64,000 nt of DNA from a virus. Made by a program: the position numbers and the translations under genes. The stretch spans positions 20,199-84,198 of the IMG/VR virus record IMGVR_UViG_3300037875_000559. One strand, written 5' to 3'. Below the pieces are notes generated by a model. That model was not told the DNA's origin, made no database searches, and saw only the letters and a list, made by a program, of their open reading frames with translations. This document shows, in pieces, positions 1 through 64,000 of this stretch. How positions within the stretch are numbered: position 1 is the stretch's first letter; every line of letters begins with the position of its first letter.

Positions 1-305
1 TTTCTATTGATGGGAACTCTAATGTAGTATCCACAGGGAATGGTTTCCTCGTAAAGAAAGAAACTATTAATGTTGCTATTGGTCCACTCACCCAACACAT
101 CATTGCAGATGCAGACTTTCAAAATGTACTCCGAGCCGAAAGTATTATCACTGTAACACTCCAAACCGTAGCAGGTGTAACTGTAGCCACTGCACCTTAT
201 GTTTCAGACATACAACCAGATACAAACTTCACTGTAGGGTTCGATCTCACAAATGGTAATGTTGGGGCAGTTGATATTTTTATTAACTACATGATTGTAG
301 GATAA
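1..305 (+). CDS. C-terminal part of a probable virion/tail-fibre-type protein (5'-truncated by window)
   Basis: Frame 3 is open from the window start to TAA at 303-305 (...SIDGNSNVVSTGNGFLVKKETINVAIG...VDIFINYMIVG*). It is beta-strand-rich (V/I/T/G). Not in the ORF track because the start lies outside the window. Confidence 0.5.
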   Translation, partial: SIDGNSNVVSTGNGFLVKKETINVAIGPLTQHIIADADFQNVLRAESIITVTLQTVAGVTVATAPYVSDIQPDTNFTVGFDLTNGNVGAVDIFINYMIVG

Positions 306-307
306 CT

Positions 308-676
308 ATGAAATACCTATATCACTATAAAGCTGAAGTCCTTTCCGTATATGATGGAGATACTGTCACCCTCATGATAGATCAAGGCATGAAGCACTTT
401 GCTCGTGTGAAAGTAAGAATGATTGGGATAGACACTCCAGAAATACGAACTAAAGACCTCGAAGAAAAGAAAAGAGGGTATGACGCTAAAGACTACCTCA
501 AGTCTCGCATCGAGGGTAAAACCATCATTGTACAAACACAGAAAAAAGGAAAGTTTGGGCGATGGCTTGGTGTGCTGTGGGAGTATTCTGAAGATTCAGA
601 GGAGCTAGGTGAATCACTCAATGACGAAATGATCCGTATGGGTCATGCCAAAGCGTATGATGGTGGTAAGAGATGA
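308..676 (+). CDS. Thermonuclease (SNase-like) family nuclease
   Basis: VYDGDT, VRMIGIDTPE and KGKFGRWLG match staphylococcal nuclease motifs. Confidence 0.9.
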   Translation: MKYLYHYKAEVLSVYDGDTVTLMIDQGMKHFARVKVRMIGIDTPEIRTKDLEEKKRGYDAKDYLKSRIEGKTIIVQTQKKGKFGRWLGVLWEYSEDSEELGESLNDEMIRMGHAKAYDGGKR

Positions 677-1317
677 ATCCTCGTTCCTCTCCTCACGCAA
701 CAAGTCGGGAAGCACTTAGAGTTTGGAAATCTCTAACTCGTAAATATGACAACGAGGACGATGTGCTTGCCATTACACATAGACCACACAATGTAGAGAA
801 AAAGTCAGCGTCTTCAGTCCTTAGAGACTTAGAAATAAGAGTCGCAAGACTTGAAAGACAATCTTCCCCAAGAGTTAGTTTTGAGCGAGAAGAAGAGACC
901 CTACGACTGAATAGGAAATACAACTTAAAGTATATTTATATAATCGCCAAGAATGAAGCAGACGAAGAGATGGGGTTTGTGGCTGCTAAACTAGAGACCA
1001 TAGATTACAGTCGAGATTGTAGTGATGATCTCAAAGCACTACAATCTAAGTATCCTCAACTACAAGAGCGAAAATCTTTAATCTTATACTGGAGTAGTGT
1101 GGCAAAGGAATATCAAGGGCAAGGTATAGGGTCGAAGCTATACTATGAGAGTATAAAAGAAGGATGGCGGGAAAATAAAAATAAACCCTTCATCTTTGTT
1201 CCGCATTACTGCAAACATAATGGGTCTACTAGCGAAGAAGCACTGAGGGTTTGGAACTCACTTGTTCGTAAATATCCCTCCTCTGGTCATTGTATTGCCA
1301 TTCTCAAAAAACCATAA
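673..1317 (+). CDS. GNAT-like acetyltransferase (paralog 1) with internal leader motif and an N-terminal remnant of another paralog
   Basis: Acetyl-CoA motif A VAKEYQGQGIGSKLY; family tail TSEEALRVWNSL; ATGA overlap with the SNase gene. Confidence 0.7.
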   Translation: MNPRSSPHATSREALRVWKSLTRKYDNEDDVLAITHRPHNVEKKSASSVLRDLEIRVARLERQSSPRVSFEREEETLRLNRKYNLKYIYIIAKNEADEEMGFVAAKLETIDYSRDCSDDLKALQSKYPQLQERKSLILYWSSVAKEYQGQGIGSKLYYESIKEGWRENKNKPFIFVPHYCKHNGSTSEEALRVWNSLVRKYPSSGHCIAILKKP

Positions 1318-1420
1318 GGGTATGTTTGGCTTCCTACTCTTACACCTTAAGCTTTAATAATTTTCTGATACCTCTTTCTTTCGTAGTCTTCTCAAACACC
1401 ATCCTATAAGGAGAATCTTA

Positions 1421-1762
1421 ATGAACCGATCCGCATCTGAAATAATTCTCAACCTTGAGAACAGGGTTACAAGACTTGAAAATCGGATTGCTAGTGAGGC
1501 CGTAGATCTGCGTTATGTTCACGATCTTGCCAAGCAAAAACTATCAAACAGAAATGTTGTTGATGTGCAAAGAGGGAAGGACCCTACAGGTCGAGAGATG
1601 GTTTCTATCACTCTTTCTAATGGTGTAGAAATAAGCTACTCAAAATACCATAATATTATTATGACAACATCTACGGGTGACGCTTTAGATATTGGAAACC
1701 CGCCTCATGGAATGATGAATGAACAGATGGATTCAGACATAGCTAAATACAGTCGTTTTTGA
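1421..1762 (+). CDS. Hypothetical protein with leader motif (putative internal head protein)
   Basis: SD AAGGAG; N-terminus MNRSASEIILNLENRVTRLENRIAS resembles other ORFs in the window. Confidence 0.6.
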   Translation: MNRSASEIILNLENRVTRLENRIASEAVDLRYVHDLAKQKLSNRNVVDVQRGKDPTGREMVSITLSNGVEISYSKYHNIIMTTSTGDALDIGNPPHGMMNEQMDSDIAKYSRF

Positions 1763-2087
1763 GTCCTATTTCTTTACGGCCTCGACACCATTTAGAGTCT
1801 TCAACTGTCCAAAGTAACCTTTTACGTCCTCTTTTGCGTTTAAGAGCTAACTCTGCTTTCATAGCTTCAGATCTGTTAGCGTATGTGCCGTAAGTACACA
1901 TGAGCTTCCAAGGTCTGTGTTTTGAAGTATATTTCCCTCCGCCCTTTATTTCTCCATTATGTTGGCGTAGTCTACGATTAACATCGGTAGTACAACCGAC
2001 ATAAAAGAAGCCTTCAAGTTGTTTTCCTGTCTTTGCTGACTTTCTTAATTGTTGGCTTTGTATGACGTATACGACCCATTCACTCAT
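1743..2087 (-). CDS. GIY-YIG nuclease, Slx1-like
   Basis: VYVIQS...FYVGCTTDVNRRLRQHNGEIKGGGKYT..RPW is the Slx1-type GIY-YIG signature. Confidence 0.85.
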   Translation of the reverse strand: MSEWVVYVIQSQQLRKSAKTGKQLEGFFYVGCTTDVNRRLRQHNGEIKGGGKYTSKHRPWKLMCTYGTYANRSEAMKAELALKRKRGRKRLLWTVEDSKWCRGRKEIGLKNDCI

Positions 2088-2092
2088 CTCTG

Positions 2093-2104
2093 TAGTTCCT
2101 TTAT
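2093..2104 (+). promoter_or_regulatory. Putative phage late-promoter motif (TAGTTCCTTTAT)
   Basis: One instance of the recurrent TA[GAC]-N5-TTAT motif found 35-65 nt upstream of start codons. Confidence 0.45.
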
Positions 2105-2138
2105 CTAATCTCTTACATATATATTATAGGAGAGTCTC

Positions 2139-2189
2139 ATGGATGTAATCCGAAAAATCGCAACATTACACATACAAGCGAAAAGCTAA
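2139..2189 (+). CDS. 16-aa micro-ORF MDVIRKIATLHIQAKS
   Basis: Strong SD (AGGAGAG) precedes ATG 2139; its TAA overlaps the next ATG (TAATG); the sequence resembles the leader motif. Confidence 0.5.
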   Translation: MDVIRKIATLHIQAKS

Positions 2190-3955
2190 TGGGAAGTCTA
2201 GCTCAAAGGGTTGCCTACACCTATTTAAAAATAGCTGAAGAGAAATCTTTAAATCTTAAAATAGATGAGAAGTTTAAAACGTGGAAAGGGAAGAGTCCTG
2301 TAACGGAGAATGAAGTAGGTTATTGGACTGTTAAAGGTTGGTTGCAAATAAAAAAGCCAAACAAAAACCAAACAGGGCTTAAAGAATATGCGGAGGAGGT
2401 GTTTGAGAAATTCCGAGAAGCAATAGAAGAGGATGAGGAGTCTGAAAGTGATTCCTCCTCACATGGATCTTTCAAAGGTGAGAAAAAAGCTCCTGGACTA
2501 GATGGAAAAAGTCAGAAAATCTTAGAGGATGCACAAGAGGCTTTGGGGAAGGAGAACTTTGGTCTTCCAAAAAATGTTTTTGAGAAGAATAAATTTGTTC
2601 TCACCTCCGCTTCAAAAGTGGAGCGTAAGGAAGTAGAGAAATTTGCCAAAGATATAAGGGATACCTTTAAGACTCCGGGATATAGTCGTGGGGCTATAAA
2701 ACAAAATCTTGATGTTTTGGGGAAGGATGAATGGCTCAAGCGTCATCTTTCAATGGTGGCAAAGCCTATCCAAGCGGCTATTGCTACAATGGGGCCTAAA
2801 GGGGATTTAAAGAAAGAAATGGGAGAGATTTTAGAAAGTAACCCTGAAGTAGCGGGAGCAGCTAAGAATTTAGCATCTAATTGGACACAAAGCACTGTTA
2901 TACCTATGGTGACAGGCACAACGAGTCTTGCAGGTTTAGCAGGGAAAGCGGTGACAGGGGCTATAGGAAAAACTGTTCTTGCTACTATACCTGTTCTTGG
3001 GTCGCCCATTACAGTGGCTACTATTGCTTCTGCTGTTGTAGGTACTATTGCGTATAAGACTCTTTTTCATGGGAGATCAAAAAAAGCCAAGGGAAAACTA
3101 TTTTCTGTCAGCTCAGATTTACCTGATTCATATGATAGCTTAACTTCCGATGTATATGCAGGATATGCCACACCTGAGAGTGTAGAGGCAGAGTACAATA
3201 AAAAGCTTGATGAAGTGCTTGAAGATCAGACTTTAGGTGCAGAGGGGCTTCGGGAGAAGGTTTTAAAACTACATAAAGAGTTCGAGGACAATGCCCGACC
3301 TGCCATAGATAAGGCTTTATATCAGTTGGGTAAAACTGAAGGTTCAGGTATGTTTTCTTTCTTGAAGCGAGGCGTAGAAGAAAAGAAAGGTGCTCCTGTA
3401 CTCATTAAGCTTCTTAAATTAAAAGATCAATTTGATGCACAAGATCAAATTGCAGATTATATAGAGAATAACTCAGAAGAAGTTGGAGAGCTAATTAAGA
3501 GAGTGCTTCAAGGAGATGAAGAAATACCTCCTGAAGTGATGGATGCACTTAAAGGTAAATGTGATACTGAGTCTTCTTCTGTAGAAGAAGCTCCTTCTAA
3601 GAAAGATAGAAAGGCTTCAAAAATGGATCGAGCTTTTGAAAAAAGCATAAAGGAATTTAAAGATCTTGAAAAGTTCTTACCCGTAAGAAAGATTATACCT
3701 CTAGTTGAAAACCAAATTAGGGATTTCATAAAGAGGTGTAACAGTTTAGATCCTATTGAAGATGTAGAAGTCTTTAAAAAAGCTGTTACAAGAGAGCATT
3801 ATCAGAAGAGAATAAACTTCTTGAAGAACTGGCTTTTAGAGCAAGGTTATTCTTATGATGTAAGAAGAAAGAAAGTCACTCCACTTTCAAGAGAAGAATC
3901 TAAAAGAAGGGTCTTAAGAGTAGCCTGTTTCAGGCTTTTCAGATCAAAATCGTGA
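2189..3955 (+). CDS. Hypothetical 588-aa protein with leader motif and central hydrophobic Gly/Ala-rich segment (putative internal/ejected virion protein)
   Basis: N-term MGSLAQRVAYTYLKIA; hydrophobic stretch LAGLAGKAVTGAIG...IASAVVGTIAY. Confidence 0.55.
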   Translation: MGSLAQRVAYTYLKIAEEKSLNLKIDEKFKTWKGKSPVTENEVGYWTVKGWLQIKKPNKNQTGLKEYAEEVFEKFREAIEEDEESESDSSSHGSFKGEKKAPGLDGKSQKILEDAQEALGKENFGLPKNVFEKNKFVLTSASKVERKEVEKFAKDIRDTFKTPGYSRGAIKQNLDVLGKDEWLKRHLSMVAKPIQAAIATMGPKGDLKKEMGEILESNPEVAGAAKNLASNWTQSTVIPMVTGTTSLAGLAGKAVTGAIGKTVLATIPVLGSPITVATIASAVVGTIAYKTLFHGRSKKAKGKLFSVSSDLPDSYDSLTSDVYAGYATPESVEAEYNKKLDEVLEDQTLGAEGLREKVLKLHKEFEDNARPAIDKALYQLGKTEGSGMFSFLKRGVEEKKGAPVLIKLLKLKDQFDAQDQIADYIENNSEEVGELIKRVLQGDEEIPPEVMDALKGKCDTESSSVEEAPSKKDRKASKMDRAFEKSIKEFKDLEKFLPVRKIIPLVENQIRDFIKRCNSLDPIEDVEVFKKAVTREHYQKRINFLKNWLLEQGYSYDVRRKKVTPLSREESKRRVLRVACFRLFRSKS

Positions 3956-4022
3956 ATTTCTATTTCGCAGATGGATCTATACTTATAAGGCTTTTTATTT
4001 TAAACTTTTGAATGAAGTTAAA

Positions 4023-4034
4023 TAGTTTTTTTAT
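4023..4034 (+). promoter_or_regulatory. Putative late-promoter motif (TAGTTTTTTTAT)
   Basis: Recurrent motif about 50 nt upstream of ATG 4084. Confidence 0.4.
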
Positions 4035-4083
4035 GTCTCTTTTCTTGTAGTGGTTTTTTTTAATATTCAAACAGGAGTGCCAG

Positions 4084-4818
4084 ATGAGCCTAACACAAAA
4101 AATTGCAACTTTAATGGGTCGCATTGAGCGTCTTGAGCGTTCTGCAAAGGTCAACTTTGATCGTGACATTAATACGCTTAAGCGTAAGAAATCTATTTCT
4201 CAACTTTTTGAACTTGCGGAGGAGGTTCTTCTAATCGCCAGAAATAAAGGGTTTATGGGAACGAAAATCCAAGAAGATGGGGACTTACCTGTGGTTGTTC
4301 TTGGGAGAGGAATGTACATTTTCTTGCGACCTACAGAATATGTTTTTGAATCAAATGGTTCTTCTCGAAGTTATCAACATTGGGGAGATCTCATCAGTCG
4401 TCTGAGCCAAGAGCAAGGTGCTTTTGGTAACGAAGAGGCTATGATGGAAGCCACTGACATCATGTCTACAACCCAAGACGTTCTTTCTATTCTCCAAGGA
4501 GCAAGAAACGGTGACGGATTTATGGGAGAGCGTTGGATGCTTTCTTCAGATAATGGGAAGAAAGCTACTTTCACCACAGGTTCAGGATCAATGAGTCTTT
4601 CTGTAGTACTAACGGCTCGTGGCATTAAGTATTCTCTTACAGGCCCTTATGTGAAGCCTAATCAGCCTATGGCTACCTTAAATGGCTTCATTCGAGAAGA
4701 AGGTCGGGCGATGCAACTCAATATGCTTGCATATAAGCTAGATGATATAGTACAAAAAGCAGGTAAGCGTGTTCGCAAAACACGAATGAATGCGATGAAA
4801 GAGCTGAAACTCGTATAG
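4084..4818 (+). CDS. Hypothetical protein with leader motif
   Basis: SD AGGAG; N-term MSLTQKIATLMGRIERLERSAK. Confidence 0.6.
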   Translation: MSLTQKIATLMGRIERLERSAKVNFDRDINTLKRKKSISQLFELAEEVLLIARNKGFMGTKIQEDGDLPVVVLGRGMYIFLRPTEYVFESNGSSRSYQHWGDLISRLSQEQGAFGNEEAMMEATDIMSTTQDVLSILQGARNGDGFMGERWMLSSDNGKKATFTTGSGSMSLSVVLTARGIKYSLTGPYVKPNQPMATLNGFIREEGRAMQLNMLAYKLDDIVQKAGKRVRKTRMNAMKELKLV

Positions 4819-4819
4819 T

Positions 4820-5923
4820 TCACCAGACTTGGAAAAGCAATCCCAAGCTCAGATTATTTCTTTCGCTAGAAAATAAATAAGAAACATTCGGAGCAAAGTT
4901 TAAGTACTTACCTCCAAGTTTAGGGTGGTAAGAAATAGAGAGTCCTGCTCCAAAGTAGGTGTTGGAAATATAACCTACTCCTCCCATTCTTAGTTTAGCG
5001 TCTAATAAGTTTAAGAAGCTCCCCCCCACTTGAACGCCCATGTCGTACTCTTGGTTTGGGAGTGTGCTTAATCCTGCGTAGTAGGCAGGCTCAAAGGTCT
5101 TATATTTCTTTGAGTGTCCATAAGGCACAGTAGGTACATAGAAGAACTTAGGGTCTAGGTTTGGGTCGCCTTCTAGCATTTTGTCTTCTACTAGAGTGAT
5201 GAACTCCCCACTTTCAGAGAAATATCCTGCTTTTATATACACGCCTTGGTTTTGAACACCGCCACTACCTAAACTATCTTGGTTTTCACCATAAGTGACG
5301 ACATCAATTTTAAAAGCTAGATTGAGGTCTAAGTTTCCAAAATCAGATAGCCACAAGTTCTCTGTTCTAAAAGCCCCTACAGGTTTCCCTCCATTTTTAT
5401 AGTTTGTTTCCCAAGAATAAGAAATACTAGGGCACTTATCAGGGTCATAGTAGTGTACACAGGTTAAGAAATCATCTGCATCTATACCGTTCCATTCTGA
5501 GGTTGGTGCTTTTATTTCTTCTGTTGTTTTTTGACCTGTGATTTGGACTTTTATTTTCCCACCTTTCAGAGTTTTTTCGATCCTAGAGAAACGCTGTGAA
5601 TAAGAGAGGATCTTGGAGTCTGTTTCATTGAGGTGTTTTTCAAGAGCTTCTGTCTTATTTCCTATTTGTGAGATAATGTCTTCCGTTCTGTTCTCCATGT
5701 CAGAGTATGAGATCATCTTTGACTTTGCAGAGTTTATGTTTTCTTGTAACTCAGAGATCTTGGTAGCATTTGCAGTCAACACACCTTCAAGTTGCAAAGA
5801 AATAGTATCTTCTAGCTTTTGTTGTTTATAATTGTTCCAAATCTGTAGTCCTGTTGAGAGAAATAGAGCCAAAGCTAATAAATATTTCGGAAGTTCTGCA
5901 TAAGCTAGTATATCTTTCCACAT
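4820..5923 (-). CDS. Membrane-anchored coiled-coil protein with C-terminal amphipathic beta-strands (candidate spanin-like lysis protein)
   Basis: Likely start ATG 5923 (SD AAAGG); TM segment YLLALALFLSTGLQIW; coiled coil; C-term ...FGAGLSISYHP...LSLGLLFQVW with terminal aromatic residue. Confidence 0.5.
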   Translation of the reverse strand: MWKDILAYAELPKYLLALALFLSTGLQIWNNYKQQKLEDTISLQLEGVLTANATKISELQENINSAKSKMISYSDMENRTEDIISQIGNKTEALEKHLNETDSKILSYSQRFSRIEKTLKGGKIKVQITGQKTTEEIKAPTSEWNGIDADDFLTCVHYYDPDKCPSISYSWETNYKNGGKPVGAFRTENLWLSDFGNLDLNLAFKIDVVTYGENQDSLGSGGVQNQGVYIKAGYFSESGEFITLVEDKMLEGDPNLDPKFFYVPTVPYGHSKKYKTFEPAYYAGLSTLPNQEYDMGVQVGGSFLNLLDAKLRMGGVGYISNTYFGAGLSISYHPKLGGKYLNFAPNVSYLFSSERNNLSLGLLFQVW

Positions 5924-6024
5924 AAGTCTGAACCTTTCGTAATAATGTAGAGACAAGATACTAGACATTATAAAAGAGAAATAAGCTAGTGTAGACCTCT
6001 ATTAATAAAACTTTTAAGGGGGGC

Positions 6025-6053
6025 TGGACTTAAACCCCTCTAAAAAGTATATA
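6025..6053 (+). promoter_or_regulatory. Sigma70-like promoter (TGGACT-17-TATATA)
   Basis: -35/-10-like hexamers with 17-nt spacing upstream of ORF 6091. Confidence 0.4.
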
Positions 6054-6090
6054 GAACACTTACCCTCCCTAACATAAAGGAAAAAAGCGT

Positions 6091-7632
6091 ATGTTGTACT
6101 CTTGTGCAGTTGTTCTAGTAGGTGGAGAGAAGACCTATGCCAGTCAATTTAAACTAAAAGCCATGAAGCATGGCATCTATTTAAACATTGTGTCTCATAT
6201 ACATTGGGATCAGAAAGTGAAAACACTACCGACTAGTGGTGTAGACGCTGTTATTGTCCTTAAAGATATATGTAACCATAACCTCAGAGATTGGGCTTCA
6301 GCCGAAGCAAAAAAACATGGGATGAAGTTCTGTGAGATCAGTCAGAAGATCTCCATTGGGATTGCAAGATTAAGAATCGTCTTGGGTATGGATTTCACAC
6401 CTATCGGGTTGGACTTAGAAGACGAAGGTCTTATGGCTACAGGAGTTAAGTCCGAGGTGTCGACTCTTCATGATATAATAGAAGCCAACCCTGAGTTTCT
6501 ACTACCTAAAAACAGAGCATCGCTTTCTTCAAAAAAGAAGTATGTGTCTTATATTTGTAAGAATTTCATATCTTACTTGAGGGCTGTTGAAGAAACGAAT
6601 CCCTTTGATCAATTTCCAAAAGAGGTGCTGACCCACACTCGCTTTAAAGAGCAATCATTACACTGCTTCCATGAACTAAGAAAAATATATGGCTCTGCTC
6701 TCCATCATAAAAAAAATGGGTTTTTAGAGGTCAACGAAATTGCCAAACAAGTCATAGTGTTGATGTGTTTGGATAAGAAGTGGAGTGCTTTCGACATAAA
6801 GAGGACCCTTAGCTTTGGTTTAGGGTATGTACTTACAAAAGAAGAAATGGATACTATAAAAATGACTCTTACTGCTGTTGACGAAGATAAGGATACCTTG
6901 TCATTGATATTGCGTCATGCTGTCTTGTTAAATCCTGTACGAGCTTTCGGGTTTCATTCAGACCAAGAATCTCGTAGAGATTGTTTCAACACTTTCACAC
7001 AAGACTACTCTGAGGGTGTAGACCAAGATGATTCTATCATGGGGAAATTTAAATTTCCTGTCTTGGATGAAGCTAAATACCAAGAGCTTGAAGATAGAAT
7101 CCACACCGTCAGTCGAGATCGAAAACAGAAATCAGACTTGAAGAGAGCCTTAATCGTTGCAAGAGAGGAGTGGTCAAGACACTACCTGTCTCTTAGAGAA
7201 CAAGGAACGCTTGCTTTCAGTAATCGAGAGTTCGCTCGTTGTCATAAAGAAACATGGGGCAGTCGTGTATCAGACTCTTTAAGAAAAGAGCTTCACCAAG
7301 TGACAGAAGAAGTCCAAGTGACAGAAGAAGTTCAAGTGACAGAAGAAGTCCAAGTGACAGAAGAAGTTCAAGTGGCTGAAGAAGTTCAAGTGGCTGAAGA
7401 AGTTCAAGTGGCTGAAGAAGTTCAAGTGGCTGAAGAAGTCCAAGAGAAAATAGAAGCTCTTGGTCAGTGTCTTTCGAGAATAATAATTGGAGATCTAGAG
7501 ATGGTACTCGAAGGCTCTCTCTATATCGAAGAAGTTTCTATGGGTACACAAATTAAGATTTTAGAGGGACAGAGAAAAATCACGATTGATTCTTTTGATG
7601 GTTCTTCTCTTAAAGGGGTGTCTATTCGGTAG
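6091..7632 (+). CDS. Hypothetical protein with N-terminal DUF2325-like domain and acidic tandem repeat
   Basis: VVLVGG...VDAVIVLKDICNHNL...AKKHGMKF resembles DUF2325; (QV[TA]EEV)x8. Confidence 0.55.
   Translation: MLYSCAVVLVGGEKTYASQFKLKAMKHGIYLNIVSHIHWDQKVKTLPTSGVDAVIVLKDICNHNLRDWASAEAKKHGMKFCEISQKISIGIARLRIVLGMDFTPIGLDLEDEGLMATGVKSEVSTLHDIIEANPEFLLPKNRASLSSKKKYVSYICKNFISYLRAVEETNPFDQFPKEVLTHTRFKEQSLHCFHELRKIYGSALHHKKNGFLEVNEIAKQVIVLMCLDKKWSAFDIKRTLSFGLGYVLTKEEMDTIKMTLTAVDEDKDTLSLILRHAVLLNPVRAFGFHSDQESRRDCFNTFTQDYSEGVDQDDSIMGKFKFPVLDEAKYQELEDRIHTVSRDRKQKSDLKRALIVAREEWSRHYLSLREQGTLAFSNREFARCHKETWGSRVSDSLRKELHQVTEEVQVTEEVQVTEEVQVTEEVQVAEEVQVAEEVQVAEEVQVAEEVQEKIEALGQCLSRIIIGDLEMVLEGSLYIEEVSMGTQIKILEGQRKITIDSFDGSSLKGVSIR
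7297..7443 (+). repeat. Coding tandem repeat, 8 x 18 nt
   Basis: CAAGTG[AG]C[AT]GAAGAAGT[CT] units: four QVTEEV then four QVAEEV. Confidence 0.95.
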
Positions 7633-7776
7633 TTTCTACCATTGGGGTTCAGCTTCTAAAAATCCCACTGAACCTCTATTTATACTTTTTTATGACTTCA
7701 CGTTTTTAATTTATATTTAAATGCTCTTCTAAGTTGGTAGTGTTTACTACTATCTAAAGAGAATGAGGAGCTGAAA

Positions 7777-8355
7777 ATGAAGATAAGCGTAGAGGGTTTA
7801 ATTGGGGTTGGGAAGTCTACATTCGTAAAGCATTTTTGCGAGATGACTTCTTACTCCCCTTTGTATGAGTCTGTTTCAGACAATCCTTTTTTGAATCTGT
7901 TTTATGAAGACCAAAGCAGATGGGCATTTACCCTCCAAATGTATTTCTTGTATGATCGTTGCAAGAACCACATGGTAGAGGGCAATACTCTCCTTGACCG
8001 CTCTATCTATGGAGATATTTGTTTTGCGAACATTCTCCGAGACCAAAAAACAATGGACATACAAGAATTTGAATCTTATATGAGTCATTTCAGTTTGGTT
8101 GAATCTTTCATTCCAAAGCTGGACGTGTGTATTCACCTTCATATTTCAGAAGAAGAAGCTATGGGTCGCATAGCCAAGAGAAATAGAAGTTTTGAGTCCA
8201 ACATACCTTTGGATTACTTACAAAGACTACAGGAACAGCTTCAGAGTTTGCCTGAGTATCTCCCAAAACAAACAAAATACATAAGAATAAATTGGGGGGA
8301 TATGTCAGAGAGCGAGATCCGAGAGGAAATAAAGGGCGTTATTTCTACCCTTTAG
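7777..8355 (+). CDS. Deoxynucleoside kinase (dNK family)
   Basis: P-loop EGLIGVGKST; RWAFTLQMYFL; DRSIYGD..F; lid RIAKRNRSFE. Confidence 0.9.
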   Translation: MKISVEGLIGVGKSTFVKHFCEMTSYSPLYESVSDNPFLNLFYEDQSRWAFTLQMYFLYDRCKNHMVEGNTLLDRSIYGDICFANILRDQKTMDIQEFESYMSHFSLVESFIPKLDVCIHLHISEEEAMGRIAKRNRSFESNIPLDYLQRLQEQLQSLPEYLPKQTKYIRINWGDMSESEIREEIKGVISTL

Positions 8356-9208
8356 TGTTTGCAGGAGTTTGCCACTTCTTTGGATATGGTTTCATTTTCT
8401 TAGGGTCTTTTTGACCTTGGTTCATGAGGTAGTATCTCTTATTTCTTTCGCAATGATCGCTGTTTGGCTCTTTGTATTTGCAGTATATGCTCCAAGCTAA
8501 TGCCCAAGCCTTTGAAGTCTCGTAATCTTCTTCTTCTTCAAAGTAGTGTGCTTTTTCAGTGACATACTTAGGGACATCTCTTTCTTTTTTTTCAGCGACG
8601 AACATCTTTTCTGCATTTCTTGTAGGTAGGGAATGAGTTGAATATCCTCCCCAGGCTTTCTCATAGGAATTGAATGCTAGTTTAAGACTGTCCACATTTC
8701 CTGCAAGGATGGTGTGGTTATTATCTTTTATCCACTGTCCAATAGCCCTCAAATACTCCATATCCCTTTTCTGGTCTCGTATTTCTTGTACCTCTTCTTG
8801 CCATTTGAAGAAGAGGACTGTGGCTTTATTTATCTTTCTCACTTGTGACCCGTAGATAGTACCGTAGGGTTCTGCGAGAAAACCTGAATCATTCAAAAAT
8901 GCTTTTTGACTTCCCGGTAAGTAAATGCGAGCTAAGAAACCTTGACCTGTTTGTTTTGTCCATAGGTTGTGTTTCTGCCCAACTTTCGTTAAGAGTGATG
9001 AGAGCTTCTCTATATTCTCGATGCTTTCCTCTTTCTCCCACTCTTTATTTCTTTTACTCTCATTCAGCTTCCACTTCTTATATTCAGGGGACTTTCGGAA
9101 CTTGTACTCTAAAAACTCTTTACTGTCTGAATCCGTTAGATCAAAGGTATGCCCTGATCTCTTCAGATAAGCGTTTCTGACTATTTTTCTTATTTCTCTC
9201 TTATACAT
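8345..9208 (-). CDS. Hypothetical protein with leader motif and C-terminal ChaB-like helical module
   Basis: N-term MYKREIRKIVRNAYLKRSG; C-term DVPKYV...SKAWALAWSIY. Confidence 0.5.
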   Translation of the reverse strand: MYKREIRKIVRNAYLKRSGHTFDLTDSDSKEFLEYKFRKSPEYKKWKLNESKRNKEWEKEESIENIEKLSSLLTKVGQKHNLWTKQTGQGFLARIYLPGSQKAFLNDSGFLAEPYGTIYGSQVRKINKATVLFFKWQEEVQEIRDQKRDMEYLRAIGQWIKDNNHTILAGNVDSLKLAFNSYEKAWGGYSTHSLPTRNAEKMFVAEKKERDVPKYVTEKAHYFEEEEDYETSKAWALAWSIYCKYKEPNSDHCERNKRYYLMNQGQKDPKKMKPYPKKWQTPANTKG

Positions 9209-9224
9209 TGTGTGTTCCTTTTAA

Positions 9225-9236
9225 TAGTATATTTAT
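9225..9236 (+). promoter_or_regulatory. Putative late-promoter motif (TAGTATATTTAT) ahead of the tail-tube gene
   Basis: Recurrent motif about 50 nt before ATG 9287-9289 region start. Confidence 0.45.
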
Positions 9237-9268
9237 AGTCTTTCTATGTTTGTGACTATTAAGATTCT

Positions 9269-10117
9269 ATGAAAAGGAGAGAAGATATGGCTAATACTGA
9301 CTCAACCCCCGCAAATGGAGCACAAGGCTCTAGCCACATTTACGATTACAACTCAAGTCCAAACACTAGGGCGGCTATTTCTCAGAAGGTGAGGATTCTT
9401 ACTCCTGTGTATAAGCCAGGTCAAGAACAGAACAACTTACTTTATCAGTTAGGTGTGTGTTCTTCTTTCTCTGCTGATTTCAATAGGAGTGTAGAGGACA
9501 TTCGTGGTATTGGCTTTGGCGATCAGATTGCAGAGCGAGTTCCAGGTGTTTCTGATCCTGTGGATGTTTCTATAGAAAGAACTCTTATGTATCTTTCTAA
9601 CGGACACCAAGCGTTTGGTTTTGCTGGTGGTGTAGATGGCCCTGTTAGAACTCTTCAACATCACAGATGGCCTTTTGACATTGAGCAACAGTTGGTTTTC
9701 TCATCTATTGCAGATACTGAAACACCTACCGCAGTTTTTGAGAATCAGCAGGGCTTAAGAGATATTGACTTTAGTGGTCAAAGTGTGACAGGTGCTTCTG
9801 ATTACTATACCGAGCAAAAACACAAGGCTATAATCACTTATTTCGAGGCTTGTTGGATGACTTCCATAAGTGGAGCGAATCCAACTGCTGACTCTTCACT
9901 TATGGCTCAGAGTATTTCAGCAGCAGCTCAAGATGTACACGATCTGTTCTCAACTTATGGTGAGTTCTTACCAAGCGGTAATGACCCTACTATCGGTCAG
10001 AACGCCACTATTCGCCACAACAATGTAAGTGTTGCTTCAGGTAACGACGCTCTTTCGAGATCAGGAGCTGAAGATGTTGAAGGATCTAGTGGTGGTGTTG
10101 CAGATGGTGGTCTTTAA
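9269..10117 (+). CDS. Tail tube protein (contractile tail)
   Basis: R.VEDIRGIGFGDQIAERVPG...VSIER and WPFDIEQ...ITYFEACW patterns; first gene of a tube-chaperone-tape-measure block. The likely start is the second Met (MANTD, SD AGGAGA). Confidence 0.65.
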   Translation: MKRREDMANTDSTPANGAQGSSHIYDYNSSPNTRAAISQKVRILTPVYKPGQEQNNLLYQLGVCSSFSADFNRSVEDIRGIGFGDQIAERVPGVSDPVDVSIERTLMYLSNGHQAFGFAGGVDGPVRTLQHHRWPFDIEQQLVFSSIADTETPTAVFENQQGLRDIDFSGQSVTGASDYYTEQKHKAIITYFEACWMTSISGANPTADSSLMAQSISAAAQDVHDLFSTYGEFLPSGNDPTIGQNATIRHNNVSVASGNDALSRSGAEDVEGSSGGVADGGL

Positions 10118-10193
10118 TACCTAAAGAAATAGAAGTCTTTGGGTATTATAGGGTAGCCGTACCCTCTAAACAAACGGACAGGATTAAAAAATA

Positions 10194-10784
10194 ATGATTA
10201 CATTAAAAGATTTAGAGAGTGCTTTTGCACCTCTTTCAGAAATAGGTCACAAAGAAAAAGTCTTTGATCTTTTTGGTATGAAGATCACTCTCTCCACTCT
10301 TACTCCTTCACAAGAGTCTGCTGTACAACGTGCTGTCTCAGATAGTCAAGAAGACACAGATGCTCTTGCTTTAGAGTTTGTAGATAAGTTTCGCTCCGAA
10401 ACATTAAGTCGTTGTATTGCTCAGATAAACGACTTTGATCTAAGATCTTCTCATGTTCTTACAGGAGAAGTCTTAGATAATGGTGTTGGAGTTAGAATAA
10501 CAAAAGAGGAGGCAGTATTTGGTATTATTTCTTCTTGGAGTAGAGCAGTTATTTCTCAAGTTTTTAACTCGTATGCTCTTCTCGTAGAAGAAGTTGAAAA
10601 AGAGCTAGACGCTAAGTTTGATCTAAAGAAACTTGATGTTGAAGACGAAAAAGAAAACCTTCAAAACAGACTTAAGATAATTGAGAGTGCCGAAGCTGTT
10701 GAAGAAGTTTCAGACACTCCAAAAGAAAACATAGAGGTGGCAAAGTCTGAATACTCAGATGCCTTAAAGGGTATGGGGCAATGA
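10194..10784 (+). CDS. Tail assembly chaperone-like protein
   Basis: Lies between tube and tape measure; ITLSTLTPSQE pattern; acidic. Confidence 0.5.
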   Translation: MITLKDLESAFAPLSEIGHKEKVFDLFGMKITLSTLTPSQESAVQRAVSDSQEDTDALALEFVDKFRSETLSRCIAQINDFDLRSSHVLTGEVLDNGVGVRITKEEAVFGIISSWSRAVISQVFNSYALLVEEVEKELDAKFDLKKLDVEDEKENLQNRLKIIESAEAVEEVSDTPKENIEVAKSEYSDALKGMGQ

Positions 10785-10787
10785 TAG

Positions 10788-11912
10788 ATGTCCGACCCAT
10801 ATCAAGAAATAAGACACCTCATATATGATGGGTTCTTACAGAACCATATAATTATTTCTGAGGGTGATTTCTTTTTGAAACTTAGAAATCCTTCTAATGA
10901 AGATTTAGATTGGGTTTCAGAGTATTCTCCCACTTTAATGTGGAAGAAAGAAATAGCCTTGGTTGGCAGGAGTATACATTCTGTCAATGGTAGGAAGATT
11001 GACAGAGAAAACATATTTGATCTGATACGTTTTTTCTCCACTTTTAATACTCAAACGATTAGTCGTATTTCTTCCATAACCTATCGTCTTATGGAATCCG
11101 CAAAAAACGCTCACCGCTACCTGGAAGCGTACTGCTATGAAGACGAGTCTAGGTCTTTGTGGAATATGTGGATGGCTAATCAAAAGTTTGGCTATTCTCC
11201 TATAATAAATCAGACTAAGCTCAATGAACTACAAACCTCTTGGGTGAATTGGAACTTAGCTGAAGATGACCGTAAGTCTTCTCGGAGAGATTGGGATCAG
11301 TCTCTCTTGATCACATCTAGTATGAACCACAAGGGTGCTAAAGAAATAAGCTCTAAATGGGAAGCTACTGATAAACGAGAAGAAGAATATCGTCAAAATA
11401 TAAAGAAATCCGCTAAAGAAGGACATCTAAATAAAGAGTCCGTATCTAAGTTAAGAAATAATCTCGATACTTTTGATGACCTCAAAGAAGAAATGCGAAA
11501 ATGGGTGGCAGGGGAAGAAGACGACCATGATCGTATTGTTAGAGAATATAAAGAGTCGATGTACCGCAAAATCGAGGATAGTAAACTAAGAGCTGAAAAC
11601 ATAAGAAGAGACAATGAAGAGCGGAGAAAAGATTTATCAATATTTAATGATCCTTCCTATAGAAGCAGTCCAGTAGTTGCACTATCAGATGAAGAAGTTA
11701 AGAAAATGGTATCTTCCACAAAGAAATATAAAATCTCAGATGACCACGAAGAAAAGTTTGAACACGTTAAAGATCGTTATATTACGGCACATCAAACAAG
11801 TGGTCATTTGAAGATAGACGAAGATGGAAATATTGTAGACACTAAAAAATCTGAAAAGCAATCTTTGATGAGTCAGCTAAAGAAACGGCCTACCGTATTA
11901 GGAGATAGATGA
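10788..11912 (+). CDS. Second tail assembly chaperone-like protein
   Basis: Directly upstream of and overlapping the tape measure gene. Confidence 0.45.
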   Translation: MSDPYQEIRHLIYDGFLQNHIIISEGDFFLKLRNPSNEDLDWVSEYSPTLMWKKEIALVGRSIHSVNGRKIDRENIFDLIRFFSTFNTQTISRISSITYRLMESAKNAHRYLEAYCYEDESRSLWNMWMANQKFGYSPIINQTKLNELQTSWVNWNLAEDDRKSSRRDWDQSLLITSSMNHKGAKEISSKWEATDKREEEYRQNIKKSAKEGHLNKESVSKLRNNLDTFDDLKEEMRKWVAGEEDDHDRIVREYKESMYRKIEDSKLRAENIRRDNEERRKDLSIFNDPSYRSSPVVALSDEEVKKMVSSTKKYKISDDHEEKFEHVKDRYITAHQTSGHLKIDEDGNIVDTKKSEKQSLMSQLKKRPTVLGDR

Positions 11913-14900
11913 TGGCTAGTGAAAGTGCAAAAGTAGCAGAAATAGGAAACAACTTAGACGCTGTTATTTCCAACCTGCAAAAAGCAGGGAAGATGGACAT
12001 CATCGGTGCAGGTGATCTCCAACGTATGAAGGCTATGGAGAAGCTTTCAAAAGATGTGTCCAAGACATTAGTTGAAGGTGGGGCTAAGAATTATAGACTC
12101 ATGACTCAAAACTTGGAGGCTATTTCTCATAGAATAGGTGGGCTTCAAAAAGAGCAGATGAAATACCTGACCATATATGACAAAGCAGTCAAGTCAGGTA
12201 ATGAGAACATGATCAAGCTCGCTGAGAAAAGACTCAAATTAGCTAACAAACAAATGGAAGCGAGGCAGAAAGAAATAGAGCTTGAGCAAAAAAACTACAC
12301 ATACGAATATCAGAAGCTCAAAGACCTAAAGAAAGAATTAGAGTTCGCAGGGTCTAATATGCAGGGTACGATGTTCGACCCCGACCTTAACTTCAGAAAT
12401 ATAGATAAAGTTGCAGAGTACGCAGAAGGTCAGTTTGATCATGTAGCCGGTGCTTTTGGCGATGCGATGAGTGGGAGTCTTGATAATGTTGCAAGTAGAG
12501 GTATTGGGATTACAAGAGGTATTTCTAAAAGACTAAGAATTGCAGGTCAGCAGATTGAGGCTAGGGATGAGAAAAGTGGAGGACACTCCAAACTAGGAGG
12601 TATGATTACCAAGCTAGGTAAAGGTTTAGCTGTTTTTGGTGGTATCGCCGCAGGTTTATTCGCTGTAGCTAAAGCCATGCAAGCTGTTGAGGAAGCACAG
12701 AAAGGTGCGAACAAAGAACTCTTAGACTCTGTGGGTGGCACAGACCTAATGGTCTCTGGTACAAACAATCTTTATGACGCAGTAAATACACTGAGGAAAA
12801 GTTTATCAGACGGTTCGTTTGCTAACTCAATGGGTATGTCTCTCGATGAAGTAAGAGGGTTAGTAGGTGAGCTTCATAGTGTAGATATCACTATGAGAAG
12901 TCTCCAAGGAAATACTTATGCTCTTAAAGACATTATGAAGGATTTCCAAGGTAATGCTAAAATGCTTGGTGTTTCTTTTGCAGACGTTGCTGATTATTCT
13001 AATAACTTTAGAATGGAACTCGGCTATGCCGCTCAGGATGCGTCTTTCTTAGAAAGAATGGCAGATCAGTTCAATACTATTAGAGATTTAGCCCTCCAAT
13101 CTGGTTATAATACTAACAAGTTCTTTCAGACTGTGAAGAAACTTACGGATGGCGTAGACAACATGAACTATCGTGTAGGTCAAGCAGGTAAATTATTTCT
13201 GAATCTCTCTAAAGTGTTAGGGCCTAAAGCTGCTGAAGCATTTGCAGAAGGCTTGGCAGGTGGCTTCAAAGGTGAGGGTGTTGTCGATAGATACAAAAGA
13301 ATAATTCTTACAGGTGGAAAGAAATCGAAGAAAATTATTAAGAGCGTAGCTGAATCGGCAGCCGCTAACTTCAAGAAAACTTTCCAAGGGTCGGGAGAAG
13401 ATGACTTTAGTAAAGAGAAAGAAATACTTCAGAAATACGGTATTAACGTAGAAGGAGACAAGAGATCAATAGTGCAGGCTCTAGCGAGCAAGTCAGATAA
13501 AGAACGTCAGATGATAATGGGAGAGTTGCAGACTACAGGAGGTAAGGGTCAAGGTATGTCTCGTCAACTTATGGGCATGTTTGACTTGGCTAAAGGCTCA
13601 AAAGGTGGTCTTTCTAATATGGCGATGGCTCTTGGTCAAATGGACATGATGGGCAGTATGCAAATGCAAATGGCTCAAGTGAACGCATTTCTTGGGGATA
13701 AGGGTTTTGCAGGAGCAAGTGCTACACAACTCGAAGCTCTCTCACAGTACACAGGGAAGAGCATGGAAGAACTTGAGAATATGCGTCAGATTGACTTTAT
13801 GATGAGAGGTCAATTCATGGAGCTTGAGAAAATAAGGCAAGGTACAGGAGATGATGCAACCAAAAAGGCGGAACTAGAAAAGAAGGGCTTCAAAGGTCTG
13901 ACAGTCAAAGACGGCAAGATACTTACAGACACAGGAGAAGAAATAACGAATCTTAATGAATATATGGCTTCTCAAGGTTCTGTAATGGAAGACATGAAGA
14001 TGGACACAACAACTCAGAATCAACTTTTGAGAGATCAAACAGATGCAACTCTTACTTCGGCACAAATGATTAACAATCATTTAGGTGGAATCATGCAGAA
14101 CGCCACAGATGTTTTGGGGCAGATGCTACGCCATCAAACAAAAGACGATGACATCGCTCAATACCAACAACAATATATAGCGGAAACACAGGCTCAAATA
14201 ACAGAGCAAAAGAAGCTACTTGAAAAAGAAACATCTAAAGGTAAAAAAGAACTAAATGAACTTATCTCTTCCAAAGAGGGGGTTAAAGATGCCAACGCTC
14301 TCAGAGAAATAAACAGCAAGATAAAAGAAAAGAGATCACAGATCGAAGGAGGTTCAAGCCAAAGAAAACAAACTTTGGCGAGATTACGAGCACGAAAAAG
14401 AGGGCTATCCGGTTCTTCTGGCTATGCGATGTTGGAGAGTTTACAAAAACAGGGTGGTGGAGATGTTAGTAACTTTGATGAAAAGGGTTTAGATAATGTT
14501 TCAAAAGAAGACTTGATTAAGAAATATGGCTATTCTCCCGAAGAAGCTAATCAGATGGTGGCTCGTAGGGCTTTAAGAAAAGCAGGCGGAACTCTAAAGG
14601 GTCAGATAACAACCAAAGAGCAAGCAGATAAGGTTCTTAAAGATTATGAGCAACAAGATGGTCATTTATCAAGAGCTGGGGGTAAAGGGGCAGAATCCGA
14701 GCGTATTAGGAAAGCAACAAGCTCGTGGGGGCCCGGGGGTGCGACACAATATAGTGACGTTATGAGTAGTGTAGGGTCTGCTTTGAGAGGTGCAGGGGTT
14801 GAGAGAAAAAGAGAAGGTGCTTTTAATAGATCAGGGGGTACAAGTAGTTTGGTTGCAGAAGATGGAACTGTAATAAGCAGATCTAAAAGCAAAGGGAGAA

Positions 14901-15550
14901 ATACGGGTGTGCTTCAAACTAAAGAATTAAAAACCGAAGATGCGAAACAAAAAGAGCTAAGAGAAGGAAATGCTCAAAAAATCGCTGATGAAATCAGTAC
15001 TTTAAAAGATAAAATGACCAATGAGACCGATGAGAAGAAGAAAGAAAAAATACGTCAAGAAATGTTCGCTAAGAATAAGAAATTGAAAGATTTCTATGCA
15101 GATGCAGCCGTTCTCGCACAAAGGAAAATAGCAAGAGAGAGAGGTGAGGGTGTTGTTAAGAACATTTTAGGTCAAGACACTAAGCTCGACTCTAAAAACA
15201 GACGTGATCAAGCGATGAAAAAGCTTCAACGTCAGCTGGCAGACCCATCTTTAGATGATCAAGGCAGAACTAGAATACAAACAGCGATGGATGCTTTAGG
15301 TGCAAATGAAGTGTTCTATAGTACAGACTCAAGAAGTGCTTCAACTAGCAACAAACCTATGCTCTTTAGGAGAGGTACTCTTACGGTAGGTCAACCATAC
15401 GATCAAGTCGATATGTACGACCCAAGAGGAGGAGGAGGTAGTGGAGGAGGTGCTTCTCCTGTCATTAATATTTACGGAGGAGATGAAAAGAGAGTCTTTG
15501 ATGTCGTTAAAAGAGCAATGAAAGCTCAGTCTAATACTATGATGGGATAA
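11909..15550 (+). CDS. Tape measure protein
   Basis: 1213 aa, helical, A/G/Q/K/M-rich; hydrophobic segment LAVFGGIAAGLFAVA; C-term Gly linker plus VINIYGGD; synteny. Confidence 0.8.
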   Translation: MMASESAKVAEIGNNLDAVISNLQKAGKMDIIGAGDLQRMKAMEKLSKDVSKTLVEGGAKNYRLMTQNLEAISHRIGGLQKEQMKYLTIYDKAVKSGNENMIKLAEKRLKLANKQMEARQKEIELEQKNYTYEYQKLKDLKKELEFAGSNMQGTMFDPDLNFRNIDKVAEYAEGQFDHVAGAFGDAMSGSLDNVASRGIGITRGISKRLRIAGQQIEARDEKSGGHSKLGGMITKLGKGLAVFGGIAAGLFAVAKAMQAVEEAQKGANKELLDSVGGTDLMVSGTNNLYDAVNTLRKSLSDGSFANSMGMSLDEVRGLVGELHSVDITMRSLQGNTYALKDIMKDFQGNAKMLGVSFADVADYSNNFRMELGYAAQDASFLERMADQFNTIRDLALQSGYNTNKFFQTVKKLTDGVDNMNYRVGQAGKLFLNLSKVLGPKAAEAFAEGLAGGFKGEGVVDRYKRIILTGGKKSKKIIKSVAESAAANFKKTFQGSGEDDFSKEKEILQKYGINVEGDKRSIVQALASKSDKERQMIMGELQTTGGKGQGMSRQLMGMFDLAKGSKGGLSNMAMALGQMDMMGSMQMQMAQVNAFLGDKGFAGASATQLEALSQYTGKSMEELENMRQIDFMMRGQFMELEKIRQGTGDDATKKAELEKKGFKGLTVKDGKILTDTGEEITNLNEYMASQGSVMEDMKMDTTTQNQLLRDQTDATLTSAQMINNHLGGIMQNATDVLGQMLRHQTKDDDIAQYQQQYIAETQAQITEQKKLLEKETSKGKKELNELISSKEGVKDANALREINSKIKEKRSQIEGGSSQRKQTLARLRARKRGLSGSSGYAMLESLQKQGGGDVSNFDEKGLDNVSKEDLIKKYGYSPEEANQMVARRALRKAGGTLKGQITTKEQADKVLKDYEQQDGHLSRAGGKGAESERIRKATSSWGPGGATQYSDVMSSVGSALRGAGVERKREGAFNRSGGTSSLVAEDGTVISRSKSKGRNTGVLQTKELKTEDAKQKELREGNAQKIADEISTLKDKMTNETDEKKKEKIRQEMFAKNKKLKDFYADAAVLAQRKIARERGEGVVKNILGQDTKLDSKNRRDQAMKKLQRQLADPSLDDQGRTRIQTAMDALGANEVFYSTDSRSASTSNKPMLFRRGTLTVGQPYDQVDMYDPRGGGGSGGGASPVINIYGGDEKRVFDVVKRAMKAQSNTMMG

Positions 15551-15556
15551 AGAAAT

Positions 15557-16195
15557 ATGGCTAAGATTATTAAAACACCATTTCGATCTCATGAAGATCA
15601 GTTTTTAAATCAGAATAAGCGACCTGTTGTTTTTGACATCATAGCCCCTGACGGTAGAGATACTATGCTCCCCGATGGGATAAAATTAGTATGTCATTCC
15701 AATCCGAAAGACTTAAATTTCAGCTATACAAAGAAAGTCTCACGCTCTCCAACAATTGGTGGTTGGGTTGAAACTTATTGGGGCGAAGAACCCTACACTA
15801 TTTCTTTATCTCTTTCTTCGGGAGGCTTTATTCGACTTGGTTCTGGTTTGTCTAATGTTACTGGTTCAGTTCAGACTCAGGGAAGTAAACTCGACTCTAA
15901 AGAAACTTTTGGAGAAAACTTAGGTGGAAATAGGCGAGAGACGATTACTTATGACAAGTATTTAGACCTTCTCTCACTTTTTCACAACAACGGTTCTATC
16001 TATGACGAGCAAGGCTTCATAGCTTTACAAGGCTCTATTAAGATGTCTTATGATGGAGGTACTTGGTATGGGTGGTTTCAGAGTTTCTCGGTGAGCGAAG
16101 CCGCTGAAAAGCCTTTCACTTTCGATATGAGTTGTGTTTTCCAAGTAGAAAGAGAAATACATGGAGTAAGAACACAAGGGGGAGTATTCAAATGA
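15557..16195 (+). CDS. Tail tube initiator / baseplate protein
   Basis: NPKDLNFSYTK..SRSPTIGGWVETYWGE, tube-fold-like; follows tape measure. Confidence 0.6.
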   Translation: MAKIIKTPFRSHEDQFLNQNKRPVVFDIIAPDGRDTMLPDGIKLVCHSNPKDLNFSYTKKVSRSPTIGGWVETYWGEEPYTISLSLSSGGFIRLGSGLSNVTGSVQTQGSKLDSKETFGENLGGNRRETITYDKYLDLLSLFHNNGSIYDEQGFIALQGSIKMSYDGGTWYGWFQSFSVSEAAEKPFTFDMSCVFQVEREIHGVRTQGGVFK

Positions 16196-17187
16196 AGGGG
16201 ACTACAGCTACATTTCCTTATGTCAATCTGCCGACAGATGAAGACTTCATATTATTTCCTGAAGACAACATAGGCACTATACCCATAGACGGTAGTCATC
16301 AGAATCTTAGAAGGTTTTCACCCTTTATCTTAGAAGTCATACCTCCTAAGATAAACGATCCTAGTACAGGGCAAGAGCGTGTTATCAACTATGGTCTAGT
16401 TTCAAGAGTAGATGAAAGAAATAAGCCTTTTTCTTCTCCTCTCAGACAAGTCACACAGAGTCGCCCTTCAAGAAGTCCTCATATTTCTCCTAATCTTTCT
16501 TCTTTGGCTTCACAACCTGTAGGTGGAACTAGAACAAGAGCACAAGGAGATGATTTTGTAACTATTTCAGATTCTCTAGGTTCTAAGTTTACAGATAGAA
16601 ATAATCTTTTAGAAGTAGCAAGACAGACTTTCACTTTAGATTTCTTACCTCCGATAGTATTTCTCATCAATCCTGCAAGTTTAGATGTCGCTTATAACGC
16701 TATTCAGAATTTCTCTGAGCAGACAAGATATGGTTTCATCTTTCAAAGGTGGGGTGAAGAACTGCCTGAACTAACTCTAAGTTGTCGTGTTGGGGGTTTT
16801 ATTGCAGGTAGAGCCCAGAGTGAGTCTGCTGATGAGAATGGGAATCTAAGAGGCGTTTCAGGTCTTCAAATGGCAAGTAAGAAAGACAGTGCTTCTTACA
16901 GACAGTTGATGTCTTTGCTTGCTATTTATAAGAATGGTTCAGCCCTTGTAGATACTGTAAGTAGGTCGAGAGCTTACTATGCTGTAGGTAGGCAAGCTAT
17001 TCACTATGATGGACAGACATGGGAAGGTAGAATAAATACTTTCTCATATTCAGAAGATGAGAACTCTATACATGGTGGTCTTACTTTAGACATCGGGTTT
17101 ACTGTTTATAAGCATTATTGGCACGATCAAGGTAAAGGGAATATCGAACCACATTTAACCAACGTGGCTAAGAAAGAGGGGGGTTGA
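16192..17187 (+). CDS. Second tube-initiator-like baseplate protein
   Basis: INPASLDVAY...EQTRYGFIFQRWGEE resembles the preceding ORF; likely start ATG 16192 (ATGA coupling). Confidence 0.55.
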   Translation: MKGTTATFPYVNLPTDEDFILFPEDNIGTIPIDGSHQNLRRFSPFILEVIPPKINDPSTGQERVINYGLVSRVDERNKPFSSPLRQVTQSRPSRSPHISPNLSSLASQPVGGTRTRAQGDDFVTISDSLGSKFTDRNNLLEVARQTFTLDFLPPIVFLINPASLDVAYNAIQNFSEQTRYGFIFQRWGEELPELTLSCRVGGFIAGRAQSESADENGNLRGVSGLQMASKKDSASYRQLMSLLAIYKNGSALVDTVSRSRAYYAVGRQAIHYDGQTWEGRINTFSYSEDENSIHGGLTLDIGFTVYKHYWHDQGKGNIEPHLTNVAKKEGG

Positions 17188-17188
17188 T

Positions 17189-20100
17189 ATGTCTGTAGAT
17201 AAAAGACCATATGCAGGGAATTGGTCACCTGACATTCTTAATTATAAGAGGAAATACACGACTTGGACACCCGATGCGATTGTTCTTTTCAATGGAGACA
17301 CTAAGTTACCGGGCTGTAATGAGTGTAAGAATAAAATAGATTTCCAAGCTTTTATTACAAGTGTCAACTGTAGTGGAGGCACAGACTCAGGCTCTTCTTC
17401 CGCAGATATTTCTTTAGCAATACCTTCTCATTATGGAGACAGTATTTTTAAAGATGGAGAATTTCTCTTCCAAACGGGAGTTGAGGTCAACATTTACTAC
17501 CGAGGTTTCTTTGAAGTTAGTGGTTTACGTCCTGAAGGAGAGACCGTTTCAGAGAATATAGGTGGGGAGCAAGTTGAGTTTGATCTTAACAAAGTAGAAA
17601 TGCGTCCTTACTACCCTGTATTTCATGGAGTAGTCACATCTGTGAGTTACAGCTTTTCGGGTGGTTTTTATTCCGCTTCTCTTTCCTGTGCAAACATTCT
17701 TCATTTTTGGAACAATCAAAAGATAAGCACATCCGCCGCATATCTGGCTGCAAAACCCTCTGCGAGTCGTGGGTCTGTAAGATTTAATGGTCATGTCTAC
17801 ACGAATATGACACCACATCAGATTATCTATGACTTATATAGAGACTCCTCTGGTTCAGCCGATGGTGTAGGGTGGACATTCTCTAGGAAATCCAATATGA
17901 CAGGAAAGACACAACTAGAGGGTAGGTCTGAAAGTCTTTATTCTCTTTCTTTGTTGTATTGGAACAGTCGCTTTGCACAAGGAGCTTATTCTTTAAGAAT
18001 GTACGGAGCATCGGGGGCAGTATATACAGGGCTTCAAACAACGTACTTGGGAAATAAGATAGCTACTTCTAAGAAGCTACAGAAGTTGAGTACATCGGCA
18101 AAGAAATCTAACGCCGCTCAAGAGTTTCAAACTGAGTATGCAATCAAACTTTCGGAGAGAGATGAGAAGCTCAGAGTATTGAGACAACCTGATGGTGATT
18201 ATCTCCCTGCACTCCCTGGTTCTAAAACAGGTGTTTCCGTAGCAGATCAGAAATCTTTTATTACAGATATTTCTGCAATGGGTAGCTTTGAGTTGTTCGA
18301 TACTCAATATGACACGAAATTAGGAATTGCAAGTCAAGTCGCAGACAAAGCAGGTTATGAGTTTTATCAAGATGTAGATGGGTCTTTGGTATTCAAGCCC
18401 CCCTTCTATAACCTAGATACGAGTTCTAGTCGTGTATATAGAATAGAGAATGAGGATATTCTTGATATTTCTTTTGAAAACCAAGAGCCTGAGTATACAT
18501 ATGCAGTGTGTAAGGGAGGCTTATTCAGAAATACCGCAGGGCTTGGTATGGAAGGTACTTGGGGTGTTAAGAGCACCTATGTCGATTATAGGCTTGTTGC
18601 GAAATATGGTTGGAAAGCTTTAGAGTTTGACACGACTTTCTTTAATAACAAGACAGCAGCTTACTATGCGGCAGTTGTGGAGCTAGAGAAATCGAATGTA
18701 AATGTGAATGGGTGTAGTGTAACTATTCCTTTAAGACCAGAGATGAGACCCGGCTATCCTGTTTACATCCCCTACATAGATTGCTTTTATTATGTTACGG
18801 CAATAAGTCATTCTTTCTCTTTTGGTTCAGACTGTACGACAAGTTTAACTTTGACAGCTCGAAGAAAGAAGTTCCATGCTCCTGCAACTTCATCTAAAAA
18901 TGGAATAGAAAGTGTAGACTTAGGTAACCCTGCTCTACCTCCCAAGAGACTCATTTTTAAAGATCAGAGAGGGCATTATAATACAATAGGTTTTCCTAAT
19001 GTAGTTATGGCTCTCGACCCAACTAAAGTGAATCCAAACCATTCTTTCTTTAGGTTTGATTTCCATGAGGGGCTTGTCTCTAACAACAGTAAACTTAGAA
19101 GAGCATTTAAGAATGCTCTTATTTTGCAAGCGTATGAGATGAAGATACTAACTCTTTCAAGCTCGGCTAGTGCTGATCCAAATGACGATGGTTTCTTTAA
19201 TGGTCCTTGGACTTTGAGTATAGAGGGCGAAAATGGTGGGGCAGAGACAATTAAACTTGGAAGAGAAGTTAGGAGAGTACCTATTTATAAAAAAAACCAA
19301 GCGGGGAAAAAAGTAAAATCAGGAAGGTCTAAAACAGTTGGAGTGGATATTAAAGGCACTTCAGCACTAAGGGGACTCGCTCAGGCAAGAGACAAAAAGA
19401 TTTCAGACGCTATGAAAAATAGAAATAAAGCAGACTTTGGTGAAGTAGATAAAGAAGCTAGAGAAGCATATTATAAAGCAAGAAATGATCTTAAAGGGGG
19501 AGATAATTTTACAGTAATAGACTTAATCGACCTTGTTCAAGATAGTAATCCAAGTGGGGGTCAACCTGACAGTGATAATTCTGCAAGCACTGCTAATATT
19601 CTTAAGTTGTTGGACGACAAGAAATCTTCTTTCAACCCCAATGTGCCAGGCTACTATCGCTATTACTCTAGTTCACACCCGAAACCTGAACATCAAGCTC
19701 CACTTGATATGGTAGTAGACCCAGAAACTAATAAACTTACGAGTTTAGACCCACAACTCTTGGTTGATGGGGTAGAAGGTTTTGTAATAAAGGATAAGAA
19801 GACTACCCCCGCATTACCTGACGAAGTTGTAGTACAGAAAGAGACTATCAAGAGAGGTTTTAAAACTAAGACTAAGTATTCTAAGGCAGAGCCAGAAATA
19901 GTCCCTACGAAAGACATCCTTCATCTTTCTTTCCAATATCATGGTGCTTACAAGAAGAAGGGGATTTATACTGACGCTATTAAAGTGAAGCGTAGTCCTA
20001 AGAGTATAATAAGAGACATTAGAAAGGCAGTTACAAGCGGAGTAAATAGGGCTTTCAAGGGAAAGAAATCTATTCTATCTAGTGCTTTAGTGCTGAGTGT

Positions 20101-21163
20101 ATTTCCTAATACAGGCCAAAAAAGTCAAGCTCTAGGAAACCAGTTGAAAACCGCTCAAGTTCGATTTAAGGATGAGCATATCTCTATTACGGATAAACAC
20201 AAAACTGTTGTTCCTAAAGACAAGAGAGGGATTATTTCTCAAACTATTAAAGGGGTAGTCGCAGGAGTTAAATCCGACCATGCACCTATTTTCATAAATA
20301 TGAAAAATCTTACAGAAGCACAGTATAAAACAGAGGTAAACAAGATTGTTCTAGACCTAACTCTAATCTTTGGGGTAACAAACATAAAAGGTTCAAAAGG
20401 TATTTCGGGGAAATCCAGAGTAGGAGAGACCAATAAGTTTAATGGTTATGTCTCACCCATATTTCCTATTTCTGATGAAAAAGGTTATGAGGTTTTCGGG
20501 GCATATCAATATGGTAGAGGTTTGGACATAATCCCCAATGGGGAGTTTGATTCACTCTTAAAAAGAGATGCTACTTTGCTTCTCACAAATACTGAGTCAG
20601 ACCAACTTCTTGAGGGGGTGAAAGAAGGGAATGGACGATTCGCCTATCTTACCGTAGCAGGAGCTGTTTACAAGAGACTCAATGGAGACGGTGCATCAAT
20701 AGGGCAGGAGTTAAAAGACGTTTATTTCAGACTGACAGGAAAAGAGGCTCCAGGTGAAAAAAAGAACTTAATTAGAGGTATTGCTACTGCCTTAGAAAAA
20801 TCGGATCGTGGAGATCAAATTGTAGTGAACACACCGACAAGGTTGAGAGATCTACGACCTTTATTACAAGAGAAAGAGGCGTGTGATTGTCGTGCAGATA
20901 ACGCAGACATTCAGATTATTTTGGCAGAGGAGTTCCTTCAACCTGTTGAAGGAGAGGAACAAGAGAGTGCAATCGTAAGAGCACAGAAAGCCAAGATAGA
21001 GAGCAAAGTAAAAGATTGGTCAGACAGACAAGCTTCTCTTCAAGGAGAAACAGAGTCTTCTTCTTCAGCTTTACCTACAAACATTGGTAGTAGAATAGAG
21101 GGGGCGATTAAAGACTTTAAGTCTCTGAGTGATTTCCCATTACCTAAGCCACCAAAGGATTAA
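17189..21163 (+). CDS. Baseplate hub protein (gp27/late-control-D-like) with long insertions
   Basis: PVFHGVVTSVSYSFSGG, YEFYQDVDGSLVFKPPFYN, LRPEMRPGYPVYI..IDCFYYVTAISHSF are hub-type motifs. Confidence 0.7.
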   Translation: MSVDKRPYAGNWSPDILNYKRKYTTWTPDAIVLFNGDTKLPGCNECKNKIDFQAFITSVNCSGGTDSGSSSADISLAIPSHYGDSIFKDGEFLFQTGVEVNIYYRGFFEVSGLRPEGETVSENIGGEQVEFDLNKVEMRPYYPVFHGVVTSVSYSFSGGFYSASLSCANILHFWNNQKISTSAAYLAAKPSASRGSVRFNGHVYTNMTPHQIIYDLYRDSSGSADGVGWTFSRKSNMTGKTQLEGRSESLYSLSLLYWNSRFAQGAYSLRMYGASGAVYTGLQTTYLGNKIATSKKLQKLSTSAKKSNAAQEFQTEYAIKLSERDEKLRVLRQPDGDYLPALPGSKTGVSVADQKSFITDISAMGSFELFDTQYDTKLGIASQVADKAGYEFYQDVDGSLVFKPPFYNLDTSSSRVYRIENEDILDISFENQEPEYTYAVCKGGLFRNTAGLGMEGTWGVKSTYVDYRLVAKYGWKALEFDTTFFNNKTAAYYAAVVELEKSNVNVNGCSVTIPLRPEMRPGYPVYIPYIDCFYYVTAISHSFSFGSDCTTSLTLTARRKKFHAPATSSKNGIESVDLGNPALPPKRLIFKDQRGHYNTIGFPNVVMALDPTKVNPNHSFFRFDFHEGLVSNNSKLRRAFKNALILQAYEMKILTLSSSASADPNDDGFFNGPWTLSIEGENGGAETIKLGREVRRVPIYKKNQAGKKVKSGRSKTVGVDIKGTSALRGLAQARDKKISDAMKNRNKADFGEVDKEAREAYYKARNDLKGGDNFTVIDLIDLVQDSNPSGGQPDSDNSASTANILKLLDDKKSSFNPNVPGYYRYYSSSHPKPEHQAPLDMVVDPETNKLTSLDPQLLVDGVEGFVIKDKKTTPALPDEVVVQKETIKRGFKTKTKYSKAEPEIVPTKDILHLSFQYHGAYKKKGIYTDAIKVKRSPKSIIRDIRKAVTSGVNRAFKGKKSILSSALVLSVFPNTGQKSQALGNQLKTAQVRFKDEHISITDKHKTVVPKDKRGIISQTIKGVVAGVKSDHAPIFINMKNLTEAQYKTEVNKIVLDLTLIFGVTNIKGSKGISGKSRVGETNKFNGYVSPIFPISDEKGYEVFGAYQYGRGLDIIPNGEFDSLLKRDATLLLTNTESDQLLEGVKEGNGRFAYLTVAGAVYKRLNGDGASIGQELKDVYFRLTGKEAPGEKKNLIRGIATALEKSDRGDQIVVNTPTRLRDLRPLLQEKEACDCRADNADIQIILAEEFLQPVEGEEQESAIVRAQKAKIESKVKDWSDRQASLQGETESSSSALPTNIGSRIEGAIKDFKSLSDFPLPKPPKD

Positions 21164-21168
21164 GAAAT

Positions 21169-23481
21169 ATGAGTCCAAAAAATCCTGTTAGCAGAGCTAA
21201 AATGTCAGCCAATGAGCTGAACTTAGAAATAAAAACAAGAGCACCTAGAAGTAAAGATCCAGGAAATAACTTTGGTTTAGCTATAGCGAGAATTACACAT
21301 GTCTATTGGGAAGAAATGCGTGTTTCCATAGAGACTGTATTCGGAGATTCTGATAGGACACCTTATAATGGTGTAGAAATAACTCAAGCTTCTATTGGGT
21401 CTAGACATTTCTTAGGGGCAATGCCCGAAATAGGGGATTTCTGCGTTGTGGGTTGGTTTGGAGCTAATACAGGAGGCGGAGCAGGAAAGAAATCGCCTGC
21501 TATTCTTTCTTGGATGCCTAGACCTTCTTATTTCGGCTATGATTGGCTTCCTGTTCAAGACTATGGCTCTGATGAGGGTGTGATGGAAACACCTGCTCAA
21601 AGAGAAGAAATAGAGTCTCATGCAAATCGCTTAAGGTTTAAGATGAGACATTGGGAGCCAGGGATGGTGGGTGCGAGTTCATCTCAAGGTTCAGATTTAG
21701 TATTAGACGAGAGTGTCTTACTGACAAACCGAAGAGCAAATGAAATCTTACTTAGAGATCAAGACCAAGCGATTGTAATGAGGTCTCTTCAACAGTTTCA
21801 TGCTATGTCAGGAGCTAGGATTTATGGTGGCATGGTACAGAGAGATGCTCAAATGCTTCCTAAAGAAATGGTGTATGAAGATACTCTTTGGGATATCAAA
21901 GAAGTCTTAGACGAAGATGGGTTTCCTGCTGAGAACACAGATACAGACCAAGATAAAATAGGACACCTGAATCCACACCCATTATTTCTTAAAGGTACAG
22001 ATGGTAAGACAGACATAGAGAGAGAGCGAGGGGATACACTCCCTTCTACAATCGACCCATATTCTTTCTTTCTTGATGCGGGGGTTATTTCTTCTGATGG
22101 ACAAGTTCTTTTCGATTACGACAAGGGTGTAGTCTATGGGGGCAAATCTATCCTCAGAATAAACAAGGTCGGGGATTCAGCAACTACAGAGTCTTTGACA
22201 GAATATCGTGTTGAGCTTTCCCATACTTCTAAAGGTACACTACCTGTAACAGAGGAGACAGATGGCTTTGATGTAGATAAGCAGGAAGACAAAGAGCGAT
22301 ACATTGAAAATGTGTTAGGTTCTGTCGTAGGTAATGACCCTTTCGGAGATGAATCTGAGCTATATGGCATACCACTAAAAGCAGTGGTGGATGATGAGGG
22401 TGCTAGAATTGAAGCCGAGACTTCGGAACTAGGAGATCAAAGTGCTACTTTGTTCAGATTATTTCCGATAGATGAGCCGGAACAGTCTGCGACTTTCACA
22501 TCTTTCAAAAAAGATGGTTCGTTTATAGCAAGTATAGGTTCGCTATCTTCTGAAGCAGTGAACATAAATGTTGAGGGTGGTTTAAAAGTACGCTCAAGGA
22601 CTACTACAGAAATAAAAGCATCTAAAGTTAGTCTTGTCGGTGGAGTAGACGAGGGAGACGGGGTGGAGATTTCATCGGGTCAAGGTGTAGTTGTAATCAA
22701 AGGTGAGGGCAGTCAAGAAATAGGGGGTCAAGGTTTAGGTTCAGATTTAAAGAAGACTAGTATTTCTTTGCAAGCGAAAAAGAGTATTTCTTTACAGTCT
22801 AGTACTGCGATAGTAATGGATGCTCCGATGGTTGACTTTTCAAACGTGAAGAGTTTCAACTTTTCAGCTCAAGACCAAATGGCTTTAAAAGGCGGAAGAC
22901 AAGTAAAGATAGACACCGAGAACTTGCTTGTGAACTCATCAGGACCAAAAAGAGAACTTATTTCTGGCCCAAGCCAAGGTATACCGATAAACGATCAGGG
23001 TGAGAGTAAGATAATCGCTTGTTCTCCTGCTACGGGTTCTGTAGGTGGTGTTGTTAAGAATACGACACTTGTAGCAGGCGATGAGCTAAAGACTCAGATA
23101 GGTCCGGGAAACAACACTACGTTGATGAGTGCAGGTACACATTCAACTGCGGTTGGGACAGGGGCTATTTCTCAAACTGTGGGTGTGAATAATACACTAA
23201 CGAGTCCTGTGGGTGTGGTTCAGACTTTAGGAGCAGGCAACTCGATAGTGAATGTGTCTACAGGAGCACACAGTGTGAACTCAACTGTTGCAATAGGTAT
23301 GCGAACAGTAGGTGTGGCTAATCTTTCGGGAGCGTCTTTAGTTTTAGAAGCTACTGCAAGCCCGTCTGTTGTAGGCCCTATAATGTGTGGTTCAGATATC
23401 CACCCTTTGATAGGACTACCTTATGCCGCTCTAGGTATGTTGCCTAGATCCCAGGTTTTAGCACCGAAGGTTGCCCCTTAA
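21169..23481 (+). CDS. Baseplate central spike (gp5/gpV-like)
   Basis: N-terminal OB-fold-like GAMPEIGDFCVVGW; C-terminal V/G/T/S-rich beta-helix-like repeats; tip CGSDIHP. Confidence 0.7.
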   Translation: MSPKNPVSRAKMSANELNLEIKTRAPRSKDPGNNFGLAIARITHVYWEEMRVSIETVFGDSDRTPYNGVEITQASIGSRHFLGAMPEIGDFCVVGWFGANTGGGAGKKSPAILSWMPRPSYFGYDWLPVQDYGSDEGVMETPAQREEIESHANRLRFKMRHWEPGMVGASSSQGSDLVLDESVLLTNRRANEILLRDQDQAIVMRSLQQFHAMSGARIYGGMVQRDAQMLPKEMVYEDTLWDIKEVLDEDGFPAENTDTDQDKIGHLNPHPLFLKGTDGKTDIERERGDTLPSTIDPYSFFLDAGVISSDGQVLFDYDKGVVYGGKSILRINKVGDSATTESLTEYRVELSHTSKGTLPVTEETDGFDVDKQEDKERYIENVLGSVVGNDPFGDESELYGIPLKAVVDDEGARIEAETSELGDQSATLFRLFPIDEPEQSATFTSFKKDGSFIASIGSLSSEAVNINVEGGLKVRSRTTTEIKASKVSLVGGVDEGDGVEISSGQGVVVIKGEGSQEIGGQGLGSDLKKTSISLQAKKSISLQSSTAIVMDAPMVDFSNVKSFNFSAQDQMALKGGRQVKIDTENLLVNSSGPKRELISGPSQGIPINDQGESKIIACSPATGSVGGVVKNTTLVAGDELKTQIGPGNNTTLMSAGTHSTAVGTGAISQTVGVNNTLTSPVGVVQTLGAGNSIVNVSTGAHSVNSTVAIGMRTVGVANLSGASLVLEATASPSVVGPIMCGSDIHPLIGLPYAALGMLPRSQVLAPKVAP

Positions 23482-23491
23482 TAGCCTTCTT

Positions 23492-23758
23492 TTATATCAA
23501 GTCTTGGTACATCTCTCTTAAAGTCTCGACTATTTCTCTAAAGTCATTCGTCTTAGTTTCAAAAGCAGGCACTTTTATTTCATATTCTCCGTTTATTTCG
23601 CAGTAAACAACTACATCGTCAGGAAACTGATCTTCTTTGAGAAGGAGTTGGTATTTCATACCTGTGAGAGTTTTGGAATCAAACTCAAGTTTAATTCCAA
23701 AACCACTCGATGAGAGTATTTGGTCAGAGATTATATTTGCTTTTTCTTTTGCTTGCAT
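23492..23758 (-). CDS. Hypothetical protein
   Basis: ORF with SD GAAGG, in a co-directional minus-strand run. Confidence 0.5.
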   Translation of the reverse strand: MQAKEKANIISDQILSSSGFGIKLEFDSKTLTGMKYQLLLKEDQFPDDVVVYCEINGEYEIKVPAFETKTNDFREIVETLREMYQDLI

Positions 23759-23775
23759 ACCTTCGTATATTTCTT

Positions 23776-24282
23776 TCAGATTGAGGATAAGATCGAAGCT
23801 TCTTCATTGTCCCAAAGGATTTCTCCTTGAGATAACTTGGCGTGAAGAAGTTTAAGCCTGGCATCGCTTTGGAATCGGGGGCTTGAAGAAATAGCTGACA
23901 TCCACTTGGTCTTATACAGATCACGATCAGCGATCTTTTCGTAGAATGTGTGCTTACTCATATACTCTTTTTTCCAATGAGAAATACCTTCCGCCCAAGT
24001 GGTCTTCCAATTAGTAGTCCTCTTGAAGTGCTTTCGATCTCTCGCCTTTCGATTAAGAGTCCAACCATTGACTCTACTAACGAGAGTCAAGTTCATGGAA
24101 GCGAACCCCTTCGTAACGCAGTTGTCGTTTTTGGTTTGAGTAGAAGAAAGTTTGATAGCCACTTTGGGGCTAAGGACAATAAAATAGATTCCTTGCTTAT
24201 CTAAATCTCTTGTCCAAGAATAATTCTTGGCGTTGAGCCACGTTTCAAGTTCAGTTCGGCTAATATTAGTGTACGACATCAT
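23776..24282 (-). CDS. Hypothetical protein
   Basis: ORF with SD GGAG; Trp-rich, basic. Confidence 0.6.
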   Translation of the reverse strand: MMSYTNISRTELETWLNAKNYSWTRDLDKQGIYFIVLSPKVAIKLSSTQTKNDNCVTKGFASMNLTLVSRVNGWTLNRKARDRKHFKRTTNWKTTWAEGISHWKKEYMSKHTFYEKIADRDLYKTKWMSAISSSPRFQSDARLKLLHAKLSQGEILWDNEEASILSSI

Positions 24283-24303
24283 TACGCTCCATTTGTTTGG
24301 TGT

Positions 24304-25206
24304 TTAGAGGTTTTCTAGGAAATCATCAAAGTTATCAGACACATTGTCTTGTTCTACATTCTTCACGGGGGGTGTGGAGTCCAGGTTTTTTTCCTTTTTC
24401 CACTTTAAGAATTGATCTCGGTTATCTTCATATTCTTTAAAGAGAGCAAAGTTCTCTTTGTCCATAGCGTTTATGGACCAGTACTCTCTAGTCTCTTCAC
24501 CTTCGGGACAAACTTTGGCTTGTTTTTTAGTGTTGTGTAGATCTTCGGGGAGAAGACAAGTCCAATATCCCTCTTTATTAGAAAGAGGCACAGCATATAC
24601 TGAAACATGGACTTCGGTGATCTCTACTTGTTTGACAGATTGGTCTGCACATTTAGCCCAAAATACATCTCCTTTTCTTGGTATTTCTGTTTCTTTAGAA
24701 ATAACACTACCCTTTATGTTTTTAGGTTGAGTCACATTTATTTTAACAAGACCAGAACCTGAAACATAGTCATCGGGATAGAAGCCCTTCTTATCTCTCT
24801 TGGGTTCTCTGACTGTCTCAGGCACGACTTCTTTTGTTTGAGATGGAGTTTGACTTTTGCTCTGTTTCTTTGTGTCTTTTTGATATGCTTCGTTTAAGCC
24901 TAGTACTTTACTTTCACCAAGAGCGTTATTGAGTAGCTCCACTTCAATATTCAAATCCATGATAGAGGTTTGTTTTTTAGAGCCTGCGACAAGAATGGTT
25001 TTTGATGCGAGAGCTTTATCGTCTCTATGGAATACCCCTAGTTTTTCTCCATGTTCTAAGAGTAAGTTCCAACGAGCATTTCCCATTTTTTTAATGCCCA
25101 ATGCCTTACACGCATATTTCTTCCAATGGTCTGCTTTTTTTCTTTTCCCTTTGTCACTCTTCAGTGCGTCTAAAACTGCATTGCAGGCTTTTGTTTGTAT
25201 GTCCAT
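24304..25206 (-). CDS. Hypothetical protein with acidic-aromatic C-terminus (DNFDDFLENL)
   Basis: Likely start MDIQTK at 25206 (SD AAGGAG). Confidence 0.6.
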   Translation of the reverse strand: MDIQTKACNAVLDALKSDKGKRKKADHWKKYACKALGIKKMGNARWNLLLEHGEKLGVFHRDDKALASKTILVAGSKKQTSIMDLNIEVELLNNALGESKVLGLNEAYQKDTKKQSKSQTPSQTKEVVPETVREPKRDKKGFYPDDYVSGSGLVKINVTQPKNIKGSVISKETEIPRKGDVFWAKCADQSVKQVEITEVHVSVYAVPLSNKEGYWTCLLPEDLHNTKKQAKVCPEGEETREYWSINAMDKENFALFKEYEDNRDQFLKWKKEKNLDSTPPVKNVEQDNVSDNFDDFLENL

Positions 25207-25819
25207 ATGTTGGTGTCTCCTTGTGTGAGAAAATAAAAAGATGACTTTCGTCTTCGACAATATGTGTAGCATCTCTAAACATAGACGTATCTTTGTAGCC
25301 TATTTCTGTGAGTCTGTACTCTACACCTAGAATTTTATATACGAGTACTTGGTTTGTGGTTTGTGCCTGTTCTTCAGAGTAGAAGCCACATTGTATTGGA
25401 CTCTCTAAAATACGAGCGTGGGTCTTGTCTGATTTTAAGCCGATGTCTTTTCTATTTTTGAAAGGACAATAGCCACAGACATTGTACAAGTATTCTATAT
25501 TCTTTTCGGAGGGATCTTGATCCAGATTTAAATCGAGACTTTTTTCTTGTGTCTCCCAATGTAAGGGTGGGGACACAGGTTGAGCAGACAACTTAAGGTA
25601 ATGGTTTAAGAATTTACGATAGAGTTCTTCTTCGCTCATAAACTTAGTTCTACCAGAATAGTCAGAAGCCATGTATTTCCTCTCATATGAAGAGAAGGAA
25701 CTATTTCCATGAAAGACTAAGTTGTAAAAACTAGTGTCGTTTTCTATTAGAGAACACACAGGTCGTGTGTACCCTAGATTTCTAATAATTCTTAAATCAG
25801 TAGGGTTGATGTATAACAT
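25154..25819 (-). CDS. Hypothetical protein (CxxC motif)
   Basis: SD AGGAG; CGYCP. Confidence 0.55.
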   Translation of the reverse strand: MLYINPTDLRIIRNLGYTRPVCSLIENDTSFYNLVFHGNSSFSSYERKYMASDYSGRTKFMSEEELYRKFLNHYLKLSAQPVSPPLHWETQEKSLDLNLDQDPSEKNIEYLYNVCGYCPFKNRKDIGLKSDKTHARILESPIQCGFYSEEQAQTTNQVLVYKILGVEYRLTEIGYKDTSMFRDATHIVEDESHLFIFSHKETPTYGHTNKSLQCSFRRTEE

Positions 25820-25870
25820 AGGAGACTCCTAAAGTTTTGTTTACTAACATATCTCGTAAAAGGTTTTAAA

Positions 25871-27823
25871 ATGAGCGTAGACCCAGATAAACTCTCTTCT
25901 TTCTTTCGGGACTTATTTAAACGCCCGACATACCGTATGTCCTTATTTGGGCTTTATAATATTGACCGCAATGGAGACATTGAAGAAATAAAGAATGAAA
26001 TTAATGGTTTCATAGACCCTGTTTCTTTGGCAAAAAGAGGATATGCGGGTTTTGTGTGGGATCTTAAAGATTTGGGAAAAAAAGAAATAGTTTTCAAGGG
26101 TCAATCTGCTAGTCCAGGAGACGAGTTGAGTTTGTCTCTCAAAAATAACCAAAAGGCGGGGCTTTTTGCCTCACTAGAAGACCTCAAAGCTATTTTCAAC
26201 TTATTGCGTGTTCGATTTCCTCAGAAATTGGACAATATGCTAAAAACAGCAAAAGCTAATGTGAATCCTATTAGGCAACGATCACAATTCACTTGTGTAA
26301 CAACTTCGACCTGCATGGCATTAAATGCTTTAGGTGTTCAATGTTCAGAAGATGATGTGAACAAGGTCATAGGGGCGAAGCCTATGCAGGGTGCCAGATG
26401 GGAAGAAGTGTTAGCTTGTGCTCAGTATTTTGGAGCAAGAGCAACTTTGACGACACCTGCTACTTTAACACAGGTGAAAGAGTGGACAGACGCAGGTAAA
26501 CCCGTTCTTATCGCATGGAATCCTGAAGGTAGGGAGTGGAGTCATGCTAGTCTTATCTTTGATGTTACAGGTGAGAAGGGGAGCTATTTAGTACATATCG
26601 CAGACCCCAATATACCTAACCCTGATAAAACGGTAAGACTCGTAGAAGAAGATGAGTTCTATTCTAAATGGTTTGAAAAATGGCCTAACTATTTAGTGCG
26701 AAGACCTGCTCTGATGTTAGATAGAGAAATAACATCTGACGGAAGACAAGTGATGGCAAGCCAAGAAAAAGAAGCAAGTGCAAGAGACAAACCTCGAACT
26801 CTTAAAGGGGGTACGATTAAAGTACCCATTAGAGGGGGTCATGTCCTTATTTCTCAGTGGGTTTTAGATCATGTAATGCACCACAACGAAGTTGGCTCTG
26901 GTTCTGTGTTTTCAAGTGCTATGGATGAGCGAACTTTGATCAAGTTGGCTCAGAAAGCTCCGATCAAAGGCGACGGAGGGCTACACACTATGAAAGCCAA
27001 TGGAGTTGGCTATGACTTAGTTATGTCTATAGAGGAAGCACTTTCTTTACCCGACGCAGTTCAGACTGAGGTAGTAAAGGAGGAGCGAGGTAGGAAAGTG
27101 ACTGTTCCTGCTGTTGAAACATCAGCACCTCTCAGATCATTTCAGACTGACGTAGTTACTTTGATTGTCAAACCTAGTAACCCGAAGTTTTTGCCCGATG
27201 ATGCTAAACGTATACCTGCTATTCTTAAAGATGTTCAAGATGGCAGGTCTTATTCAGTTCTCACTGCATTTCCCGGAGACCCCGATGTGCCTGTGGCTTC
27301 TCAGTGGGGGGGACGTTTTGCAGTTGTGATTCCAAACACTCAAGGTAGAATGGCTTCAGAGAAACCTAACTTCTTTTCTGTGGTAAAAGAAATGACTTCT
27401 ACAGTGAGGCATCTCGGCTATCTTATGACTTTTGATAGAGGTTCTTCAAAAATATGCACGAAAGAGCCTTATCTTGTGTTTAAAATCTCAGTTCCAGGTA
27501 TCGGACACTATTCGTTAGACTTTGAAAGAAATAATGTTTCTCTCTATGAGGGAGGAGAGCTTCTAAAATCTTTCACAGATGTTAAAGACTTTCCTGATAT
27601 TTTAAGATTTCTTCCTAAACAGCTTGCTGACATGAGTTTAAAACCTCAAGTAAAAGAAATGACAGTCGTAGATGGACACACAGTAGAAGAAATAACTGAC
27701 CTATTAAACTCAGACTTACCTAAGCGAGAGAAAGCACATGAGCTTCAAGATCTTATTCCGTCAACAAAAGACAGATTGAGTAAGACAGATCGAGCGTTAA
27801 GAGAGATGAACAAGATTCTTTAG
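25871..27823 (+). CDS. Multidomain protein: C39-like cysteine peptidase plus toxin/RNase-like domain
   Basis: IRQRSQFTC (Q..C), WSHASL (H) and IADP (D) form a C39-type triad; a later domain has DHVMHH..GSVF...LTAFPG. Confidence 0.7.
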   Translation: MSVDPDKLSSFFRDLFKRPTYRMSLFGLYNIDRNGDIEEIKNEINGFIDPVSLAKRGYAGFVWDLKDLGKKEIVFKGQSASPGDELSLSLKNNQKAGLFASLEDLKAIFNLLRVRFPQKLDNMLKTAKANVNPIRQRSQFTCVTTSTCMALNALGVQCSEDDVNKVIGAKPMQGARWEEVLACAQYFGARATLTTPATLTQVKEWTDAGKPVLIAWNPEGREWSHASLIFDVTGEKGSYLVHIADPNIPNPDKTVRLVEEDEFYSKWFEKWPNYLVRRPALMLDREITSDGRQVMASQEKEASARDKPRTLKGGTIKVPIRGGHVLISQWVLDHVMHHNEVGSGSVFSSAMDERTLIKLAQKAPIKGDGGLHTMKANGVGYDLVMSIEEALSLPDAVQTEVVKEERGRKVTVPAVETSAPLRSFQTDVVTLIVKPSNPKFLPDDAKRIPAILKDVQDGRSYSVLTAFPGDPDVPVASQWGGRFAVVIPNTQGRMASEKPNFFSVVKEMTSTVRHLGYLMTFDRGSSKICTKEPYLVFKISVPGIGHYSLDFERNNVSLYEGGELLKSFTDVKDFPDILRFLPKQLADMSLKPQVKEMTVVDGHTVEEITDLLNSDLPKREKAHELQDLIPSTKDRLSKTDRALREMNKIL

Positions 27824-28140
27824 TAGGAAATAACCCCAAAGTATTTCTTCCCTACTATTTCTAACGGGGAGTTTTGGGTTCTTTGTATTGTCCATTCAAC
27901 ATAGTATTCTCCCATTGTCATTGAAGTGGGGATAGCTTCGTTGACATAGTGCCTACCTTCAGAGAATCTAGTGGGAATCCTGTTAGGAAGCCCGACTCTC
28001 CATTTTCCTCTAGTGTTGCTATTTCCGTAGATAGTATAAGAAATAGCGTAGGGGTCAAAAGGATTCCCTTGTTCATCTTTGAACGTGACAAACAAATCCT
28101 TTTCATTGAGTTGTTGTAGTTGTTGGAATGCGACAGCCAT
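27820..28140 (-). CDS. Small beta-sandwich virion-type protein
   Basis: TFKDEQGNPFDP...GEYYVEWT, Ig/BppU-like pattern. Confidence 0.45.
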   Translation of the reverse strand: MAVAFQQLQQLNEKDLFVTFKDEQGNPFDPYAISYTIYGNSNTRGKWRVGLPNRIPTRFSEGRHYVNEAIPTSMTMGEYYVEWTIQRTQNSPLEIVGKKYFGVISY

Positions 28141-28149
28141 TTTATTTCC

Positions 28150-28494
28150 TTAGAAAGAAGTGTAGAATCTTTGTGTGTCTATAGCACCATTAACTACAAC
28201 CACTTGGTTGGAAGTAATCGTAGTTTGATCGTCTGAGAATGTCGCAGAAAACTCACAGAATACTATTTCTCCTTCAAGTCCTTCTGTTATTTCTACTCTA
28301 GTAATGAATCTGTGGTTTTGGTCTGTAGCAACCATAGGGACATCTGCATTCCCTATTAGAGTCTTAACCCCTCCCACATAATAGAATATATTGGCGATGA
28401 CGTTCTCTACGTTGAGAGGTCTTCCATAAGGGTCTACCCATGATACTTGAAATGGGTGTGAGTCTCCTACTCTTGCTGTAGTTGTATATGTCAT
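28150..28494 (-). CDS. Small beta-sandwich virion-type protein
   Basis: RVGDSHPFQVSWVDPYGRPLN, similar in type to its neighbour. Confidence 0.45.
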   Translation of the reverse strand: MTYTTTARVGDSHPFQVSWVDPYGRPLNVENVIANIFYYVGGVKTLIGNADVPMVATDQNHRFITRVEITEGLEGEIVFCEFSATFSDDQTTITSNQVVVVNGAIDTQRFYTSF

Positions 28495-28530
28495 GTCTCG
28501 TATCCCTTTCTTTTTAGAAATAACAATCAG

Positions 28531-28557
28531 ATAAACATTCTATAATACTTTCTTTAT
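28531..28557. promoter_or_regulatory. Divergent pair of putative late-promoter motifs
   Basis: TAGAATGTTTAT on minus (28531-28542) and TACTTTCTTTAT on plus (28546-28557) between divergent genes. Confidence 0.4.
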
Positions 28558-28604
28558 TATAAGTACGTTTTAGCTAAGATTTCACATTGGAAAAACATAG
28601 GACA

Positions 28605-29471
28605 ATGAATATGGACATTTTCGACAAGATTGCAGACGATTTCATCAGTAAAAAAGCTTCTCTCTCGCAACCTCTCAGATTAAGAAGAGACTATGGCGAG
28701 GAAGAAATCACTAAAGAAGCTCAGATGACTAAAGAGAAGTTTGCAGAGCGTATGGAGAATGATCCTGAGTTCGCTGAGAAATGGAACGCTAACAAGAAGA
28801 CTAAGAAGCAGGCAGGCGAGGATGAGATTGACCGCATTTCTTCAGAGTTTATTTCTGAGCGTGTAGCTTACGCTAAAGGCTCTAAAGGTTCTAAGGACTT
28901 CAAGAAATATCATGGCTCGAACAAAGATTTTGCCGAAACTTGGGATGGTCAGATCGAAGCGAATAAAGATATGATTAAGTCAAAGGGCAAGAGCGACAGT
29001 AAAAAAATCGACCTCTCTAGTAAGCCAAAGGGTAAGTCTAAAGGTCCTGATATTTCCGCTATGGGTCGTTTAGCGACCGAGAGTGATATTGATCGTATTG
29101 TTTCAGAGTTTATTTCTGAGAGAGTCGCTTATGCTAAAGGCGAAGAAGGTCGCAAGCAACTTGAGGAGAAAAAGAAGAATGATCCTGAGTTCGCTGAGAA
29201 ATGGGAAGAGAATACCGTCCACTCTAAAGAGGAGATGGACGAGAAGATGGGTAAGTCAGCAGGCCATCATGATCACCACAGAGGTTCTTACATGAGTGTA
29301 CAGCATCTAGCTGAGATGCAAGACCTTATCGCAGGTATTTCTGATATGGTACATCGTGATGAAGAGCTTCCTAATTGGGTGGATTCCAAAATCGCTCATA
29401 TACATCAAAATCTCTTAGATCTTGTTGGTTATTTCCAATATGGTAATGGCTACCACACACACGAGGATTGA
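28605..29471 (+). CDS. Highly charged repeat protein, putative internal head/scaffold-like
   Basis: Repeats IDRI.SEFISERVAYAKG x2 and NDPEFAEKW x2; C-term helical ELPNWVDSKIAH module. Confidence 0.55.
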   Translation: MNMDIFDKIADDFISKKASLSQPLRLRRDYGEEEITKEAQMTKEKFAERMENDPEFAEKWNANKKTKKQAGEDEIDRISSEFISERVAYAKGSKGSKDFKKYHGSNKDFAETWDGQIEANKDMIKSKGKSDSKKIDLSSKPKGKSKGPDISAMGRLATESDIDRIVSEFISERVAYAKGEEGRKQLEEKKKNDPEFAEKWEENTVHSKEEMDEKMGKSAGHHDHHRGSYMSVQHLAEMQDLIAGISDMVHRDEELPNWVDSKIAHIHQNLLDLVGYFQYGNGYHTHED

Positions 29472-29475
29472 AAAA

Positions 29476-30252
29476 ATGAGCTTCCAACTCGAACAACTAG
29501 AAAGGCGAGTCGCTCTCTTAGAAAAGAGAGCTTCTATGTCTCGTGTAGCTTCAATTCAGAAAATCGCAGGCAAGGCATACTTGTTTGATGAGGGTCTGAC
29601 GAAAGCTAAGGTCGGTTCTGGTGAGGGTGCGATGCTTTACAAGATTGATAAAGGCAAGAATCAATCTAAGTATTACGAGATGTTGATTACACCTGTTCGA
29701 GATTCGTATGGACTCCCCAAGTTTCAACTAAAGAAGCAATGGGGTCGTTTAGGTCCTCGCAATCAGAATAAGGTGGTGACTTTTGACACACTTAGGAGTG
29801 CAAAACAAGCTCTTGCTATTGTTTTAGCAAACAAGGTCAGAGGAGGGTACGTTTCAACGTATGATGCCTCAGTACATAAAACGATTGGAGGTCAGCTTAA
29901 GAGTGGTCAATATCCGATAGGATTGAACGCAAAAGCAGGCCCTTGGAGAAACCAAGAAGTTTCCTCAGAAATAAAGACTTTGCGAAAGCTAAGAAATAGT
30001 ATCAGCGAAACTTTGGATTTACTAGAAGATGGCGTAATGCCTTCAAAAGTTTTAAAGGATTTAGAAAAAGTACACTCTGCGACAGAAAGTTTCGATGAGT
30101 CTCTCACTAGAGAAATAAGAAAAAGACTCAGACCGCCTATGGAAAGATTGAGAGGTACAAATAAGAGATTTGTACGATGCCCAAAGAAGACAGTTCGTGA
30201 GTTGAGGTCGCTTCATAACTATTTAAAAACTCAACTTAGTGTAATCTCTTAA
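29476..30252 (+). CDS. WGR-domain protein with leader motif
   Basis: KNQSKYYEM...KQWGRLG...KVRGGY is the WGR signature; start ATG 29476 (SD GAGG). Confidence 0.8.
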   Translation: MSFQLEQLERRVALLEKRASMSRVASIQKIAGKAYLFDEGLTKAKVGSGEGAMLYKIDKGKNQSKYYEMLITPVRDSYGLPKFQLKKQWGRLGPRNQNKVVTFDTLRSAKQALAIVLANKVRGGYVSTYDASVHKTIGGQLKSGQYPIGLNAKAGPWRNQEVSSEIKTLRKLRNSISETLDLLEDGVMPSKVLKDLEKVHSATESFDESLTREIRKRLRPPMERLRGTNKRFVRCPKKTVRELRSLHNYLKTQLSVIS

Positions 30253-30277
30253 ACTTTATAAAAAATAACTTTCATGT

Positions 30278-30286
30278 TGGTATAAT
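30278..30286 (+). promoter_or_regulatory. Extended -10 promoter (TGGTATAAT)
   Basis: Perfect TGnTATAAT with an A-rich upstream tract. Confidence 0.55.
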
Positions 30287-30349
30287 AGGTCTGAGTAGTA
30301 ATTGTTCTGCTCAGTCCCCAACACACACACACATGAAAGGTTACTTCCT

Positions 30350-30553
30350 ATGGGCGACAATAATAAGAATGGTTATGAGATCCGAGAGTCTCTACTTGGT
30401 ATGGCTATCGGCATTCTCTCCGAAAGAGACACTAAAGAACGTGAGAATGAATACTTAAAACCTGAAGGCACTCGTAAGCCTGTTTTGGGTTACGATGTGA
30501 AGGAGGTTCTCGAAACTGCGGAACGACTCTATGAGTTCGTAAACCGTAAGTAA
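30350..30553 (+). CDS. Small phage hypothetical protein
   Basis: Likely start MGDNNKNGYEIRE (SD GAAAGG); KNGYEIR...EVL..AE.LYEFV pattern typical of small phage proteins. Confidence 0.6.
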   Translation: MGDNNKNGYEIRESLLGMAIGILSERDTKERENEYLKPEGTRKPVLGYDVKEVLETAERLYEFVNRK

Positions 30554-30570
30554 ACTTGTTTTTTTAGTGC

Positions 30571-30616
30571 TTCTAACACTAACCTATTCCTCCAAAAGAA
30601 TAGGTTAGTGTTAGAA
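30571..30616. terminator. Perfect 19-bp inverted repeat between convergent genes
   Basis: TTCTAACACTAACCTATTC-ctccaaaa-GAATAGGTTAGTGTTAGAA. Confidence 0.7.
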
Positions 30617-30659
30617 TTACATAAATTATGTAGCGGTTGCTCAACCTGTGGGGTTCAGA

Positions 30660-31025
30660 TTAACCTTCTTCTCCGCCCATTGAGCCACCTGAAACACCCA
30701 TGTCAGACATCTCAGTTCCTGCCATACTCATGTCAGACATCTCAGCACCTGCTTCAGTAGATTCTCCACCCATCTCAGTTCCTGCTTCGACAGATTCTCC
30801 ACCCATCTCAGTTCCTGCTTCAGTAGATTCTCCACCCATCTCAGTTCCTGCTTCGACAGATTCTCCTCCCATCTCAGTCCCTGCTTCGACAGATTCTCCT
30901 CCCATCATCTCAGCTCCCGCTGAAGAACCTGCCATACCCATGTCAGAGGTTGTTGAGCTAGTTTCTTTGTCTTTTCCACAGGAGGCTAAGACAAAGATAA
31001 GAGTAATAGTAATAAGTTTTCTCAT
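30660..31025 (-). CDS. Lipoprotein with acidic Gly/Met-rich repeats
   Basis: Signal peptide with lipobox VLAS-C; the mature part is almost entirely AGTEMGGES[VT]E repeats. Confidence 0.8.
   Translation of the reverse strand: MRKLITITLIFVLASCGKDKETSSTTSDMGMAGSSAGAEMMGGESVEAGTEMGGESVEAGTEMGGESTEAGTEMGGESVEAGTEMGGESTEAGAEMSDMSMAGTEMSDMGVSGGSMGGEEG
30740..30920 (-). repeat. Coding tandem repeat, about 5 x 33 nt
   Basis: Plus-strand unit CATCTCAGTTCCTGCTTC[AG].[TC]AGATTCTCC[AT]CC. Confidence 0.9.
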
Positions 31026-31097
31026 AAGAAGACCTTTCTAGGTAATGTTTGTTTGCATGGTGTTTAACATACTAGTTAAAAATAGTAAATAGAGATA

Positions 31098-31724
31098 CTA
31101 TTGAAACCTATATATATTCATAGGTTTTTGCTCTATAAACCATTTGTAGTCTTCTTCTAATAACCCCTGAGTAGGTGGTTCTATATTAACGAGGTGTCCA
31201 TAGAAAGGCATTTCTAGACTTTGGCAAACTTCCTTATAAGCATTGATGTTTTGCTGATTATCTTCCCAAAGATGTACACTTGTAACATTTTTGAGAGTAT
31301 TTATCTTTTTGAGCAATACGCTTACTTTATATTCGATAGTCTCTAAATGTCTTTCTCTTAAGAAGACTTCATCGAAATCTAGATTTCTTGCAGAGAGTAT
31401 TTCTGCGATTCTATATCTCAGACCGCCATTATCTTCTCTTGCAGTACACAAGATAGCCCATGTGTTTTGTGAGCTAATGGATTTTTCAGCTTCTTTTACT
31501 GTTTGGGGGATCCAGTGTCTTGCAGATTGAGGGAAATCTGGGATAAAGGGTCTGCCTAAAGAAATAGCTTCTGACTCCCATTCTCCATATTTCTCATCCT
31601 CCCACCATATGGGTTTAGGAGGGCTCTTGAAAAGAGTCCAATCAAAATCATAGACGTGGAGACTCAGATTTTGAGAAGACTTCTTTAAAAACTTGGTAGC
31701 AACTCTAGCTGTCTTATTTCTCAT
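31098..31724 (-). CDS. HAD-superfamily phosphatase (Swiss-army-knife RNA-repair-like) with leader motif
   Basis: VYDFDWTLFKSP (motif I), LCTAR (II), K (III), LWEDN (IV); N-term MRNKTARVATKFLKKSS. Confidence 0.8.
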   Translation of the reverse strand: MRNKTARVATKFLKKSSQNLSLHVYDFDWTLFKSPPKPIWWEDEKYGEWESEAISLGRPFIPDFPQSARHWIPQTVKEAEKSISSQNTWAILCTAREDNGGLRYRIAEILSARNLDFDEVFLRERHLETIEYKVSVLLKKINTLKNVTSVHLWEDNQQNINAYKEVCQSLEMPFYGHLVNIEPPTQGLLEEDYKWFIEQKPMNIYRFQ

Positions 31725-31806
31725 ATACCTCTCCTTTTTCTATTCTCTACACATAGAATAAAAACAAAAAGGAGCGTTTTCTAGAGTCTACAGGAGCGAA
31801 CTTTAA

Positions 31807-31989
31807 TTATTTCTCTCTTGCTTCAAGTACCGCTTTTCGGATTTCCTTACACTCAGCAATCACTTCTTGCATCGTCTTTCTAATACGAGTGCCAGCAGAT
31901 TTGTTGCCTTTGTCGCATTTCCCGGCATCTTCTTGAGATTCAGTTAGAAGTTTAGTTAGCTTTTCCATTTTCTCTGTAATAGTACTCAT
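31807..31989 (-). CDS. Histone H1-like (Hc1 family) small DNA-binding protein
   Basis: EDAGKCDKGNKSAGTRIRK.MQE....KEIRK matches the Hc1-type signature KGNK.AG.R.RK. Confidence 0.75.
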   Translation of the reverse strand: MSTITEKMEKLTKLLTESQEDAGKCDKGNKSAGTRIRKTMQEVIAECKEIRKAVLEAREK

Positions 31990-32044
31990 AGGTGAGTCCT
32001 TTCTATTTTAAATTGGGTTCTGAACTTCAGACTATACCAACTCG

Positions 32045-32410
32045 TCAAAGAGGTTTTTCTATTTTTTTCAGCTCTTGTAATATTTTTTTCTTATTAGTGC
32101 CGATTTTTTTCAATATTTCTGAGTCCATTTTAGAGATTGCACACCTAGCATATAGGTCTCTCAGATGTGGCTCACTTTCTTCCATCATGTAAAGAACACC
32201 ATCGTCTGAAACCCAAACTTTTTCTGCACCTTTGGCGATATTTTGAGCAAACAGAATAGTTAGACCATGCTCTTCTATCCATTTCTTTGCTTTTACTATC
32301 GCTTCAGGTTTTTTTTGTAGGAAATCTTCTAATATATCTAAAGGCAATCTACTTTGAGGTTTTACTCTTCGCCAAGAAAGCTCTCCAAATTTGTTTTTCT
32401 TGCTCATCAA
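32045..32410 (-). CDS. Hypothetical protein
   Basis: ORF in the co-directional replication-side run. Confidence 0.55.
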   Translation of the reverse strand: MMSKKNKFGELSWRRVKPQSRLPLDILEDFLQKKPEAIVKAKKWIEEHGLTILFAQNIAKGAEKVWVSDDGVLYMMEESEPHLRDLYARCAISKMDSEILKKIGTNKKKILQELKKIEKPL

Positions 32411-32582
32411 AGCTCCCTAGCTTTACAATTTGTTTACCCTCATCTCCTTTTTTTATTTGTTGTGGGTGTGTATAGACCCCTTCCAAAGCAAAAGCGGTTA
32501 AGTGGAGTTTGATTAAATCTTTCTTACCTAAAGCGACTATTCTACCTTTGAGTATTTCCGCTACTATTTCTACTTCTAACAT
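32349..32582 (-). CDS. Hypothetical protein
   Basis: TAATG coupling to the upstream gene. Confidence 0.45.
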   Translation of the reverse strand: MLEVEIVAEILKGRIVALGKKDLIKLHLTAFALEGVYTHPQQIKKGDEGKQIVKLGSFDEQEKQIWRAFLAKSKTSK

Positions 32583-33091
32583 TAGTTGTCTCCCATTTTG
32601 AATACCCCCCCAACTTTAACTTCATTTTTAGAAGCTACAGCCCAAGGGTCAGATACCGGCTTTCGTTCTACATTACCACCAACAATGATACTTTGAGCAG
32701 GTACATTAAAACTTTTTATGTTGGTGGGTTGAGCTTCTTGTGGTGTTTCACTCTTTATTTCTAAAATGACCTTTTTTTCTTCAGAAATGGTTTGAGTAGG
32801 AGGGGGTGTCTCAACAGGATTCTTATTTTCAGAACCCCAAACTTCTACCACTCCAGTATATTCTAATGTCTCAAGGTCTGAAATACCCTCCCAACGAGAG
32901 CTTTCCTCTTTCTTTACAATGTTAGGGTTCACTAGCATACGATCTTCTTGGGTTCTTATTCTTTTGTCCCAAGAAGAGAAAGCCCAATCTGCACGAAAAC
33001 ATTCTCTGTTTTTACACCTATCGCAGAAGGTCTGTTTAAACTCTTTTTCAGACAAACCCATATCGTTGCACTCTACATAAAGGTCTTTCAT
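32582..33091 (-). CDS. Hypothetical protein with Cys cluster (C..FCDRCKNREC)
   Basis: Directly downstream of the DNA polymerase gene. Confidence 0.6.
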   Translation of the reverse strand: MKDLYVECNDMGLSEKEFKQTFCDRCKNRECFRADWAFSSWDKRIRTQEDRMLVNPNIVKKEESSRWEGISDLETLEYTGVVEVWGSENKNPVETPPPTQTISEEKKVILEIKSETPQEAQPTNIKSFNVPAQSIIVGGNVERKPVSDPWAVASKNEVKVGGVFKMGDN

Positions 33092-33099
33092 CTTTTATC

Positions 33100-35835
33100 T
33101 CACAGCAAAGTGTTTATATTTCTTCCTTCAAAAAAGACCTGTGTCTTTTTATCCTTGTTTTCATTTAACCACAAAGCTAGTGCTTCTGCTTCTTTTTTTG
33201 TCAGCTCTTTGATTTCGTATCTCTCTGTAGATTCAGAAATAGTGGTTTTTTCAGTAGCTTCCGTTGTCACTATTTCTTCTTTTTCACTTTCTTTAAATAT
33301 AGAATAAAGCTCATCTACTTCATTTTGTGTGGTTTGTCTCTCTTCAGCAGAGTACTTGTAATCTGTATTATGACTATCACATTCTTTACATATAGCTTCA
33401 GAAATAGTGGTTTTGATTTTACCTGTCTCGCCACAATCTAAGCACTTAAATCCTTTAAGTATTTTCTCACCTGCGGTTCGCTCTTTGATGTCTTTTACAT
33501 CGTAAGGTACATCCCAACGCTTACCTAGTTCCACATCTACTAGAAGAGGCACAGCCCAATTTTGTGAAGCTATCGCTTTATTTCTAGCCATGATCTTAGA
33601 AATTATTACGATGGCTTCTTCTAGTATAGAAGAATGTATTTCAAACACGATCTCGTCATGTACTGTAAGAATCATGTGGAGTTTGTCGAACCAATTCTTC
33701 TGCTTAACTGCTTTGTAGATCAAGCTCATAGCAAGTTTGGTTATGTCTGCGGATGTTCCTTGAATCGGGCCATTTACCGCTTTTCTCTCGTCTTTAGATT
33801 TCCTTCTAAAATCTTCAGATTTAATCTCAGGTAAAGGTTGTACTCTACCAAAAGCAGTTCTGACGTAGCCTTGTTTTCTCCCTAGTTTGTGTTGATGACT
33901 CCACCAACCTGTGAGAGTCTTATAAGTAGATGTAAACTTTCGGAACTTTTCTTCTCCCTCTTCGGCAGTACAACCTTCAATGGATCTTTGTACTGCTTTA
34001 CCAGTACCTCCGTAAGAAAGTGCAAAGTTACAACGCTTACCATGCCCTCTCAAGGCTTTCCAACGAGGGTCTTTCTTAGCTTGCTCTCCGTAGAAAGCAA
34101 CTGCTGTGATTGTGTGTAGATCCCCAATCTTGTCAGATCCACACTTTGGACAAAAAGGGGGTGTCTCGATGGGTAAATTGTTTTCTACTATTTCTTGGGG
34201 TAGCTCATATCCACACTCAGAACATTGGTAAAATGCTTTGATCCATTTAGGTTCATTGGAGAGGTTTGTTACAAGTCTTAACTCCACTCCTGCATAGTCT
34301 ATGGCTACAAGCCAATTTTCTTTATTTCTCACATCAACACAGCTTCGCATTTGGTTGACTATGCGAGGCTTATTTGAGTCATATGAAGACGGGATTCCTT
34401 GAAAGGGTACACGACACCCTCCGTCTTTGGTCTTTTGTGGGTCTTTTGTAGTCTTACAGCTAAAGCGACCTGTGTCAGCAGAAAACTGCTTAAACGAAGG
34501 TTTGAGCGTACCGTCTCTCCCTACGTCTTCTAAGAATGGTATGAGATACTGATTTAAGGCTCTACTGATATTTCTTAGTCTTTTCATTTTAGCCATAAAG
34601 GGGAACTCTTTATAGGACTTCTCGATCACGTCATCGAGAACATCAGCCCCTGTTTTAACCTGCCCCGACTTTTCAGATAATTGTAAGTTGGGGATATTAA
34701 GCTCACGAAATAGCAAACCTAACTGTTGTGGGGACATAATGTCATATACGAGAGGGAACTCGATATTTTCAGTACCCTCTCTTCCCACATAATTCACTGT
34801 TTTTTGGGTTGTTTGTTTGGGGTCGGGGTATAAGCGTTTTGCTTCTTTACGAGCTTCGTCTAAGATTATCTTATAAAACAAACCGCTCTCAATCTTCTCG
34901 GTATTGAAATGGTTCTCGCCTTTCAACTCGCCTTTCATAAGTCTAAGAAAGGAGGGGGTGATGTCTCTTTTGAGTATATCTTTAGCACCACGATATACTT
35001 CTAGTAACGAATCCCACCATTCTTGGTGTCCCTCTAAAATAAACTCTTTTGTTTTTACAGGATCTACATGGACACGACAACGGTGCATCCAACGCACTGA
35101 AACAGCACACGATTTCTCTAAGTTATACATGGAGTCCGAATGCTCAGGGAGTTCAACATATTTCTTTCTCTGTATGTTGAATACTCTTAGCGTACATAGT
35201 GGGTCTGCTCCTGCATATAAAACACTTGGTCGCCATGAGGGGTCTAGTGTGGAGTAGTCTTTAACCTTTGTTTCGGGCAACAGTTCCTTAAGCTCGATCA
35301 TTTCCATCCCACAAAGATTTTTAGAAAGAGCTTTGAGTCCACGACCTCCTTTTTCTCGTGGGTTGAGAAGATAAGTCAGAATAAGAGTGTCTTCCCATTT
35401 TCTCCCGCTGTTAAATCTTTCTCTTCCTAAGTTGAAGAATCCATTATAGTCGAGAAACTCTAAGTCAAAGTTAGCGTTGTGGAATACAGGGTTGGCTTCA
35501 ACTTCAGTTGAGAATAAGCGAGCGAACTCCATCCCTAAGACAGACCAAGGAAGATTATGTTCAGAGCCTTGTTTATGTCCTACAGGGAAATAATAGGCTT
35601 TGTCTTCTGTAGGAGCGATACCGATCCCTACAATAGAGTCTATGGTTCTCCCCCCATAGACTCTGCTGTCTAGTCCTGTAGTCTCTATGTCACACCCATA
35701 ATAATCTGAAGCAATACACTCATCTATTGCTTGAGAGATGTTTTCTTTTGTTCCAAGTATTAGCTCTACGTCTGCCATCCAGTCTTTCGGCTTAATGTCG
35801 GGTCGTCTTATTTCTTCTAAAAAATCAGAAAACAT
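33100..35835 (-). CDS. polA: DNA polymerase family A (3'-5' exonuclease plus polymerase) with two Zn-ribbon insertions
   Basis: Exo motifs DIETTGL, HNANFD, YAGAD; TGRFS; motif A DYAGVELR; motif B RGHGKRCNFALSYG; NGPIQGTSAD; motif C TVHDEIV. Confidence 0.95.
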   Translation of the reverse strand: MFSDFLEEIRRPDIKPKDWMADVELILGTKENISQAIDECIASDYYGCDIETTGLDSRVYGGRTIDSIVGIGIAPTEDKAYYFPVGHKQGSEHNLPWSVLGMEFARLFSTEVEANPVFHNANFDLEFLDYNGFFNLGRERFNSGRKWEDTLILTYLLNPREKGGRGLKALSKNLCGMEMIELKELLPETKVKDYSTLDPSWRPSVLYAGADPLCTLRVFNIQRKKYVELPEHSDSMYNLEKSCAVSVRWMHRCRVHVDPVKTKEFILEGHQEWWDSLLEVYRGAKDILKRDITPSFLRLMKGELKGENHFNTEKIESGLFYKIILDEARKEAKRLYPDPKQTTQKTVNYVGREGTENIEFPLVYDIMSPQQLGLLFRELNIPNLQLSEKSGQVKTGADVLDDVIEKSYKEFPFMAKMKRLRNISRALNQYLIPFLEDVGRDGTLKPSFKQFSADTGRFSCKTTKDPQKTKDGGCRVPFQGIPSSYDSNKPRIVNQMRSCVDVRNKENWLVAIDYAGVELRLVTNLSNEPKWIKAFYQCSECGYELPQEIVENNLPIETPPFCPKCGSDKIGDLHTITAVAFYGEQAKKDPRWKALRGHGKRCNFALSYGGTGKAVQRSIEGCTAEEGEEKFRKFTSTYKTLTGWWSHQHKLGRKQGYVRTAFGRVQPLPEIKSEDFRRKSKDERKAVNGPIQGTSADITKLAMSLIYKAVKQKNWFDKLHMILTVHDEIVFEIHSSILEEAIVIISKIMARNKAIASQNWAVPLLVDVELGKRWDVPYDVKDIKERTAGEKILKGFKCLDCGETGKIKTTISEAICKECDSHNTDYKYSAEERQTTQNEVDELYSIFKESEKEEIVTTEATEKTTISESTERYEIKELTKKEAEALALWLNENKDKKTQVFFEGRNINTLL

Positions 35836-35899
35836 ACACTCTCCTGTTAATATGTTTATATTGCTTCTATGTATATATAGCTAAAAGGAGAAAAGTCAC

Positions 35900-36247
35900 A
35901 TGGCTAATTTTTGGATAAATAAGGAAGGACAGAACACGCTTAAAGGTAGTCACACGAACCCTTCTAATCGTATTTATTTGCCCGACCATCTGATTGCTGA
36001 GTTCCTATTGGACTACCCATATTCAAGAGCGGATTTTTGGAATCTATTTAAGACCATGTTACCAGAAGAGCAGTTTAGGCTACAAGAAATAATAGATGCG
36101 TACCCAAGTTTGCTTGTAGATCGAGAAGAATACCAACAGGCAGAGGATACTTTTCAAAGTAGAGCAAATAAACAGCGAGTTAACACTATTTCTAAGATTA
36201 AGCCGAAAGAAGATACGCCTAAAAAAACATTGCGAGTGAACAGATAG
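35900..36247 (+). CDS. Hypothetical protein
   Basis: SD AAGGAG; motif TAATATGTTTAT upstream (35848-35859). Confidence 0.6.
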   Translation: MANFWINKEGQNTLKGSHTNPSNRIYLPDHLIAEFLLDYPYSRADFWNLFKTMLPEEQFRLQEIIDAYPSLLVDREEYQQAEDTFQSRANKQRVNTISKIKPKEDTPKKTLRVNR

Positions 36248-36256
36248 TTTATTTAT
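36245..36256 (+). promoter_or_regulatory. Putative late-promoter motif (TAGTTTATTTAT)
   Basis: Recurrent motif 41 nt before the holin-like ATG. Confidence 0.45.
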
Positions 36257-36297
36257 CATTTAGTTAAGATAAGAAATAAAATTAAAGGAGAACTCTC

Positions 36298-36642
36298 ATG
36301 TCTCAAGACCCAACACAGCTCGATAAACTACCTCTCAAAAGCAAAAAGTTCCTAGCGTATTTGATTGCTGACATAGGATGGAAGATCCTCATGTTTTATG
36401 TAATATGGGAGTACCAAACTAAGATTGAGCATTATGCTTTTATGGTTCTTGTTACTATGATCGTAACAAGCGGCTTCATTCAGATCGGCTATATTTTAGG
36501 GCAAGCTGCTCTTGATAAATATACAACCGTTGCTGTTTCTGCTCTCGATAGAGAGGGTAAAAGTCCAACACCACCTTCATCACCTCAGAAAAAGAAAGAG
36601 GGTGCTTCTGAAGAAGGTGGAGACTTTGATGGGACTCTTTAA
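36298..36642 (+). CDS. Holin-like two-TM membrane protein
   Basis: KSKKF start of TM1, two hydrophobic helices, YILGQAALD, charged C-terminal tail. Confidence 0.55.
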   Translation: MSQDPTQLDKLPLKSKKFLAYLIADIGWKILMFYVIWEYQTKIEHYAFMVLVTMIVTSGFIQIGYILGQAALDKYTTVAVSALDREGKSPTPPSSPQKKKEGASEEGGDFDGTL

Positions 36643-37165
36643 AGAAAGAAATAATGCATCTGCAAAAAGAGTAGCGGAGAAGTTTTCTTCTTCGATTAAG
36701 AATAAAAACTTCACTCTTCCAATACAATACGAAAAGGATTTAACAGTAAGTCCTTTTGGGATTAGTCTTGTTTTAAATTTGCAGTATGAGGGTGGAGATG
36801 TAGGGTTTATCTCAGGCTATATAGATCCGATAAAACAGACTGGTGTCTCTGCATATCAGTGTGCTTCAGATATTCGGAGTTTGTCCCAACAACACCCCTC
36901 TGTTAATACCAAGAAAGGTGAGATTAGGCTTGTTGCGGTCGGTCAGTCTGAACTATACAAACCATATAGAGGTGTGGGTTTAGGGGTTCAGATGTACACA
37001 GAATTCCTCCGCTCTGTTTGGGACAAGGTTAGAAAGCCTTTCATATTTATTCCAGATGCTTGTGATGTAGGTAGGACTTCAGACGACGCAAGAAGGGTTT
37101 GGAAGTCTTTAGCTAGAAATAAACCCTCTTCTAATCTTTGTATTACGATCTTGAACCGACCATAA
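36629..37165 (+). CDS. GNAT-like acetyltransferase (paralog 2) with leader motif
   Basis: YRGVGLGVQMY; KPFIFIP..C...TSDDARRVWKSL; start ATG 36629 (SD GGTGGAG); leader NNASAKRVAEKFSSS. Confidence 0.7.
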   Translation: MGLFKERNNASAKRVAEKFSSSIKNKNFTLPIQYEKDLTVSPFGISLVLNLQYEGGDVGFISGYIDPIKQTGVSAYQCASDIRSLSQQHPSVNTKKGEIRLVAVGQSELYKPYRGVGLGVQMYTEFLRSVWDKVRKPFIFIPDACDVGRTSDDARRVWKSLARNKPSSNLCITILNRP

Positions 37166-37177
37166 GGAGAAATAGGA

Positions 37178-38533
37178 ATGCCTAAGTACAATTTAAATTT
37201 AGTACAACAAAGAGAGCAAGCCCGTCATGTTACTCAAGCTCTAAGTGCATATACTCGTTTAGCTAGAGAAGTTGTGAGTATGGGTGCTTCAGCGAAAGCA
37301 GACTCTAATCCAAAAAGAAGATTTACACAGCTTGCTAGATCCTCTTCAAAGGTGTCTGCTTTTTTAGATGCTTTTATAGGGCAACCTACAGACTATTCTG
37401 TGGCATATAGTTTTCGTGAGAAATGTATATATGCTCTTAGAGATCAGCTCTTAGGTTTAAAAACACAGGCTGAAGCCGAAGAAATAATTACTAAGAATGC
37501 AGAGAAGTCCTACATACAAATGTCTGTCTCTTCTGCTCAGAAGAACTTGAGAGGTCTTTTACCACCTGAAATAAAGGCGTTCTTACCTGAGAACATTGTG
37601 ATTGAGACTGACGATGACGGGTCTATTACAAGTATGACGGATGTTTTTGGTAATGAGAAAGACGACCTTCAAACTAAAGTCAATTTAGTTCGTAAAATTG
37701 TGACTGATTACAATAAGATTGTGAAACAGGTGAAGAAAGATCTAGCTTCAAAGAATGAGCGTACTAAGTTCAAGGCAATAGTGACTTCTATTCTTATGGA
37801 AACAGGAATCCGACCTGGACGAGAAGGAAATGCGTCTAAAGTAGCAGGGGTGCTAATAGAGACATTCGGGGCTGTAACTTTAGCTCCCGAACACATTACT
37901 TTTGTAAAAAGTAACCTTGCTGAGTTGAAGTTCGTGGGGAAGGCAGGGACTGTGAATGTTGCGTCTCTTTCAGATAATGCTGTGATTAGAGAACTCAAAA
38001 ACTACGCATTAAAAGCTTTAAAAGGTAAATTGAAGCGTGTTTTTGTAGATAGAAATGGTATTTCACTATCTCATGTAGAGATAAACTACTATTTCCAAGA
38101 ATACTTTGGGTCTATCCGACCTTCTGACTTGAGAAAATATAAAGCTACAGAGCAGATGTTTGAAGCATTGAAAGAAGAGCAACAGAAGTTACAGGCGAAT
38201 ATCTTAAAATTCGTAGATGAAGAGGCTGAAGACTTAAAAGAGCGAGTTCTGTCCGAAATAGTGAACACTTTGAATCTTGCAGTCGAGCGAGCGAAATCGT
38301 CTCTGAGTCATTTATCAGGAGCAGATACCGTTGGGTATTATATTAATCCCGATGTCGTCTTGTCTTTTCTCTCACAAGGATTTGTTGACGCAGACTTGAA
38401 GAGTGCGATCATTAAGAATGACCGTACTCTTTCTTTTGATGTGGATGTTTTTGTACAGCATGCACTTTCTAAGAGAGGTTCTTCTTCTCACAATCTGCTT
38501 TCTATTTTCACAGAAATCGAAAATATGTTTTAA
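37178..38533 (+). CDS. DNA topoisomerase IB
   Basis: Catalytic residues in order: TGIRPG (R), TFGAVTL...H, FVGKAG (K), DLRKYKAT (R), LSH...YYINP (H, Y). Confidence 0.85.
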   Translation: MPKYNLNLVQQREQARHVTQALSAYTRLAREVVSMGASAKADSNPKRRFTQLARSSSKVSAFLDAFIGQPTDYSVAYSFREKCIYALRDQLLGLKTQAEAEEIITKNAEKSYIQMSVSSAQKNLRGLLPPEIKAFLPENIVIETDDDGSITSMTDVFGNEKDDLQTKVNLVRKIVTDYNKIVKQVKKDLASKNERTKFKAIVTSILMETGIRPGREGNASKVAGVLIETFGAVTLAPEHITFVKSNLAELKFVGKAGTVNVASLSDNAVIRELKNYALKALKGKLKRVFVDRNGISLSHVEINYYFQEYFGSIRPSDLRKYKATEQMFEALKEEQQKLQANILKFVDEEAEDLKERVLSEIVNTLNLAVERAKSSLSHLSGADTVGYYINPDVVLSFLSQGFVDADLKSAIIKNDRTLSFDVDVFVQHALSKRGSSSHNLLSIFTEIENMF

Positions 38534-38576
38534 TCTTCGGTATGCTCCTTTATACAAAGACGAAGGAGGTGTTGTT

Positions 38577-38717
38577 TTGAAGCTGTCTGTTTTTTATTTA
38601 GTTCTGATTCTTATCTTTATTTCTGTTCTCTCTTTTGATGCCGGTTCTGAAACTAGCCAACCCCAAGAAATTCTTGAGGGTTCTGAGGATTACGAAGACT
38701 ATGGGTGTTTTAAATGA
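38577..38717 (+). CDS. Small membrane/secreted protein
   Basis: SD GGAGG before TTG 38577; hydrophobic N-term; acidic tail. Confidence 0.4.
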   Translation: MKLSVFYLVLILIFISVLSFDAGSETSQPQEILEGSEDYEDYGCFK

Positions 38718-39316
38718 AAGATAAAAACGATTTTGGTGGTGGAAATAAAAACTCTTTGTACATACCTATGTCAGAGATAGAGCAAGAGTTCATACAAAGG
38801 TTAGTTGAAACACAGAGCTTTAGACTTGTTATCCATGATTGGGGCTATGTGGAAGAGCCAAGAGTGACCTTTGGAGATAAGAATCTTCATGTGTTCTTTA
38901 AACTGTGTTTTGATCGTCCTGAGAACCCAATGCCTGTACATTATTTTGATTTGGAACTTCAGACAAGATCGGGTGTGACTCTCTCCAAGCAAAGGATGAA
39001 CACTGAATATGGAGGACAGCCTATTTTAGTGAAACAAGGTCTTGATCTTGATATGGTTTGGGATATAGCGATCAAACACATAGATCCTAAACTCTTAAAG
39101 TCTCTTATGCCTTCTGTTACAGGGCTTACTTCAAGACTTCAGGATAGAGATAACCATGAGTTTACAGTTTTCGGTAATATGCGATTAAACAGAGACTTGA
39201 AAGATAAGGCTCTTAAATTAAACCAAGCAGAGAAGAACTTGAAAAGTGTTGAGGCTCAGATCAGAGCAGATGCAAGAAAGAACCCTAGAAATATGTTTGA
39301 AAAAGTTGAGGATTAA
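38714..39316 (+). CDS. Hypothetical protein
   Basis: 200-aa ORF, ATGA-type coupling. Confidence 0.6.
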   Translation: MKDKNDFGGGNKNSLYIPMSEIEQEFIQRLVETQSFRLVIHDWGYVEEPRVTFGDKNLHVFFKLCFDRPENPMPVHYFDLELQTRSGVTLSKQRMNTEYGGQPILVKQGLDLDMVWDIAIKHIDPKLLKSLMPSVTGLTSRLQDRDNHEFTVFGNMRLNRDLKDKALKLNQAEKNLKSVEAQIRADARKNPRNMFEKVED

Positions 39317-39588
39317 GCTACTTCAAAAGAATGGTCTTTTTCCTTCTCTAAGAGAATACGGATGTCTGACATTATGCAGTACACTGCTTCAGACTTTCTC
39401 TTGTGTAAGTAAAAGCTAGGTATCCACCATTTATCGTATCTCTGATCTCCTTGCTCTACTATCTGTGTTAAAAACCCTATGTATTTCTCTTTTCTCTTTT
39501 CATCTTCCAACCCGAAGATCATTATTTTTGTGGTGTGTAAGATAATAAAATATCTTGTCTTGTATTTTTTGTTCAGATTTTTAATCAT
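39313..39588 (-). CDS. Hypothetical protein
   Basis: Overlap-coupled ORF at the end of the minus-strand run. Confidence 0.45.
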   Translation of the reverse strand: MIKNLNKKYKTRYFIILHTTKIMIFGLEDEKRKEKYIGFLTQIVEQGDQRYDKWWIPSFYLHKRKSEAVYCIMSDIRILLEKEKDHSFEVA

Positions 39589-40003
39589 TCGATACTCTCA
39601 CAAGGTTATAATTCTCTCTCCAAGCAGAGATTATTATATAGTTTAATGTAGAATTTTCGATTGAAAAACAATCTGGCATTTTTTTATGGTCTATCTTGCA
39701 ATAACTCTTATGAAAAGAAGCACACTCTTTAGAAGACGCACATATTTTATTTACAGGAGCTAGTTTTAAGCATCCTTTTGGATCTCTCACTTCCCTCATT
39801 AGAGGTGTGGTATCTCCATGTATTGCTCTGTCTAAAAGACTTTCAGAAATAAGAGGAATGAGGTTTTCCCATTCTGATCCCTCTAGCTCCTTAAACACCC
39901 CCCAAGGGTCTTCGTTTACGGGCATTATTCTAGCTATTTTTGGGTTTGACCATATTTTGTCTTTGAGGGTCATAAATACTATCCCGTCTCTTTTGTAAAT
40001 CAA
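39581..40003 (-). CDS. Hypothetical Cys-rich protein
   Basis: C-x8-C-x5-C-x7-C-x9-C cluster. Confidence 0.55.
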   Translation of the reverse strand: MIYKRDGIVFMTLKDKIWSNPKIARIMPVNEDPWGVFKELEGSEWENLIPLISESLLDRAIHGDTTPLMREVRDPKGCLKLAPVNKICASSKECASFHKSYCKIDHKKMPDCFSIENSTLNYIIISAWRENYNLVRVSND

Positions 40004-40317
40004 TGGACTTCTCCTTTCCTTTTTTCAATGTCTCCTAGTATTTTTTCTACTACCTCATCGTTCATTGTTTCTTCAGAACTTAAATACTCAACCACCTCTT
40101 CTGAAGCAGACCCTATCAGAGCTAGTATTTCTCTCCGTTGCCCCTCCTCTTCAGAGTGTACTATTACTTTTAAGTGTGGAAAATAGTATTCTATTCCAAG
40201 TTTCATCCCTATATTTATCCAAATTCGGATTAGCTCCTCTGAAGTTTCTGCTTCAGAAGTTAATGCCGATATCGTTCTATCGAATAAACTCTTAAGTTCT
40301 TCGTTTGTAAAATCCAT
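40000..40317 (-). CDS. Hypothetical acidic protein
   Basis: SD GAGGT; coupled ORF. Confidence 0.55.
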   Translation of the reverse strand: MDFTNEELKSLFDRTISALTSEAETSEELIRIWINIGMKLGIEYYFPHLKVIVHSEEEGQRREILALIGSASEEVVEYLSSEETMNDEVVEKILGDIEKRKGEVH

Positions 40318-40328
40318 GTTTTTTTACC

Positions 40329-40853
40329 TCAAGGTATTTTCTTTAAAAGCGTATACCAATGTTTAGACGATTGAAGATCTAATGATTTTATCAAGTCGAA
40401 TGCTTCCCATAGTTTGATTGCAGTCGAGAGTTCTATTTCTCTCTTTGTCGTTTTGTCTTTTAATATCTGATGTGTTCTTTTAGCGAGGTTTTCTATTTCT
40501 ATTGTGTTTGGGTTTTTGTCCGTATTTTCTTCAACATAGAGATCTTTCTTTCTCGTCTGAACCCAACCACTCAAGCCATACTTCTTCTCTAAGAGAGTGC
40601 AGGATTCAGAAAAAGAGAGACCTTCTTTTTCTAATACTGTTGAAATTGCATCTCTACTTTTCCCACAAGCAAAACAAAACCAACTGCTTGTTTGAGGGTA
40701 AACTCTAGCGGAAGGTGCATTGTCCTGCCCATCTCCATGCAGATCGCACCTAAACTGTTGCTCTCCTCCTCCTTCATAAACATCGTACCCATACCCTTGA
40801 AGTACGGACTCTATGCTTATTTCTTCTTTGATTCTATCTGCTCTTTTGTTCAT
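40329..40853 (-). CDS. Stand-alone primase-type CHC2 zinc-finger protein
   Basis: CDLH.....DNAPSARVY....WFCFACG..DAI; no TOPRIM domain. Confidence 0.8.
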   Translation of the reverse strand: MNKRADRIKEEISIESVLQGYGYDVYEGGGEQQFRCDLHGDGQDNAPSARVYPQTSSWFCFACGKSRDAISTVLEKEGLSFSESCTLLEKKYGLSGWVQTRKKDLYVEENTDKNPNTIEIENLAKRTHQILKDKTTKREIELSTAIKLWEAFDLIKSLDLQSSKHWYTLLKKIP

Positions 40854-40922
40854 TTCTACTTCCTTTGTTTTTCTTTTATCTCTCTATATCGTTACTAAGA
40901 GAAGAAAAGATGGAGATTAATT

Positions 40923-41441
40923 ATGAAGTCTGTAGAGTCTTACACTTATGATGGAGTGTTACAGTATGAAGAGTACTCTAGGGGTCTAGATGTTGGTGTT
41001 ACACTATACGCTAATGATAGTGAAATAGGCTACATTCGGGGGCAGAAACTCAATTATAATAACTTTGAGAGCTTACAAAAAGCTAAGACTTGCTACAAGG
41101 ATGTTATCCATCTTGCAGGTCTGGGTGGGAAATCTGTGTGCGATACGGTAAAAGGTACTTCTTGCCTTTTACCTAGAGTTTTTATGATTACAGATGTAGA
41201 ATTAGAGAGTTATGACGACCAAGGAGTGAAGCTTAGAGGTCTTGGTCTTGGTAAGATTCTCTATGAGGTTATTTTTACAGAGTTTTTTGAGGAGAATGGG
41301 GATTTCATTGCAGTTCCAATGAAATGTATTTTCGGAAGAGATAATACTTCTCCTGACGCACAAAGAGTGTGGGACTCTCTTGCTAGAAATCTGGAATCTT
41401 CTTCGGATCTAGTTCTTGTAGATAGGGCTTTGCACTTTTAG
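40923..41441 (+). CDS. GNAT-like acetyltransferase (paralog 3)
   Basis: LRGLGLGKILY; FIAVP.KC...TSPDAQRVWDSLAR. Confidence 0.7.
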   Translation: MKSVESYTYDGVLQYEEYSRGLDVGVTLYANDSEIGYIRGQKLNYNNFESLQKAKTCYKDVIHLAGLGGKSVCDTVKGTSCLLPRVFMITDVELESYDDQGVKLRGLGLGKILYEVIFTEFFEENGDFIAVPMKCIFGRDNTSPDAQRVWDSLARNLESSSDLVLVDRALHF

Positions 41442-41782
41442 TCTTTCTCCCACCAATCGTCAAAACTGCCAAAAGGGATAAGGTCGTATATTTCTACAGG
41501 TATGCTACCAACACAATCATAGCTGAACCACTCACCACTCCCTCTCCACCTTTTAAGTGTCTCATGAAGTTCCTTTTCTCTCCACCCTAATCCTTCCAAA
41601 GATATAATTATTTTCAGAGTGTTAGGGTTACCTGTTTGTAAGTTCTTCAACCTTTTCTGAGGGTGCTTAGACCTGCCTATCTTTATTTCTCCTGTCTTTG
41701 ATGATTGTATGAAATAAAGACAGTCGCCTTTTCTTTTCAGTTTGCTTTTTTTGTAACTAACTATTAGATCATCGTAGTTCAT
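41438..41782 (-). CDS. GIY-YIG-related T5orf172/MUG113-type protein
   Basis: LYFIQ...IKIGRS..PQKRLKNLQTGNP...EKELH...GEWF. Confidence 0.85.
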   Translation of the reverse strand: MNYDDLIVSYKKSKLKRKGDCLYFIQSSKTGEIKIGRSKHPQKRLKNLQTGNPNTLKIIISLEGLGWREKELHETLKRWRGSGEWFSYDCVGSIPVEIYDLIPFGSFDDWWEKD

Positions 41783-41784
41783 TC

Positions 41785-42936
41785 TTATACTCCAAAGAAG
41801 TTGTCTTGTTTTTTGGAACGGTCTTCTTGTCCTTTTAAAAGTCTAGTCCCATCTCCAATATATTCGTGAGAATAGCAGAGTCGATCAGCATGGGCTTCAT
41901 AGTCAAAGCTTGTGTAAGCACCACGCTTTTTGGAGTTATTAGAACCCATTCCTTGATAACTGTTCTTTCTACTCACTTTATTCATGCTTGTTGGCTTCCA
42001 TATTTCAGAGTTATTTCTATGTTCCCCTAGCTTTGGGTGAGCTGTTTTAGAGAAATAACGGCAACCCCTATCATAAAACATCTTTGCTACTGCATTTGAG
42101 AGCTTAGATCCTAGTCCCATCCCTTGAAAATCTGGTAAGATCACAGTCCTATGCTCTCTCCAAGCATTTCTCAAATCTCTGCTAGGGAAAGGGATAGCCG
42201 ATCCAAACCCACAAATCGTGTCATGCTCATTAACAAGCAACCAACAGTGAGCCGACTTATTTATTTCAGAGCTTAAATAGTGATGGTCGCAGAAGACTGA
42301 CCACGCTTCGGTCGAGCAAGGTAGGACTCTAAAATCTGAAGAGAGCCTTTCCGACCTCCCTTCTACGAGCCGTCTCGTTAACGTGTTAGCCACCCAATCA
42401 GGCTCTAACCAATTAATAACATCTTCGTGACAGGTGGCAATGACTACATTTCTATAGCCATAGTGGTCTATTACGTTTCTTACACCTACAGAAATAGAGT
42501 GAGCTAAGTCTCTATTACACACAGATGTAAACTCATCTATCACACAGCCGTCTTTCAGACTTATGGCTATCTCCGCTCTGTGTTTTTCTCCTGTAGAGAG
42601 GACATGGTAAGGTCTGCAAAGAGAGGGTATGGAAGATAATCCTATTTTCATAAGTAGATTGGGTTCTACTTGTGAAGCTATAGCTAAGTTCCCCTTCCAA
42701 ACTATTTCTTTCACCCCTCCCATTTCTTTAAGGAGAGTTGATTTACCGCTTCCACTAGGGCCGAAAATAACTCCAAGTGAGAAATCTTGAGGTACTTTAA
42801 AAGTAGGTACTGTGAAAGAGCTTTCTCCATTAAACCTATAGTCTGAAACTTCGGCTACTCTCTGAATGGTAGGTTCTAGGTCTACTTTTGAGGTGAGGGT
42901 TTGCCCTCCTATTTTTCTATAATTAAATAAGTCCAA
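41785..42936 (-). CDS. ABC-type ATPase fused to GNAT acyltransferase
   Basis: Walker A GPSGSGKST, signature LSTGEKHR, Walker B IDEFTS, ATCH loop; C-term RTVILPDFQGMGLG; no TM partner. Confidence 0.85.
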   Translation of the reverse strand: MDLFNYRKIGGQTLTSKVDLEPTIQRVAEVSDYRFNGESSFTVPTFKVPQDFSLGVIFGPSGSGKSTLLKEMGGVKEIVWKGNLAIASQVEPNLLMKIGLSSIPSLCRPYHVLSTGEKHRAEIAISLKDGCVIDEFTSVCNRDLAHSISVGVRNVIDHYGYRNVVIATCHEDVINWLEPDWVANTLTRRLVEGRSERLSSDFRVLPCSTEAWSVFCDHHYLSSEINKSAHCWLLVNEHDTICGFGSAIPFPSRDLRNAWREHRTVILPDFQGMGLGSKLSNAVAKMFYDRGCRYFSKTAHPKLGEHRNNSEIWKPTSMNKVSRKNSYQGMGSNNSKKRGAYTSFDYEAHADRLCYSHEYIGDGTRLLKGQEDRSKKQDNFFGV

Positions 42937-42938
42937 TT

Positions 42939-44120
42939 TTAAACTCCAAAAAAGTTCTCAGTTTTATATTTAGGTTCAGGAGCTACACCTTTACTCCAAA
43001 TCCAAATTGGTTCGCCAAAAGGCTTTGTTGTTTTTTGCCCCCCACGCTGATAAAGCTCGTAGCCGATTACACCTTCGTAATGAGCGTTAAGATTTTCCAT
43101 ATGTTTGAGCATCGGCTCACATAGGTTTATGTTTTTTTTGTCGTTGATATTAATACACATACGACCACCTTCAGATAAATGCTTCCAACACTTTGTTAGG
43201 GTTGGAAATAGAAAACCCTCTAGCCATTTTTCAGGTGTCGTGTATCGCTTCCAACTTTGTGTCTCTTCTTCACTATATCGTTCAATGTTGAAATAAGGAG
43301 GAGAGGTAAATACAAAATCAAACTCTCTCTCTCCAAGATCAACATCTTCAGCAGGAGAACAGATAAACTCTGTTTTCTTTTTTGTGTTACAGAAATCAGA
43401 AATAGCTTCATATTTCTCATGGAGTTTAGTGTTTGGATCTATGCCTACATAAGAAATAGCGTTTGAAGCATGGAAGCCTACGAGCCGATCTCCCCATCCT
43501 GCTGAGAAATCGAGAACATTCTTAGCATCAAAGAACTCGTATATCCATTTCGCAACTACAGGTCTAAACTGTTGAGCCATATAAGAATGGCTCATGATAG
43601 CTCTCCTTAAAGTCTGGCTGTTTATGCCACCTCTAGTGTAAGGTTCATCGCTTCTAAACCCAAAGAACCCTCTGAGGAAGTTGTTTTTCTTATCTGAGTT
43701 CTCCCACTCATATATAGGAGACTTACTTGAATGATAACCACAGCCCATTCTTATTATTTGTGTGAATTGATCTGAGACTGTCTTGCCTCTGTTATTTCCA
43801 AAGACTAAAAGAGGTTGGTCTGAGAACTTACAATCTAAGCCTTTTACTTGTCGTGGGTTTTCCCACTCTATGTTTTTTATTTCTATTTCTGCCTGTTTTA
43901 GTTTCAGCCAGTCTTTTTTAACTTCGTTTATTTCATATTCTCGTAAAGGGAATGGTAGCTTTTTTATTTCTTCTGATAGGTGTGTTTTTATTTCTTCTTC
44001 AGAGAAATAGTGAAGTAAGTTATCCCATTCTTTTGTAGAAATATAAAGACGATCTTCTATTACGGTAGAGTACTCCGTTATTTCTTTTTTAGGATCTCGT
44101 TCTAAATCAAAGAACATCAA
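42939..44120 (-). CDS. Amino-type DNA methyltransferase (paralog A)
   Basis: VLDFSAGWGDRL (motif I), YVGIDPN, FTSPPYF (motif IV). Confidence 0.85.
   Translation of the reverse strand: MMFFDLERDPKKEITEYSTVIEDRLYISTKEWDNLLHYFSEEEIKTHLSEEIKKLPFPLREYEINEVKKDWLKLKQAEIEIKNIEWENPRQVKGLDCKFSDQPLLVFGNNRGKTVSDQFTQIIRMGCGYHSSKSPIYEWENSDKKNNFLRGFFGFRSDEPYTRGGINSQTLRRAIMSHSYMAQQFRPVVAKWIYEFFDAKNVLDFSAGWGDRLVGFHASNAISYVGIDPNTKLHEKYEAISDFCNTKKKTEFICSPAEDVDLGEREFDFVFTSPPYFNIERYSEEETQSWKRYTTPEKWLEGFLFPTLTKCWKHLSEGGRMCININDKKNINLCEPMLKHMENLNAHYEGVIGYELYQRGGQKTTKPFGEPIWIWSKGVAPEPKYKTENFFGV
43486..43529 (+). repeat. Direct repeat (44 nt identical to 46167-46210) within the duplicated MTase core
   Basis: CGATCTCCCCATCCTGCTGAGAAATCGAGAACATTCTTAGCATC at both loci; also 43387-43427 = 46068-46108. 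Confidence 0.9.
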
Positions 44121-44881
44121 AAGAAATACTCCTGTGTTTGACTCAATCTCTTTTGAGCTATCTTGAAATAATCTTCGTTAATCTCCGACCCTATGTATTT
44201 CCTTTTAGTAAGTTTAGCCATCTTAGCCGTAGTTCCTGAACCTAAGAATGGGTCATAAACTACGTCTTCTTCATAGGAGTAGTAAGAAATAACTTTAGCA
44301 GGGAGTTCTTCTGGGAAGGGAGCTGAATGTTTACTGTGTGTTTCGGGGTTCATTTTCCAAACATTAGTTCGCTCGAAATACTCACTAATCGTTGAACCCT
44401 CTTTCGTGTAGTGTTCTATGTTCTTACTTGCATTAGTTTTGAATACTAATATGTACTCGGTAATGATATTTGGTTTGTAAGTGTAAGGTCTTCTATTAAG
44501 AGAAAAAGAGTGACCTAATCTGTTGAAAACCGCACCTTCGGGTTTGATCCAAATAATGTCTTCCATAAACTTAAACCCTATTTCTTCCATCATAGGTACA
44601 AAGTAATATGGGAGAGGTATGCGACTACTTTCTTTATTTCTGTTCTCTCTAGCTACAATGACAGGGGATATGTTGACTACACAAAATCGGCACTCTTTAA
44701 GAGTTCTCTCGACTTCTGTGAATATATTTCTCATGGTTTCCATGTAGCTTTTCACAGTTTTATATTGAGAGTATTCTCTAGCATTAAAATAAGGTGGGCT
44801 AGTAACTACTAAGTCTATTGAGTTATCTTTCATTCTGCTCATGGTGTCTAAGCAGGACTCATTAAATATCGTATTTTTCAT
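44117..44881 (-). CDS. N4-C/N6-A DNA methyltransferase (beta class)
   Basis: VTSPPY precedes HSAPFP and YDPFLGSGTT. Confidence 0.9.
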   Translation of the reverse strand: MKNTIFNESCLDTMSRMKDNSIDLVVTSPPYFNAREYSQYKTVKSYMETMRNIFTEVERTLKECRFCVVNISPVIVARENRNKESSRIPLPYYFVPMMEEIGFKFMEDIIWIKPEGAVFNRLGHSFSLNRRPYTYKPNIITEYILVFKTNASKNIEHYTKEGSTISEYFERTNVWKMNPETHSKHSAPFPEELPAKVISYYSYEEDVVYDPFLGSGTTAKMAKLTKRKYIGSEINEDYFKIAQKRLSQTQEYFF

Positions 44882-44884
44882 TTC

Positions 44885-45595
44885 TTAAATTCCAAATAAA
44901 TCTACTTGTTTATCAATCTTCATATTTTTAAGCCAAACTGCTTCTTGGAAGTTTTCTGCTTTTAACCCTTTCACTTCTGTAAGAGGTTCAAAAGGTAGCC
45001 ACGAAGCACCCTGTTTCTCACAAACAATTACCTCACCCACACGCTCTTGACACCAATCTGAAAGGTGTTGGAAATCTATGTTCTTTGAACTGTGTCTGTA
45101 ATATATCCCTGCTTCTTCATAAGGGGGGTCAATGAACCAAGTGGCTTCTAGGTTCTCTATTTCTCCATAAGACTTGCACTCGATTTTCCAATGCTTGATC
45201 TTGTAGAGATTAGAAGATATGAGCTTCTTTTTGTAGTTTTGTGTGTTCGGTCTTATTTCTGTTTTCCATTTAGAAGGAGATTTCTTAGGTTGTGTTGCTC
45301 CTCCTGTAATAATAAACCCGACAAGATGAGACGCTTCTTTACAATCCCAAGTAAAGTCATCTACGTTGTCTCCGACTTTCAATTCGGGTAGAGACAAGAT
45401 GTCTTTTGGGCTACATTGTTGTAGCCATTTCCAAATATTTACAATCACTTCATACTTGTCGTATATTTCTATATCTCGATCAAAGTATTTCAGAGCATAT
45501 TGAGCCGTACCTGCGAAGGGTTCAATAATCTTGTCTTTTGTAGGCTTCGGGTATTTCTCTATGATCTTAGATTTTGAACCATAATACCCCCACAT
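44885..45595 (-). CDS. Dam/D12-like adenine DNA methyltransferase
   Basis: YYGSKSK, EPFAG, FIDPPY. Confidence 0.85.
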   Translation of the reverse strand: MWGYYGSKSKIIEKYPKPTKDKIIEPFAGTAQYALKYFDRDIEIYDKYEVIVNIWKWLQQCSPKDILSLPELKVGDNVDDFTWDCKEASHLVGFIITGGATQPKKSPSKWKTEIRPNTQNYKKKLISSNLYKIKHWKIECKSYGEIENLEATWFIDPPYEEAGIYYRHSSKNIDFQHLSDWCQERVGEVIVCEKQGASWLPFEPLTEVKGLKAENFQEAVWLKNMKIDKQVDLFGI

Positions 45596-45598
45596 ACA

Positions 45599-46795
45599 CT
45601 AAACCCCAAAGAAATTGTCAGATTTGTACTTTGGTTCGGGAGCTTCACCTTTACTCCATACCCAAATTGGCTCACAGAACATAAGACTTGAGTCGCCCAT
45701 GTTTTTCCCTGGTCTCGCACCCATCTCATACCCAATTAATCCTTCGTATGTAGCTCCAAGAGACTCCATGTGTTTCAACATCGGCAGACATATTTCTTCT
45801 CTTTCTCCCTTTGTATACGCATCTGCAATGTTCACACAGATACGTCCTCCTTCAGATAAATGACTCCAACACTTCGTTAGGGTTGGAAATAGAAATCCCT
45901 CTAACCATTTTTCCATTTTAGGGTATCGCTTCCAACTCTGTGTCTCTTCTTTAGAGTATCTCTCCAAAGTGAAATAGGGAGGAGAGGTAAATACAAAGTC
46001 AAACTCAAGACCCGTCAAGTCAGCGTCTTCAGCAGGAGAACAGATAAACTCAGCTTTTTTTCCCGTATTACAGAAATCAGAAATAGCTTCATATTTCTCA
46101 TGGAGTTTTGAGTTAGGATCTATACCAACATAGCTTTCAGCATTTGAAGCATGGAAGCCTACAAGTCGATCTCCCCATCCTGCTGAGAAATCGAGAACAT
46201 TCTTAGCATCGAAGAAATTGTAAACCAACTTAGCTGACTGAGGTTTGAACTGTGAAGCAATGTATGATCTCATTGCCAAAGCACTTTTAAGAGCTTTAGG
46301 TGTCACATCTTTGTCAAACATAACGGGGTTGAGTAAGTATTTAATGAACGACTTCTTTCTACTTGTCCATGCAGACCAAGGAGATAAGAATCTCTCATGT
46401 CCTACTTCCATCCTTTCTTCTTGAGTGAAGAAATCTGACACAGGAGAGCCTAACCTCAACCCTTGTGCAACATATAAAGATCTACCTTTATATGTTGTGG
46501 CTATTTCTGAAGAGATACGCTTGCAAGACCAAGAGTCTTCACTCATTTGTGGTTCTCTACTACACAGTAAACTGAATTCGTTTCTTATTTCTTGTGTGTT
46601 GTATTCTCGATATGGAAACTTGATTTTTCCGTCCTCAATTAAATCTCTCATTCTTTGGTGTATTTCTTCTTTTGTGTATGAAGAAATAATGCTTTGCCAC
46701 AATCCTCTCGGTATGAACAAATCACCATTTAAATCGAAAATCTCTTCTTCTTTTAGAAGGTTTGGCTTTTCTATTTCTAAATCATCAAATAACAT
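45599..46795 (-). CDS. Amino-type DNA methyltransferase (paralog B)
   Basis: VLDFSAGWGDRL, FTSPPYF; core nearly identical to 42939-44120. Confidence 0.85.
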   Translation of the reverse strand: MLFDDLEIEKPNLLKEEEIFDLNGDLFIPRGLWQSIISSYTKEEIHQRMRDLIEDGKIKFPYREYNTQEIRNEFSLLCSREPQMSEDSWSCKRISSEIATTYKGRSLYVAQGLRLGSPVSDFFTQEERMEVGHERFLSPWSAWTSRKKSFIKYLLNPVMFDKDVTPKALKSALAMRSYIASQFKPQSAKLVYNFFDAKNVLDFSAGWGDRLVGFHASNAESYVGIDPNSKLHEKYEAISDFCNTGKKAEFICSPAEDADLTGLEFDFVFTSPPYFTLERYSKEETQSWKRYPKMEKWLEGFLFPTLTKCWSHLSEGGRICVNIADAYTKGEREEICLPMLKHMESLGATYEGLIGYEMGARPGKNMGDSSLMFCEPIWVWSKGEAPEPKYKSDNFFGV

Positions 46796-48310
46796 TTACA
46801 TATCCAATACATCAGCGAGAGGGTCTTTTGTCTGTGTTCCTTTTTTGCCTTTATATGTAGGCAAGGAGTGCATGGGCATATTGAGAATACGACCTGAAGG
46901 CCAAGCAGGTTTTGCTTCAAACGCTTCAAAACCAGCCCCTTGTCTAACTTTCAGACATTGGTACTTTATTGTACCTTTCTCTCTCATCTCATCCCCATAC
47001 CAAGCAGAAATAACAACATCGCTAGAACGCTCTGCTTCATTAGCATAACTCAAGTGTGTGAGGTTATATGACCCTCCGTTCTTTTCAGCCGCTTTAAAGC
47101 CTTCACGAGAAATCTGAAAGAGACAGACAAGAGGAATACCCTCTCCTCTGTTGAAAGAAAGAGCGAGTTTTTTCAAATCTCGTATGACTTCGTTTAGTCT
47201 TTCGGTGGTGGAAGCTACCCATCTTCTTGAGGACACAAGCAGAGCGTGGTCTACAACTAGCACCTTTGCAGGTTTTCTTTGATGTAAGACCTCTGCTTTA
47301 GTCTTAATGTCTTCCACAGTGATGTCCATAGAGTCGGGGTCGGCTATTTCAAACTGAATTGAGCCATACTCTCCACTCTCTACACCCTCTCTTAAATCTT
47401 TTACGACATCTTTAAGTAGGTCGATCTCGTCTTCTGTTAATTTACCATTCTTAATAGAGTCTGGGTCAATACCTACATCGGGATTCTGTTGTTTTTGGAT
47501 TCCTAGTGCCATTCTTTTTGAACGGAACTTTTTGTGCATAGAATGAAAGGCATATATTGTTTCTCTACATTGTTCATAGTGCATTTCTAGTTGGAAATAA
47601 ATGCTGTTCAGACTTTGATATACAGCCATGTTGTATATCCAGTTCATCGTTGTTTTGGATTTCATGTGTGCAGTAAATCCTGCTACCATATAAAGTTCTT
47701 TCTTACGAAACCCTCCGATAGCGTCATCTATATACTGAAGACCTGTTTTTGGTAAGACTCCTACATCGGTATCTACTGTTTTTTGGTAGTGTTCCCAAAA
47801 AGCGTCTTCGTCATTGAGAACATCGCCACCGATCTTCGCTCCAAAAGTAGGTGTGAGTAAATCAGAGAGTTGCTTTGACAAATATTTTGTCGCATCTCTC
47901 ACACCTTTCAAAGTAAATTTCTTTCTACCTTCTTTTATTTCTAAACCTTGACGAGCAATCGTTTTTGTAGAAGAAAGAGCATCCGCTAAAGCCATGTGAC
48001 GAGCGTCTTCCACATTCTTTTCTATTTCAAGAATAAAGTCGCCTCGATAAATCACAGACATACTTGAGATTTGACGGATACGGTCTGCTTCATCAAAATC
48101 ATTATTTGAATCAAAATATTGGATGACGACATCTTGTTCGGGCAGATGTCCATGTGTTGAAGCAAAAGTCTTAATAAACTCAAAAATCTTTATATCTGTC
48201 GGCAAATCGAACAGAAATATACTTTCTCTGAGAGAAATATAGTTTTGATACATCAAGTCATCTTTGTCGCCCACTCTAGTGTCTGGGAGAATAGATCTGA
48301 GTATTTTCAA
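46796..48310 (-). CDS. dnaB: DnaB-like replicative helicase
   Basis: TGLQYIDDAIGGFRKKELYMVAG, FQLEM, VVDHALL, QISREG, AERSSDVV, KVRQG; variant Walker A GFTAHMKS. Confidence 0.85.
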   Translation of the reverse strand: MKILRSILPDTRVGDKDDLMYQNYISLRESIFLFDLPTDIKIFEFIKTFASTHGHLPEQDVVIQYFDSNNDFDEADRIRQISSMSVIYRGDFILEIEKNVEDARHMALADALSSTKTIARQGLEIKEGRKKFTLKGVRDATKYLSKQLSDLLTPTFGAKIGGDVLNDEDAFWEHYQKTVDTDVGVLPKTGLQYIDDAIGGFRKKELYMVAGFTAHMKSKTTMNWIYNMAVYQSLNSIYFQLEMHYEQCRETIYAFHSMHKKFRSKRMALGIQKQQNPDVGIDPDSIKNGKLTEDEIDLLKDVVKDLREGVESGEYGSIQFEIADPDSMDITVEDIKTKAEVLHQRKPAKVLVVDHALLVSSRRWVASTTERLNEVIRDLKKLALSFNRGEGIPLVCLFQISREGFKAAEKNGGSYNLTHLSYANEAERSSDVVISAWYGDEMREKGTIKYQCLKVRQGAGFEAFEAKPAWPSGRILNMPMHSLPTYKGKKGTQTKDPLADVLDM

Positions 48311-48969
48311 AGCTTCATACTCCTCGGCTTTTTGCTGTTTTGAGTTTTTTGGATTGCCATAAGGTTAATGCGTTCCCATCCTTCAATGCTTTCATCTACG
48401 GCTCTAGACCAAGAGAGGTGTCCTTCAGAAAGAGGTCTATTAGGCTCTTCTATAATCCATGTAGGTTTGGAAAGGTGTGCTCTTAACTCGATTGTCTCTA
48501 CTAAGACTTCAGGCATTGCACTATTTCTTGCCATTTTGACTCCGAGTCTAACAATTAAGAGTGATGGAGACTCGGCTAAGTCCTCTAAAGACTGAACACG
48601 AATATCTCTTTGAAAGTCAGGGTCTATTATTTCTGACTGTGCATATTGGAGATTACTCAGCCAAGCACTCATAAGAGTAGCGTCAGACACTACTTTGACG
48701 AACTCTTCCGGTTTCTTTCGGTGGGCTAAGGAACTTCTCAGATTAACCATAAGTTCATGCTTGTTGCCTATGAGGACACAGTTTTCAGAAATCTTGGATT
48801 TTAATACCGATGTTCTTTTGAGTTGGACATCAGACATTCCTTTCCAAGCCCTCTCCGCTTGGATATTTAGAGCTTTTTTTACAGTACAAATACATGAGAT
48901 AGCGTAGGGCATTCCCATGTAACCATCGTCTTTTTGGAGGTAACCCGCACCTCCACATTTTTTACACAT
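48307..48969 (-). CDS. DnaC/DnaI-like helicase loader (Zn finger plus degenerate AAA+)
   Basis: CKKCGG.GY...CIC N-terminus; LLIVRLG, ETIELR...KPTWI pattern; adjacent to dnaB; likely start 48969. Confidence 0.6.
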   Translation of the reverse strand: MCKKCGGAGYLQKDDGYMGMPYAISCICTVKKALNIQAERAWKGMSDVQLKRTSVLKSKISENCVLIGNKHELMVNLRSSLAHRKKPEEFVKVVSDATLMSAWLSNLQYAQSEIIDPDFQRDIRVQSLEDLAESPSLLIVRLGVKMARNSAMPEVLVETIELRAHLSKPTWIIEEPNRPLSEGHLSWSRAVDESIEGWERINLMAIQKTQNSKKPRSMKL

Positions 48970-50554
48970 AGACACGAGCATCCTCCAACAAACCGTCAAA
49001 CAGTTCAGCAACTTCTGATGTACCTACCTCTATTATATCGGAATCTTCGTCATTTTTGAGTCGTTTTCCTAAAACACTTTCAATCAGTTTCATTTTGCTT
49101 TTCAGAGTTTTCATAACTCTGTCGTCTATCGTTTTCGGGGCTACCATATGATATGCAAATACCTTGTCATGTATACTACCGATACGAATCATTCGACCAA
49201 CAATCTGAAGATAGTCTCCTGCCGACCAGGGCGTGTCATAGAAAATAACAGCTTTGGCGAGCTGTAGATTCACACCTTCAGCCGCAGCCATTGTGATAAG
49301 ACAAATTTTCACTTCTGATTTTTCATCTTGGAAATGTTTCTGTGAGGTTATACGCTCATCTCCACTTTCAGAACCTGTGATGCGACAGGTTTTTATACCT
49401 TTGCCCTCTATTTCTGCCTCAAGAATATCAACCATAGATCTGAACCGAGAGAATATGATTACTTTCTCTCCATCTAAATCTGTAGAAATAGTTTCAATCA
49501 GAGCGTCTAGTTTCCCACTATCTCCGTCTGAGTTAATTAAAGCAGGGTGATTTACAATTTGTTGGCAAACTGTAACTGCTGTCAACTTAGTTACTTCTCT
49601 TTCTATTATTTCTCCTGTTTCAGGGTCTGTTGACTCTAAGAATCCTTCGAGTGCTTCTTTGTACTTAGCCTTTTGTGGTTTTGTAAGATCACATTTAATA
49701 ACTTTAGTTGTGAGAGGTGGCAACTCTTTAGCTACCTCATGTTTGGGTCTCCCTAAGAAATAAGGGTCTATTATCCCCCTAAACGCTTCGATGTCTGACT
49801 TTCGATGTCCTACTACAACAGGTATCCTACGTCTTCCTCCGGGTAAGATTTGATCTCTTGTGATACAGAAGTTTCTCATAAAAGCACTTTTAGTAGTGAA
49901 TAGGTGCGGTACAGTAACCTTATATATAGCCCACGCTTCCATTAGCCTATTCTTAATGATAGTAGCCGATAAAGACCAAACACGCTCTGCTGACCCTGCT
50001 AAGTGCTTACATACTTGGTGGACTTGAGACTTGTCATTCTTAAACGCTGTTGCCTCATCGAACACCATAACGTGTCCTGTAATAGTTCTAATGATATCAA
50101 AATCTTGGCAAGCTGTCCTATAGCCCATAACGATGGCTTTAGGTCCGTTGTTGTATTTCTGAAACTCATCATGGATTTTGAGTCGTTTCTTTTTAGTGCC
50201 TAAACACTTAAAAACTTCCACCCCTTCTGTAAATTTCTCGAACTCTGACTCCCATTGCCCTACGGCTGATTTGGTGGTGAGAATAATAGCAGGAATGTCG
50301 GGTCGCTTATCCCACAAATAGGCTAAGGTCGCTATGACTTGTAGGGTTTTTCCTAAACCCGTATCATCTCCTAGAACAAATCGAGGCATTGCGAGAAGGT
50401 GTAAGACACCTTGTACTTGATACTGTCTCAGAGTAAGTGGGACATCCTCTTTTATCTCTGTCTTTAGGATAGTGCTTGGAGGGGCTTTTAAGTCCTCTTT
50501 GGCTCTTACCTTTCGGAGCTTTTCGATTGTCAGTGCGAGTTTTTCTTCTATCAT
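48962..50554 (-). CDS. SNF2-family helicase
   Basis: LGDDTGLGKTLQ, VFDEAT, LSAT, SGKLDAL, VIIFSRF, AAEGVNLQ, QIVGRMIRIG. Confidence 0.95.
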   Translation of the reverse strand: MIEEKLALTIEKLRKVRAKEDLKAPPSTILKTEIKEDVPLTLRQYQVQGVLHLLAMPRFVLGDDTGLGKTLQVIATLAYLWDKRPDIPAIILTTKSAVGQWESEFEKFTEGVEVFKCLGTKKKRLKIHDEFQKYNNGPKAIVMGYRTACQDFDIIRTITGHVMVFDEATAFKNDKSQVHQVCKHLAGSAERVWSLSATIIKNRLMEAWAIYKVTVPHLFTTKSAFMRNFCITRDQILPGGRRRIPVVVGHRKSDIEAFRGIIDPYFLGRPKHEVAKELPPLTTKVIKCDLTKPQKAKYKEALEGFLESTDPETGEIIEREVTKLTAVTVCQQIVNHPALINSDGDSGKLDALIETISTDLDGEKVIIFSRFRSMVDILEAEIEGKGIKTCRITGSESGDERITSQKHFQDEKSEVKICLITMAAAEGVNLQLAKAVIFYDTPWSAGDYLQIVGRMIRIGSIHDKVFAYHMVAPKTIDDRVMKTLKSKMKLIESVLGKRLKNDEDSDIIEVGTSEVAELFDGLLEDARVYV

Positions 50555-50606
50555 TAAAATACCCCTTTTTGGTTAGTATGAGGTATATAATATTAAGGAG
50601 TTTTTT

Positions 50607-51122
50607 TTACACCTCCGGTAAACTTTGCAACATTATTTTTATTAGTCTTCTGTATGGCATACCGTTGGTAAGTCTGAGGTACTTGTGCTTAAGGAGTGCA
50701 AAAGCAACATCATCTAATGCTTTCTTGTTTTTAACTTTCATGTAAAGTTTTGCTGTAACCGCAGAACTCCAATGTGTGTAAACCCACAACGCTGCCTTCC
50801 TGTGTAGCAGGTTTATTTCTAATTTCTGCTCGGTTGTAAGCATACTCCCCAGATCTCTGGAGTAAGATTTGTCTTTACTTTGGTTTTTGTATATTTCTCC
50901 GAGTATTGAAAACTCGATTCCTACTTTGAGTAGCCTAGAAGAAATACCGTAGTTGTGTTTCCATCTGCGGATAGCAATGATTTTTACTAGAGGGTCTTTA
51001 GTGTCTGAAAGGACATTTAATATTTCTAAGATTGCTAAGTTACACGCTTTTTCCAGAATTTTGACGATGTTTCTCGTGTTTTGTACACTCATAGTTTTTA
51101 TATCCTCTATCTTTTTTCTCAA
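50607..51122 (-). CDS. Hypothetical basic protein
   Basis: 171-aa ORF; start uncertain. Confidence 0.5.
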   Translation of the reverse strand: MRKKIEDIKTMSVQNTRNIVKILEKACNLAILEILNVLSDTKDPLVKIIAIRRWKHNYGISSRLLKVGIEFSILGEIYKNQSKDKSYSRDLGSMLTTEQKLEINLLHRKAALWVYTHWSSAVTAKLYMKVKNKKALDDVAFALLKHKYLRLTNGMPYRRLIKIMLQSLPEV

Positions 51123-51165
51123 GTATATACTTGAACTCGTATAAACTTACTATTGGAGAAGGTTC

Positions 51166-51567
51166 ATGCTTAAACATTTAAAGCCGATTTTCATAGAGAA
51201 CTCAAAAGTTCCTGTTATTCTGAGTAAACTCGCCCCGATAGAAATAAGTGCAATCACTCTTTTCTGTCTTGTTTTTTCAAGAGGAGAAATAAGTGAGAAG
51301 ACAAAACGACATGAAACCATCCATTTCCAACAATACCTAGAGACTTTTGTTGTTGGGTTTCTTTTGGTCTATGTTTTCGACTACCTCTATTCAGCGACCA
51401 TCAAGAAGAAAGGGTTCACTCGCGATTCTTATCTTGCGATCAGATTTGAACAGGAAGCTTGGGAGTGTGATGACTTTACTAACTACTTAGAGTCAAGAAA
51501 GAGATTTTCTTGGTTGGATTATCCTTTGGGGGGAGAAGAATACCCTCCCCCTAATGGTGGTGGATAA
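51166..51567 (+). CDS. HExxH-containing small protein (zincin-like)
   Basis: RHETIHFQQ...IRFEQEAW. Confidence 0.6.
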   Translation: MLKHLKPIFIENSKVPVILSKLAPIEISAITLFCLVFSRGEISEKTKRHETIHFQQYLETFVVGFLLVYVFDYLYSATIKKKGFTRDSYLAIRFEQEAWECDDFTNYLESRKRFSWLDYPLGGEEYPPPNGGG

Positions 51568-51573
51568 TTAAAG

Positions 51574-51699
51574 ATGTCTAAGATTTACATAGGTTGGAAG
51601 CACCACACTCAAGAGATGCCTGACTTTCTCATCCTTCCTCTTTTGGTGCTTTTAATGGTTCTGTCTATTTTAGTTTACTTCTTAATCAAGGGCAAATGA
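51574..51699 (+). CDS. Small single-TM protein
   Basis: MSKIYIGWKHHTQEMPDFLILPLLVLLMVLSILVYFLIKGK fills the gap between co-directional genes; below the track cutoff. Confidence 0.45.
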   Translation: MSKIYIGWKHHTQEMPDFLILPLLVLLMVLSILVYFLIKGK

Positions 51700-51700
51700 C

Positions 51701-52543
51701 ATGAAGATACTTATTGGTGGCGACATTTCTTTCGGCAGAACCCATAAAGGGGGGTTTATTTCTTATTCTGTTGAGGGTTGTTTAGACTCTTTAGCTCGTA
51801 TTCCAAGAGATTACAGCATAGTTAATTTAGAGTCACCCATATGTAGCTCACCTCTTACGGGAAAGAAAGCCGAGAACTATGACGGTGTTTTATTGTATGC
51901 AGAACCACAAGCAGTTCGCCACTTAGTTAAGGCAGGTATAGACTATGTTTCTCTAGGTAATAATCACGCTTTAGATCATGGTCTTAAGGGTATTTCTGAA
52001 ACAACGTATTACTTGGAAAGAGAAGGGGTCTCTTATTCAGGTGTTGGTACTGATTATTATTATCCACATATAGATGAAAAATTAAACTTAGCGATCTTCA
52101 GTATTGATTTAGTCGAGTCTTCTTACAAAACACGAGATTTGGTGTTTTGCCGAGAAGATTTACCTCTCTTGTTAAAGGGTGTCACCGACACTAGAAGAAT
52201 ATATCCCGACTATATTATCTGTGTGTGTATTCATTGGGGGTTAGAGTACAAGATCCAACCTGAGTCCTATCAAATAAAGTTAGGTAGATTCTTAGTCGAT
52301 TTAGGTGCAGATCTCATTGTTGGTTCACACCCTCATGTTCTCCAACCGATGGAGATATATAAAGGTAAGCCTATTTTTTATAGTCTTGGGAATCTTTATT
52401 TTACACACCATAACAAGAAGTACGACAACATGAAAGAGACACATCAAGCTCTTATTTCTGTAGTTGATTTTCAAGGTCGAGAAGTGAGAGATATTGAGGA
52501 TTATGAGGGGTATATTCAGAGTGGTGAAAAGGTGCTCTTTTAG
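51701..52543 (+). CDS. CapA/PGA_cap-family metallophosphoesterase
   Basis: GGDI, NLESP, LGNNHALDHG, HWGLEY, GADLIVGSHPHVLQ, YSLGN. Confidence 0.9.
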   Translation: MKILIGGDISFGRTHKGGFISYSVEGCLDSLARIPRDYSIVNLESPICSSPLTGKKAENYDGVLLYAEPQAVRHLVKAGIDYVSLGNNHALDHGLKGISETTYYLEREGVSYSGVGTDYYYPHIDEKLNLAIFSIDLVESSYKTRDLVFCREDLPLLLKGVTDTRRIYPDYIICVCIHWGLEYKIQPESYQIKLGRFLVDLGADLIVGSHPHVLQPMEIYKGKPIFYSLGNLYFTHHNKKYDNMKETHQALISVVDFQGREVRDIEDYEGYIQSGEKVLF

Positions 52544-52606
52544 TTCATTTATGTAATTGAGAGTCTTGCTCAAGAACAAGACGAAAATGAAGGTGGATGG
52601 TAAACC

Positions 52607-52957
52607 TTAGTCTAAGAAATACTTGAGTGAGTAATAATCTTTGGGGTGTATTTCTAGGTTGAAAAGTTCAGAAATACTAACCCAAGCCCAATCTATACTC
52701 TCTTCATTTATTACAGGTATGAACGGTTCTTCTAAAATACCATAGTATAGTGTGTATGGTTTAGTGTGGTAGTGGTCTACTATTTTCAGACTTTCAGGCA
52801 CATTGAGTATTTCTTCATTCATCTCTCGGATAGCGGTTTGAAATCTAGTTTCACCTTTTTCTGTAGACCCTCCTGCACAGTTCCACTTATAGTCTTTAGA
52901 GCGTTTCAAAAGAAGTACTCTATTCTTACTTGTAATCATAACTCCAGCTCCCATCAT
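52607..52957 (-). CDS. Nudix hydrolase
   Basis: Nudix box GGSTEKGETRFQTAIREMNEEI. Confidence 0.9.
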   Translation of the reverse strand: MMGAGVMITSKNRVLLLKRSKDYKWNCAGGSTEKGETRFQTAIREMNEEILNVPESLKIVDHYHTKPYTLYYGILEEPFIPVINEESIDWAWVSISELFNLEIHPKDYYSLKYFLD

Positions 52958-53021
52958 TCTATACTCCTTTTATGTATTGTATTGTTTTGAGATTAAACAC
53001 ACAGGATAGAGGACATAAAAG

Positions 53022-53393
53022 ATGTACGATAAAAGAGCTTCTGCAAAGAAAATAAGTCAGAGACATATAGAGTCTAGGTTTTTTGGGATGATGAAAGACT
53101 TCATTGGAAATCAACAACTAAGTCGGGTTGTAAAGAGACTTGAATGGATGTTTAAGAAAGGCCAACATACTGTGAGATCTTATGTAGACAGGTCAAACAC
53201 CTACAAGCACATCGAAGTTAACGCACTAGGATCTAGTGCTAAGATAGAAGGTGTTTTGGTCAACCCTAAAGGTGGTTTTTCCTATGCTAATCTTGTCGTA
53301 GATATAGACGGTTCAAAGACTAAAATAAGTGACTTTGACCAAGCTGTTGAGCTTATCTATCAGCATTTCTCAGACTTGGGTTTGAAGGGTTAG
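53022..53393 (+). CDS. Hypothetical protein with leader motif
   Basis: N-term MYDKRASAKKISQRHIESR; upstream TACTCCTTTTAT (52962-52973). Confidence 0.55.
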   Translation: MYDKRASAKKISQRHIESRFFGMMKDFIGNQQLSRVVKRLEWMFKKGQHTVRSYVDRSNTYKHIEVNALGSSAKIEGVLVNPKGGFSYANLVVDIDGSKTKISDFDQAVELIYQHFSDLGLKG

Positions 53394-54268
53394 ACCACAA
53401 GATTCTTTCTTAATGCTCTCTTCATCTGCGTTTTTTGGTTTCTAAGGTCTTTAAGGGGGATGCCGAGAGTTTGAGCCCAAGTCGTATCTGAGTGTCTCTT
53501 TAGGTTGAAAACCTTGGTTTCAACGAAACCTTTTAGCAACTCCGTCCAAAGTGTATGCTTATCCGCATTGTCTTGACATTCAACTCGGATTATTTCTTCG
53601 AGAGACTGGATTAAAGTCTTAAACTCTAACTCATCAAGCTGAGAAGTTTGGTTGGGGTCATACAACTCCTTTTCAAACAAACCTTCTTCTATTTCGATGT
53701 TGACGAAAGCATATGTTTGTGCTGGGCAATTGCTTTCTCCTTTTTTTTGATCTCTCAGAGTTCTATTTCTACTGTCCATTCGCTGATCCGCCTGTTTACC
53801 TAGTTTTTCTCTTTTTCGAGACATCCACTGAGAAAACATGACAGCTCTGATCCAAGGTAGTCGTTTCTCGTCACAATAACCTGCAAATTTATTTTTCTTT
53901 GCACACTCAGTTAGGAAGTCAGAAGCGAGATCATACGCCTCATCTTTAACTTGATAAGAGGGTTTGTAGTCTACACCACTAACATATTTCTTCCTTATGG
54001 CATAAGCTTGGAGTTTTTTCACCCATAAATTATACACTTTCGCACCGTCTTTAAATAAGAATATGCTTGTTTCTTCGGGGTCTGACTTTACTTCAAGGCA
54101 GATTTGATCTAACTCTTCAAAAAGAAGACCGTAAGCGTCATTTGAGATGTTATCTGGGAAGGCTTGATCTAACTCTTTGAGGAAATCTTCTACTTTACTC
54201 TCTTCTGTGGGTTTTATTTCAGAGAGAAAGCCCGTAGATTCCTTATCACACAATAATTGGTCTTGCAT
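53390..54268 (-). CDS. Phage-encoded sigma-70 (ECF-like) factor
   Basis: Region-2-like DEAYDLASDFL...PWIRAVM; region-4-like HTH WAQTLGIPLKDLRNQKTQMKRALR; likely start ATG 54268 (SD AGGAG). Confidence 0.6.
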   Translation of the reverse strand: MQDQLLCDKESTGFLSEIKPTEESKVEDFLKELDQAFPDNISNDAYGLLFEELDQICLEVKSDPEETSIFLFKDGAKVYNLWVKKLQAYAIRKKYVSGVDYKPSYQVKDEAYDLASDFLTECAKKNKFAGYCDEKRLPWIRAVMFSQWMSRKREKLGKQADQRMDSRNRTLRDQKKGESNCPAQTYAFVNIEIEEGLFEKELYDPNQTSQLDELEFKTLIQSLEEIIRVECQDNADKHTLWTELLKGFVETKVFNLKRHSDTTWAQTLGIPLKDLRNQKTQMKRALRKNLVV

Positions 54269-54353
54269 AAAGACTCCTGTTGTTGTTACTCCCGAATCGG
54301 GGTTTATGGCTAAAGACCCTTGTGACTGAATCGGTCTTTGGGTCTGGTGGTTA

Positions 54354-54382
54354 GTTCTACTACAGACACCCACCTTGATCAA
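54354..54382 (-). promoter_or_regulatory. Host sigma70-type promoter for the sigma gene (TTGATC-17-TAGAAC, A-tract upstream)
   Basis: 17-nt spacer; long A-rich UP-like element at 54386-54410. Confidence 0.5.
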
Positions 54383-54457
54383 GTCTTTTTTTTTATTTTT
54401 TTATCTTTTATTATAGTCATCATATAACGAGATGTATAACGTCTACTTTGGAGAAGA

Positions 54458-57400
54458 ATGAACATGAATACAGAAGCAATTTTACAACTTTGTGTAGATA
54501 GAGCCACAAACCTCTATCTTCTTCACGTTATGGGTATTAGACTTGAAGCAGTACAAGGGGCTAACCGACAAAAGCTTGTAGAGACAAATGACTCTAAGAT
54601 TTTTGCTCGTGTTTGTGCGAATGTACACCATCAAGGCGACGAGGGTTTTGTTCTGATGGATGACTTCTTCAGACTGTGCGAGTGTCCTACGTTTAATTTA
54701 TATGAGGATCTCGTAGGTTTGAATCAGTTGGCTTCTGAAAAAGAAAAGAAAGAGTTTATAGAGTCAAAAAACCTCTTAGCTCGTAGAAAAAAACAAATGA
54801 AGTTTCTGAAGAAACTCCACTCCACTACTAGGGCTTATTTCAATGCTTATTTTAATAAGTTTGTTGGAGGGCTGATAAAGCAAGACATCACTCAGATCCA
54901 AGGTGTGCCTTCTGACGAGTATTTCGTAGGAAAAATCCTAGAACTTGTTTCTACAGGGAGAAATAACGACGAGATTCTAAATCAGAGTTATGCCACTGAG
55001 TTTATCCAAGACCTTCCTGATCTATCAGGCCCTTTAAAAGGGGGGCTATTAAAGAAGCTGAGATTTAAAGGGAAAGCTACAATCTACGCTAAGACTTGGA
55101 AGTTTTATAATAATCGTAGGATGAGAGGCACACAATTCGTTGGTATTAAAGGTCTTAGAATGAAGGTTCTTAAAGACGCTAAGTACTTTAACAACCAGAT
55201 TAAAGTTTATGCCCATGATGAGCTTACTCGTTATGTAGACCGTAACTTCATTGGTGAAAACATGGAGCGGGAAATAACAGACGCTTCAGAGAACCAAGAG
55301 ATTTTTCGGTCTATTGTCAAGGAGACAGACTCTACCTTTAACTTGATAGAAAGCTCCAAAGAGTCCGAGAGAAGCTATAAACGTAGCAAGCGAGAAAAGT
55401 TAAAGATCGCCAAGAAAGATATTAACAGATCGACTTCGATAGAAGAGCGTAAAGAAATATTAGAAGCTCGTGAAGACTTTATAGGGAGCGTAGTGAACGC
55501 TATACAGTTTAAAGACGTTGCAAAAAGCGATTTGAAATTTATTTCACGCACTCTTCTAAGAGAGACTACATCTTCTTTGGGGGGTATAACAGAGAAGGAT
55601 AAGAATCAGCTAAAGCAAATAATAAATATGCTACAAGATGAAGAACAAATTCTCGAAGTTGTAGGAGAAAAAGAGTATCTTGATCAGATCCAAGAAATAC
55701 TAGAGAGAGTCTTAATCCAATATCCTGATTCTATTACTCTTATAACAGAGTTTATTTCTGCTTTGTCTAAAGTGACTAAAGCAACCCAAAAAGCGATGAA
55801 GAGCATTTCTGAAAACATTGAGGTTATCAATAAAGCAATAGATCAGTCTTCTGAGCAGTTTCAGCCTTCAGAGTTTGAGTCCGTCAGACGACTTTTATAT
55901 TCGAGAAGAATGAATCAAGGAGATCTTGATGTTCCAGAGATCCTAGAGCTTTCTGATTCTGATCGAAAATCTTACCTTGGTGCTTTAGCAAACGACTCCT
56001 CTAGTGACTACAGAAAAAGAGAGAAAGACGTTGAAACATATGTTTTAGCTCGTCTTGGTAATGTGGATAAACTAGACGAGTGGAGAAATCTCCATAACTC
56101 TTCAGATACTTCAAGCAAAGAGAAAGCAGATAAGATTTTTGAGGAGTTTAAAGAGAAATTGGAAATAGAATTTTCAACAAGGGCAAGAGGCAGACAACCA
56201 AAACCTCGTCAAGAAGTACAGGAGAATTCAGCTAAAGACCTCCTCGCTCCAAAAGATGAGTGGGTTAGTTCGAGAAGTAAAGACAAAGACAATAACTTCC
56301 CATATCAAACTGCATCTGTCCCTCCTCTTAAAGCTCTGAAAGACGCTATTTCTTCTGTTAGATCGGATCTCTCTACTAGAGAGATTGGAAATAAAGCGAA
56401 AGAAATACTAAAGAGCCAAGAGAAAGTGCTTCTAATTGACGGTAAGATTACAGAAAGTAGTACTAAAACCGCCATCAAAAATGTACTTGAAACAATGCTT
56501 TCTATAGAAGATCGTGGTGTTTGGTTTAAGGATAGGGATGCTCTTCTTAGAAAAGTGAAAATGGATGCTGTTAAAGAACTTTCTACACAAAGATCTCTTG
56601 AAGATTTGATTGACGAAAATTCAGAGAAAGCTCTTATTGAAGCAGGGGTAGCTACTGAGTCTAACTTTTCCAACATGGAGTTTCGTACTGTAAAAAGAAA
56701 CATCGAGCAGATGGGCGGAGAAGACAGCAAGAGAGAAGCTCTTTTAAAGGCACATGGAGAAGCGTTCAGAAATAGGGCGGTGTCTTATTCTGCTTCTGAT
56801 TTAGATCGTGAACTTCATGACTACGATCAGAAGAACAACTATGGATCTAAGAAAGAAGCTTGGTCAAAAGCTGTTTCAAACAAGGAAGAAGACGCTTTGA
56901 AAATTCTCAAAGCGATGGGTGTTACTCTTTCTAGCGATGAGTTGGATCTGTTAATCTTAGATAGTGAAGTACCTAGTCGTTCTGACACTAATCTTGCTGA
57001 AGCCCAATATGCGAAAGCGAAAAAGAAACTTATTTCTGTCTATGTGGATCTGAAAAGATTAGATGGTTCAGAAGGTGTCGATACTCTTGCCGAAGATTAT
57101 CGTGAAGAAAGAAGAGATCGGAAATATTTCTTAGAGGGTCTTAAAGATAAATATCGAAATAGCCCCGCTATGGAGTCAATAAGACAAGAGCTTTCTGAAG
57201 CGGAAGAAAAGACAAAAGCCGACACCTCAAAAGAGATTGAGAAAGCTCTTGGAGCTCTCTTAAAAGGTGGGGGAGAGTTCAATGCAAAAAGAAAAAGAAG
57301 GATTATGCAAAGCGGGGCTCTACGGAGTAAGATTTATTCAGACATAAATGAGAAGATAACAGAAGCTGACCGTAAACTTGGTGCGAAGAATGTTAAAGAC

Positions 57401-58303
57401 ATCCTTCGATCTTCTAAGATTTTAGACCTCTCTTTAGAGCAACAAGAAGAACTTCTTGATTTGTCAGAATGTTTCCCAAGTGCTCCTGCTCTAGCCGACA
57501 AGGATAAGACCATAGCAAAAATGTATCTGAAAGCAACAGACAGCGGTCTGCCTGTTTTTGCCGATCTCAGTGCTTCTGTATATCAGTCTTCAGATTTGAA
57601 GTTCCCAAATGACTTCTTTAGTGCATCCGTAGGTATGGCACTCATGAAGAATTTTAGGCTCGGTCTTAGAGCGAAATATTCTCCAAGAATGGCTGACCAT
57701 ATTGGGTTCTTTGGTGTGGATGCTACGGGGAAAATGGTAGCTCCTGACAACTCCTTCACCACTACAGAACTAGAGCCACTGTTAAATGTAAATAAGAGCG
57801 TTGACTCTGGGATAGGCTCTATACCAGAAACTTTTTTTGCAGGAGAATACGCTTCTATTTTAGAACTAATTAAGTATTCAGATGATCGAGCCACTGTGAA
57901 AGTTAAAGGGGATGTAATGACTTTCACAGATGAAGAGGGTGACAAGCACACTCATTCTATCTCAAAGATCCAATCTGAGTTGAAAGATGTTATGATTGGT
58001 CAAATGGCTTCAGATTTTGGTATTTCTTCTCAACATGCAGAAGCTATCCTTGATACGTTTCTCAATAAAAGTTTAAAAACCGATGGTGGGGTTTCTTATG
58101 GTAGAGCAACGAGAGTATATGAGTGGTTTAGGTCTGCGGTTGTAGATCTAGGTTATATTTCTTCCGTTTGGGCTTTAGAAATGGCTACAGGTAATCTTGA
58201 AGATGTTGGTCTTAATGAAGACTGTTTGGACTTCATGGATAGGGTCGCTACAGATGGAGATAAGAAAAAGACAGCTAAAAAGGTCAAGAAGGCACTTCGT
58301 TAA
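54458..58303 (+). CDS. Large (1281 aa) helical, charged hypothetical protein
   Basis: Long ORF with SD GGAG; no family recognised with confidence. Confidence 0.6.
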   Translation: MNMNTEAILQLCVDRATNLYLLHVMGIRLEAVQGANRQKLVETNDSKIFARVCANVHHQGDEGFVLMDDFFRLCECPTFNLYEDLVGLNQLASEKEKKEFIESKNLLARRKKQMKFLKKLHSTTRAYFNAYFNKFVGGLIKQDITQIQGVPSDEYFVGKILELVSTGRNNDEILNQSYATEFIQDLPDLSGPLKGGLLKKLRFKGKATIYAKTWKFYNNRRMRGTQFVGIKGLRMKVLKDAKYFNNQIKVYAHDELTRYVDRNFIGENMEREITDASENQEIFRSIVKETDSTFNLIESSKESERSYKRSKREKLKIAKKDINRSTSIEERKEILEAREDFIGSVVNAIQFKDVAKSDLKFISRTLLRETTSSLGGITEKDKNQLKQIINMLQDEEQILEVVGEKEYLDQIQEILERVLIQYPDSITLITEFISALSKVTKATQKAMKSISENIEVINKAIDQSSEQFQPSEFESVRRLLYSRRMNQGDLDVPEILELSDSDRKSYLGALANDSSSDYRKREKDVETYVLARLGNVDKLDEWRNLHNSSDTSSKEKADKIFEEFKEKLEIEFSTRARGRQPKPRQEVQENSAKDLLAPKDEWVSSRSKDKDNNFPYQTASVPPLKALKDAISSVRSDLSTREIGNKAKEILKSQEKVLLIDGKITESSTKTAIKNVLETMLSIEDRGVWFKDRDALLRKVKMDAVKELSTQRSLEDLIDENSEKALIEAGVATESNFSNMEFRTVKRNIEQMGGEDSKREALLKAHGEAFRNRAVSYSASDLDRELHDYDQKNNYGSKKEAWSKAVSNKEEDALKILKAMGVTLSSDELDLLILDSEVPSRSDTNLAEAQYAKAKKKLISVYVDLKRLDGSEGVDTLAEDYREERRDRKYFLEGLKDKYRNSPAMESIRQELSEAEEKTKADTSKEIEKALGALLKGGGEFNAKRKRRIMQSGALRSKIYSDINEKITEADRKLGAKNVKDILRSSKILDLSLEQQEELLDLSECFPSAPALADKDKTIAKMYLKATDSGLPVFADLSASVYQSSDLKFPNDFFSASVGMALMKNFRLGLRAKYSPRMADHIGFFGVDATGKMVAPDNSFTTTELEPLLNVNKSVDSGIGSIPETFFAGEYASILELIKYSDDRATVKVKGDVMTFTDEEGDKHTHSISKIQSELKDVMIGQMASDFGISSQHAEAILDTFLNKSLKTDGGVSYGRATRVYEWFRSAVVDLGYISSVWALEMATGNLEDVGLNEDCLDFMDRVATDGDKKKTAKKVKKALR

Positions 58304-58373
58304 GATTTTAATAAATAGTTTATTCACATAGACTGATGTGAGAGAATATTAACGTCAGTCTAGGAGAATAAAT

Positions 58374-59417
58374 ATGAGCAAAGATGCTCTATTAGCACAC
58401 GCTTGCCCCCACTTTATACGATATGAGAGGGCAAGTATTGTTGGAGAGAGAGAAATAATAACACGCTCTCCTATTTCTTCTAGTAATCTTCTTTTGTTAA
58501 GATTCAATGGAGAAGAAATACCAAAAGAGGGTCTACTTCTCGCCTCAGAGACGGTGTTCCCTTCTTCCGCCCCTTATCGTTTTACGAACGACACTGCAAC
58601 CCTTTCTGTAAGCTCAGATGGGGTTGAAAAAGCTATTTCTTTCCCCACTTCAAAAATCTTCACACAACAAGAAGTGGTTTTATTTTTAAACAAAAACCTA
58701 CCTTTCCCGATATTTGCAGAGCCTTACGAGTCTTCTATTAAGCTGACTAATCAAAAAAATAGTAGTGGTTTAGTGTTAAAAGGTAGCTCCCTCAAAAAGC
58801 TAGGTTACAAAACATCAAAGATTTCTATAAAAAATAAGAAGACCGTAGGTGCTTGGAACTTAGCAAAGTTGTTTGGTGGAGGCTTTAAAGTGTTTTTCAA
58901 AGAAGAAGAATACTTTAAAGGGGTCGTAGATATCTCTTATCTTACCGAAAAAAGATTTTGTCGGAGGTGCGTAAGTACTGGTGTCGAGAACGATTTCAGA
59001 TTTAACACTAAAGGCGAAATAGAGACGATCCAAGACCACAATTTGCTTTATCAGTCTTTATCCAAAATGCTTCTCACAGAAATAACTTCAAACCCATACC
59101 ACAATTGGTATGGTTCTAATGCCATGACCTTGATTGGTCGAAAAGTGAGTGCTTCTGTCGTACAGTCATTAAGAGGCTCTGTCCGTGATGCTTTGACAAC
59201 TTTTAAGAGTGTACAAGACCGACAAGCTTCAATACAGAGTATGTCTTTGAAAGAAAGACTTCGTAGAGTTGTGGGTATTGATGTTTCTACTATTGGAGAA
59301 GATGAGACTAGTTACTTAGTTTCAATAGTTGCTGAGAGTATGTCTTCAGAAGAAGTAAACATTAACATTATATTCGCAGTTCCCGGCTCGTTCTCATTAG
59401 ACGGAGATTTGACATGA
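58374..59417 (+). CDS. Baseplate wedge protein with C-terminal gp25/GpW-like domain
   Basis: LYQSLSKMLLTE..SNPYHNWYGS gp25-type motif; CRRC; precedes baseplate J. Confidence 0.7.
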   Translation: MSKDALLAHACPHFIRYERASIVGEREIITRSPISSSNLLLLRFNGEEIPKEGLLLASETVFPSSAPYRFTNDTATLSVSSDGVEKAISFPTSKIFTQQEVVLFLNKNLPFPIFAEPYESSIKLTNQKNSSGLVLKGSSLKKLGYKTSKISIKNKKTVGAWNLAKLFGGGFKVFFKEEEYFKGVVDISYLTEKRFCRRCVSTGVENDFRFNTKGEIETIQDHNLLYQSLSKMLLTEITSNPYHNWYGSNAMTLIGRKVSASVVQSLRGSVRDALTTFKSVQDRQASIQSMSLKERLRRVVGIDVSTIGEDETSYLVSIVAESMSSEEVNINIIFAVPGSFSLDGDLT

Positions 59418-62400
59418 TTAAAATAGTAAAGCCGGACGGAAATAGTGCAGAGACTCCTGTTTATTTTAGTACAGGAGTCCAAACAATTTACATTAAGGGT
59501 CTTATTTCAACCGAAATAAACCACGTTACCATAGAGTACCTGGGAAATAAATTTAGCGATCCCGATGATGTTTATGTGGGTGGAGGGGAGTTTACTTTCC
59601 CCAACCCAAACTCATTTTCTGAAGGTATTGATCTCTCAACGGGGCTGAATGTCTTTAAGGTTTCTGCTTTCAAAGATGATATTTCTTATGGTCTTTTAGA
59701 GTTGAATGTTATTTTTTCTGCTGACGTTGTAGGTTTAGTGAATCCTCCTAGTGGGATTATAGTTAGTAGGTCTAGCAACTCCGTAGAAGTTTCTTTCGAC
59801 CATCTTGATAGTGAGGTTGTATATTACAACATTTACGCTAGTGCTTTATCTGGGGGTGTGGTTAGCAACTATTTTAAGATAAACCACGAGCCACTCAGCC
59901 CTAATAAATATGGCTCAAGAGAGGAAATAGTAAACGCTCTAAAAGAAACAAGTACCGATATTAGTTTAGAAGACGAAGATCCGCTTTTTTTAGAGACAAC
60001 AAGCACTCAAAAAGACCATTCGGATGTAGTTTTGTCTTCTCAGACTCTAAATACCTTTGAAGTTGCTGAAACCGTTAAAAGGATTCGTATTTCTTCGACC
60101 TTTCAGAGTATCGCATTAAAGACAAGGGTTGCTTTTCGTCATGTTAGAAATGCTTCCCTTATTTCTACTCCTCCTACTATTTCTGTAGGTGCATTAAGTT
60201 CAGTCTCCTCAAACAAGCCTCTGTATTATGTGGTGACTTCAGTTAAAGTTATTGCAGGAGTTGAAATAGAAAGCCCTCTCTCTGTAGAAGTTTCTGGGAT
60301 GCCCATTCAAGTTACGAATACCACTTTATCTCTACCTGTTGTCGGCAGAGATCAGATGGCTACAGATATGATTCAGAGTATCTTTCTCTCACAACCAAAT
60401 ATCGCTATACAGGCAGGGTCTGTAGTCCGAGATATAATCATAGACCCCTTCTTATCTGAGATGGAGAGAGTCAGATTTCTGTTGGACTTTTGCTACAGGT
60501 CTTCCTCTTTTTCAGGTCTTTTAAGTATAGACGACCCTTTAAACGAAGGCTCTTCAATCTCTGTAGTTGAGAGTCAATATAAAACAGTTCTTACACAAGC
60601 TCTTTTTGTACAAGAGGACGAAGTTCAAGTATTCATAGATTCTGCTTTTGAGAAGTTGGCTTCTAACTTTGGTGTGAGAAGAAGTATCGGCAAACAAGCG
60701 ACAGGAGAAGTTAGTTTTTTTACAACAAATGCACCCTCCTCTTCTATTTCTATACCCGCAGGTACAGTATTATCTTCTTCTACTACAAATTTCATCACTA
60801 CACTTTCCGTTGTCCTTAATGTTGACCAGTTAAGTCAGTATTATAACCCCACCACTAAGAAATACTCTATTGTAGTACCTGTTCAAGCAAGAGATGCAGG
60901 GGTCAGTGGGAATCTCACATCGGATCAGATAACTAAAGGGTCTCCTTTTGGGCTGAAAGTGACAAACCAAGCTCCTACTTTTGGAGGGACAGATACAGAA
61001 ACCAATTCAGAATTGGCTTCGAGAGCTATTTCTGTTTTATCTTCAGTGGACATAAGTACGAAAGCAGGACTTGAAAGGGTATCTAGGGAGATCTCTGGTG
61101 TAATCAACTCGTTTGTAGTAGACAGTGAAAGCCCTTATATGCAACGAGATGACGAGCTTGGTGGGAAGGTTGACATATGGATTAGAGGTGAGAGTCTCGC
61201 TACAGTTTCTGACGTATATGCTCCAAGCTATCAATCCTACTTTGAAAGTAGATTCATCCCTGTTTCTTCGCCAAATGCTTATATCTTCAGAAATATGGAG
61301 GCGACAATAGAAACGCCTTTGTCCGAAATGATAAATAGAGGTAGCCTTGGATATGGTTTAAGGAATTTAACAACGAATCAGACATTTGACTTAACGAATG
61401 TTGTGATTTTAGATTATCGCACAATACAGTTAGATTCTTCTATTTCTCAACCGACCTATAGTGTAGCTGACAACATTATAGGCGAATGGAGATCTGGGAT
61501 AACAAATAAAATCATTTTGAAGAGACAGCCTGTAAGAGAAATAAAATCTGTTTCTTATGCAGACGGTACTGCTATTTCAGACTATTCTTTTTATGATAAT
61601 GAAGACGCTCTGCAACTAGGTCGGTCTTCTGGGTCTTCAAATTATGTGTTAATACCCAATAACACCGAAAGAAATAAGATACTGATTATAGAAGATGAAT
61701 CTCATACTATTATCGGTTTTTATCCAGAGCGACTGAACAATCTAGGTGTCGATCAGCTTTCTCTTGTAGTGACAGATGTGGCAGGTACAACGATATATAA
61801 GAGTCCATTCTTATCTCAAAGTGCAGACTACATTATTTCTAAAGATGAAAACGATAACTGTTATATACAGCGAACTTCAGACAGTGCAATTAAGGATGGG
61901 GATATTATCCATATCTCCTATGAGTACTTAGAAAATATCGTTGTAAATTATGACATAAACTTAGTTGTCAATAACACACAGACAGGTGTGGACGGGAATA
62001 AGAATATTTTTGCGGATATTGTTGTTAAAGAAGCAATAGGCTGTTCTGTAGACGTGAAAGCTACGGTGGTGTTAGATCGAGGAGTAGATAGTACATTAGT
62101 AGATTCCGAAATCCGCTATTCGTTGACCTCTTTTATTAATGAATCTTCTTTAGGCGGGTCGATCCGACATTCAGAAATAGTGACGGTTCTGAACAATGTA
62201 GATGGAGTCAACCACATTATATTGCCACTCACACAAATGTCTTTTGCTCAAGACACCTATATTCTCAGAGAAACTATTTCTTTGAGTGCAAGTGGTTTCA
62301 ATCGTGTTGCTTCTCTTTCAAACTCAAGAGTGAATGTTTATAGCATAGATTCAGAGCTTCTAAATAAAACACAAGATTTAGGTGGGTTAAGAGGTCGAGT

Positions 62401-62695
62401 TTTCATTGGGAAAGAAGAGATGGGAATCTTAGATACACTAGACAGAAACAACGCTTCTTCTTGGGGGCATAAAGTAGCTACAATTGTAAATGATGTCGGC
62501 TTGGGTATAGAAGGTGTAAAAACAAACAATCGCATACTGTTTGCCCTTAATATTGGAGAAAGCCCTTCAGACTATACTTATTATGTAGACTATAATGTCG
62601 AGGGTACAATAGAAACGGTGTCTGAGTTGAAGTTGAATGGGTTTTCATTCTTTAAAACAGGCAGCTTGGCTTTCACATATGAAGAGGTGCAATAA
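59414..62695 (+). CDS. Baseplate J-like (gp6/gp47-type) wedge protein
   Basis: GSVVRDII, KLASNFGVRR...ATGEVSF, IPAGT, VQARDAGVSGN, TFGGTDTETNSELASR, GGKVDIW. Confidence 0.85.
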   Translation: MIKIVKPDGNSAETPVYFSTGVQTIYIKGLISTEINHVTIEYLGNKFSDPDDVYVGGGEFTFPNPNSFSEGIDLSTGLNVFKVSAFKDDISYGLLELNVIFSADVVGLVNPPSGIIVSRSSNSVEVSFDHLDSEVVYYNIYASALSGGVVSNYFKINHEPLSPNKYGSREEIVNALKETSTDISLEDEDPLFLETTSTQKDHSDVVLSSQTLNTFEVAETVKRIRISSTFQSIALKTRVAFRHVRNASLISTPPTISVGALSSVSSNKPLYYVVTSVKVIAGVEIESPLSVEVSGMPIQVTNTTLSLPVVGRDQMATDMIQSIFLSQPNIAIQAGSVVRDIIIDPFLSEMERVRFLLDFCYRSSSFSGLLSIDDPLNEGSSISVVESQYKTVLTQALFVQEDEVQVFIDSAFEKLASNFGVRRSIGKQATGEVSFFTTNAPSSSISIPAGTVLSSSTTNFITTLSVVLNVDQLSQYYNPTTKKYSIVVPVQARDAGVSGNLTSDQITKGSPFGLKVTNQAPTFGGTDTETNSELASRAISVLSSVDISTKAGLERVSREISGVINSFVVDSESPYMQRDDELGGKVDIWIRGESLATVSDVYAPSYQSYFESRFIPVSSPNAYIFRNMEATIETPLSEMINRGSLGYGLRNLTTNQTFDLTNVVILDYRTIQLDSSISQPTYSVADNIIGEWRSGITNKIILKRQPVREIKSVSYADGTAISDYSFYDNEDALQLGRSSGSSNYVLIPNNTERNKILIIEDESHTIIGFYPERLNNLGVDQLSLVVTDVAGTTIYKSPFLSQSADYIISKDENDNCYIQRTSDSAIKDGDIIHISYEYLENIVVNYDINLVVNNTQTGVDGNKNIFADIVVKEAIGCSVDVKATVVLDRGVDSTLVDSEIRYSLTSFINESSLGGSIRHSEIVTVLNNVDGVNHIILPLTQMSFAQDTYILRETISLSASGFNRVASLSNSRVNVYSIDSELLNKTQDLGGLRGRVFIGKEEMGILDTLDRNNASSWGHKVATIVNDVGLGIEGVKTNNRILFALNIGESPSDYTYYVDYNVEGTIETVSELKLNGFSFFKTGSLAFTYEEVQ

Positions 62696-64000
62696 TGAAG
62701 TTTCTCAACGATCTTCGTCAAGGCAAAGATCCTCTAGGGTCTTCTTCTCAGAGTAAGACTAACTTTATAGACTATATCTCAGAGCAAGTCTCTCTCAACT
62801 TAGCTAACGCCACAGCTTCTAACTATAATTTTCAGCACTATGGCTCTAATCAAAGAATATTTTTTGAGGCAGTGGCTAAAATCATTGCAGAAGTATTTAT
62901 AGATATTTCAGATCTCCAAGACGACTCTTCTTTCTCAGACTTAAGACCTGAGTTTATTTATTCAAAACTCCTGTCTTTGATCTTTGAAGATGAGAACATC
63001 CCTAATATTTCAGACACCGTAAAATTAAAGAACCTTTGTGAAGAAATAGTACAAAGTCTTCTTTCAGGTTCTACAGAAGAAAGTATTTCCAAAGCTTTAG
63101 AGAGTACAAAGGATGGGGATCTGATAGAGCTGAGAAAAATAAGTCAGCATATTATTTCTATTTATTCTTCTACTATCAGATACACAGAAAACCCTACAGA
63201 CCAGACTACTGTCAAACATAGACACATTGTCTATGCTCAGTCTAAAGGGTTGGGGTCTACTTCTGCTCCAATCGGTAAGAGTTGGGGCGAAGGACTCCAC
63301 TACCATGAAGTAATAGATGGAGTAGTTCAACCTTATAAGGGACATACACATTCTTTGGAACTTGGTATTTCTTCAAGTTCTCTTGAAGAGCAAGAGAACC
63401 TAAGAAAAGTTCTCAAGACAACTAAACCTGCCCATCTAAAAATAGGGGAGATTTCTTCTGTTCTTGAAGAAAATATCTCTAAGCCAAGTGGGACTACTCT
63501 TAACTTTAAAAAAGAGGATGGTGTAGTTTCTGAAATAATCCCACAGAATGAAGAGAGTTTTATTTTTTCTTTGGGGAGTTCCCACCAAGAAAACATGAGA
63601 AAAGTAAGAGCAGGTACTTGGGAGAACGTACTTCTTTGTTATTATAACAATCAAAAAGTCAGAATATCTCAAGCTCTCGTGTCTGTTTTAGACAGTGTTT
63701 CTATTGGAGGAAAACGGAGAACCGTAAAGAGTATAGAAGACGTGACAGCTCCGGATGGCGTGTACGATGTAAACATAGTCAGACATAATAGGATTGGGTC
63801 TTATACCATTACAAATGGGTTTATTTCTTTAGATGAAAGAATCGGAAATAACGAGGTTCTTATAATAGAGGGACAAGCTTATTTCTCGGACAAGAGGGCA
63901 AAAAATCTTTATTACTTGAGAGCCTCAGAAATCACACTTGATTCTGCTATAGGTGTCCAAGCAGGACTGCAAGAAATAACTTTTTTAGAGTATAGCTGGA
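62695..64000 (+). CDS. Baseplate wedge protein (P2 gpI/gp7-like), 3'-truncated by window
   Basis: TAATG coupling at 62693-62697; MKFLNDLRQG...; contains LLSGST and KTTKPAH typical of gpI-type proteins; appears open to the window end. Confidence 0.65.
   Translation, partial: MKFLNDLRQGKDPLGSSSQSKTNFIDYISEQVSLNLANATASNYNFQHYGSNQRIFFEAVAKIIAEVFIDISDLQDDSSFSDLRPEFIYSKLLSLIFEDENIPNISDTVKLKNLCEEIVQSLLSGSTEESISKALESTKDGDLIELRKISQHIISIYSSTIRYTENPTDQTTVKHRHIVYAQSKGLGSTSAPIGKSWGEGLHYHEVIDGVVQPYKGHTHSLELGISSSSLEEQENLRKVLKTTKPAHLKIGEISSVLEENISKPSGTTLNFKKEDGVVSEIIPQNEESFIFSLGSSHQENMRKVRAGTWENVLLCYYNNQKVRISQALVSVLDSVSIGGKRRTVKSIEDVTAPDGVYDVNIVRHNRIGSYTITNGFISLDERIGNNEVLIIEGQAYFSDKRAKNLYYLRASEITLDSAIGVQAGLQEITFLEYSW

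Follow-up and report, generated by a model that had tools for sequence, protein, structure and literature searches.

Five adjacent DNA-modification genes on the minus strand of a genome fragment from an uncultured huge phage (41785-46795 of the window, the whole 64,000-nucleotide stretch analysed here) each end in a short C-terminal peptide tail. The tails are add-ons to their enzymes, are selected as peptides, are lineage-specific and co-occur with a phage-encoded β-clamp. We consider it somewhat probable that they are clamp-docking short linear motifs giving replication-coupled modification, an interpretation put forward in an earlier note on this DNA and partly supported by the present analysis.

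Most likely, the tails would fit into the pocket with which a sliding clamp binds peptides. The phage's own highly divergent DnaN-type β-clamp, loaded by a phage DnaX-type loader, would be the prime candidate, with the host β-clamp as a possible further one. Through clamps on phage DNA under replication, both paralogous methyltransferases (MTases), the beta-class and Dam-like enzymes and the ABC-GNAT, which is predicted to acylate bases, could be brought to nascent DNA. This DNA would then receive several protective modifications during or just after replication, ahead of host nucleases, in analogy to DNMT1 on PCNA. Physical binding, the choice of clamp and the anti-restriction benefit are what we infer here. 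Our literature search found no report of clamp-docking tails on phage DNA-modifying enzymes.

Composition of the cassette and its enzyme families

The five genes and their immediate neighbours are as follows.

41438..41782, minus strand: T5orf172-domain protein (PF10544, 1e-7), directly downstream of the cassette, tail-less
41785..42936, minus strand: ABC-ATPase/GNAT fusion (ABC-GNAT), 383 aa, tail codons 41788-41808
42939..44120, minus strand: MTase A, paralog of MTase B, 393 aa, tail codons 42942-42962
44117..44881, minus strand: beta-class N6/N4 DNA methyltransferase, 254 aa, tail codons 44120-44134
44885..45595, minus strand: Dam-like (D12-class) adenine methyltransferase, 236 aa, tail codons 44888-44908
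45599..46795, minus strand: MTase B, 398 aa, tail codons 45602-45622
46796..48310, minus strand: DnaB-type replicative helicase (DnaB_C, 5e-19), directly upstream of the cassette, tail-less

The DnaB_C gene bears out the earlier placement of the cassette directly after the helicase, and the five C-termini quoted at the time are all exact. In the ABC-GNAT, 22 aa of hydrophilic linker separate the core (..CYSHEYIG) from the tail QDNFFGV (full end KKQDNFFGV). The core of MTase A ends ..EPIWIWSKG and continues into a 14-aa extension ending TENFFGV (full end YKTENFFGV); MTase B likewise carries a 14-aa extension, with the end SDNFFGV (full end YKSDNFFGV). The Pfam domain of the beta-class enzyme stops at residue 244 and its 10-aa tail ends QEYFF (full end QTQEYFF), its orthologs having QTQEYLF or QTQEYFF as C-termini. 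In the Dam-like enzyme, ..EAVWLKN closes the core, and the 12-aa tail beyond it has the end QVDLFGI (full end KQVDLFGI).

Against PF01555 (N6_N4_Mtase; cut-off 26.7 bits), the beta-class enzyme scores 142.9 bits (1.8e-41, residues 22-244), and MTase A and MTase B also lie above the cut-off with 28.7 and 32.5 bits. The description of the cassette as four unrelated families was thus slightly overstated, although MTase A/B and the beta-class enzyme do fall into separate BLAST clusters. The Dam-like enzyme reaches 28.7 bits against PF02086 (MethyltransfD12; cut-off 22) in a match limited to its N-terminal 68 residues, and has 1536 relatives at E<=1e-3. The ABC-GNAT scores 35.8 bits against the GNAT model PF00583 (cut-off 20.7); its 22.6 bits against ABC_tran cover the P-loop only and stay under the cut-off of 25. 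It combines an N-terminal ABC-type P-loop ATPase with a C-terminal GNAT domain, the pair that marks the enzymes of Iyer et al., and has homologs at 36% identity in the Tenacibaculum phage pT24 locus and at 40% in Aeromonas phage PX29 (p085).

C-terminal tails as additions to the enzyme cores

The cassette tails extend 10-22 aa past the points where tail-less homologs end. The idea that homologs from other phages might lack the tail held for MTase A/B: in PolB phages their homologs finish with the core itself (..EPVWIWKK). Beyond the core, members of the window clade have APEPKWxQDNFFGV and those of a third clade SPLNKFF[VMIK]. In the MTase A/B cluster, 124 members have 330 aa or more, of which 41 carry a tail and 83 do not, and the family tail consensus is QDN[FY]FGV. 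Many ABC-GNAT homologs stop at ..CYSHEYIG, others appending NFFGV, QLTLF, QPSLF, QLNLF or QETLF as their last residues. Similarly, many Dam-like homologs either finish with their core (..EVVWTN) or have a canonical QxxLF end, the additions seen in some of them being QLNLF, QTSLF, QERLF or QPNLFGVI. At sequence level, the tails are established as appended, lineage-specific peptides on different enzyme families and not as inherited parts of the folds. The acidic-aromatic N-termini noted alongside them (MDLFN, MMFFDLE with TTG starts, MLFDDLE and, in PolA, MFSDFLEE) are present as quoted, but their tie to the tails did not survive, since they also occur in 24 tail-less homologs and are family features.

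In a crude set of 102 ORFs from the entire 84-kb record, only 4 have a C-terminal [FL]FG[VI], and these are all cassette genes, a concentration beyond chance. Looser aromatic ends (..ELF, ..DYF, ..NMF, ..VLF) occur on a few other ORFs of this record. Across 1640 ORFs from 75 sources, tails are carried by 40 of 128 MTase A/B members, all six ABC-GNATs, 21 of 24 PolBs and five of seven PolAs, with zero in most other families; aromatic C-termini were also seen on a few non-DNA proteins. Comparing the last 12 aa with internal windows, Qxx[LMF][FL] was found in 23/150 versus 9/2997 for Dam-like enzymes, 28/120 versus 8/3488 for ABC-GNATs and 41/120 versus 6/3747 for MTase A/B. In the clamps themselves, used as a control family, the last 12 aa contained this motif in 0/83.

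Hydrophobic C-termini can serve as protease tags, and the tails might accordingly be degradation, localisation or packaging signals, such as a lifetime-limiting hydrophobic degron or a capsid-targeting tag. However, the main carriers of the tails are DNA-transaction enzymes (MTases, ABC-GNAT, Mom, polymerases) and not structural or cargo proteins, and the tails look like clamp motifs and polymerase tails. We regard this as the least probable of the explanations considered.

The tails could also be the by-product of a constraint on the DNA, imposed by the Shine-Dalgarno (SD) sequence of the next gene and translational coupling, or by a junction at which recombination shuffles the cassettes of tandem arrays. 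SD-like sequences are indeed present at the window junctions, with GGAG, GGGG or AGGAG 7-13 nt ahead of the next start at three of them (ABC-GNAT, MTase A, MTase B) and GGAA at the Dam-like junction. Within the beta-class tail, AGGAG lies ~13 nt before an ATG that is itself 2 nt inside the listed TTG start of MTase A. Among 23 distinct tail DNAs, the Gly codon is GGA in 16, and an SD core accompanies 13 of the 16 tails with a close downstream start versus three of the seven without. Some DNA-level constraint is therefore real, because in tightly packed junctions the SD core falls in the Gly-Val codons in 13/16.

Yet an SD sequence explains at most Gly-Val and not Q-D-N-F-F. Several tail positions change synonymously while the peptide is kept (Asn AAC 12/AAT 6; Phe at -4 TTT 8/TTC 9; Asp GAT 12/GAC 7; Val over four codons), and 7/23 tails have no downstream start within -8..+20 nt, four of these seven being without any SD core. 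Since the codons vary synonymously and the tail is kept where no gene follows, it is more than a ribosome-binding site. Moreover, unrelated families bear QxxLF and FF tails, and do so in differing genomic surroundings. Synonymous variation and the tails without a close downstream gene largely refute DNA-level constraint as the primary cause, and we hold this explanation to be very improbable. The codon comparison establishes that selection acts on the tail peptide.

Sliding clamps and polymerase tails in related phages

A phage clamp, which the earlier note suggested looking for, was found in relatives but not in the window's own record: within these 84 kb, neither a clamp nor a loader gene was found, because the record is a fragment of ~27% completeness. 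The presence of a clamp in this phage is thus a likelihood drawn from its relatives. Four records of the same lineage, each at least 73% complete (G001-G004), all encode a divergent DnaN-fold β-clamp, and a DnaX-type loader was found in all three relatives searched (G001-G003). One of them, G003, has 75 of 102 ORFs in common with the window genome, in mostly conserved order; its DnaX-type loader matches phrog_5846 (3e-52) and Pfam DNA_pol3_delta2 (5e-24).

The clamp candidate of G003 is a 419-aa phrog_947 protein, with versions of 401-421 aa in the relatives that match phrog_947 at 1.7e-14 to 6.5e-22. AlphaFold2 modelled the 419-aa protein with a pLDDT of 92.8 and a pTM of 0.87, and the top Foldseek matches of this model in the PDB are all bacterial DnaN (E 4e-21, TM 0.7-0.8, 12-16% identity). 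The predicted fold identifies the 401-421-aa protein as a three-domain DnaN-fold β-clamp. The Pfam DnaN models PF00712 and PF02768 had no match in five related records or in the clamp protein itself, which also lacks a PDB sequence match; it is a very divergent DnaN member, recognised by fold and PHROG only. The gp45 models PF02916 and PF09116 gave 0 matches in G000-G003, a search that is uninformative because the PolB control records (G006, G007) likewise gave 0. Of the records with tailed MTases and a completeness of at least 73%, 4/4 have a clamp; of those with tail-less homologs and a completeness of at least 76%, 0/6 do. This co-occurrence is confounded by phylogeny, since the four positive records belong to a single clade and the same pattern would be seen for any protein specific to it.

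The polymerase of the window provides a further terminal peptide.

33100..35835, minus strand: PolA-type DNA polymerase, 911 aa, Pol A domain ending at residue 775

Its C-terminal extension of ~136 aa (33103-33510) has ..NINTLL as its last residues, those of orthologs being ..DITALFS, ..DITILF, ..DVSALFI or ..SINALLD. No Pol III alpha was detected in the PolA-bearing window clade, and these ends make PolA a candidate clamp client of the lineage. A rule that the enzymes share the tail of their polymerase fails in this clade, because the PolA pattern [DN]I[TN]xL[FL] differs from the enzymes' QDNFFGV.

Judged by their terminal residues, the modification enzymes of PolB phages, PX29 included, end like the clamp-binding tail of their own polymerase. 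Alongside a PolB with the C-terminus EKFFSF, the last residues are VQNFFSF and INQFFE in two N6_N4 MTases and NKFFQF in the ABC-GNAT. A Mom-family enzyme ending NLNKFFK adjoins an MTase ending SPLNKFFM. The cultured Aeromonas phage PX29, whose annotation includes gp45 and gp44/62, has the C-termini SGLDFMFGI on its ABC-GNAT, SLTDLFGDW on gp43 and GLSFLEDDDDADE on gp55. Other C-terminal aromatic tails in the fetched loci are those of RNR small subunits (..DDLF or ..GDIF) and gp32-type SSBs (..FDDLFNN).

Comparison with known clamp motifs and modification systems

The bacterial β-clamp-binding motif is QL[S/D]LF, generalised as Q-phi-x-[L/M]-[F/L] or, as a hexamer, Q-phi-x-[L/M]-x-[F/L], and its Gln is called important; clients include Pol II, Pol III alpha, Pol IV, Pol V, Hda and MutS/MutL (PMC11139829). 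The earlier view of the tails as clamp-motif-like applies fully to the Dam-like QVDLF, which fits Q-phi-x-[L/M]-[F/L], and less well to the others. QDNFF of the ABC-GNAT and QEYFF of the beta-class enzyme keep the Gln and the terminal Phe, with position 2 not aliphatic and position 4 not L/M, whereas MTase A (TENFF) and MTase B (SDNFF) are without the motif Gln. NFFGV thus departs from the canonical motif by Asp/Glu at position 2, Phe at position 4 and an extra trailing GV.

This non-canonical form, which also differs from the PolA tail of the same clade, would speak for docking of the tails on some other shared partner: a replisome protein (PolA, helicase, SSB), a scaffold of a modification complex, or each other. 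C-terminal aromatic tails serve other hubs too, as at the ends of the RNR small subunit and gp32-type SSBs. However, no candidate alternative hub was identified, and homologs in other lineages carry either the canonical QxxLF or a tail of the type that the polymerase of their phage has; a clamp is therefore favoured over a lineage-private partner. We consider such another partner unlikely, albeit worth keeping in mind, and compare the tails below as putative clamp-docking motifs.

Like β-clamp clients, the cassette enzymes have a short terminal linear motif, three of five tails (QVDLF, QDNFF, QEYFF) placing a Gln five residues ahead of the hydrophobic pair; distant homologs end QLTLF, QLNLF or QPSLF, and the lineage has a DnaN-fold clamp. 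The predicted clients differ from the known ones in being DNA methyltransferases of a phage and an ABC-GNAT; neither "methyltransferase" nor "methylase" occurs in the clamp-client review (PMC11139829). The lineage's clamp is, moreover, encoded by the phage and shares no more than 12-16% identity with solved clamps.

ABC-ATPase plus GNAT is a predicted DNA-base acyl-modification system of jumbo phages, e.g. pT24 (Iyer et al. 2021, PMC7824862). The window protein has the same domain pair and is likewise set among DNA methylases. A clamp-type tail is not mentioned in the available portion of that paper (PMC7824862), and the pT24 copy, annotated as two CDS, ends without one.

The C-terminal tail of RB69 gp43 binds gp45 (PMC3012046), and the motif used by gp33 and gp55 is a C-terminal LDFL (PMC9690074). 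As with these gp45-binding peptides of T4/RB69 (PIP-like or LDFL), an extreme C-terminal hydrophobic peptide is common to the polymerase and other clamp clients, and the PX29 ends ..TDLFGDW (gp43) and ..LDFMFGI (ABC-GNAT) resemble the window's ..VDLFGI and ..DNFFGV. Whereas T4 and RB69 combine PolB with gp45, the window's lineage has PolA and a three-domain DnaN-type clamp.

Eukaryotic DNMT1 tethers to PCNA through a PCNA-binding motif (PMC9690074). The arrangement proposed here would be similar in that a sliding clamp recruits a DNA methyltransferase to newly replicated DNA. It would differ in clamp, motif and phage setting, and in that several enzyme families, including a non-methyl enzyme, carry the tag; its presumed purpose in the phage would be self-protection rather than epigenetic maintenance.

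Cassette layout and C-terminal tails

The source, a single 84,198-bp record (IMGVR_UViG_3300037875_000559), is about 27% complete by CheckV, and the window is its bases 20199-84198. The record is therefore a piece of a huge-phage genome of about 300 kb. By PolA, the nearest relative with a name, at 43% identity, is LR745208.1, a 485-kb, unannotated 'uncultured phage', and a nucleotide search of 50,697 phage records with the cassette returned one 67-nt piece as its sole match. The cassette comprises five closely spaced minus-strand genes directly after a DnaB_C helicase gene, and is itself followed by a T5orf172-domain gene.

46796-48310, minus strand, DnaB_C helicase, directly before the cassette
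45599-46795, minus strand, MTase B, 398 aa, ends YKSDNFFGV
44885-45595, minus strand, Dam-like D12-class MTase, 236 aa, ends KQVDLFGI
44117-44881, minus strand, beta-class N6_N4 MTase, 254 aa, ends QTQEYFF
42939-44120, minus strand, MTase A, 393 aa, ends YKTENFFGV
41785-42936, minus strand, ABC-ATPase/GNAT fusion (ABC-GNAT), 383 aa, ends KKQDNFFGV

All five C-terminal endings quoted in the earlier note match the sequence exactly. In a crude ORF set of the whole record, a C-terminal [FL]FG[VI] occurs on 4 of 102 ORFs, all four within the cassette, and looser aromatic C-termini are found on a few others. A 451-aa protein matching the eukaryotic-type topoisomerase I catalytic core (window 37178-38533, plus strand; PF01028, 1.4e-14) ends in ..IENMF; a close relative (locus L001) ends in ..LSKMF, and the ortholog in the same-lineage record G003 has no such ending. 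In the replication region, a PGA_cap-family protein (window 51701-52543, plus strand; PF09587, 2e-48) ends in ..EKVLF, and a search for its ortholog in G003 found none.

In relatives, a loose aromatic tail is carried by 12 of 265 ORFs in G003, among them PolA, a Toprim protein and three MTases together with a beta-class fragment, and by 17 of 435 ORFs in the 100% complete record G001, where the tailed set includes all six MTase A/B paralogs and the remainder is mostly unannotated. One tailed G001 ORF, ending in ..SIFDLFD, matches the window's beta-class methylase only weakly, over 39 aa; an N6_N4 methylase is its likely counterpart in G003. A Toprim-domain protein (G000:C1:5457-6137, in the source record outside the window; L082:18209-18886, minus strand) has a conserved basic-aromatic C-terminus, reading ..RRMFT, ..RRYFS, ..RRMFL and ..KKMFY in four relatives; this C-terminus could mark another client of the proposed hub or could belong to the fold. 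A large protein (G001:C1:50555-52096 and L084:4640-6685, both minus strand) has the conserved ending ..LWESAPDVSK[FY]FG in G001 and G003. Its G003 copy has no Pfam match, and it is a candidate for an unexplained member of the tail set.

Origin of the tails

Comparison with wider families places the tails beyond the conserved cores. For ABC-GNAT, with 2880 family proteins at E<=1e-3, tails were taken from the best 120 of the 2880. Among the matches listed, the core ends in ..CYSHEYIG and many members terminate no more than a few residues from it; near relatives of the window protein continue with a hydrophilic linker and then NFFGV, YFFGV, SLFEV or TPFF, and distant members end in QLTLF, QPSLF, QLNLF, QETLF or QGSLF. 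For MTase A/B, at least 120 homologs and 74 related viral loci were compared. The core ends in ..EPIWIWSKG, to which the window clade appends APEPKW-x-QDN[FY]FGV (among the matches listed); across the 74 loci, homologs of PolB-type phages stop at the core, with the ending ..EPVWIWKKL, and those of a third clade end in SPLNKFF[VMIK]. Cluster members of at least 330 aa (n=124) divide into 41 with a tail and 83 without. Among the matches listed from at least 150 Dam-like representatives, the core ends in ..EVVWTN, where many members stop, and others append QLNLF, TQTSLF, QERLF, QLKLFKDI or QPNLFGVI. The beta-class MTase is 254 aa long, and its Pfam domain extends to residue 244. An origin of the tails as inherited portions of the folds is rejected, because, among the homologs compared, those lacking a tail terminate at the core.

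We compared the motif Qxx[LMF][FL] in the final 12 aa with internal windows of the same proteins. Among the matches listed, it occurs at 23/150 C-termini versus 9/2997 internal windows for the Dam-like family, 28/120 versus 8/3488 for ABC-GNAT and 41/120 versus 6/3747 for MTase A/B. The clamp family, used as a control, has it in the last 12 aa of 0/83 proteins.

The acidic-aromatic N-termini, flagged in the earlier note alongside the tails, proved to be family features: 24 tail-less MTase A/B homologs also start with MYLEYFDKF... As a second docking site the N-terminal motifs are not supported, given these homologs and the many ABC-GNAT homologs that start with M(x)DLF yet carry no C-terminal tail (among the matches listed).

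MTase A/B paralog arrays are expanded, with six copies in G001, five of them inside 12 kb (G001:C1:268017-294480, L119-L120), and about 10 different cluster representatives among the listed homologs share one contig size of 86,648 bp. These arrays suggest diversifying target specificities. The listed homologs also include a protein identical to the window's MTase A, on a contig of 212,922 bp.

The tails could instead be the product of a Shine-Dalgarno (SD) or gene-junction constraint. Of the five window junctions, those of ABC-GNAT, MTase A and MTase B have GGAG or GGGG 7-8 nt ahead of the next start, the Dam-like junction has GGAA, and the beta-class tail contains AGGAG about 13 nt before an ATG located 2 nt within the listed TTG start of MTase A. 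We examined 23 distinct FFGV-type tail DNAs across relatives. A downstream gene was counted as close if a reading frame of 30 codons or more started within -8 to +20 nt, and under this stricter definition 16 tails have such a gene and 7 do not. Of the 16, 13 contain an SD core, as do 3 of the 7. The peptide is kept through synonymous variation at several positions (Asn AAC 12/AAT 6, Phe(-4) TTT 8/TTC 9, Asp GAT 12/GAC 7), and the tail Val is spread over four codons. The synonymous variation and the tails without a nearby gene together argue that the peptide is kept without a need for the SD, with Gly-Val doubling as SD where genes are packed. We therefore reject the junction constraint as the main cause and retain it as a secondary dual-coding effect.

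In the window, the tail Gly-Val codons (GGAGTN or GGGGTT) form the next gene's Shine-Dalgarno at 41785-41795, 42939-42949 and 45599-45609. A conserved 29-nt spacer follows the stop codons of three tailed MTase A/B genes in different records (L006, L007, L009) and may be a promoter or terminator.

Clamp, loader and polymerase in the lineage

Of the phage clamp that the earlier note had looked to, a DnaN-fold version is present in the relatives G001-G004; in the source record, as in five relatives, the Pfam DnaN models (PF00712, PF02768) find none. The Pfam result is misleading, because the clamp is detected only via PHROGs and fold. The Pfam gp45 models (PF02916, PF09116) have no match in the window genome, its relatives or the PolB control phages, and are uninformative because those controls were missed as well.

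We fetched G003 whole (275 kb, 88% complete); 75 of 102 ORFs are shared between it and the window genome, with their order largely kept. A PHROGs scan covering 118 of the clamp-sized ORFs in G003 revealed a clamp loader (phrog_5846, 3e-52), which also carries Pfam DNA_pol3_delta2 (5e-24) and a DnaX lid domain. It also revealed a 419-aa protein (L087:14864-16123, plus strand) that matches 'DNA polymerase processivity factor' (phrog_947, 1.7e-14) and has orthologs in G001 and G002. This protein has no Pfam match and no PDB sequence match. For its AlphaFold2 model, from a 43-sequence alignment (pLDDT 92.8, pTM 0.87), every top structural match is a bacterial DnaN clamp (E 4e-21, TM 0.7-0.8, 12-16% identity).

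A clamp profile searched in 39 records matched G001, G002, G003 and G004, which are all four records at least 73% complete with aromatic-tailed MTase A/B, and 0/6 of the records that have tail-less homologs and are at least 76% complete. In the nearest five fragmentary relatives (23-46% complete), no clamp was found. The co-occurrence of clamp and tails is consistent with the clamp-docking hypothesis, across records that are not phylogenetically independent.

A search for Pol III alpha (PF07733) found none in the source record or G001-G004. PolA of the window clade has an extension of about 136 aa past the Pol A domain, ending in ..NINTLL, ..SINALLD, ..DITALFS, ..DITILF or ..DVSALFI, a motif that differs from the enzymes' QDNFFGV. 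The extension is a plausible clamp client. It also gives a weak, below-threshold zinc-ribbon-like match (window 33100-35835, minus strand). A PolA-type polymerase, a clamp of very divergent DnaN fold and a DnaX-type loader occur together in the lineage (window 33100-35835; L087:14864-16123; L092). A PolA replicase partnered with a beta-clamp would be unusual.

Proposed clamp docking and comparison with known systems

On the best-supported reading, which we hold at slightly better than even, the tails are short linear motifs for clamp docking and would couple multi-enzyme DNA modification to replication. Our confidence is limited because NFFGV is non-canonical, because the window's own clamp is deduced from relatives and because the co-occurrence of clamp and tails is confounded by clade. 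The canonical beta-clamp motif is Q-phi-x-[L/M][F/L], in which Gln is described as important, not essential (PMC11139829). Acylation of a DNA base has been predicted as the activity of an ABC-ATPase-GNAT (PMC7824862).

If the tails bind the clamp, this would explain how modification at many motifs across a few hundred kilobases of a huge phage can be fast enough to escape restriction. It would give a simple sequence criterion by which metagenomes could be searched for enzymes of replication-coupled modification, and it would mark the uncharacterised ABC-GNAT as a DNA modifier associated with the fork. It would also indicate an unusual replisome of PolA and a divergent beta-clamp, and the tails could serve as handles for pull-downs and for engineering clamp-targeted enzymes.

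Among the papers listed by a literature search, none describes a clamp-binding motif on, or clamp tethering of, bacterial or phage DNA methyltransferases, and a 2024 beta-clamp review (PMC11139829) has 0 occurrences of 'methyltransferase' or 'methylase'. Particular to this case are the NFFGV/DLFGI tail variant, the ABC-GNAT among the tailed enzymes, and the pairing of a PolA-type huge phage with a DnaN-fold clamp that is very divergent.

Similar tails occur in other lineages. In PolB-type loci, with protein identities confirmed by Pfam, the polymerases end in EKFFSF, EKFFTF or KKFFEF, two further N6_N4 methylases in VQNFFSF and INQFFE, and an ABC-GNAT in NKFFQF. A Mom-family enzyme (L015:1593-2381, plus strand; PF25680, 1e-52) ends in ..NLNKFFK, its gene lying directly after an MTase A/B homolog that ends in ..SPLNKFFM. 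The cultured Aeromonas phage PX29 has annotated gp45 and gp44/62; its ABC-GNAT homolog PX29p085 (40% identical) ends in SGLDFMFGI, gp43 in SLTDLFGDW and gp55 in GLSFLEDDDDADE. The C-terminal tail of RB69 gp43 binds gp45 (PMC3012046), gp33 and gp55 carry a C-terminal LDFL motif, and Dnmt1 carries a PCNA-binding motif (PMC9690074). The ABC-GNAT homolog of Tenacibaculum phage pT24 (L100, LC168164.1 32066-33238), the literature's cited example, is annotated as two CDS, BPT24_038 and BPT24_037, and its end has no aromatic tail. The logic proposed for the window cassette thus recurs in independent lineages. In PolB-type phages and PX29, the endings of the modification enzymes resemble their own polymerase's tail.

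Clamp 'tool-belts' are textbook knowledge for polymerases and repair proteins, as is DNMT1-PCNA for animals. More tentatively, and at somewhat less than even, we hypothesise that several unrelated tailed-phage lineages tether DNA-modifying enzymes to the sliding clamp via polymerase-tail-like C-terminal peptides tuned to clamp type, as a widespread modular anti-restriction strategy. The tethered classes would include methyltransferases of different classes, Mom-family enzymes and ABC-GNAT acyl-modifiers, with Qxx[LF]F(GV) tails for DnaN-type clamps and [LK]xFF or LDFxF tails for gp45-type clamps. In the window lineage, the clamp may also serve the PolA-type replicase through its C-terminal extension. 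Nascent DNA would thereby be multiply modified in step with replication, a prokaryotic-virus counterpart of DNMT1-PCNA.
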